IMG/VR virus record: IMGVR_UViG_3300050162_000068
Span: 1-34,636 of that record
Source: a virus
Lineage: Duplodnaviria; Caudoviricetes
DNA: 34,636 bases
Direction: 5' to 3' (one strand)
In this document: positions 1-34,636 of the stretch, one piece after another
Layout: each line of letters begins with the position of its first letter
How positions within the stretch are numbered: position 1 is the stretch's first letter
Position numbers and translations under genes: made by a program
The notes under the pieces: generated by a model
Database searches by the model: none
What the model saw: the letters and a program-made list of their open reading frames with translations, nothing else
What the model was told of the DNA's origin: nothing

Positions 1-153
1 GTGGAATTGCTGGTCGAACATACCCCAGCAATTCAGGCCGGTCTTACGCAACGCTATTATAACGCTTTCGTCAGTAAGGACGGTCCTTATGCCCTGGTTA
101 AAACACCTTTTGTCGGATGGCGTCCTGCTGAGGACGTAAGGGAAAAAGCATGA
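1..153 (+). CDS. Hypothetical protein, 3' part only (...GPYALVKTPFVGWRPAEDVREKA)
   Basis: Frame 1 is open from base 1 to TGA at 151-153; ATGA overlap with the next start at 150. Confidence 0.6.
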   Translation: MELLVEHTPAIQAGLTQRYYNAFVSKDGPYALVKTPFVGWRPAEDVREKA

Positions 154-554
154 GCGGAAATTTTGTTTACGAACTGGGCCGTATGGCCCTTTCTTTTGAG
201 CCGAATGGTAAGGCCGCACCAAACAACCATAACTTTTATGTCGAGGAGGATTATTCGATCATTCTGCAGGATACTCACGGTAAAGCCTTCGTGATCAGTA
301 TCCCGAAGGGCTTTCAGACGGACCTGGCCAGCGTATCCCCCGCTTTCCCCCTGGCGTATACCATGGTAAAGCTGTCCTGTCTGTTCTCCGCTGTTGTCCA
401 CGATTATCTGTACACCACCTGCCTGGTATCCCGTTACGAGGCGGATTGCATATTCAGAAATCTGGCGGAAGCTGAGGGGGTGAAAGTCATTATCGCCAAT
501 GCCGCGTATCTGGCGATCAGGGCGGGGGGTGAAAGTCATTACGGAACTAAATAG
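150..554 (+). CDS. DUF1353-family protein
   Basis: IPKGFQTDLASV...AVVHDYLY...RYEADCIF motifs typical of DUF1353. Confidence 0.8.
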   Translation: MSGNFVYELGRMALSFEPNGKAAPNNHNFYVEEDYSIILQDTHGKAFVISIPKGFQTDLASVSPAFPLAYTMVKLSCLFSAVVHDYLYTTCLVSRYEADCIFRNLAEAEGVKVIIANAAYLAIRAGGESHYGTK

Positions 555-569
555 AAAATATCGAAGATA

Positions 570-595
570 AAAAGCCCGCTATATAGCGGGCTTTT
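570..595. terminator. Bidirectional intrinsic terminator
   Basis: Perfect 26-bp palindrome AAAAGCCCGCTATATAGCGGGCTTTT with A/T tracts on both sides, between a + gene and a - transcription unit. Confidence 0.9.
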
Positions 596-838
596 GTTTA
601 CGTCATTGGCGGTGCATTGTGTCATTCAAATCGTCGGAAAGTTGCCTGCGCAACTGTGACCGGTCTCGCCGAAGAGTTCCAGAGCCGCTTCTTTTATCGC
701 TTTCAAATGATAAGCGAAACCGGTCGCAGTTGTACAGGCTATCCCGCATGCTTCCCCGAAGGTCGGAGGCGGGAATCGCTCTCCGAAACACGAACTACCT
801 ACAGCAATCTGAAGAATCCGGAACACCTTCCGAGATTC
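570..838 (-). ncRNA. Candidate structured non-coding RNA (~270 nt)
   Basis: Own promoter (873-845) and terminator (570-595); 5' hairpin 838-814; 26-bp stem 644-669/714-739; cUUCGg loop at 761-756; further nested stems; only weak GTG-start ORFs overlap. Confidence 0.6.
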
Positions 839-844
839 AAAAAT

Positions 845-873
845 AGATTAATCGTTTGCGGTGGCCTAGTCAA
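845..873 (-). promoter_or_regulatory. Leftward sigma70 promoter TTGACT-N17-TAATCT
   Basis: -35 at 873-868, -10 at 850-845, 17-nt spacer; predicted start ~838 coincides with the first base of a hairpin. Confidence 0.75.
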
Positions 874-918
874 GCGTATTTTGCTGAGTGTATCTTGCTT
901 CTGTAGGCAAATATTGCG
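873..918. promoter_or_regulatory. Putative operator repeats between divergent promoters
   Basis: AGCGTATTTTGCT (873-885) and AGTGTATCTTGCT (887-899) at 14-bp period, plus near-palindrome GCAAATATTGC (907-917); they abut or overlap both -35 boxes. Confidence 0.5.
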
Positions 919-924
919 TATACT
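895..924 (+). promoter_or_regulatory. Rightward sigma70 promoter TTGCTT-N18-TATACT
   Basis: -35 895-900, -10 919-924, upstream of GGGAGA RBS and ATG 957. Confidence 0.6.
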
Positions 925-956
925 GGGCTTTACCTGAATCATGGGAGAAAAACGAT

Positions 957-1142
957 ATGGCACAACGCGAGGACGCGCTGGCGAAACTCTGCTGGAAATA
1001 TAACATCGAGATCCAGGATGTTATCACCAATTCTGGTATCAAGCGCAGAACTTTAAACCAATGGTATCACACCCGGCGACCGGCTTTGATGGCTTTGATC
1101 AGGGATACCGCTGTGCAGCGTTGCACAGGGCCGCGAGAATGA
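957..1142 (+). CDS. Small Cro-like HTH regulator (61 aa)
   Basis: RBS GGGAGA before ATG 957; IQDVITNSGIKRRTLNQWY fits an HTH; first gene of the primase operon. Confidence 0.6.
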   Translation: MAQREDALAKLCWKYNIEIQDVITNSGIKRRTLNQWYHTRRPALMALIRDTAVQRCTGPRE

Positions 1143-1176
1143 TTCCCCATTGGCGTAAATTTCAAGGTGGTTACAC

Positions 1177-3423
1177 ATGTCAGAAGAATTAGACCTTATA
1201 AAGGCACTGGCCCCGATCACAACCCGCGTCCGGACAGACGCAACCGCAGTCAAAGGCCGTGACGCGCAGGGGTGGACCAAACAGCCGCTAACACAGCCGC
1301 GCATGCTGGCGCATCTGGGAAAAGGCCCTGCGCGGGGATGCTGCCCTATTAAAGCAGGTGAGAGTACAACATTGCTGGCCCTGTTCGATCTGGATTCCCA
1401 CGGGGGTGAAACCACATGGGATGCTATGGCGGCGGTTGCGGAGGAACTTTGTCAGGCGCTGGAACTTTTCGGAATGCGGCCGATTGCTTTCCGCTCCAGT
1501 GGCGGACGGGGGATCCACATTTTCATGTTGTGGGATACCCCACAGGACGCCTACAGTGTGCGCTGTGCTTTACAGGACGCGCTGGAATCTATCGGCTATA
1601 CCAACGGCACCGACGGCGTACAGAAAAAGCAGATTGAGATTTTCCCCAAGCAGAATAGTGTTCCTTTATCGGGGTATGGCAACCAGTTTATTTTGCCACT
1701 GTCCGGGCAATCCGTCCCTCTTGATCGGATGTTTGGTTTTGAACCGATGCCGCGGGATGCCGTTGTAGATCTGGGGTGGCCAGTATCGGAACCGGTGGTT
1801 TTCGTCGAGCATACCGAAGCCGAACAAACAATTACGGTACCTGAGCATTCCCGCGAACAAATCAAAGAAGCGCTGATGACTATCCCGAACGGGGAAGGGA
1901 ATACCGAGTCACTATCTTATGATGCCTGGCGCGATCTGATGTTTGCCATCCACTTTACCTTTTCCGGCGATGATGAAGGTCTGGAACTGGCGCACGAATT
2001 CTCGGCAAAGTCCCCGAAGTTCGACCCCGAGTTCCTGGATAACCGCGTGTGGCCATACATCCGCAACGACCGGGAAGGGATGGTGATCACCGACCAGACT
2101 ATTATCAATAAAGCCCGCGAATTTGGCTATCACGGTGACGTTCTGGAGGCTTTTGAAACGCTGCCCGCAGTCCAGCCGGAAGAGGAGCCCCACGATCGGC
2201 CGCGGTACGTCCGCAATAAAGCGGGCAAGATCCTGACAACCCTACCCAACGTTGTGTTGGCCCTCAGTGATCCAATGGAATGCGGCGTGACTGTAGCGTA
2301 CGACGAATTCCGCGCCGTAACCAGTATCAGCACGGATTTGGGCAACAGCTGGCGCGTGCTGACGGATGAAGACGTCGTGCAGCTGCGGATCACACTGGAG
2401 AAAATAGGTTTCAAAGAATGTCCGGGGCGTGAGATGGCACGCGACGCGCTGATGCTGGTTGCCGCTCACAAGAAGTTCGATAGCGCCTGCGTCTGGTTAT
2501 CCCGTTTGCGCTGGGATGGCGTCCCTCGCGTATCCGGATTCCTGCCACACTACTGGCACACCAAAAATACCGAGTACACAAGGGCGGTCGGGCGATATAT
2601 CTGGTCCGCGCTGGCGGGTCGTGTCATGAAACCCGGTTGTAAAGCGGACATGGCCCCTATCGCCGTAGGCCCCCAGGGTGCGCAGAAGTCGAGCGGGGTC
2701 GCGGCGATGGCGCCCAATCCTGAATTTTTTCGTGAAATAAATCTGACTGAGAAAGAAACAGATCTGGCTCGCAAAATGCGCGGCGCACTGGTCGGAGAGC
2801 TGGGGGAAATGCGCGGCTTCCGGGCTAAGGAAGTGGAGGCTATCAAATCATGGATGGCCCGCAGTACCGAGCGCTGGACTCCGAAGTACAAGGAGTTCGA
2901 TACCGAATACCCGCGCCGTGTCTTTTTTATGGGGACGTCCAACCCTCGCGATGTCCTGACCGATACCACCGGTAACCGCCGCTGGCTTCCTTTCGATACT
3001 CAAAAAGTGGATTCCGCAGCAATCGCCCGTGATTGCGAGCAACTGTGGGCCGAAGGCCTGGAGATTTACAAAGCAGAAGGGATCGCATATCGCGAAGCCG
3101 AAAAGCTGGCAGCGGCGGAGCACGACGATTTCATGGAGCATGACAGCTGGGAACCGGTCGTTGAACGCTGGCTGCAGGAGGAAGATCTACTCACGGGCGA
3201 AGTACCTGCTGATCTTCTGGCGGCTGGTGGTTTCATTCCGACGCTGGATATTCTGGCTGCAGCTTTACAGGTGCCGGCCGAACGCATCAACCGTGCTATC
3301 GAACAGCGGGTTACATCGGTCATGTCTGCGCTGGGATACTCGCAAACCCGCCGCAGGAAAAACGGGATCAGGATGAAAGGCTGGGAAGTTGCGGGGATCG
3401 CTCCCCAGGAAAAAGGAGAATAG
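1177..3423 (+). CDS. DNA primase-helicase: AEP primase + PriCT-2-like + VirE (VapE) ATPase
   Basis: AEP motifs FDLDSH, SSGGRGIH, EIFPKQ, GNQFILPL; YDAWRDLMFAIH (PriCT-2-like); Walker A GPQGAQKSS, ELGEM, GTSN, DTTGNRRWLP (VirE). Confidence 0.9.
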   Translation: MSEELDLIKALAPITTRVRTDATAVKGRDAQGWTKQPLTQPRMLAHLGKGPARGCCPIKAGESTTLLALFDLDSHGGETTWDAMAAVAEELCQALELFGMRPIAFRSSGGRGIHIFMLWDTPQDAYSVRCALQDALESIGYTNGTDGVQKKQIEIFPKQNSVPLSGYGNQFILPLSGQSVPLDRMFGFEPMPRDAVVDLGWPVSEPVVFVEHTEAEQTITVPEHSREQIKEALMTIPNGEGNTESLSYDAWRDLMFAIHFTFSGDDEGLELAHEFSAKSPKFDPEFLDNRVWPYIRNDREGMVITDQTIINKAREFGYHGDVLEAFETLPAVQPEEEPHDRPRYVRNKAGKILTTLPNVVLALSDPMECGVTVAYDEFRAVTSISTDLGNSWRVLTDEDVVQLRITLEKIGFKECPGREMARDALMLVAAHKKFDSACVWLSRLRWDGVPRVSGFLPHYWHTKNTEYTRAVGRYIWSALAGRVMKPGCKADMAPIAVGPQGAQKSSGVAAMAPNPEFFREINLTEKETDLARKMRGALVGELGEMRGFRAKEVEAIKSWMARSTERWTPKYKEFDTEYPRRVFFMGTSNPRDVLTDTTGNRRWLPFDTQKVDSAAIARDCEQLWAEGLEIYKAEGIAYREAEKLAAAEHDDFMEHDSWEPVVERWLQEEDLLTGEVPADLLAAGGFIPTLDILAAALQVPAERINRAIEQRVTSVMSALGYSQTRRRKNGIRMKGWEVAGIAPQEKGE

Positions 3424-3915
3424 ATGATGAAGAGATATGTAGCAAAAAGAATGAGTAGGCTTGCGGAATGGATACCCACTACTCAGGACATAGAATCGCA
3501 ACCGGAGAAGATTCTACTGCATTGGCTGAAAATGAGGCACGCCATACTAGGCATGGCTTTAAAGATAGATGAACTCTGCGAAAGAATAGAAAAGATAAAG
3601 CCTAAAAAGCCAGTCGGGATTCCGCCGCAGGAAAATTCAGTGAAGCAGCATCAGCAACCTGAATACCTTTTATCCCCGGATTTTATAAAGGGCATGTATA
3701 AAACGATTAAGGAAGATGACGAAAAATCAGGGATCTTTTACGATTTTATAGTAGAGCATCGGGTAATCGAGTACCTGGTTAGGGATAAAATAGTGACCGA
3801 CATCACAAAACAGAAACTTAGAAGAATCATGGAAAATGCCGGATTTAACCGCCAGCGCAGGAGGGTCGAAGGGATAAGAACCATGGTTTGGTGTCGAGGA
3901 TGCTCTAGAAAGTAG
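3424..3915 (+). CDS. Hypothetical protein with C-terminal domain paralogous to the primase-helicase C-terminus
   Basis: RBS AAGGAG; AT-rich; IMENAGFNRQRRRVEGIRTMVW aligns without gaps to VMSALGYSQTRRRKNGIRMKGW of the upstream gene. Confidence 0.7.
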   Translation: MMKRYVAKRMSRLAEWIPTTQDIESQPEKILLHWLKMRHAILGMALKIDELCERIEKIKPKKPVGIPPQENSVKQHQQPEYLLSPDFIKGMYKTIKEDDEKSGIFYDFIVEHRVIEYLVRDKIVTDITKQKLRRIMENAGFNRQRRRVEGIRTMVWCRGCSRK

Positions 3916-3937
3916 CTGTCCATTTGGGATTTCTTTT

Positions 3938-3968
3938 AAGCGCCGAGATTTTTCGTCTCGGCGTTTTT
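3938..3968 (+). terminator. Intrinsic terminator after the primase operon
   Basis: CGCCGAGA-7 nt-TCTCGGCG followed by TTTTT. Confidence 0.75.
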
Positions 3969-4070
3969 GTATCCGCAAAATACTACATGTAACTTGCACT
4001 TGCAATTTTTTACACGTTTAACGTGTAAACTTTTACAAATTCGCGGCGGGCGCGTGGCAATACAAGACCG

Positions 4071-4293
4071 GCTGTCCCCGCAGCGGGACAGCGTGGACAG
4101 CTGCGGGACAGCTTAAAAGCCCAAAAAACTCTTATAAATCCTATGTTTACTTACTATGTCCCTACTGTCCTTATGATTTATATATAAATAAGGTATCGGA
4201 GAAAAATAGGGTAAAAAACGAATAAAAGGCCAACCGTAAAAACGTCAGGTAAGTTCTGGGAAAATACGTGGACAGCGTGGACAGCGTGGACAA
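4071..4293. repeat. Putative replication origin: GGACAG/CTGTCC repeats around an AT-rich palindrome
   Basis: GCTGTCC 4071; GGACAGC x3 in 4085-4112; TGTCC 4157; CTGTCC 4165; palindrome ATTTATATATAAAT 4176-4189; (CGTGGACAG)x3 4267-4293 with the last copy ending in A; non-coding and directly downstream of the primase operon. Confidence 0.7.
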
Positions 4294-4461
4294 TCGTTTT
4301 TGCGCTATTTTGTTTTTCTTCCTCGTTTCTTTGCTTACTTGTAAAATTTTGCGTGTTTCCTGCCGTGAGTTAGGAGGCTTTTTCCCTATCGTATTTTGGT
4401 TGCTTTGTAGACGACGTTAGATAATAATGCTTGCAATTTAATTTTGTTTGGAGTAAGCGCG

Positions 4462-4719
4462 ATGCGAAACAGCCGGATGCAAGCCCTGAACGATGGGGGC
4501 CGTTTGATAGGGGAAGACCACCCCATGGCGAAACTGACCAACAAGCATATCCTGGAGCTTTGCTTTTTACGGGATACGGACCCTGAACAGTGGACGTATA
4601 GCAAACTGGCTGCGCGCTTTGCGATCACTAAGAGCTACGCGAGACAGGTTTGCTGCGGATTGAAGCGCTGCCAGATCCCCGATCACTATCGGCGTAAACC
4701 TTGTGATACACTCAAGTAA
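4462..4719 (+). CDS. Stand-alone HTH DNA-binding protein (type usually found at the C-terminus of HNH endonucleases); candidate late regulator
   Basis: RBS GGAG before ATG 4462; GEDHPMAKLT...TYSKLAARFAITKSYARQV; no HNH nuclease domain. Confidence 0.65.
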   Translation: MRNSRMQALNDGGRLIGEDHPMAKLTNKHILELCFLRDTDPEQWTYSKLAARFAITKSYARQVCCGLKRCQIPDHYRRKPCDTLK

Positions 4720-4747
4720 AAATTTGCAGATAATGAGAGGTTTTTGT

Positions 4748-5269
4748 ATGCCTAGAGTACCCGACCCTGAAGAACGAGCTGCCATCAAGCAGGAGATTTG
4801 CGACCGACTATCCGAGGGCGAACCTTTACGGCAGATTTGCCGTTCCAGTAAAGGACGTATCCCTTGCTGGCGGACGGTATACGACTGGATGAAGGACGAC
4901 GAAGACTTTGCCGCACACATCGCGAAAGCCCGAAAGCTGGGCTATGACGTGATAGCAGAGGAGTGCCTGGCTATCGCCGACGATGCAACAAATGATTATA
5001 TGAATAAGGAAGTTACCGGCGGGGCAATCGCTTACGCCCCCGCCCCCGAGAACGTCCAGCGCTCCAAGCTTCGTGTATGGGCCCGCCTCCAGCTGCTGGC
5101 AAAATGGTATCCTAAAAAGTACGGTGACAAATCGGCGATGGAGCTGACGGGGGCGAACGGCGGTCCAGTATCCGTGACCGACACCGAACGCGCGGCCCGC
5201 ATTGCCGCTCTTATGGAGAAAGCGAAGAAACGCAAGCATTCAGAAGATGCCATCGATGACCTCGTATGA
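4748..5269 (+). CDS. terS: Terminase small subunit (Sf6 gp1-like)
   Basis: RBS GAGAGG before ATG 4748; EICDRLSEGEPLRQIC...PCWRTVYDW...FAAHIAKAR...PKKYGDK. Confidence 0.9.
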   Translation: MPRVPDPEERAAIKQEICDRLSEGEPLRQICRSSKGRIPCWRTVYDWMKDDEDFAAHIAKARKLGYDVIAEECLAIADDATNDYMNKEVTGGAIAYAPAPENVQRSKLRVWARLQLLAKWYPKKYGDKSAMELTGANGGPVSVTDTERAARIAALMEKAKKRKHSEDAIDDLV

Positions 5270-6839
5270 TCCGGACCTGCTTGCGTTTCTGTCTCCGAAA
5301 GAACTGGAGGAACTCAATGCGCTGATTGATAGCGACCCCTGTCCGTGGTACCCACAGGTAGGACCGCAAATGATGGCGCACGATTCGCAAGCGCAGATTG
5401 TAGGTTATGGCGGTGCGGCTGGCGGGGGCAAATCGTCACTGGCCTGTGGGCTCGCCATTACCCAGCATCGCAAAGCCATCATTTTTCGCGAGAACGGCAC
5501 CGAGCTGCAAGGTATCCTGGACGAGCTTACGCGTATTATCGGTTCGCGGGACGGCTACAACGGGCAGGATAAGATCTGGCGGTTCAGGGGCTATGACGGC
5601 ACGTATCGGCAAATCGAGTTGGGGAGCTATCCAAACCCCGGCGACGAGATCAAGTATCAAGGCCGCGACCATGACCTGATCGTATACGACGAGGCCGCGA
5701 ACCATCGCGAGATAGCAGTGCGCTTTCTGATGGGCTGGCTACGCTCTACAGTCGAAGGGCAGCGATGCCGGGTGCTGATGACTTTCAACCCGCCAACTAC
5801 TGCGGAAGGCCGCTGGGTGATCTCGTTCTTTGGCCCTTGGCTTGACAAGAAGCACCCCAATCCGGCGAAGCCTGGCGAACTGCGGTGGTTTGCGACGGTG
5901 AACGGCAAGGATATCGAAGTGGACAGCAACCGACCTTTTGTTTTGCGGGGTGAAGAATGCGTTTACGATTTCGAACCAAAGGATTACAACCCCGCGGATA
6001 TCATTACACCGCTTTCCCGTACGTTCATCCCGAGTCGGGTTACCGACAACGTCTACCTGAGGAACACCGGATATATGAATACGCTGCAAGGTTTGCCTGA
6101 GCCTCTGCGCTCGCAGATGCTGAATGGCGATTTCGGGGCGGGAATGGAGGATAGCCCGTGGCAGGTTATTCCAACCGCATGGGTGGAAGCGGCAACACAA
6201 CGATGGACAGAGCCGAACAAACGCGCCCCAATGGATGCGGTCGGGGTGGACGTCGCCCGCGGCGGCAAGGACAACACGGTTATCGCACGGCGGCACGGCC
6301 AGTGGTATGACAAACCGATAGTATTAGCTGGTTCATCAACCCCGAACGGCTCTACGGTAGCGGGGGCGACAGTAGCGGCCATGCGTGATCACGCGCCTAT
6401 TCACATTGACGTCATCGGCGTGGGCGCAAGCCCTTACGACTATCTTATGGACATGAAAATGCAGGTAATTGGCGTCAATGTCTCGGAAGCCGCAACTTCG
6501 ACAGACCGTAGTGGCCGCCTGCATTTCAGGAATCTGCGCTCGCAGTTGTGGTGGAAGTTCCGTGAACTGCTGGATCCCGAGAACAACACGGGTATCGCTT
6601 TACCGCCGGATGACCGCTTGATGGCGGACCTGTGCGCGCCGACGTGGTGCGTCAAAGGGACGGTGATACAAGTTGAATCGAGAGAAGAAATTGTGAAGCG
6701 TATCGGCCGGTCTCCGGACTGGGCCAGCGCCTATGTACTGGCGCAAATCGAGACCGCAAAAGCCAGCGTACTGCTGGCGGCAATCGGCGGCAATCGGTCG
6801 AAGATACGCGGGGATTACGACCCTTACGCCAACCTGTAG
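5247..6839 (+). CDS. terL: Terminase large subunit (start 5247 or 5256)
   Basis: Walker A GGAAGGGKS, Walker B IVYDEA, TFNPP, nuclease GVDVARGGKD...IDVIG...SPDWASA. Confidence 0.93.
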   Translation: MPSMTSYDPDLLAFLSPKELEELNALIDSDPCPWYPQVGPQMMAHDSQAQIVGYGGAAGGGKSSLACGLAITQHRKAIIFRENGTELQGILDELTRIIGSRDGYNGQDKIWRFRGYDGTYRQIELGSYPNPGDEIKYQGRDHDLIVYDEAANHREIAVRFLMGWLRSTVEGQRCRVLMTFNPPTTAEGRWVISFFGPWLDKKHPNPAKPGELRWFATVNGKDIEVDSNRPFVLRGEECVYDFEPKDYNPADIITPLSRTFIPSRVTDNVYLRNTGYMNTLQGLPEPLRSQMLNGDFGAGMEDSPWQVIPTAWVEAATQRWTEPNKRAPMDAVGVDVARGGKDNTVIARRHGQWYDKPIVLAGSSTPNGSTVAGATVAAMRDHAPIHIDVIGVGASPYDYLMDMKMQVIGVNVSEAATSTDRSGRLHFRNLRSQLWWKFRELLDPENNTGIALPPDDRLMADLCAPTWCVKGTVIQVESREEIVKRIGRSPDWASAYVLAQIETAKASVLLAAIGGNRSKIRGDYDPYANL

Positions 6840-6844
6840 GCTTC

Positions 6845-6876
6845 GTGTACCTGTCGGGTGGTGTTGGTTTTATACT
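6845..6876 (+). promoter_or_regulatory. Putative late promoter 1, GTGTACCT-N18-TATACT
   Basis: One of four intergenic copies with identical octamer and spacing. Confidence 0.75.
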
Positions 6877-6901
6877 TGCAACAAAACGCAGGACAGCAAT
6901 C

Positions 6902-7339
6902 ATGCGAATAATCGAAGAAAACGTGGTTGAGTTTATCCAGGCGAACGGCGATATGCTGAAAGCGAACTGGGAAGAAACCGGCTTTGGTTGGGATTTCGAT
7001 ATCGATTTCGACTTCTACGGACGGTTACAGGAAGCGGGTTTGCTTTGGGGACTTGCGGCTTACGACGGTGATACTCCGGTGGGCTACTGCACGTTTATGG
7101 TTTTCCCTCATGCCTGGCAGAAAGGGCTTCGGGTCGGCAATCACGATGCGATGTACATCAAACCGGAATACCGATGCGGAACCCTGTGCTGGAAGTTGAT
7201 CCGCATGGCCGAGAAGATAGCCCACGAGCACGGGGCGTCCTATTTCATGTGGCATACGCGGGCGGCTACTCCGTTCGCGGATATGCTGTACCGCCGCGGG
7301 TATCATCGCGCAGAAGAAGTCGTATACAAGAGGATTTAG
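6902..7339 (+). CDS. GNAT-fold acetyltransferase
   Basis: RBS AGGA before ATG 6902; AYDGDTPVGYC...DAMYIKPEYRCGTLCWKLIRMAEKIAHEHGA...LYRRGY. Confidence 0.8.
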   Translation: MRIIEENVVEFIQANGDMLKANWEETGFGWDFDIDFDFYGRLQEAGLLWGLAAYDGDTPVGYCTFMVFPHAWQKGLRVGNHDAMYIKPEYRCGTLCWKLIRMAEKIAHEHGASYFMWHTRAATPFADMLYRRGYHRAEEVVYKRI

Positions 7340-7342
7340 GAT

Positions 7343-7651
7343 ATGGGCATTGAAACGATTGCGGCGGTAACAGCAGCAGTGGCGGGGGTGGCGGGTACGG
7401 TAAGCGCCGTTAAATCCGCTAACGATCAGGCATCCGCTACGAAACAATCGCAGAAGCTGGCTGAGGCTACGGCAGAGCAGCAAACCAAGGCGTACAACAA
7501 GGCCAATGCGAACAGCCCTGATATCGCAGCGGAGCAGGCCGCAAACCAGCAGGCCGCGCTTTCGGGCACTAATAGTACGTTCCTTACAGGCTCGGGCGGG
7601 ATCGACACTTCCAGCCTGAATCTCGGCAAGTCTACGCTACTGGGTGGCTAA
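7343..7651 (+). CDS. Small Ala/Gln-rich virion protein preceding the portal
   Basis: Hydrophobic N-terminus, C-terminal STFLTG...LGKSTLLGG; position typical of podovirus pre-portal proteins. Confidence 0.7.
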   Translation: MGIETIAAVTAAVAGVAGTVSAVKSANDQASATKQSQKLAEATAEQQTKAYNKANANSPDIAAEQAANQQAALSGTNSTFLTGSGGIDTSSLNLGKSTLLGG

Positions 7652-7653
7652 AC

Positions 7654-9315
7654 ATGACGTTTGAAGCATCGAAGTACGAAAATCGCTGGAGCGATTTGCA
7701 ATCAGAACGCGCGCCCTGGATGATGCGGTACCGCACGCTCGGTGAATTCTACATGCCGTATACCTCCCGTAGTGACGCCAGCGACCGTAATACACCGAAG
7801 CCTTTCAACAGCATATACGACAGTGCGGGCACGCGAGCGGTAACGGTACTGGCCGCTGGTCTGATGGCGGGTATGACTTCCCCCGCACGACCGTGGTTCA
7901 GGCTGTCCACCGGGGAAGACGATCTGGATATGTATTCGCCGGTTAAACTGTGGCTATCCGACGTACAGCGCACAATGATGGCAGTATTCAGTAAGTCGAA
8001 TACATACAGGGCCCTGCATTCTGTCTACACGGAAATGGCGATTTACGGTACAGGGGCCAGCATTATCATGCCGGACTACGACAACGTGATCCACCACTAC
8101 CCGTTGACCGCTGGCGAATACTGTATTGATGCGGATGGCAAAGGCCGGGTGGACACCCTGTATCGTGAATTCCAGATGACAGTGCACGCCATGGTGCGCG
8201 AATTCGGCTATGAGAACTGTTCGCGCAACGTGCAGAACATGCACGACCGGAACAGCAAGAATGCCTGGATAACGGTTATCCACGCTATCGAACCTCGTTC
8301 GGACAGAGACGCTGGCCGGAAAGACAACAAAAACATGCCGTTCGTTTCCATCTATTTTGAGAAAGGGGGAGACAGCAACAAGATCCTGCGAGAATCTGGT
8401 TTCAACAGATTCCCTGCGGTATGCCCTCGATGGAATATCGCCGGTTCCGATATCTACGGTCACGGCCCCGGTATCGAAGCGCTGGGGGATACCAAGCAGC
8501 TGCAGCACGAACAGAAACGTAAGGCGCAAGGCATCGACTATCAGACCATGCCCCCACTTCAAGCGCCGACCGCAACCAAGAACATGGAGTTCAATACTCT
8601 TCCTGGTGGCATCTCATTTGTCGATGCGTCCACCCAGAACGGCGGCATTCGGTCGGCCTTCGAGGTGAATCTGAATCTGCAATATCTGCTGAATGATATT
8701 CAGGACGTACGCCAGCGCATCCAGCAATCGTTCTATTCCGACTTGTTCCTGATGCTCACCCAGCAGGATTCACGGATGACCGCTACCGAAGTGGCAGAGC
8801 GTCATGAAGAAAAGCTGGTGGTATTAGGACCCGTTACCGAACGGTTGCAGAACGAGATGCTGGCCCCTGTTATCGAATCTACGTTCGACAGTATGGCAGC
8901 GGCTGGAGTTTTACCACCAGCACCGGAAGAACTCAAAGGCCGTGAATTGAGCGTGGACTACATCTCCATGCTGGCGCAGGCGCAGAAAGCAGTAGGCACT
9001 AACGCGATTGATCGGCTTCTGGGCGCAGCCGTGCAGGTGGCGCAGGTTAAACCGGAAGTTCTGGACCGCTTCGATCCGGATGCGTGGGTGGATATCTATA
9101 CGGATTCACTGGGCGCGGACCCACGTTTGCTGGTGCCAATCGACAAGGCCAACCAGATCCGACAGCAGCGCGCGCAGCAACAGGCGCAGGCGCAGCAGAT
9201 GGCGCAGGCGCAGCAGATGGCAGCAACTGCGAAAGACGCCGCTGGAGCAAAGACCGACCAACCCAGCGCGCTCACTAACGTGATCGACATGTTCAGCGGA
9301 TACAATACGCCCTAG
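7654..9315 (+). CDS. Portal (head-tail connector), T7 gp8/Bbp21-like
   Basis: LAAGLMAGMTSPARPWFRL, RW...YGHGPG, MTATEVAERHEEKLVVLGPV, YISMLAQAQK. Confidence 0.95.
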   Translation: MTFEASKYENRWSDLQSERAPWMMRYRTLGEFYMPYTSRSDASDRNTPKPFNSIYDSAGTRAVTVLAAGLMAGMTSPARPWFRLSTGEDDLDMYSPVKLWLSDVQRTMMAVFSKSNTYRALHSVYTEMAIYGTGASIIMPDYDNVIHHYPLTAGEYCIDADGKGRVDTLYREFQMTVHAMVREFGYENCSRNVQNMHDRNSKNAWITVIHAIEPRSDRDAGRKDNKNMPFVSIYFEKGGDSNKILRESGFNRFPAVCPRWNIAGSDIYGHGPGIEALGDTKQLQHEQKRKAQGIDYQTMPPLQAPTATKNMEFNTLPGGISFVDASTQNGGIRSAFEVNLNLQYLLNDIQDVRQRIQQSFYSDLFLMLTQQDSRMTATEVAERHEEKLVVLGPVTERLQNEMLAPVIESTFDSMAAAGVLPPAPEELKGRELSVDYISMLAQAQKAVGTNAIDRLLGAAVQVAQVKPEVLDRFDPDAWVDIYTDSLGADPRLLVPIDKANQIRQQRAQQQAQAQQMAQAQQMAATAKDAAGAKTDQPSALTNVIDMFSGYNTP

Positions 9316-9323
9316 GGGGCTTT

Positions 9324-9968
9324 ATGACTCTGCACGTACCGAGTTCGCATTTCATTCTGACCGATGACGGGAAAACCGTTGTCGGGGTACGTGACCCAAA
9401 AGGCGCGGATCACTATTGGCTGGATGAAAAGCCTGAAGGTAGCGCACACGCCTATAAAGGGGATTTGATTCTGACAGTGGTAAGCGGATTGCTGGATGCG
9501 GAAATAACGGATGCCGCATGGGCGATGCCCACTACCCCAACGGTATTTGCGCCTCCTACCGTAACCAGCAGCACGGATGCGATCACCTATGAGCCCTCTA
9601 CAGGAACACTAACGTTCAACGAAACGCAAGCCTACAGCATGGTGCTGTCATTCAATCCGAATACAACGTCTGGGCGTACCATTTACTACTATGTAACTGT
9701 GGATTACAACGACGGCAACGGTTTTCGGCCCTTGCGATATTCTGCACGACAGGTCTACGTGAGAGCCAACGAAACAAATCAAGTGTTATTTTTGTCACTA
9801 TTCAAGTTTCCGGCGGGTACTAAACTCAAGCGCTACGTATGGGCCAGCGATACTCTGAATTGTGTAACTGTCGATTTACCCAATACCACAGCGGGCACGG
9901 TAACGATACCTGCCGCAAGAATGGTATACACCGTGGACTATGGCCCGCATCTTTTAGCAGAGGAATAA
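9324..9968 (+). CDS. Putative virion appendage/decoration protein A (shared N-terminal module)
   Basis: Thr-rich beta-type composition; N-terminus FILTDDGKTVVGVRDPKGADHY resembles those at 10305 and 11355. Confidence 0.6.
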   Translation: MTLHVPSSHFILTDDGKTVVGVRDPKGADHYWLDEKPEGSAHAYKGDLILTVVSGLLDAEITDAAWAMPTTPTVFAPPTVTSSTDAITYEPSTGTLTFNETQAYSMVLSFNPNTTSGRTIYYYVTVDYNDGNGFRPLRYSARQVYVRANETNQVLFLSLFKFPAGTKLKRYVWASDTLNCVTVDLPNTTAGTVTIPAARMVYTVDYGPHLLAEE

Positions 9969-9972
9969 CGAT

Positions 9973-10308
9973 ATGCCAATGGCGAGTATGAAACTACCAC
10001 CTCGGGAAAACGAGAATGTGTCGGAACCCCGCGAAATGAGTGACGATTACGGATGGGGTTTGTGTATCGATATTAACGATACGCAATTAAAGGCGATGGG
10101 GTACAACGAACCGCTGCCAGCCGGATCAGATATCACAATTATTGCAAAGGCCAAAGTCACCCGCACGACAACTTGCGACGAAGGCGAAGGGCCCGAAACA
10201 CGGATGTCTGCGCAAATTACGGATATGGAACTTAAACCGGGAGTTCCCGATGAAGGCCAACCGCGTCCGAATATCGCGCAAACGCTATATGGGGGACCTA
10301 AAGCATGA
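9973..10308 (+). CDS. Capsid staple protein (epsilon15 gp10-like)
   Basis: DYGWGLCIDIND..LKAMG...GSDITIIAKAKV...QITDMEL pattern. Confidence 0.75.
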   Translation: MPMASMKLPPRENENVSEPREMSDDYGWGLCIDINDTQLKAMGYNEPLPAGSDITIIAKAKVTRTTTCDEGEGPETRMSAQITDMELKPGVPDEGQPRPNIAQTLYGGPKA

Positions 10309-11117
10309 CAGTTATCCAGAAGCAGGGATCCCCCTTCCTGTTTGATCAACTATCGGGGCAACGAATAAGCGTTCGTAACGAGGACGGAACTGATACTTAT
10401 TTTTCTCCACAACGTATAGCGGATATAACAGGCTTACCTTTGCTATCCAGCGTGATAATAAATTCATCGTTCTATTTAACGGGGTTGAGCGTAATCGCCA
10501 CTTCATACGGTGATCACTGGGAATATTCACCACTTCCAGCGAGAGCGTGGGCTGATATTCTTGCCATACCAACAACTTCTTTAGCAACAGGAATGATTTG
10601 TCGGGCTACCGATTTGGGCCTGCACACGTTTATCTGGGATGGAAGTAACTGGCAGAGCCTTAATAATGCGCCGATCAAAGTTGGGTCGAGCAGGACGCAG
10701 GTTACAGGGGCATTAACAAGCAATTTAATTTATTCTCCAGTTATTCCAGCGAACTTATTGGGTGTCGGGGGCAGAATAATTTGTGAAGTGCAAGCTACAT
10801 ATACAAGTAGTGCAAACGTAAAAAATTTATATCTAGCCAATTCTGTTGGGGCAATACTTGCCTCAGCAAGATGTGCTGCGGTTGGGGTTCTTGGTGTAAA
10901 AGCAAGATTTGTTACCATGTTGAATGGTTCTGGCAGCATGTATGCTCTACTGAATTCAGCTGGCACACTTAGTGATCCATTCTACTCAAGCACACCAGCG
11001 GGCGTTACGTTTGATCAATCTGTTAGCCAGACCCTAAATATCACACTTGCTCAGGGTGCGGTCGAAACGTTTACGGCTTACGGTTATGATATGTGGGTTG
11101 AAAGGAGGACAGCATAA
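10305..11117 (+). CDS. Putative virion appendage/fibre protein B (shared N-terminal module)
   Basis: ATGA coupling; FLFDQLSGQRISVRNEDGTDTY N-terminus; GMICRATD...FIWDGSNW fibre-like segment; AT-richer than flanks. Confidence 0.6.
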   Translation: MTVIQKQGSPFLFDQLSGQRISVRNEDGTDTYFSPQRIADITGLPLLSSVIINSSFYLTGLSVIATSYGDHWEYSPLPARAWADILAIPTTSLATGMICRATDLGLHTFIWDGSNWQSLNNAPIKVGSSRTQVTGALTSNLIYSPVIPANLLGVGGRIICEVQATYTSSANVKNLYLANSVGAILASARCAAVGVLGVKARFVTMLNGSGSMYALLNSAGTLSDPFYSSTPAGVTFDQSVSQTLNITLAQGAVETFTAYGYDMWVERRTA

Positions 11118-11302
11118 TGACCACAAAAACAATCTCAGACACAGAATTGTCATTATTTGATTCAACCGATTACCCTTGGTGCGTCGTTACGACAGAAGGG
11201 CATGTGTTCTATCAGGAATCAGACCTTGCAGAATATCAAACAGCAATGAAAGCTCTTGGTTTGACGGTTGATAGTAGTGGGAATATCACGACAGGTGAAT
11301 AG
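11117..11302 (+). CDS. Small acidic hypothetical protein (61 aa)
   Basis: Strong RBS AAGGAGG, TAATG coupling. Confidence 0.75.
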   Translation: MTTKTISDTELSLFDSTDYPWCVVTTEGHVFYQESDLAEYQTAMKALGLTVDSSGNITTGE

Positions 11303-11354
11303 CTTTGTACGGGTCTTTAGCACGGAATACTAATACCAGTAAAAAGGGGGATAG

Positions 11355-11915
11355 ATGGCTACTTACAAATTAAAACCAGTATGGGGTTTGTTTGACGAAT
11401 CAACAGGGGCCTTTGCGGGATTTCGGGCGGATGATGCGACAGGTACTAAGGACTATCTGGCCGCACTGTCTGCGGCGAACGCTGCCAGCTTGTCACTAAG
11501 CGGTATCCCTATCAGCGGAAGTTCGGGATCTTTTACTACGTTGGCAGCGTCCAGCACGGTATCGGGCGTCGGCTTCTCTAACTACATGGCCGCGCCACCG
11601 TCTATCGGTACAACCACACCAGGCATCGTCAAGACGTCGAACCTACAGGCGACATATACGGATAGTTCGGGAACAGCGGGTAACGCGACGAATAACAGCC
11701 CAACAGGCCGCGCAGCGTTTGCAGCCGCCGCAACTACGTGCGTGATCACCAATTCGCTGGTTACGGCTACCAGTAAGGTATTTACACAGTTGGAGGGTTC
11801 CGACACTACGTTGCTTTACATCAAGTCCGCTGTTCCGGCAGCCGGTTCATTTACGGTTACAGGCAATGCGGCGGCAACCGCAGCAACTAAATTCAGCTTC
11901 ATAGTTGTGAACTAA
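11355..11915 (+). CDS. Putative virion appendage/fibre protein C (shared N-terminal module)
   Basis: RBS GGGGGA; GLFDESTGAFAGFRADDATGTKDY N-terminus; Ser/Thr/Ala-rich linker; compact beta C-terminal domain ending FSFIVVN. Confidence 0.6.
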   Translation: MATYKLKPVWGLFDESTGAFAGFRADDATGTKDYLAALSAANAASLSLSGIPISGSSGSFTTLAASSTVSGVGFSNYMAAPPSIGTTTPGIVKTSNLQATYTDSSGTAGNATNNSPTGRAAFAAAATTCVITNSLVTATSKVFTQLEGSDTTLLYIKSAVPAAGSFTVTGNAAATAATKFSFIVVN

Positions 11916-11922
11916 AAACGGT

Positions 11923-11954
11923 GTGTACCTGACGCCGAAAACATGGATTATCAT
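11923..11954 (+). promoter_or_regulatory. Putative late promoter 2, GTGTACCT-N18-TATCAT
   Basis: Same octamer and spacing; precedes the Bbp19-like/scaffold/capsid genes. Confidence 0.75.
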
Positions 11955-11960
11955 AATTGC

Positions 11961-12326
11961 ATGAAAGAACATGACCCTTTGGATTTACAAGGCCAAGCCG
12001 AAGCGCAGGAAACGCAGAAATTAAGCGAGGAACGCGCACGGCTGAACGAGCTTGCAGATCTCAAATGGCTAATGAGTAGCGAACGGGGCCGTCGTATTGT
12101 ATGGCGACTGCTGGACCGCGCTGGTGTGTTTCGGACCTCGTTTAATACGAATGCGCTCTCGATGTCTTTTAATGAGGGGCGTCGTAACGAAGGACTGGTC
12201 ACTCTACAGATGATCCATGCAGTTTGTCCCGAACTTTACCCGACGATGATTAGAGAGGCATCAAATGGCAGAAGTAACAGCAGCGACCGAAACCGCAGCG
12301 ACAGCACAAACAGCGGCGGTTTCTGA
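11961..12326 (+). CDS. Bbp19-like head morphogenesis protein
   Basis: DLKWLMSSERGRRIVWRLL...FNEGRRNEG; start 11961 preferred because 11943 lies inside the promoter. Confidence 0.8.
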   Translation: MKEHDPLDLQGQAEAQETQKLSEERARLNELADLKWLMSSERGRRIVWRLLDRAGVFRTSFNTNALSMSFNEGRRNEGLVTLQMIHAVCPELYPTMIREASNGRSNSSDRNRSDSTNSGGF

Positions 12327-12942
12327 CGTTCCGGCAACCGATACTGTTTTAACGGCGGAGCAATCCGCGGTGGAAGCACAAACAGCGCAGGCGATACCCG
12401 CCAGTCCTGATTTGCTGAATGACGATGCTCCGGCAGCGGATCCCGAAAAACCAGCAGAAGACCCCGCGAAACCGATAGAAGGTGCGCCTGAGAAATACGA
12501 GTTCAAAGCCCCGGAAGGCGCGGCGCTCGATGCCACCGTTATTGCGGATTTCGCGGACGTAGCGCGCGAACTGAACCTGCCACAGGATGCCGCGCAAAAG
12601 ATCATCGACAAGATTGCTCCTAAACTGGCCGCGCAACAAACCGCGGCGCTGGAAACACTGAGCAATCAATGGGTCGATCAGGTTAAATCAGATAAAGACA
12701 TCGGCGGAGACAAACTGCAAACCAGTTTGGCTACCGCTAAAAAAGCGCTGGATGCCTACGGCTCGCCGGAACTCAGGCAATTGCTGGGTACATCCAAGCT
12801 GGGAAATAATCCGGACGTGATCCGCTTTTTCTACAACGTGGGGAAAACCCTCAGCGAAGATTCGGTGGTCACTGGTAAGCAAGGCAAAGGCGACGGCCAC
12901 AACGGTGCTACCGCGGCGGCCACGCTATATCCAACAAAGTAA
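12265..12942 (+). CDS. Capsid scaffolding protein
   Basis: Ala/Pro/acidic N-terminus, GAPEKYEFKAPEG, ARELNLPQDAAQK, LGNNPDVIRFFYNVGKTLSED; immediately before MCP. Confidence 0.85.
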   Translation: MAEVTAATETAATAQTAAVSDVPATDTVLTAEQSAVEAQTAQAIPASPDLLNDDAPAADPEKPAEDPAKPIEGAPEKYEFKAPEGAALDATVIADFADVARELNLPQDAAQKIIDKIAPKLAAQQTAALETLSNQWVDQVKSDKDIGGDKLQTSLATAKKALDAYGSPELRQLLGTSKLGNNPDVIRFFYNVGKTLSEDSVVTGKQGKGDGHNGATAAATLYPTK

Positions 12943-12960
12943 ACAGGGGAAAATTAGTCT

Positions 12961-13983
12961 ATGGCTACTTTATCAAGCGCCAATGCTCTGACCTTAGCGG
13001 ACTGGGCGAAACGAGTCGATAAAGAAGGCAAAATTCCAGTGATCGCGGAGCTGTTATCTCAGACCAACGAAATTCTGGACGATGCCCTTTTTGTCGAAGG
13101 TAACTTGCCAACAGGTCACCGGGTTGTCATCCGTACCGGTTTACCAACAGTGTACTGGCGTACGCTGAATAAAGGGGTTCCTTCCAGCAAATCACGCACC
13201 GCGCAAGTGGATGAAGCATGCGGCATGATGGAAGCGCGCTCTGATACCGATATCGCCATTCTGAAATTGAACGGTGATGAAGCGCAAGTGCGCATGTCCG
13301 AAGACATGGCGTTTCTGGAATCCATGAACCAGAAACAGGCAACTACCATGTTTTACGGTAATCCAGCAACCGATCCCGCGCAGTACCTCGGGCTGGCTCC
13401 CCGCTACAGTTCGCTGTCCGGCGGTAATGCACAGAACATCCTGAGCGCCGGTGCTTCTGGCTCCGACAATACCTCTATTTGGTTGGTAGTATGGGGTGAG
13501 AATACGGTATTCAATACCTTCCCTAAAGGGTCTACCGCAGGGCTGGAACACCGTGATCTGGGTGAGCAAACGGTGCTGGATTCCGACGGCAACCGCTACC
13601 AGGCTAAATCTACTCTGTATCATTGGGATACGGGTCTAGTTGTGAAAGACTGGCGATATGCGGTACGTATCTGCAACATTGACGTATCCGATCTGAAAGG
13701 CGTTACTGGTACGCAGGCCACCACTTCATCCACAGCCGTGATGAAACTGATGTCACAAGCGATGGATTTGATCCCGAACTTCAATGCCGGTAAAGCGGCA
13801 TTCTATATGAACCGTTCAGTATTTACCGGGATGAAGAACTATGCGCTGGATAAATCACAAAACGCGCTTGCTATCCAGACAGCACTGGATCAGTTCGGTA
13901 ATTCAAAAAGCTGGCTGTCATTCCTCGGCATCCCATTGCGTAAATGCGATGCGTTGTTAAACACCGAATCACTGGTATCATAA
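12961..13983 (+). CDS. Major capsid protein (BPP-1 Bbp17/epsilon15 gp7-like)
   Basis: LTLADWAKR, IAELLSQTNEILDD, EGNLPTGH..RTGLP, GLVVKDWRYAVRICNID, FLGIPLRKCDALLNTE. Confidence 0.95.
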   Translation: MATLSSANALTLADWAKRVDKEGKIPVIAELLSQTNEILDDALFVEGNLPTGHRVVIRTGLPTVYWRTLNKGVPSSKSRTAQVDEACGMMEARSDTDIAILKLNGDEAQVRMSEDMAFLESMNQKQATTMFYGNPATDPAQYLGLAPRYSSLSGGNAQNILSAGASGSDNTSIWLVVWGENTVFNTFPKGSTAGLEHRDLGEQTVLDSDGNRYQAKSTLYHWDTGLVVKDWRYAVRICNIDVSDLKGVTGTQATTSSTAVMKLMSQAMDLIPNFNAGKAAFYMNRSVFTGMKNYALDKSQNALAIQTALDQFGNSKSWLSFLGIPLRKCDALLNTESLVS

Positions 13984-13994
13984 GGGGGCCTTTG

Positions 13995-14423
13995 ATGATT
14001 CTCGACGGATTATTGCGCGTATCTAACGCGCAGGCATTTACTGCCACCGCTATTTCGACCGATGTTATCGACTTCGGCGGTGTGCTGGATGCCGGTGAAG
14101 GTCAGCAGCTGCAAATGCTGTTTAACGTAACGACCGCGTTTACCGGCCTTACCAGTGTAGAATTTCAGGTGGTTGGGTCTTCTGACCCAGCGATGGGCAC
14201 TTATACGGTTCTGGGTTCCTCCGGGGCGATCCTGTTAGCCAGCCTGACGCTGGGCAAACAGCTTGCTGTGGAACTGAATCCGCAAATCGGCTCTACAGGG
14301 TTCCGCTATCTGGCTGCTCGATACGTAGTAACGGGCACAGGTACGGCGGGCGCGGTAACAGCCTATCTGATTCTGGATCTGCAAGACGGCCGCAAGTTCT
14401 ATGCGTCTGGCTTCTCTGTTTAA
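13995..14423 (+). CDS. Capsid cement protein (Bbp16-like)
   Basis: RBS GGGGG before ATG 13995; MILDGLLRVSNAQAFTATAISTDVID...RYLAARYVVTG...AGAVTA. Confidence 0.85.
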   Translation: MILDGLLRVSNAQAFTATAISTDVIDFGGVLDAGEGQQLQMLFNVTTAFTGLTSVEFQVVGSSDPAMGTYTVLGSSGAILLASLTLGKQLAVELNPQIGSTGFRYLAARYVVTGTGTAGAVTAYLILDLQDGRKFYASGFSV

Positions 14424-14435
14424 CAGGTGGATTAA

Positions 14436-14633
14436 ATGGCTAAATATCTGGTTACTAAACTCTCGTTTATCACCGACCATCTGGTAGAGCCGGGTACCAT
14501 CATTGATTTCGATGGGGTACCGTCAAAAGTCATGGTGCCGCAGGATAAAGCGGCAAAGGCTGCGGTAAAGGCCTCCGGGGTTGAGACTGAAACAGAAACG
14601 GTTACTGCGGAAACCACAACCGATCTCGCGTAG
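14436..14633 (+). CDS. Small head-associated hypothetical protein
   Basis: RBS AGGTGGA; MAKYLVTKLSFI..LVEPG; position after the cement gene. Confidence 0.75.
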   Translation: MAKYLVTKLSFITDHLVEPGTIIDFDGVPSKVMVPQDKAAKAAVKASGVETETETVTAETTTDLA

Positions 14634-14665
14634 CTCCTTTGATGGTGTTAGTCAGTGCTAGGTTT

Positions 14666-14688
14666 GGGGGCTTCGAGCCCCCTTTTTT
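14666..14688 (+). terminator. Intrinsic terminator after capsid genes
   Basis: GGGGGCT-TCG-AGCCCCC followed by TTTTTT. Confidence 0.9.
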
Positions 14689-14704
14689 GTAGGGAGAATT
14701 TACC

Positions 14705-15343
14705 ATGGCTTCCGCTGTTGAGATTTGCAATATGGCTCTGGCATACCTCGGGGACAGGGCCAACGTTGCATCCATCGATCCCCCCGAAGGCTCCACCGAG
14801 GCCGAGCATTGCGCTCGCTTCTATCCAATAGCCCGCGATACTTTGCTGGAGGCGCATTGCTGGAACTTTGCCACACGTCGCGCACAACTCGCCCAGCTAT
14901 CAATAACGCCTATCGGATGGGATTATGCATACGCACGGCCCTCCAGCGCTTTACGCGTTTTTTCTATATTCTCAGCGAATATGCAGCGGGAATATGGATT
15001 GGATAATGGCGTACCTTTCGATCCGCCTCAGCAGGACTTCATTTGCGAATCAGATGACAATGGGACCCCTATTATCTTCACGAATCAAGCAAGTGCTTAT
15101 GCGAAGTATACGATCCGGGTAACGGATACCGCTCGCTTCTCTCCCCTGTTCGTGAATACTCTGGCATGGCATCTGGCGTCTATGCTGGCGGGGCCTATCT
15201 ATAAAGGGGACGTAGGTATGAAGCAGGCGCAGTATTGCGCGCAGATGATGAATGCTTTTCTTGCGCAAGCGAAAAACGCAGATGCCAACCAGCGCAAGAT
15301 CCCGAACACATCGCAAGCCCCCTGGATAAACGCGAGAGGATAA
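14705..15343 (+). CDS. Tail adaptor / tail tubular protein A (T7 gp11-like)
   Basis: VEICNMALAYLG, EAEHCARFY..ARDTLL...WNFA, WDYAYARP, FSPLFVNTLAWHLA. Confidence 0.85.
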   Translation: MASAVEICNMALAYLGDRANVASIDPPEGSTEAEHCARFYPIARDTLLEAHCWNFATRRAQLAQLSITPIGWDYAYARPSSALRVFSIFSANMQREYGLDNGVPFDPPQQDFICESDDNGTPIIFTNQASAYAKYTIRVTDTARFSPLFVNTLAWHLASMLAGPIYKGDVGMKQAQYCAQMMNAFLAQAKNADANQRKIPNTSQAPWINARG

Positions 15344-15346
15344 CCC

Positions 15347-17407
15347 ATGGCAAATATCCGATCTCTCCAGCACAGTTTCAACGGCGGGGAACTTACACCA
15401 GAATTCTTCGGGCAGGTTACCGACCAGAAATATTCGACGGGGGCAGCGACCCTGCTTAACTTCATGGCGCTTCCCCACGGCCCCGCGGCAAACAGACCAG
15501 GATTCGAGTTCGTACGGGCGGTGAAGGATTCCAGCAAGGCCGTGCGTTTGATCCCTTTTGTTTACTCTACCACCCAGACCTTTGCAATCGAGTTCGGAGC
15601 GGGATACTTCCGATTCCATACCGCGGGGGCCACCGTGATGAACAGCGGTGTGCCTTATGAAATAACCAGCGATTACGCAGAGGCCGATTTATTCGACGTC
15701 CATTACGTACAATCGGCGGACGTGATGACGCTAGTTCACCCATCCTATCCCCCGCGCGAGCTGCGACGCTATGGGGCATTGGATTGGCGATTGGTTGATA
15801 TTGATTTTGTTCCCGATTTGGCAGCGCCCACGGGAGTAACAGCAACCGCAACAGTGGGTTCAGGAACCAGCAGCAATACCGTTTACAGTTATGTCGTCAC
15901 CAATGTCGATTCTACCGGCCTTAATGAATCTATAGCCTCTTCCGCCGCAAGCTGCACAGGGGATTTACTGCTGACAGATTCCTATAATACCGTTGGTTGG
16001 ACAGCTGTTTCGGGGGCATATCGATACAACATATACCGCAAGTATGAAGGGCTTTACGGCTACGTCGGGCAGACTGCGGACGTATCCTTTATCGATGACA
16101 ACATAACGCCCGATCTGACGCAAACACCCCCGGAGCAAGACGATCCATTCAGCAGTGCGGACAACTACCCAAGCGCGGTGGGTTACTTCGAACAACGCCG
16201 TGTTTTTGCGGGCACGGAAAACAAACCACAAAACGTATGGCTTACCCGAAGCGGTACCGAAAGTAACATGTCCTATTCCCTGCCAACTCGGGATGAGGAT
16301 TCTATTCGCTTTCGGATTGCAGTTAGGGAGGCCAGCCGTATTTTGCACATCGTACCTCTGACAAACCTCGTAGCACTTACTAGCGCCACTGAACTGCGGA
16401 TTTCGTCCACCGATTCCGGAGCGCTTACACCAAGCAACCCGAGTGTGCGCCCGCAATCGTATGTCGGGGCCAACAATACGCAGCCGCTGGTGGTGAACAA
16501 CAATCTGTTATTCGTAGCGGCAAGGGGCGGTCACGTTCGCGAACTGGCCTATAACTATTACGCCGGGGGTTACGTGACCGGGGATATCTCCCTACGTGCC
16601 CCGCATTTGTTTGATGGCCTCGATGTGACGGATTGCGCCTACCAGAAATCACCATATCCGATTTGCTGGTGGGTATCATCCAACGGTCAGCTACTTGGGC
16701 TCACGTACGTGCCTGAACAACAGATTGGGGCCTGGCACCGGCACGATACAATAAATGGATCCTTTGAATCGGTGTGCTGTATCGCGGATGGGGATACCGA
16801 GGACCGGATCTATGTAGTGGTCAAGCGTACGGTGAATGGGGCAACTGTCCGGTATATCGAGCGCATGAGCACCGTTCTTTTCGCAGATCGCGCAGACGCA
16901 TTTTTTGTCGATTCTGGCCTTACGTACGAAGGAACCGCCACGACCTCGATAAGTGGTTTAGACCACCTGACAGGGGAAACGGTAAACATTCTGGCGGATG
17001 GCGCGGTGCTACCGCAACAAACAGTCGTAAGCGGCGGGATCACGTTACCGGTAGCCGCAAGCAAGGTTACGGTAGGCTTACCCATTACCGCTACTATTGC
17101 GACGCTACCGCTAGCGCAGCAGGTAGATGGTGGCATGGGGCAGGGCCGCTATAAAGACGTTAACCAGCTTTGGATCAGAGTTTACCAATCCAGTGGACTA
17201 TGGGCAGGGCCATCTCTTGACGATTTGGTGGAAGCCAAACCGAGAAGCACCGAAGTCTACGGATCGCCACCTAATCTGAAATCAGAAGAAATATACATCC
17301 GACCCGGTGGCCGGTGGAACGATTCCGGTCAGATTTACATACAGCAAACCGATCCACTGCCTCTTAAAGTGGTAGCAATAACCGCCGAGGTAGCGATAGG
17401 CGCGTAA
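15347..17407 (+). CDS. Tail nozzle / tail tubular protein B (T7 gp12-like)
   Basis: QHSFNGGELTP, RLIPF, QSADVM, YPSAVGYFEQRRVFAG, AWHRH, QTDPLPL. Confidence 0.88.
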   Translation: MANIRSLQHSFNGGELTPEFFGQVTDQKYSTGAATLLNFMALPHGPAANRPGFEFVRAVKDSSKAVRLIPFVYSTTQTFAIEFGAGYFRFHTAGATVMNSGVPYEITSDYAEADLFDVHYVQSADVMTLVHPSYPPRELRRYGALDWRLVDIDFVPDLAAPTGVTATATVGSGTSSNTVYSYVVTNVDSTGLNESIASSAASCTGDLLLTDSYNTVGWTAVSGAYRYNIYRKYEGLYGYVGQTADVSFIDDNITPDLTQTPPEQDDPFSSADNYPSAVGYFEQRRVFAGTENKPQNVWLTRSGTESNMSYSLPTRDEDSIRFRIAVREASRILHIVPLTNLVALTSATELRISSTDSGALTPSNPSVRPQSYVGANNTQPLVVNNNLLFVAARGGHVRELAYNYYAGGYVTGDISLRAPHLFDGLDVTDCAYQKSPYPICWWVSSNGQLLGLTYVPEQQIGAWHRHDTINGSFESVCCIADGDTEDRIYVVVKRTVNGATVRYIERMSTVLFADRADAFFVDSGLTYEGTATTSISGLDHLTGETVNILADGAVLPQQTVVSGGITLPVAASKVTVGLPITATIATLPLAQQVDGGMGQGRYKDVNQLWIRVYQSSGLWAGPSLDDLVEAKPRSTEVYGSPPNLKSEEIYIRPGGRWNDSGQIYIQQTDPLPLKVVAITAEVAIGA

Positions 17408-17418
17408 GGAAAGCGGTG

Positions 17419-17450
17419 GTGTACCTAAGATGGTCCCACCGCTTTATACT
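17419..17450 (+). promoter_or_regulatory. Putative late promoter 3, GTGTACCT-N18-TATACT, embedded in a 10-bp inverted repeat
   Basis: Same octamer and spacing; AAAGCGGTGG (17410-17419) and CCACCGCTTT (17436-17445). Confidence 0.75.
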
Positions 17451-17478
17451 GGATCCGTAAAACATATGGGGCGAAAGT

Positions 17479-18090
17479 ATGGGAATATCATCGATTGCAG
17501 CGGCTTCCGGCCTATCACAAACGGCTGTCGGGGCGCAGGTGGCGGGGGGTTTGGCTTCCGCCGTAGGAAGTACGGTTTCCGCTTTGTCGCAGAAAAATGC
17601 TTATGAATTTTCATCAAGCATGGCGGAGCTCAATGCGCAGCAAGCAGAGCTCGGTTATAAATCGGCAGTAACTGCGGGGCAGCAAGCCGAAGAAAAATCC
17701 ATGATCCAAACGGCGCAGCTGAAAAGTAAACAGACTACCGCCATGGCCGCAAATGGTCTGGATTTAAGTGAAGGGTCGCCGCTTAACGTGCTGACAACAA
17801 CGGACGTTATGGGCAAGATAGACCAGAACAACATCAAGGCAAACGCGGTGATGGCGGCTTTCGGATACAAGACACAGGAAACAAATTCGCTTATCCAGGC
17901 AAAGATGGCCTCGGCATCCGCGGGATCTATCAGTGCCCCTTTGAGTACAGCCACCAGCTTGCTTACCTCCGCTTCCAATGTCGCGGGAAAATGGTACCAG
18001 GCTTCGCGTGCTGGGGTTTTTGGGTCCAGCAACTCTACCTCTGTTTTGGCATCCAATACTAACAGCGACTGGCTGTCTTCGGTTTTCTAA
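17479..18090 (+). CDS. Internal virion (ejection) protein, T7 gp14-like
   Basis: Ala/Ser/Gly-rich; Q..AMAANGLDLSEGSPLNV motif; first of three ejection genes. Confidence 0.75.
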   Translation: MGISSIAAASGLSQTAVGAQVAGGLASAVGSTVSALSQKNAYEFSSSMAELNAQQAELGYKSAVTAGQQAEEKSMIQTAQLKSKQTTAMAANGLDLSEGSPLNVLTTTDVMGKIDQNNIKANAVMAAFGYKTQETNSLIQAKMASASAGSISAPLSTATSLLTSASNVAGKWYQASRAGVFGSSNSTSVLASNTNSDWLSSVF

Positions 18091-18102
18091 GGAGTACGCA
18101 AC

Positions 18103-20244
18103 ATGCCTCAAGTACCAACCTATGACAATTTGACGACAAACCTACAGGCCGCGAATCCCGGCAGTTTTTCAGCACCTGCCCCCACCAATTTTGCAGCCCA
18201 GCAAGCGCAGCAGGTAGGGGCCGCGGCTATGCAGGCGGGGGATACCGCTCTGGGGATCGCTACAGATATCCAGGAGCAGGCTAACCAGTTACGCGTGGAT
18301 GACGCCGTAAATAAAGCCCGTGAGCACGCCTTGCAACTAACCTTCGGGGATAACGGATATTCCAAACTGACAGGAGAAGCCGCGCTTAACAGACCGTCAG
18401 GTAAACCTCTGGCGGATGAATACGCAGATCAACTAAAGGATCAGATGGGGCAAATCTCCGCAGGGCTGGGTAATAATGCCCAGCGAGAAGCTTTTGCACG
18501 GCAGGCTCAGAATATTCAGGGGGGTTTCTACAGTTCGGTGATGTCGCATACTGCAGAACAGTTCCGCAACTATGGGATCTCGGTTCGGCAGGGCACCATC
18601 GATAACCGGACCAATGAAATCGGATTGAATTACCGAAATCCCGCAGCCGTAGAGCAAAACGTAAAATCTATTCAGGCGGCGGTATACGATCTGGGCAGGA
18701 TACAGGGATGGTCTGGGGAAGAAACACAGGCCAAGATGCAGCAAGCCACCAGCCAGGCGCACAAGCTCGCCATATCCTCTGCGCTACAGGACAATAATTT
18801 GGGATACGCAACGGCTTATGTAAACCATTTCGGCGATCAAATGGATGCGCAGGATTTACTGCAGGTACGCGGGTATCTTACCCGCGAGCAGGATTCCCAA
18901 ATCGCGCTCAAAGTATCAACCGACGTCATGCAGAAATACACGCCACAGTTGCAAAACTCAGACTTTGATCGAGCCTTTAACATCCTTGTCGGGGCGGAAT
19001 CCGGCGGGAAACAGATGGATGCCAATGGGCAGCCGTTGACCAGTCCGAAAGGGGCTATTGGTGCAGCACAAGTTATGCCGACTACCGCCCCCGAAGCCGC
19101 GGAACTGGCGGGATTACCTTGGGATGAAAACCTGTATAAAACGAATGCGGATTACAACAAGGCGTTAGGTGCAGCGTATTTTAAAAAACAGGTGCAGGCC
19201 TTTGGTGGTGATTTAGCAAAAGCGTATGCGGCATATAACGCGGGCCCGCAGGCTGTCAAAGATGCGATCACAGCAAGCCAGAAAGACGGTACGGACTGGC
19301 TGTCTAAAGTGCCAGCAGAAACGCAAAACTACGTTACCAATAATCTGAACGCTTACGCTAACGGGGCGGGGAAATACCAGATGCCCACTCTTCTTGAAAT
19401 GCAGAATGACGTAAGGGAGCGCATGGGGCCTTTAGCCAGCCCGACCCGATTAAAGGCAGCGCTCGATGAAACCGAACGCCAGTATTCAGCAATGAAAGCC
19501 GATATCACACAAAGGCAAGCCCAGACAAAAACAGATGCCCTACAGCAGATCATGCAGAACGGTGGCAATTTCAACGCGCTACCCATTAGCGTTCGCGGGG
19601 CTTTAGCGCCGGAAGATGCAGCAAGCGCTATGGATTTCGCCAAAAAGATATCAACGGGGCAGGACGTAACGACCGATCTGTATTTATACAATCAGTTAAC
19701 TAACAATCCAAAAATGCTAACAGGTATGTCGGATGCGCAGTTCTACGCTACCCGCACGGCTCTGTCCACCGCGGATTTTAAACATTTTTCCGATTTGCGG
19801 GCAAAGGCCAGCGGATCCGGTATCGGTTCCAGCGGCCCCGGTGATCTGGATACTTCTGCTATCAAAAATATCCTCGATAACCGATTGGATATGTCGGGTA
19901 TTGTCTCCAACCCGCCCAGCAACGACCGGGAGGGGCAGCAGCAGATCGGGGGTATCCGGCAATTTGTGGATCAATATTTGCTTACCGCGCAAAAGGAAGC
20001 GGGGCATAAGTTCAAGCAGGATGAAATTCAAAGCCAGATTGATCAACTGTTCGCCCGCAACATAACGCTGCAAGGCATGTTCAACAAGGGCGATAAAAAG
20101 TCTATCATGCAGATAACTACCGGGGATATTCCGGATGAAGATTTAACACAAATCAAGGGCGCACTTTCCCGTCGCGGGTTTACGAATCCGACCGATGCGC
20201 AGATCCTGAACTTATACCGAATGGGGCAGGTAGCCAAAAAATGA
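18103..20244 (+). CDS. Internal virion protein with lytic transglycosylase (SLT) domain
   Basis: MPQVPTY start; AESGG...SPKGAIGAAQVMPTT...AYAAYNAGP...PAETQNYV. Confidence 0.88.
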   Translation: MPQVPTYDNLTTNLQAANPGSFSAPAPTNFAAQQAQQVGAAAMQAGDTALGIATDIQEQANQLRVDDAVNKAREHALQLTFGDNGYSKLTGEAALNRPSGKPLADEYADQLKDQMGQISAGLGNNAQREAFARQAQNIQGGFYSSVMSHTAEQFRNYGISVRQGTIDNRTNEIGLNYRNPAAVEQNVKSIQAAVYDLGRIQGWSGEETQAKMQQATSQAHKLAISSALQDNNLGYATAYVNHFGDQMDAQDLLQVRGYLTREQDSQIALKVSTDVMQKYTPQLQNSDFDRAFNILVGAESGGKQMDANGQPLTSPKGAIGAAQVMPTTAPEAAELAGLPWDENLYKTNADYNKALGAAYFKKQVQAFGGDLAKAYAAYNAGPQAVKDAITASQKDGTDWLSKVPAETQNYVTNNLNAYANGAGKYQMPTLLEMQNDVRERMGPLASPTRLKAALDETERQYSAMKADITQRQAQTKTDALQQIMQNGGNFNALPISVRGALAPEDAASAMDFAKKISTGQDVTTDLYLYNQLTNNPKMLTGMSDAQFYATRTALSTADFKHFSDLRAKASGSGIGSSGPGDLDTSAIKNILDNRLDMSGIVSNPPSNDREGQQQIGGIRQFVDQYLLTAQKEAGHKFKQDEIQSQIDQLFARNITLQGMFNKGDKKSIMQITTGDIPDEDLTQIKGALSRRGFTNPTDAQILNLYRMGQVAKK

Positions 20245-23200
20245 CCGATTATGATAGCTTACTCGACCAAGCCAGCTCTTCATTAAACAAGTACGATACG
20301 CTTTTAGGTGGAAGCGATACCGATCCGCGCGCCGCCTCCGCGCGACAAGGTGTTGCTTCCGCCGTTCTATCGGGGGTGGATGCGGATGCTTACGCCGCAG
20401 CCGCCAAGGTTGCCGCGAAAACGGGATTACCGGTAAACACAATAATGGGGCAACCCGCCGAAGTTGCCAAGCAAACGCAAGTCGGGTCCATCGATTTTAA
20501 CGACCTTGCCCAAACTGCCCCCGCAACAGCAGATCTTCTATCCGATTACCAAAAGGCTATGATCTCGCACGATGATGTGGATAACCTGTCGGGTATTGAG
20601 AAAGCTTTGGCACCGGTGGCCCGCGTATCTCGGGCGGTAGGCGCGGGGATGTATGACGTAGCTACCGCGTGGCCGGGTATGGCCGAAGTCGCAGTAAAAA
20701 ATATCGCTCCGGTATTAGACTGGACAGAAGGAACTTTGCTACCAGAAAACCCTTTACGGCGGGTGGCCGCAGGGCTTGAGGACTGGCGGAAAAAATCGCA
20801 ACAAGTATCCGAAAACATCCAGGGAGATATCAGCAAGGCGGGGCCTGTTGAGAAAGACGTTATCTCCGGCTTCCGTTCGGTCGGGCAGATGGCCCTGCCG
20901 CTGGCGGGGGCTATCGCTACAGGTAACCCCGCAATTGCCGTCGGCGCAGGCGCAGCGCTGCAAGGAGAGCAAAGCGCTACGCAAGCCTTAGATAAGGGGG
21001 CGACGCCATTTACAGCGCTTACCCTTGGGTTAGCGGACGCAGAAGCGGAGGCAGTTACCGAGGCGCTACCTGTGGGCCGATTGGTTAAGGACGTAAAGGC
21101 GGGAGCGCCCTTATGGAAGCTGATAGGCAATCAAATCATGCGCGAGGTACCCACCGAAATGGCGGCTACCGCATGGCAGAATTTTGACCAATGGGCGCTT
21201 ATCAATAAGGATAAACCATTCAGCGATTATCTGAACGAATTACCGGATGCCGAAAAATCTACGGTGATATCTACCATTACATCCACCATCGCGACCGCTG
21301 GCCTTGGTCACGGGATCAATCGGGTGTTCGGCCAAGCCGAAATGCGCAGACAGCAGGCGCAGGATGCAGGACAATCCGCGGAAGCCTTACAAGCAGTTAC
21401 CGATTTGGCGAAACAGAGCAAGACACTGGCTCGCGATCCAGACGCCTTCAAAAGTTTTATAGGACAGATTGCGCAAGGGACACCTGTAGAAACCGTTTAT
21501 ATTGACGCTGACAAACTGGCGCAATCCGGCTTTCTGGATAAATTGTCCGAGGTATCCCCCGCGGTTCGTGAACAATATCAGGGAGCCGTTACTTCTGGGG
21601 GTATGGTTGCTATCCCCCTGGACGAGTATGCCACCAGCATAGCGCCTACGGATATGGGTGCGGCGCTGATGCAGGACTTGCGTACCGATCCAAATGGTAT
21701 GTCCATGAGCGAGCAGCAAGAATACCTGAAAGACGGTGGCCGTGAAGCGCTGCGGGCGGATTTGCAGACCGCAGTCGATGCGCAGATGCAGACCGATGCT
21801 TTCAAGCAATCGGCGGATTCTGTACGTAAGAGCATTCTGGATCAGCTGAACTCCGCGGGTCGGTTTGATAAAGACGTAAACGAGCAATACGCCACGTTAT
21901 CCGGTAGCTTTTACAATGTCATGGCCGCACGCATGGGTATGACGCCGGAAGAATATTTCAAAACAAATCCCCTGACCATCACCGATCAGGTACCTGCGGG
22001 AGAAACCGCGGCGGATGTGCGCGGACAATTTGTTCCGGCAACAAATACCTTGCGGCTTCTTGAAAAAGCGGACCTGTCGACATACATCCACGAATCCGGG
22101 CATTTCTTCCTGAACTCTTTCACAAAATTGATCGATTCTGAAAACCTCCCGACGGACATCAAGGAGGATATTGATTCGGTCATGAAATGGTTTGGGGTCC
22201 CTTCCGCGCAGGAATGGAATGCCATGCCGATAGACCAGCAGCGGGAATATCATGAGAAATTCGCTCGGGGATTTGAGGCCTACGCTTTTGAAGGAAAGGC
22301 ACCATCTATCGAATTGCAGCGTACGTTTCAGACTTTCCGATCCTGGATGTTGAACGTTTACCGGGCATTGGTTGCCGCGGTTCGCGGAAGTAGCAATAAG
22401 GTCGGTACCGCCAAACCCGCGGAAATTGCCAAAACATTGAACGTGGAATTATCAGACGAAGTACGGGCGGTGTTTGATCGTATGCTGGCCAGCGCGGACG
22501 AGATCCAGACCGCGGAGCAAATGCGGGGCATGCAACCCCTGATAACGGATCCCGCGGCGCTGGGGATGTCGCGGGAGGAATATCTTGCGTACCACAAAGA
22601 AAGTCTGGCGGCGTCAATGGATGCCACACAGGAACTGGAAACAAAAAGTCTGCGGGATTTACAATGGTTTCACAATGCACAAGGCCGTGAAGTTAAACGT
22701 CTGCAAAGGGAATCGGACAGTAAGCGTAAAGCATTGCGCACGCAGATCCAAAAAGATGTTATGTCCCGTCCGGTATATCAGGCTTATAAATATTTGACAG
22801 GTCGCAACCACATCAAAGATCCAGCAAACGCGGGTCGTTTTCTTGAAAGCGATATCACTAAACAGTATCCGGAAGCAATTAGCGCCACTCTAAAAAACAG
22901 AGGCATGCTATCGCCTAAGGGGATATCCCCTGACTTGATTGCTGAAAAGTTTGGTTTTACGTCGGGGGATGCGTTGGTAAGGCAGCTGGCCGCGGCCAAT
23001 GATATGAACGGGGAAATCGAAGGTCTGACGGATGCGGCTATGCTGTCACAGTACAGCGAATTGGCTACGCCAGAAGGTATTGATCGGGAGGCAGACAAGG
23101 CGGTTCACAACACGCTAAGAGCTAAAGTGCTGACCACCGAAGCTAACGCATTAGCCAAGGCGGTAGGGCAGCGCAAAGTCGTCTACGCCGCCGCAAAAGA

Positions 23201-25916
23201 GTACGCCGCGCAGATAGTCGCCCGCAATCCGATCCGCTTGATGCGGCCATCGCAGTATACCGCTGCGGAAGCGCGGGCAGCGAAAGCAGCGGCGCAAGCC
23301 TATAACAAAGGGGATCTAAAAGCTGCCGCCACTGAAAAGCGCAATCAATTAATCAATAACCTGGTAGCCAAAGAAGTATTTAAAGCGCAGGAAGAGGCCA
23401 AAAAGGTAGACCAGTATTTCCGCAAAATTGCGGATCTTCCGGACGACAAGGTAGGCAAAACCCGCGACATGGATATCGTAAATGCTGTTCGTGGGGTGCT
23501 TGCGCAATACGGCTACGGCGCGCGTAAAGCAAAAACCGCGGCCGAATATCTTGATCGGGTTAAAGAGAATGATCCGGAAACGTTCGCTATTGTTGCCCAA
23601 AGTGTGGCAACGGCCGAGGCTACCGCCAAAAGCGTAAACGACATGACTATGGAAGAATTGCGCGGCCTGCGGGATGAAATTGATTCTATGTGGTTTATGG
23701 CAAAGCGCAGCCGCCAGATGGAGGTTGATGGCGATTTGTTGGATCGGCAGGACGCCGCCGACCAATTGCACGAACGTATGCAGGAAATCGGCATACCCGA
23801 GCAAATCGGCACCGATCAAGCGGTTACAAAGCGGCAGGAAGCACTCATGAATTTCATGTCGTTGATCGCCTGTGGGCGGCGAGTGGAATCCTGGGTTGGC
23901 TTGAAAGACGGACAGCAGCTGACCGGTCCTTTCCGGCGGTATATCTTCAACCCAATCAAGGATGCCGCCGATAAATATCGAGTCGATAAACAGACAAAAT
24001 TAAAAGAATTTCGCGATGTCGTTGCAAGCGTACAGGATAGTTTTAAACGAGAAATTATCGATGCACCGGAACTTGGGTATACCTTCGGTAAGGACGGCAG
24101 CGGCGTAGCCATGAACGAAATTCTGCATGCGATCCTACATACCGGTAACGATTCGAATATGCGTAAAATGCTGCTCGGGCGCGGCTGGGCGTCCGAGAAT
24201 GCGGACGGTTCGCTGAATACTAAAAACTGGAATAGTTTTATTCAGCGTATGGTATCCGAAGGGAAAATCACCAAAGAGCATTTCGACTTTGCGCAAAAGA
24301 TCTGGGATTTATTGGAATCCATGAAACCCGCAGCACAAGCCGCGCATCGTGTGGCTTTCGGTAAATATTTCGCGGAAGTTACCGCGCGGGAATTCGACAC
24401 CCCTTTTGGCAAGTATCGCGGGGGATACGTTCCGGCGCAGGTGGACAGCCGTATCGTAAAGGATATGGAACTGAAAAAGCTGATAGAGGAAGGTAAAGAA
24501 AATATGTCCTACGCTTTCCCGTCCACCAGCAAAGGCTTTACGAAAGCGCGTGTTGAATATAATCGCCCGCTGATGCTGGATATCCGCTCCCTTTCGCAGC
24601 ACATCGACAAAGTGCTTTTGTTCAGCCATATGGAGGTACCGGTAAGAGACGCAGGAAAATTGCTACGCATGAAAGATGTCAGTAGCCCTTTGAACCGTAT
24701 CGATCCAGCGGCGATAAACGCCATGTTGATCCCCTGGCTGCAACGCTCTGCCAGTCAGACGGTATCTATCCCTGTGATTGGGGTACCGTGGGCAAACCGG
24801 TTTATCGGGGCGATCCGTAATCGCACCAGCATGGCCGCAATGATGGGTAACTTATCCAATGCCGTTCAGCAAGTAGCGGGATTCTTGATCGCAGGCGTTC
24901 GCGTGCGACCTTCATTGCTGCTATCCGCTACCGCTGACTATATTCGATCCCCCAAAGAGATGGCGCAGCAGGTATCCGGAATGTCTACATACATGGCGCA
25001 TCGTATGGACGCCGAGGTCGGGGCTATGATGGATGACATTGACCAGATCCTGCTAAATCCGAATCTTTATCAGAAAGCGAAGGCCTGGACTGCGCGGCAC
25101 GTTTATTTTCTGCAAACCGCCGTTGATAACGTGATGGGACCGATCATCTGGAAAGGGGCGTACAATCACGCCGCCGAACAGGGATTAAGCCACGAGGATG
25201 CAGTGCGGTTTGCGGATTCAACCATTCGCGAGACGCAGGGGTCCAGTTTGCCGGAGGACGTAAGCCGTTTGGAAACGGGGCCTGCTTACTTGCGATTGTT
25301 TACCCAATTCGCCGGATACTTCAATATGCAGGCTAATTTGCTGGGTACCGAGTTCGGTAAGGTCATGCAGGATGGCGGTATGCGAAAAGGGATGGGCAAA
25401 GGACTCTATGTTTTTATGGCTGGATTTTACGCTCCTGCCATTGTTGCTGAACTGATTGCGCAGGCTTTCCGAGGAGGACCGGGGGATGCCGACAAAGATG
25501 GCGAATATCTGGATGACTGGCTTATGGCGACTCTCGCCTACGGTCCCCTGCGCAACGTGACCGCTTTCGTGCCTTTCGTTGGGCAGGCGGTCAACGCCAC
25601 GGTAGGGGCCTTCACGGGAAGCCCTACAGATGACCGCATGTCCTTGTCGCCTGCGGTTAGCATGATCGAGAGTAGCGCCAAATCCGCGGCGGATTTATAC
25701 CATTCCGTAACCAAAGAGAATACAAACATTCGCGGTTCTGTGCGGGATGTGGGATCGCTAATCAGTCTCACAACAGGACTTCCCGCCAGCGTTGCTGCGC
25801 GGCCTGTGGGTTACGTGTCCGGGGTTGCACAAGGGAAGATCGCTCCTACGGGGGCCGTGGACTTGAGCCGCGGACTTATCACCGGCGTTCCAAGCCCTGA
25901 AAGCAAACGCCCGTAG
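20241..25916 (+). CDS. Large internal virion (ejection) protein, 1891 aa, with HExxH zincin-like motif
   Basis: ATGA coupling; size and position of T7 gp16-like proteins; ADLSTYIHESGHFFL...HEKFARGFEAY. Confidence 0.8.
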   Translation: MTDYDSLLDQASSSLNKYDTLLGGSDTDPRAASARQGVASAVLSGVDADAYAAAAKVAAKTGLPVNTIMGQPAEVAKQTQVGSIDFNDLAQTAPATADLLSDYQKAMISHDDVDNLSGIEKALAPVARVSRAVGAGMYDVATAWPGMAEVAVKNIAPVLDWTEGTLLPENPLRRVAAGLEDWRKKSQQVSENIQGDISKAGPVEKDVISGFRSVGQMALPLAGAIATGNPAIAVGAGAALQGEQSATQALDKGATPFTALTLGLADAEAEAVTEALPVGRLVKDVKAGAPLWKLIGNQIMREVPTEMAATAWQNFDQWALINKDKPFSDYLNELPDAEKSTVISTITSTIATAGLGHGINRVFGQAEMRRQQAQDAGQSAEALQAVTDLAKQSKTLARDPDAFKSFIGQIAQGTPVETVYIDADKLAQSGFLDKLSEVSPAVREQYQGAVTSGGMVAIPLDEYATSIAPTDMGAALMQDLRTDPNGMSMSEQQEYLKDGGREALRADLQTAVDAQMQTDAFKQSADSVRKSILDQLNSAGRFDKDVNEQYATLSGSFYNVMAARMGMTPEEYFKTNPLTITDQVPAGETAADVRGQFVPATNTLRLLEKADLSTYIHESGHFFLNSFTKLIDSENLPTDIKEDIDSVMKWFGVPSAQEWNAMPIDQQREYHEKFARGFEAYAFEGKAPSIELQRTFQTFRSWMLNVYRALVAAVRGSSNKVGTAKPAEIAKTLNVELSDEVRAVFDRMLASADEIQTAEQMRGMQPLITDPAALGMSREEYLAYHKESLAASMDATQELETKSLRDLQWFHNAQGREVKRLQRESDSKRKALRTQIQKDVMSRPVYQAYKYLTGRNHIKDPANAGRFLESDITKQYPEAISATLKNRGMLSPKGISPDLIAEKFGFTSGDALVRQLAAANDMNGEIEGLTDAAMLSQYSELATPEGIDREADKAVHNTLRAKVLTTEANALAKAVGQRKVVYAAAKEYAAQIVARNPIRLMRPSQYTAAEARAAKAAAQAYNKGDLKAAATEKRNQLINNLVAKEVFKAQEEAKKVDQYFRKIADLPDDKVGKTRDMDIVNAVRGVLAQYGYGARKAKTAAEYLDRVKENDPETFAIVAQSVATAEATAKSVNDMTMEELRGLRDEIDSMWFMAKRSRQMEVDGDLLDRQDAADQLHERMQEIGIPEQIGTDQAVTKRQEALMNFMSLIACGRRVESWVGLKDGQQLTGPFRRYIFNPIKDAADKYRVDKQTKLKEFRDVVASVQDSFKREIIDAPELGYTFGKDGSGVAMNEILHAILHTGNDSNMRKMLLGRGWASENADGSLNTKNWNSFIQRMVSEGKITKEHFDFAQKIWDLLESMKPAAQAAHRVAFGKYFAEVTAREFDTPFGKYRGGYVPAQVDSRIVKDMELKKLIEEGKENMSYAFPSTSKGFTKARVEYNRPLMLDIRSLSQHIDKVLLFSHMEVPVRDAGKLLRMKDVSSPLNRIDPAAINAMLIPWLQRSASQTVSIPVIGVPWANRFIGAIRNRTSMAAMMGNLSNAVQQVAGFLIAGVRVRPSLLLSATADYIRSPKEMAQQVSGMSTYMAHRMDAEVGAMMDDIDQILLNPNLYQKAKAWTARHVYFLQTAVDNVMGPIIWKGAYNHAAEQGLSHEDAVRFADSTIRETQGSSLPEDVSRLETGPAYLRLFTQFAGYFNMQANLLGTEFGKVMQDGGMRKGMGKGLYVFMAGFYAPAIVAELIAQAFRGGPGDADKDGEYLDDWLMATLAYGPLRNVTAFVPFVGQAVNATVGAFTGSPTDDRMSLSPAVSMIESSAKSAADLYHSVTKENTNIRGSVRDVGSLISLTTGLPASVAARPVGYVSGVAQGKIAPTGAVDLSRGLITGVPSPESKRP

Positions 25917-25947
25917 TGTACCTGAACGGTCCCCGCTGCATTAAACT
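25916..25947 (+). promoter_or_regulatory. Putative late promoter 4, GTGTACCT-N18-TAAACT
   Basis: Same octamer and spacing; precedes the tailspike and lysis genes. Confidence 0.75.
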
Positions 25948-25976
25948 GATCGCATAATGCAAAGAGGGCTTTTCTT

Positions 25977-27884
25977 ATGACCGTATCCACGTCTGTGCGC
26001 AAAGCAGGACCTTTTACCGGGGACGGTTCCACAACGTCCTTTCCTTTCGAATTTAAAGTTTTCAGTACCGGCGATCCTCTCGTTGTCGAAACAACAGATT
26101 CCAGCGGAGATGAATCTACCCTTACGCTGAGTGCGGATTATTCTGTAACATTAAACAGCGATCAGGATAATAGTCCGGGGGGAACGGTTGTTTTATCTGC
26201 GGCTTTAGCCTCTGGTAAAACGTTGGTTATTACTTCTCAGGTCTCACAGACGCAGGAAGTTGATTTAACCAATCAGGCGTCTTTTTATCCTTCGGTACTA
26301 AATACTGAATTTGATAAATTAACAATCCTTATTCAACAGGCTCAGGAACAGATAGATCGTTGCTTGCGTATTAAAGGCGCATATGCTACCGGGTTTGATA
26401 CCAGCCTGCCTGTGCCATCCCCTTTATCCGTTTTAGCCTGGAATGCGGATGGAACTGCGCTTGTAAATTCGAGCCCTTCGGATAGCACTAGCGCCACCGC
26501 TTTGGCTACAGATCTGGCGGGGGTAAACGGCGCACGTCTGGTGGGCAATGCGGCTTTTTATCTCGCGGATGCCTCCGCCGCAAACGTAACGGGGATGCCG
26601 GATGGCGCTGTAGTTCTAGCGGCAGGTATCGGGGGTGATGCTTCAAAATCGGGAATGTTTAAATACCTATCGGCGTCCACAGCTACGGTTGATGGGGTTA
26701 ATATCCTTGCGCCAACAACCGGTAGCGGGCGGTTATCGAGATTGCTGGATTTGAACGGGACCCTTGTAGAATCGATCCGTACAGCGGTTCCTGTGCGTAA
26801 TTTTAAAGCGATGGCGGCAGCAGCACCGTTTAATGTGGAAGAATTCAAATCCAGCGGGACTTCTTACTACAATACTGCGCTACAAGACGCTTTAGACGCC
26901 GCGAATACTTACGGGAATGATGTAAAAATAGGACCGGGTACCTTCAATTTTAATGCTCCGTTTTCGTATTCGATGCCTTCCGCGGGTCTGCAATTAAAGG
27001 GAGCGGGTGTTGGAAGAACAATTCTTAATTTCCCTAATGCGGCGGCGGGGGAAGTAGAGATGTATTTATACTCTTCGACGGATTGGTACGATTTCGTAAT
27101 GTCCGATATGTCTCTCACTTCGGCGCACGCGGGCACTCTGCTGAAGCTGGGTAAAACTGACTTTTCCGATCCTCTTAACGTAGCGCATTTATCCAATTTG
27201 GCAATTTTAAATAGCAAAGCAGATAATGCCGCAATCGCCTTAGATTTAAACTACGTTGTAAATTCTGTTTTAGATAATGTAAGAGCGAATTGCTACGCTA
27301 ACGGTTCAGGTTTAAATTATGGATATGCCTTACGTTGTAATCAGGTAGAATTCACCCACTTTAACGGGGGTAGCTACGGGAACTCCTCTTATGGTATTTC
27401 CTTTCTTACCGGTTACTCCTTTGGTAACGTATTTAGCGCAATTGATAATGAGAACACTAATATCGGTATTTATAACGGTTCCGCGAATTCCGGTTTGCAT
27501 ACCTTTATTGGCGGTCAATTTAGTTTATGGCAGCAATATCTATTACAGGCCCCCACTGGAATAGACCGTAATCGAATTCATTTAATTCATCCTAATATTT
27601 CATCAACCACTAACGTTATTGATACCTCTAATTGCGTTGGTATTGAAATTTCAGGAACTCAAATTCAGGTAACTACTCCAAGCGTGCCGTCGTCCTCCAC
27701 TACATATCGCAATACCACAGGCCGCGCGGTGCAAGTTGCGGTGTGGGGAGGCACGGTATCCGCTATATCCATCAACGGTTACGGGATTGGGGTATCCAGT
27801 GGTACTTTTATTCTGCGACCTGGTGAAACTATTGCGCTGACATATACCGCCACCCCTTCGTGGTATTGGTATTCTATCAGCTAG
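25977..27884 (+). CDS. Tail fibre/tailspike: T7 gp17-like N-terminal anchor + pectin-lyase-like beta-helix
   Basis: GDGSTTSFPFEFKVF...EFDKLTILIQQ anchor; NTALQDALDAA..VKIGPGTF..LKGAG..TIL beta-helix start; Asn/Gly-rich repeats. Confidence 0.85.
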   Translation: MTVSTSVRKAGPFTGDGSTTSFPFEFKVFSTGDPLVVETTDSSGDESTLTLSADYSVTLNSDQDNSPGGTVVLSAALASGKTLVITSQVSQTQEVDLTNQASFYPSVLNTEFDKLTILIQQAQEQIDRCLRIKGAYATGFDTSLPVPSPLSVLAWNADGTALVNSSPSDSTSATALATDLAGVNGARLVGNAAFYLADASAANVTGMPDGAVVLAAGIGGDASKSGMFKYLSASTATVDGVNILAPTTGSGRLSRLLDLNGTLVESIRTAVPVRNFKAMAAAAPFNVEEFKSSGTSYYNTALQDALDAANTYGNDVKIGPGTFNFNAPFSYSMPSAGLQLKGAGVGRTILNFPNAAAGEVEMYLYSSTDWYDFVMSDMSLTSAHAGTLLKLGKTDFSDPLNVAHLSNLAILNSKADNAAIALDLNYVVNSVLDNVRANCYANGSGLNYGYALRCNQVEFTHFNGGSYGNSSYGISFLTGYSFGNVFSAIDNENTNIGIYNGSANSGLHTFIGGQFSLWQQYLLQAPTGIDRNRIHLIHPNISSTTNVIDTSNCVGIEISGTQIQVTTPSVPSSSTTYRNTTGRAVQVAVWGGTVSAISINGYGIGVSSGTFILRPGETIALTYTATPSWYWYSIS

Positions 27885-27896
27885 GGGTGGAAGACG

Positions 27897-28193
27897 ATGA
27901 TACCGGATCATTTTAACCAAGAAGCGATAACGCAGGCGCAGATGGATATCGAGGGGCTTCGGGTAGAGGTCAACCATTTGAGGGATACGGTGAACGAGCT
28001 GAAAGCATCGAACGCCAATACCCTGATAGAATTCAGGGTGGCTAATAAAGAAATCATGGCGATGATCTCCAGCATACAGCAGACCTTATCAGAAGCCCGC
28101 GGGGGGTGGCGTGCGCTGATGTTGGTCGGCGGGGCCGTTACCACGGTATCCGCTCTGGTATATTGGGCGGCGACACATATTCAATGGAGATAG
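27897..28193 (+). CDS. Coiled-coil protein with C-terminal TM helix (holin/antiholin-like)
   Basis: Heptad N-terminus, ARGGWRALMLVGGAVTTVSALVYW; directly before the endolysin. Confidence 0.55.
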   Translation: MIPDHFNQEAITQAQMDIEGLRVEVNHLRDTVNELKASNANTLIEFRVANKEIMAMISSIQQTLSEARGGWRALMLVGGAVTTVSALVYWAATHIQWR

Positions 28194-28197
28194 CAGG

Positions 28198-28674
28198 ATG
28201 GCTGTAATTGACGCGCCCGCCAACGTGCGGGCCTTTCTCGATACGCTGGCTTGGTGCGAGGGCACGGCGGGTAAAGGGGAGGACGGGTATAACATTCTGG
28301 TAAACGATGGTGGAGCGGATGAATTCTTCCACAGCTACAAGGACCACCCGCGAGTGCGGGTATTTCTGAAAGGGCCGAACGTCTATTCAGACGCCGCGGG
28401 GAGATACCAGATTTTAAGCCGCTGGTGGGACCAGTATAAAACGCGTTTGCATTTGCTGGATTTCATGCCGGAGAATCAGGACCGCTACGCTATCAATCTG
28501 ATTAAAGAATGCAAAGCGTATAATCTGATTGTCGGAGGGGCTATCACGGACGCATTCACCGCTTGCCGTTCGCGCTGGGCATCCTTGCCGGGTGCGGGGT
28601 ATAACCAGCGCGAGCGAACCATGGCGGAATGCCTGGCGATGTTCGTCAAAGCAGGCGGTACGATATCCAAATAG
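28198..28674 (+). CDS. Endolysin, lambda R-like lytic transglycosylase
   Basis: AFLDTLAWCEGT, AAGRYQIL, DFMPENQD, WASLPGAGYNQ. Confidence 0.93.
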   Translation: MAVIDAPANVRAFLDTLAWCEGTAGKGEDGYNILVNDGGADEFFHSYKDHPRVRVFLKGPNVYSDAAGRYQILSRWWDQYKTRLHLLDFMPENQDRYAINLIKECKAYNLIVGGAITDAFTACRSRWASLPGAGYNQRERTMAECLAMFVKAGGTISK

Positions 28675-28683
28675 GGGATAATC

Positions 28684-28941
28684 ATGTTTGAAAAATTCTT
28701 GATTGAAAATTGGAAAGACGTATTGCGATATGCACATTCTGTGCGTGCCGCGTATCTGGGAGCGGCAATTGTGGGGGCTTACGACATGTTGCCCGACGAT
28801 GCCAAGGCCTCCCTGCCCAGCTGGACGTTATCAGCTGTTGCGGTATTTGCTCTGGTGGCTGTCATATTTGTCCGTATCGTGCAGCAGCCAGCCCTTACGG
28901 AACAGGCGCGGGGAGATCAGAATGTGGACTCTACTAAGTAA
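28684..28941 (+). CDS. Putative holin
   Basis: LIENWK....HSV, two hydrophobic segments, RIVQQP; follows the endolysin. Confidence 0.7.
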   Translation: MFEKFLIENWKDVLRYAHSVRAAYLGAAIVGAYDMLPDDAKASLPSWTLSAVAVFALVAVIFVRIVQQPALTEQARGDQNVDSTK

Positions 28942-29221
28942 TATAGTGCTGGCTCTTATAGGTTGGCTATTCAAAAGCAAACAGAAAACGGATGCTGAGT
29001 ACGCAAACAGCCGCGCAATAGCGGCGCTGGTTACGGCGGCCAAAAGCGGGCAAAGCGTGACCGCACAATTACAGGAGAATACAGTAAATGCCAATGAAAC
29101 TGAAACTGCACTGGATCGGCTTGATGCTGATCGCGATGATGGCTTTGGCCGGATGCTCGACGCAACAGACCTCGCCCGAAAAGCAGCAGATAACGCCAAT
29201 CGTAACCTGCGAAAAAATTAA
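28922..29221 (+). CDS. Putative i-spanin (Rz-like), 99 aa
   Basis: RBS GGGGAG before ATG 28922; N-terminal TM MWTLLSNIVLALIGWLF, then helical region; overlapped by a lipoprotein gene. Confidence 0.65.
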   Translation: MWTLLSNIVLALIGWLFKSKQKTDAEYANSRAIAALVTAAKSGQSVTAQLQENTVNANETETALDRLDADRDDGFGRMLDATDLARKAADNANRNLRKN

Positions 29222-29456
29222 TCCCGCTCCGTATCCGAAACTAGCCGGATTGGATACCACAAAGCTTGCGGCGCTCAGGGCAGCAAACGATGAAAAAGGG
29301 CTTATCAAATTTTTACAGGACGCCTATTTTAATGCCGTCGCTAGTTACACACAGGGCGCTTATACTTATAACTCTCTGATCATCAAATCCAACGGACTCC
29401 AGGACTGCCTGACAGCTCTGGATAAAAAAGGCTTAATCATTTACCAGGGGAAATAA
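29088..29456 (+). CDS. Putative o-spanin (Rz1-like) lipoprotein
   Basis: RBS AGGAG; signal peptide with lipobox LAGC; starts inside the i-spanin gene in another frame. Confidence 0.75.
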   Translation: MPMKLKLHWIGLMLIAMMALAGCSTQQTSPEKQQITPIVTCEKINPAPYPKLAGLDTTKLAALRAANDEKGLIKFLQDAYFNAVASYTQGAYTYNSLIIKSNGLQDCLTALDKKGLIIYQGK

Positions 29457-29459
29457 ACT

Positions 29460-29855
29460 ATGTCTCTGACTTTAGCGCAAGCCATTGCCGCCGTAGAAAC
29501 AGCGGCTCAGGTTGCTACTGCATTGAAAACCGTAACCGAACTGACCTATGATGCCGCGGTATCTATCTATTCTTACGCCAAGGATATGATCGTAACCGCT
29601 GAACAAGTGTACGGTACCGAAACAGCCGCGGGCAGTTCTAAGCTCTCCGCTGTACTCGCCGCTGTTGGATCATTCGCAACTAGTCTGGGTGCCGATTGGT
29701 CAAAACTGGAAGCGCTGATTACGTCGTTCGTAAATGGCTGCATCAGCTTTTATAATCAATTGATTGCAGGTGTTAAATCAGTCAAAACCGCGGTTACCGA
29801 AACGACTGCCAGTAGTGACGTTACAGCAGATACAACCGCTGCCGTTACTGCCTGA
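29460..29855 (+). CDS. Ala-rich amphipathic protein, weakly LL-H-holin-like
   Basis: RBS AGGGGA; IVTAEQVYG...GSSKLSAVLAAV resembles the AEQ...G..K pattern of that family. Confidence 0.5.
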   Translation: MSLTLAQAIAAVETAAQVATALKTVTELTYDAAVSIYSYAKDMIVTAEQVYGTETAAGSSKLSAVLAAVGSFATSLGADWSKLEALITSFVNGCISFYNQLIAGVKSVKTAVTETTASSDVTADTTAAVTA

Positions 29856-29894
29856 TCGCGCCTTACTTCTTTCTGATACGGAGGAGATCCCACT

Positions 29895-30047
29895 ATGCCA
29901 AGCAAATCCAAGAAGCAGCACCGGCTTATGCAAGCTGTGGCCCACAATAAAAAGTTTGCTAAAAAAGTGGGTATCCCACAAAGCGTAGGAAAAGACTTTT
30001 CAGCAGCGGATGCCGCTGAAAAGTTATACCCCGCGAGAAAATCTTAG
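29895..30047 (+). CDS. Small basic protein, 50 aa (MPSKSKKQHRLMQAVAHNKKFAKKVGIPQSVGKDFSAADAAEKLYPARKS); absent from the ORF track
   Basis: Strong RBS GGAGGAG, ATG 29895, TAG 30045-30047; fills the gap at the end of the late operon. Confidence 0.85.
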   Translation: MPSKSKKQHRLMQAVAHNKKFAKKVGIPQSVGKDFSAADAAEKLYPARKS

Positions 30048-30232
30048 GGCAATTTGTACCGATCACGACAAGGCGCGCAAGCGCCTTTTACCAATCTTTT
30101 AGACCACTCCCCACAGAACTTGCAATACCCCGCAATGCCTTTTTGTATCTTGTTGCTGGTTATGCTTCTTATCTGCATTTCCGTTGATTCCACAATATGG
30201 TCGTTTACCAAATCCACTTCATCACTCATCAT
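30044..30232 (-). CDS. TraR/DksA-like C4 zinc-finger protein
   Basis: MSDEVDLVN N-terminus; CKFC...CAPC. Confidence 0.7.
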   Translation of the reverse strand: MMSDEVDLVNDHIVESTEMQIRSITSNKIQKGIAGYCKFCGEWSKRLVKGACAPCRDRYKLP

Positions 30233-31601
30233 CTTGCGCTCCTCTTGCCGCTTCCATTAAACATTCCTGCACGCTTTTCTTGGTAGACGTGCGACTTATT
30301 ACCACCGTGTCGATTGTATTCTTTGCGATCAGGTGGTAGATAAAAACATCCCGATCTAACCCCGCCTGCTTTTGCCGCATCGGGCCGATGCGCTCGGCGA
30401 TCTGCGCCCTTTGCTCGAAGTCCCACCAGTGCGAGTAATACACCAGCACACGACCACCATACTGCAGATTGAGGCCGTGGCCGGCACTGGCAGGGTGGAT
30501 AAAGGCTATCGGTATCCTGCCCGCGTTCCAGTCATCGATATCAGCTTCGGAATCGATCTTGCGGCCTTGGGGAAACGCCTTTAATAGCATTTCCAGTTCT
30601 GGTTTAAACTGGTAGGCCACCAATATTGCCTCACCGTTCCATTCCTCCACCAGCTGTGCCAGCGCTTCGATTTTTGCCGTGTGTATTACTTCATAAGAAC
30701 CGTTCTCCAGATAGACCGCGCCGCTTGCCATCTGCAAACACTTGACCGATTTAACAGCGGCGTTGGTTGCCTCTACCTCCGACTTGTTGATAACCGCATA
30801 CAGATCGCGTTCCATCTGCTTGTACAGGGCTAGCGCGCGAGCATCCAGATCCACCATGACCGGAATAGTTATCGGTTCCTTTGGATCAAAATAATCGCGA
30901 GCCCGGACGGATACCACGACGTCCTTGATCCGCTCCTGTATCTGATCCTGTGACCAGTCAAATGCCTTGTATTCTTTGGCCGCGGGATTGTTGCCTTTCT
31001 GTATCGCCTGAAACCAGCGGGAGGTGTAGGAGATAAACGTGCGGCCCAGACGTTCGCCGCCATCGATAAACCACAGCTGACCCCAGATATCCAGCAGGCC
31101 GTTAGGGGATGGTGTCCCGGTCAGTTCTATGAGTCGCGTTATGTAGTCGTTTACCGAGGCCAGCGCTTTGGCTCTCTTTGACCCCTGTCGGGACCGGTAA
31201 CCTTTCAGCATTGTACTTTCGTCAACTACGACCGTTTTGAAAGGCCACTTTTTGCCAAAATGCGCTACTAGCCAGGGCACGTTCTCGCGATTAATCGTGT
31301 AGATGTCGGCATCCACCCCTAATGCTGCCAGTCTTTCTTTTTCCGATCCAATACAGACGGACACAGACAGATGCCGCAAGTCATCCCATTTGTCCACTTC
31401 CTGCGGCCACGTTCCCCGCGCTACGCGTTTTGGGGCAATGACCAGTATCTTTCCGGTATCCTCGTAGAGTTTCAGCAGAGCCAGCGCGAATAGAGTAGCG
31501 GAGGTTTTCCCCATACCCATTTCCATCCATACCGCGACACGTAACCGGTGCAATATGGCATCTATGGCGGGCACCTGCCACAGGCGCGGGATCAGTCTCA
31601 T
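30222..31601 (-). CDS. SNF2-family (SF2) helicase
   Basis: MGMGKT, VVVDES, LTGTPSPN, HPASAGHGLNLQYGG; ATG 31601 overlaps the VRR-NUC stop (ATGA). Confidence 0.92.
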   Translation of the reverse strand: MRLIPRLWQVPAIDAILHRLRVAVWMEMGMGKTSATLFALALLKLYEDTGKILVIAPKRVARGTWPQEVDKWDDLRHLSVSVCIGSEKERLAALGVDADIYTINRENVPWLVAHFGKKWPFKTVVVDESTMLKGYRSRQGSKRAKALASVNDYITRLIELTGTPSPNGLLDIWGQLWFIDGGERLGRTFISYTSRWFQAIQKGNNPAAKEYKAFDWSQDQIQERIKDVVVSVRARDYFDPKEPITIPVMVDLDARALALYKQMERDLYAVINKSEVEATNAAVKSVKCLQMASGAVYLENGSYEVIHTAKIEALAQLVEEWNGEAILVAYQFKPELEMLLKAFPQGRKIDSEADIDDWNAGRIPIAFIHPASAGHGLNLQYGGRVLVYYSHWWDFEQRAQIAERIGPMRQKQAGLDRDVFIYHLIAKNTIDTVVISRTSTKKSVQECLMEAARGAQDDE

Positions 31602-31903
31602 AGAGAAGTCCACCGCAACCATGGTTCAAGCACCTGATCGACTTTTTCTTTCGTGTCGATCACTTCTACCCATTGCCCGACGGCGCGCATACGGTTGTGT
31701 TCCCTTTGCTGAGATCCCCTTGCATCTTTGCGCGGGGCTTTCAGTTCAGCCCACAACGTAGCCCCTGAAAAATCCCGCGTTTCGGGTAGCATAGCTACGC
31801 GGTCGGGGGCGTTGTTACGCCCAATCCACTGAACTTTTCTCACGACACCACCGATGGCCTCCACCTGCTTTACAAAATATTTTTCGATATCGGATTCGCG
31901 CAT
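31598..31903 (-). CDS. VRR-NUC nuclease
   Basis: MRESDIEKY...GG..RK...APDR...WAELKAP...Q.REH. Confidence 0.9.
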   Translation of the reverse strand: MRESDIEKYFVKQVEAIGGVVRKVQWIGRNNAPDRVAMLPETRDFSGATLWAELKAPRKDARGSQQREHNRMRAVGQWVEVIDTKEKVDQVLEPWLRWTSL

Positions 31904-31905
31904 AT

Positions 31906-34017
31906 CTAGTCCTTTTTGTAGTAATACGATTCAAAACCGGCGGCGGCCAGTGGGAGACCCTGACTCCATGCTTCCCCTTGCGACATCAGCGCCGCTAAGG
32001 AGTCTGAACTAAAGTCGGTATTGTCTGCCGTTTCCGTAATAAATTCGTCGTGTACGGACATCAGGATCGCATAGCCTGCATCTTCGATACGCGGCATAGA
32101 CCACGCGATGATATCGCAGGCCGCCGCCTGTGTGATGTTTTCAGCCAGCTTACCGCCATACGTCTGCAATCTGCACCACTTGCGGCTGTACTGGTTTATT
32201 CCGGTATACGTGATTTTATTATCTTCAATAGCCGCCTGCGGATAGCACAGGAAGCGACCGGAAGGCAGACGAATACGAAGCCACGCCCCATCCTTCCGTA
32301 TGGCAACCCTGCGGCTGTGGTACGTCATACCGGGATTCGCTATGGCCTGCCGTACCTTGAAATCCAGTTCACGCCACCAGCTGGATATTTCAGGATGCGC
32401 ATACCGCCAGCCACGCTTAAATACTTCGCATGTAAGCCAGGCTTCGTTAGATAGCCCGAACGTAGACCGTTTGTTTTTTAAGGTCCATGCAAGAGAATCC
32501 TTCGCTTCCGACATCAAATCCGTGGGCAAAGTATCCCAGGCATTTTTTGCCATATCTTCCAGATCGATTTGATACGTGGCCGCGAAGGTCAGGAACGCCC
32601 CCACGCCACCCTCGTACCCTAACGCCAGTTCCTGCACTTTACCAATCTGCCGCCAGTTGCCGCCGGCATTTTTGTTTTCGATAACCAGTTCCGGAGATAC
32701 ACGAAAGGAGTTGGCATAGGACAGAATATATAAATCATGGCCTTTACGAATCTCATGCCCTTTTTCATCGGTACCAAGGATTGTATCGTAATCGGTAAAT
32801 GCCTGTAGTTTCCACTGCTCCCCGGCCAGCCACGCCAGCATACGGCCTTCGATATTAGATAAATCCGCAACCACTAACTTTTTCCCGGGGGGCGCGATGA
32901 TTGCGCTGCGCACGGACGAACTGACCAGTTGGGTAACATTGGGGAACGCCAGATCTGCAATGCCGGATTTCAACAGATCAATGCCGTACTGGATATCCTT
33001 ATCTTTCAGAGTTGGGCGCGGCAGGTTTTGCGGCTGGAACATGCGGCCCGCCCAGCGCCCAGTACGCAACGCGCCCCTGAACTGCATCGTGCCGCGCAAT
33101 CGCTGGTCTTCACTCGCCGCTTTTTTAAGTACCTTGTACTTGCTAACCGAAGTTGAGCTGGCTTGTAATCGCAGGGCAAGCAGCTCACGTAAGGCAACCG
33201 GAAGACTATCGTCGTTGATCCGCCGCTCCAGGGTGGACGCTTTCAGGTCGGGCAGGTCTACGCCGTACGCCGCCAGTGCATAGCGTAGCACTGCATCCCG
33301 TTGGGTAGCGGATTCTACCTCACCGTCTGTCATATCCTTCGCTTTACCTGCCAGCCGCCCTTTTTCCCTTTCGATTGCTGAAATAGCCGCTTCGACCAGA
33401 TCTTCATCCACAAGAAATCCGCGATCATTTATACGCTGATCGATCCCCCACAATTTCCAATCGAATTCCGTGATATTCCATTTAGGCATGCGGTTGTAGC
33501 ATGCCCGCATAGCGGTGATATCCAGCCCGCCGTAGGACAGGAAGCGGGCCCACTGTTCTGGATGCGTAAACTTTGTCGCGCGACGTATCTTGCGGTTTTG
33601 CGGTTGCGGTTTGCAGAACAACTGGATCAGGGCTTTACCGTCCTTATCTTTGGCTTGGTCGGTAGGTACCTTGAGGACTTCACACAGCATGCCGAGCGCT
33701 CCCGGTAAACTATGTGAGTAAGCCTGGATCATCGTATCGTGCCATCGGGAAATATCGGTATCGAATCCGATAGTATATCGCAGGATTGTCCGATCGAAAT
33801 GCGAGTTATGCGCCCATAACTCCACGGTCGGATCGTCCATCGCCTCTCTCAGTTCCGGGGTAAAACTATCCCCATTGGCAATATCGAGAACCATGATCGG
33901 ACCGTCATCGATTGCATATTGGAGCATCAGCAATTCCGCGGCCTCGGCGTAACGATGCACCCCGCACTGAATTGGTATTTCAGAAAACGTTTCAGAATCA
34001 ACCCATAATTTAGTCAT
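31906..34017 (-). CDS. DNA polymerase family A with 3'-5' exonuclease
   Basis: Exo DSET, AHNSHFDR, YGGLD; RTGRWAG, QPQNLPR, motif A ADLSNIEGR, motif B RQIGKVQELALGY, motif C VHDE. Confidence 0.95.
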   Translation of the reverse strand: MTKLWVDSETFSEIPIQCGVHRYAEAAELLMLQYAIDDGPIMVLDIANGDSFTPELREAMDDPTVELWAHNSHFDRTILRYTIGFDTDISRWHDTMIQAYSHSLPGALGMLCEVLKVPTDQAKDKDGKALIQLFCKPQPQNRKIRRATKFTHPEQWARFLSYGGLDITAMRACYNRMPKWNITEFDWKLWGIDQRINDRGFLVDEDLVEAAISAIEREKGRLAGKAKDMTDGEVESATQRDAVLRYALAAYGVDLPDLKASTLERRINDDSLPVALRELLALRLQASSTSVSKYKVLKKAASEDQRLRGTMQFRGALRTGRWAGRMFQPQNLPRPTLKDKDIQYGIDLLKSGIADLAFPNVTQLVSSSVRSAIIAPPGKKLVVADLSNIEGRMLAWLAGEQWKLQAFTDYDTILGTDEKGHEIRKGHDLYILSYANSFRVSPELVIENKNAGGNWRQIGKVQELALGYEGGVGAFLTFAATYQIDLEDMAKNAWDTLPTDLMSEAKDSLAWTLKNKRSTFGLSNEAWLTCEVFKRGWRYAHPEISSWWRELDFKVRQAIANPGMTYHSRRVAIRKDGAWLRIRLPSGRFLCYPQAAIEDNKITYTGINQYSRKWCRLQTYGGKLAENITQAAACDIIAWSMPRIEDAGYAILMSVHDEFITETADNTDFSSDSLAALMSQGEAWSQGLPLAAAGFESYYYKKD

Positions 34018-34062
34018 AGAGTCACCGAAAGAATCAGGGGCCAAAACGCGCCCCTTTTAAAA

Positions 34063-34503
34063 TTAATCGCCGTCATACTCCAGCGCATCAAACGTCCGCA
34101 TCATCGCTTTAGATCTCTGATTAGCGGCATCTGGGTTCAAATAAACCAGACCGGCCTCCTGAAAAGCAATATCTATATCGTCCCCTTTCCATGTGTATCC
34201 CAGCGCGCACTGGCCCGGATGTAAATATGGAACCCAGTAATTCTCCCCCGGAGTCATATACCCCTTGTAGGGAGCCGGAGCGCGCATGCCGTTCACAATT
34301 ATTTCTGGAGCTTGTTCCTTGCGTACGCGGTAAGCGTGCCCGGGGCGGTATCCCTCATACGCACTTTTCAATCGCCAATCGCTGCCCCGACCGGTTGAGT
34401 TCACTTCTACCTGCTGGCCCCTGTTCTCTGCGGTGAGGCATTCAATTACGGTATTCCGCCATTCAACCGTTTCCTGTAGATCCTCTTTAAAATCTTCTTC
34501 CAT
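34063..34503 (-). CDS. Phage hypothetical protein (146 aa)
   Basis: RBS GGGGA before ATG 34503 (MEEDFK); the longer track ORF runs through a terminator and the upstream gene. Confidence 0.7.
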   Translation of the reverse strand: MEEDFKEDLQETVEWRNTVIECLTAENRGQQVEVNSTGRGSDWRLKSAYEGYRPGHAYRVRKEQAPEIIVNGMRAPAPYKGYMTPGENYWVPYLHPGQCALGYTWKGDDIDIAFQEAGLVYLNPDAANQRSKAMMRTFDALEYDGD

Positions 34504-34515
34504 TTTGGTATCCCC

Positions 34516-34544
34516 AAAAGAAAAGGAAGCCGGTAAAGGCTTCC
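34516..34544 (-). terminator. Intrinsic terminator after the SSB-like gene
   Basis: On -: GGAAGCC-TTTACC-GGCTTCC followed by TTTTCTTTT. Confidence 0.8.
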
Positions 34545-34564
34545 AAATAAAACGAATAATACGG

Positions 34565-34636
34565 TTACGCAAGATCATCACCGAAGTCCGAATCCGTACC
34601 ATCACCGAGATCGTCGAATTCATCGGTATTGGCGGC
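34565..34636 (-). CDS. 3' end of a probable ssDNA-binding protein (DUF2815/T7 gp2.5-like acidic tail)
   Basis: AANTDEFDDLGDGTDSDFGDDLA-stop; upstream of polA, the usual position for such SSBs; only 23 residues visible. Confidence 0.6.
   Translation of the reverse strand, partial: AANTDEFDDLGDGTDSDFGDDLA

Follow-up and report, generated by a model that had tools for sequence, protein, structure and literature searches.

What occupies the position divergent from a small Cro-like gene when no repressor gene is seen there, and what might such an occupant do for the neighboring replication genes? The locus that raises this question, positions 570 to 873, lies in a phage record that was analyzed in full: the window is the entire IMG/VR record IMGVR_UViG_3300050162_000068, a linear sequence of 34,636 nt with an estimated completeness of ~79%, which a second assembly exceeds by at least 3.1 kb. 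Its gene content is that of a BPP-1/APSE/epsilon15-like podovirus, with primase-helicase, terminase, portal, capsid, tail, and lysis genes on the + strand and DNA polymerase and helicase genes on the − strand. Outside the 90% cluster to which its primase belongs, the nearest primase shares 53% identity, the nearest relative of its DUF1353 protein is 46% identical, and its capsid protein is at most 70% identical among named phages. As judged from these protein comparisons, the phage is without close relatives, and the proteins encoded around the locus have no relatives at intermediate distance. The sequencing runs that contain the folded region are mostly leaf-litter metagenomes.

The locus is bounded on the left by a DUF1353 gene (150 to 554, + strand), which converges on a terminator-like hairpin at 570–595, and on the right by a divergent open reading frame of 61 amino acids (957 to 1142, + strand), followed by the gene for an AEP/PriCT-2/VapE primase-helicase (1177 to 3423, + strand), assigned by profile matches. 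The truncated 3′ end of a further gene, with no Pfam or PHROG match, fills positions 1–153 of the window, and a contig from run X21 extends 237 nt leftward beyond the window start. The end of the DUF1353 gene contains an exact 17-nt direct repeat (476–492 and 525–541), near the first copy of which the protein sequence of cluster member P0130 differs.

The 61-residue product has ESM Atlas neighbors at 0.92–0.94 that include HTH clusters, three weak HTH relatives, and an HTH_26 match at an E value of 0.08, and is weakly assigned as HTH/Cro-like. A possible + strand promoter for its gene, TTGCTT-N18-TATACT, was noted by eye at 895–924 and overlaps an imperfect palindrome at 907–917; the motif GCAAAATA, which is related to this palindrome, is found at 877–884 (− strand) and at 3975, and these sites are candidate operators for the HTH protein. 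The first-pass annotation had stated that the unit divergent from a cro-like gene usually encodes CI, which is borne out in BPP-1, where cI is divergent from a cro-like gene and heads an early operon ending in the integrase gene, and in the IMG/VR proviruses L168 and L169, where a repressor occupies the divergent slot (30 chosen open reading frames from 12 loci were tested). In the window, the slot instead holds a folded unit and a terminator common to the convergent DUF1353 gene, and the early operon is not next to it. No match to Phage_integrase was found in the 34.6-kb contig, nor specifically at the early-operon end that carries the integrase gene in BPP-1, and no match to Peptidase_S24, the profile of S24-type repressors, was found in the same contig; because the record is incomplete and the other assembly is longer, a repressor could sit in the missing part. 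The junction of the early and late operons lies at 29855–30232, with no integrase between them, and the last early gene encodes a DksA-like zinc finger.

The region folds far better than shuffled controls on both strands: for positions 565–840 the z-score is −6.2 on the − strand and −6.7 on the + strand, with none of 200 shuffles as good. For the core (615–795), from which the terminator and the 5′ hairpin have been removed, the z-score is −6.4 on the − strand versus −5.2 on the + strand, and the ensemble diversity is 17 versus 39. Among 144 background tiles on the + strand, the lowest z-score is −5.2, for a tile (7201–7380, 15 shuffles) at the end of a GNAT acetyltransferase gene. When the 1.5 kb preceding the primase gene was examined in 28 distant relatives, 6 of the 28 had a local fold with a z-score of −5.5 or lower, and the value of −5.7 for the corresponding region of the window was bettered in two. 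The z-score alone is thus strong but unexceptional, and the case for the structure is carried by covariation.

On the − strand, the predicted fold comprises a 5′ hairpin, a three-way junction core, a weakly structured 3′ tail, and the terminator. The 5′ hairpin (838–814) has 10 bp and a 1-nt bulge and forms with a pair probability of 0.93. In the core (786–634), a closing helix (786–779/641–634, 0.94) joins a side hairpin (774–742), whose UCCCGC/GCGGGA helix (774–769/747–742) has a probability of 0.92, to a long imperfect stem of 26 bp (739–714/669–644) with a probability of 1.0, composed of 22 Watson–Crick pairs, two G-U pairs, and two mismatches and carrying a variable tip (713–670). The tail (633–596) contains a candidate seed, CGCCAAUG, at 611–604, across which the probability of being unpaired is 0.45–0.88. 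The terminator (570–595, 0.94) is a bidirectional hairpin of the intrinsic type with 11 bp and T runs on both sides; it shows a weak Rfam likeness to leader terminators and is absent from the list of the program's consensus scan. The model proposed in the first-pass annotation thus agrees in its 5′ hairpin, its long stem, down to the count of pairs, its terminator, its 786–779 helix, and its UCCCGC helix. Its other elements fared less well: the closing pairs of the cUUCGg loop within the UCCCGC stem have a probability of 0.02, a further outer helix, GUGUU/GACAC, is weak (0.12), and the two small hairpins placed at the tip of the long stem reach just 0.31 and 0.37. Taken whole, that model has an energy of −98.8 kcal/mol versus −112.9 kcal/mol for the minimum free energy fold. 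Alternative helices 833–825/642–634 and 813–805/633–625 were discarded at probabilities of 0.06 and 0.0, and pseudoknots between the tail and the tip or between the 5′ end and the tip, for which candidates are present, were rejected as broken in the variants (by eye).

The predicted σ70-type promoter, TTGACT-N17-TAATCT, was identified by sequence match at 873–845 on the − strand. Its description as near-consensus was too generous, as it matches the consensus at eight of 12 positions, with three of six in the −10 element, and the consensus scan does not list it; the sequence itself is present as described, and the pattern TTGACN-N16..18-TANNNT occurs this once on the two strands of the 34.6-kb window. 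The start predicted from this promoter, 838, is the first base of the 5′ hairpin. The long stem does not inform on the strand because it would contain two G-U pairs on either one. The G-U pairs of the outer helices fit the − strand, as had been claimed, and a change at 782 in the variant from run X21 agrees, since it stays paired (as G-U) on the − strand only. The + strand is the better fit for one tip hairpin in the variants of runs X18 and X21, through U-G pairs seen by eye. Together, the G-U pairs of the outer helices, the change at 782, the unique promoter, and the lower ensemble diversity make the − strand the favored one from sequence. A contig of the X21 RNA library spans 531 to ~857, beyond both predicted ends, and its depth of 2.7 is similar to that of the primase pieces in the same library; such contigs carry neither strand nor level. 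In RNA runs X22, X23, and X24, coverage was of neighboring genes only. Transcription would proceed leftward from the promoter at 873–845, and we infer ends at 838 and ~566. That the unit is a − strand non-coding RNA is considered likely.

The covariation rests on two diverged copies of the unit, from runs X21 and X18, each represented by one low-depth contig; DNA runs X16 and X20 yielded no further variant. The X21 copy was compared across 531–818, where it has 16 differing letters (15 among those listed) and three gaps, and the X18 copy covers 690–877 plus a loose end. In X21, the nearest variant available, seven listed changes fall in the 26-bp stem and amount to two compensatory pairs (662/721 and 667/716), two repaired pairs (at 657 and 665), and one break (at 720); the chance of two double-sided compensatory pairs is ~0.04. 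The 667/716 swap is also present in X18, which has changes at 720 and 721 without visible partners. At the tip, both sides of the pair 675/687 are changed in X21 and are now Watson–Crick, and two other tip pairs are broken. All ten pairs of the 5′ hairpin persist in X21, where the loop is different and the bulge has moved to the opposite arm, as seen by eye in a loose end of the contig. The changes are unevenly distributed: the tip region (657–721) has 13 substitutions and two indels in 65 nt, and 596–656 has none. The base and tail together have at most three changes in 158 nt, compared with the ~16–18 that the rate at third positions in the primase pieces would predict, and are thus more conserved than this neutral estimate allows in both the basal helices and the 3′ tail. 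The estimate presumes that the X21 contigs share one strain; recombination could also yield a similar patchwork or clustering.

These changes are not codon-like. In the four open reading frames that overlap the unit, 2, 4, 1, and 0 of the 15 X21 changes are synonymous, compared with 13 of 14 among the listed changes in the first open reading frame and the primase gene, which served as a partial control (Fisher p 0.0005). None of the four frames has a PHROG match. If the unit were a small protein-coding gene that merely happens to be structured, the best case would be the open reading frame at 626–826, where eight of the 15 changes lie at third positions; only four of the 15 are synonymous there, however, and X21 lacks the GTG start codon of this frame (by eye), so that this explanation is largely refuted. 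The description of the unit as multi-branched and non-coding is upheld by the stem covariation in X21 and X18, and on these sequence comparisons the unit is a non-coding multi-branched structure under selection.

No family in Rfam accounts for this structure. None of the 4227 families of Rfam 15 matches at its gathering score; the best weak match scores 28 bits where 90 would be required, and the 19 weak matches are terminator or hairpin look-alikes, so the earlier statement that the family was not recognized stands. The C4 model RF01695 matches nothing in the record itself at E ≤ 10 and is absent from the 19 weak matches; as a positive control, it recovered a genuine C4 RNA in the relative L184. 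The 6S model RF00013 has no match at an E value of 10, with control matches in seven of 14 genomes, and no tRNA or tmRNA was called by ARAGORN for the unit. A reverse transcriptase, as in retrons, DGRs, and DRTs, was sought with RVT_1 and is absent from the 34.6-kb contig, which is incomplete and extends just 569 bp leftward of the unit. A likeness to SRP and REP was considered and dropped, as Rfam gave it no support. Searches for homologues by blastn returned none in phages, none in Escherichia coli genomes, and one chance match in plasmids (E 0.7), and exact patterns found no homologue among the matches listed in IMG/VR, in JGI metagenomes (0 matches), or in GTDB genomes. A weak search model built from the one sequence (R1) was used for all locus screens: its best non-self E value is 0.08 on 87 primase or capsid loci and 0.35 on 60 and 77 pattern loci, and it found no match in 50 whole virus records, no homologue in 14 DUF1353 loci, and no match in 80 of at least 120 IMG/VR pattern loci. 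Open-access word searches returned no paper on the RNA of 570–873 or on RNAs of the BPP-1-like group. The fold probably belongs to a phage RNA not described before, and a single phage lineage is so far known to carry it.

What such an RNA might do is suggested, tentatively, by its tail. The 8-nt complement of the tail seed 611–604 lies in the 34-nt gap ahead of the primase start, where a weak hairpin (1145–1170, + strand, −4.3 kcal/mol) covers the SD-like AAGGTGG (1164–1170) with its 5′ arm (1148–1155). In the mechanism that we favor, with low confidence, the mostly unpaired 3′ tail of a stand-alone leftward RNA of ~270 nt would pair over 8 bp with the anti-SD arm in the leader of the primase-helicase gene. 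This pairing would weaken the hairpin that covers the ribosome-binding site and so adjust the initiation of replication. Activation is slightly favored as the direction; if a second block paired with the SD or the start codon, the effect would be repression instead. The long stem may have a protective or processing role, for example as a site of RNase III cleavage. A precedent for the opening of a blocked ribosome-binding site in trans is IsrK, and P4 CI RNA controls replication genes (PMC4825925).

Among 36 start regions, the primase has the longest tail seed (8 bp; the runner-up has 6). The probability of an 8-bp seed by chance is 0.007 for the primase alone and 0.24 across all 36 start regions, and the target was chosen post hoc, as a CGCCAA motif was noticed in the loci of relatives and then sought in the tail. 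The net cofold of tail and target is −13.5 kcal/mol (p 0.015), and with the whole RNA the primase ranks third of 36. An initial scan for antisense duplexes found nothing above the null and no match longer than 12 nt elsewhere in the window, where exact 8-mer matches to the tail number 23. X21 has the same seed and X23 the same target, hence there is no seed–target covariation, and TTGGCG was found within 90 nt of the start of the primase match in none of 35 loci of relatives. Primase pairing also leaves ~200 nt of structure without explanation.

The main rival explanation is a protein decoy or scaffold, in which the stem and base of a stand-alone RNA would bind a host RNA-binding, nuclease, or defense protein early in infection. 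This explanation is speculative as well, and is nearly as likely as pairing with the primase leader. It would fit a stem whose pairing is maintained while the tip varies freely, a base that is conserved in sequence, the lack of a significant antisense target genome-wide, and the promoter and terminator predicted for the unit itself; against it, no known decoy motif or family is matched, and the GGA motifs of the unit lie mainly within stems (by eye), in contrast to those of Csr/Rsm sponges. A conserved tail that precedes a Rho-independent terminator is the usual anatomy of Hfq-type small RNAs, and the unit could, with rather low probability and by analogy to PreS or VpdS, carry or give rise to a small RNA directed at host mRNAs by pairing, the primase match then being due to chance. 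Phage small RNAs with host targets are known (PMC12197685).

The remaining explanations have a smaller share. The unit lies 340 bp from the primase gene, its long stem is strand-symmetric, and it folds as DNA too (z-scores of −3.8 and −4.5), which would suit a DNA-level structure on which the AEP primase recognizes, or primes from, a single strand; this is improbable, as a promoter and a terminator exactly bracket the unit, − strand RNA folding is stronger, and origin-like iterons lie past the primase gene. About equally improbable, or slightly more so, is a + strand cis element in RNA that reads through from the DUF1353 terminator into the cro–primase operon: the whole region folds equally well on that strand and the variant tip hairpin has U-G pairs there, but the element would begin directly past a terminator, the consensus scan gave no + promoter at that place, and the wobbles of the outer helices point to the − strand. 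An RNA immunity factor substituting for CI, the role that the first-pass annotation had put forward among others, would agree with the location in the cI slot of BPP-1, the lack of an S24-type repressor in the contig, and a primase seed compatible with a P4-like role. The contig, though incomplete, has no integrase, the convergent DUF1353 gene is next, the C4 family test was negative, and the unit would form its own transcript without flanking seqA/seqC-type sites; a role in immunity thus lacks support and is improbable, even though a repressor may be hidden by the incomplete record. A broader version of this idea, in which an undescribed class of large phage RNA replaces CI in one integrase-less BPP-1/APSE-like phage and sets primase-helicase output by a C4-like seed on a 270-nt scaffold, is also doubtful; if true, primase-helicase output would in turn bear on phage copy number or a carrier state.

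Other elements related to replication were observed in the window and in relatives. An origin-like region, inferred from position, lies at 3916–4443, past the primase-helicase gene and an open reading frame at 3424–3915, with GGACAGCG iterons at 4086–4101 and 4270–4294 around an AT-rich core and with inverted repeats; GTAACC-type repeats are found at the equivalent place in L197 and L201. The 570–873 unit as a replication origin was rejected, given these iterons at 4086–4294, downstream of the primase gene. In four distant relatives (L209, 2960–3106; L212, 1531–1676; L204, 3660–3795; L164, 3645–3760; all + strand), a unit not listed in Rfam lies upstream of the primase operon, with CGCCAA followed by a long stem whose tip loop has the complementary TTGGCG and then by a T run; it may be a knotted attenuator or a C4-like switch. 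A model of this leader (R2) weakly links L209 and L212 to L204 (E 0.004) and L192 (E 0.03) and misses L164. The 570–873 unit scores 8.3 bits with R2 with filters off, which does not place it among these leaders, and the tip of its long stem is without TTGGCG, unlike the leader of L209, L212, and L204. A true C4 antisense RNA (64 bits) is present at 1709–1798 (+ strand) of L184, a provirus of the same group, ~1.9 kb upstream of the primase gene.

Regulatory RNAs of phages are few and come chiefly from model phages. The unit offers a clean candidate for testing, with a 270-nt fold, a predicted promoter and terminator, a position at a lysis–lysogeny switch, and covariation support; it is short and self-contained and has a single, sharply testable target. 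If the tail does control the primase, the unit would bring RNA control of replication to a podovirus group in which a protein repressor is the rule. The reach is limited by its occurrence in one phage lineage so far, as judged by weak one-sequence model searches.

Structural comparisons place the unit beside several known systems. As in the BPP-1 cro/cI switch, a small HTH gene heads toward the primase-helicase gene and the unit lies divergent from it; the main differences are that an RNA-like unit and a terminator replace cI and the early operon, and that the integrase is absent at the BPP-1 position. With 6S RNA (RF00013), the unit shares its core length of ~180 nt, a closing stem, and a long terminal stem, whereas its predicted fold is without an open central bubble. 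Like IsrK of Gifsy-1, PreS, and VpdS, it would act in trans via short pairing; it has no sequence or Rfam similarity to these RNAs, its folded domain is far larger, and its action is a prediction. The closest parallels are C4 RNA (RF01695; c4 of P1/P7), which is treated in PMC2864571, and P4 CI RNA. All are three-way-junction phage RNAs with a single-stranded motif of the GCCAA type (Rfam consensus), and short pairing is proposed to control replication genes in each. C4-type RNAs have two short single-stranded recognition blocks; the unit has one candidate block of 8 bp, and a second of 5–6 bp is possible in two registers. C4-type flanking targets are lacking, as no − strand TTGGCG is found within the unit or the promoter region; its single candidate target sits on the divergent transcript. 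The unit thus differs from C4 and P4 CI RNA in being approximately three times longer, in placing the motif in the 3′ tail outside the junction, and in having its own predicted promoter and terminator rather than targets that flank it in one transcript.
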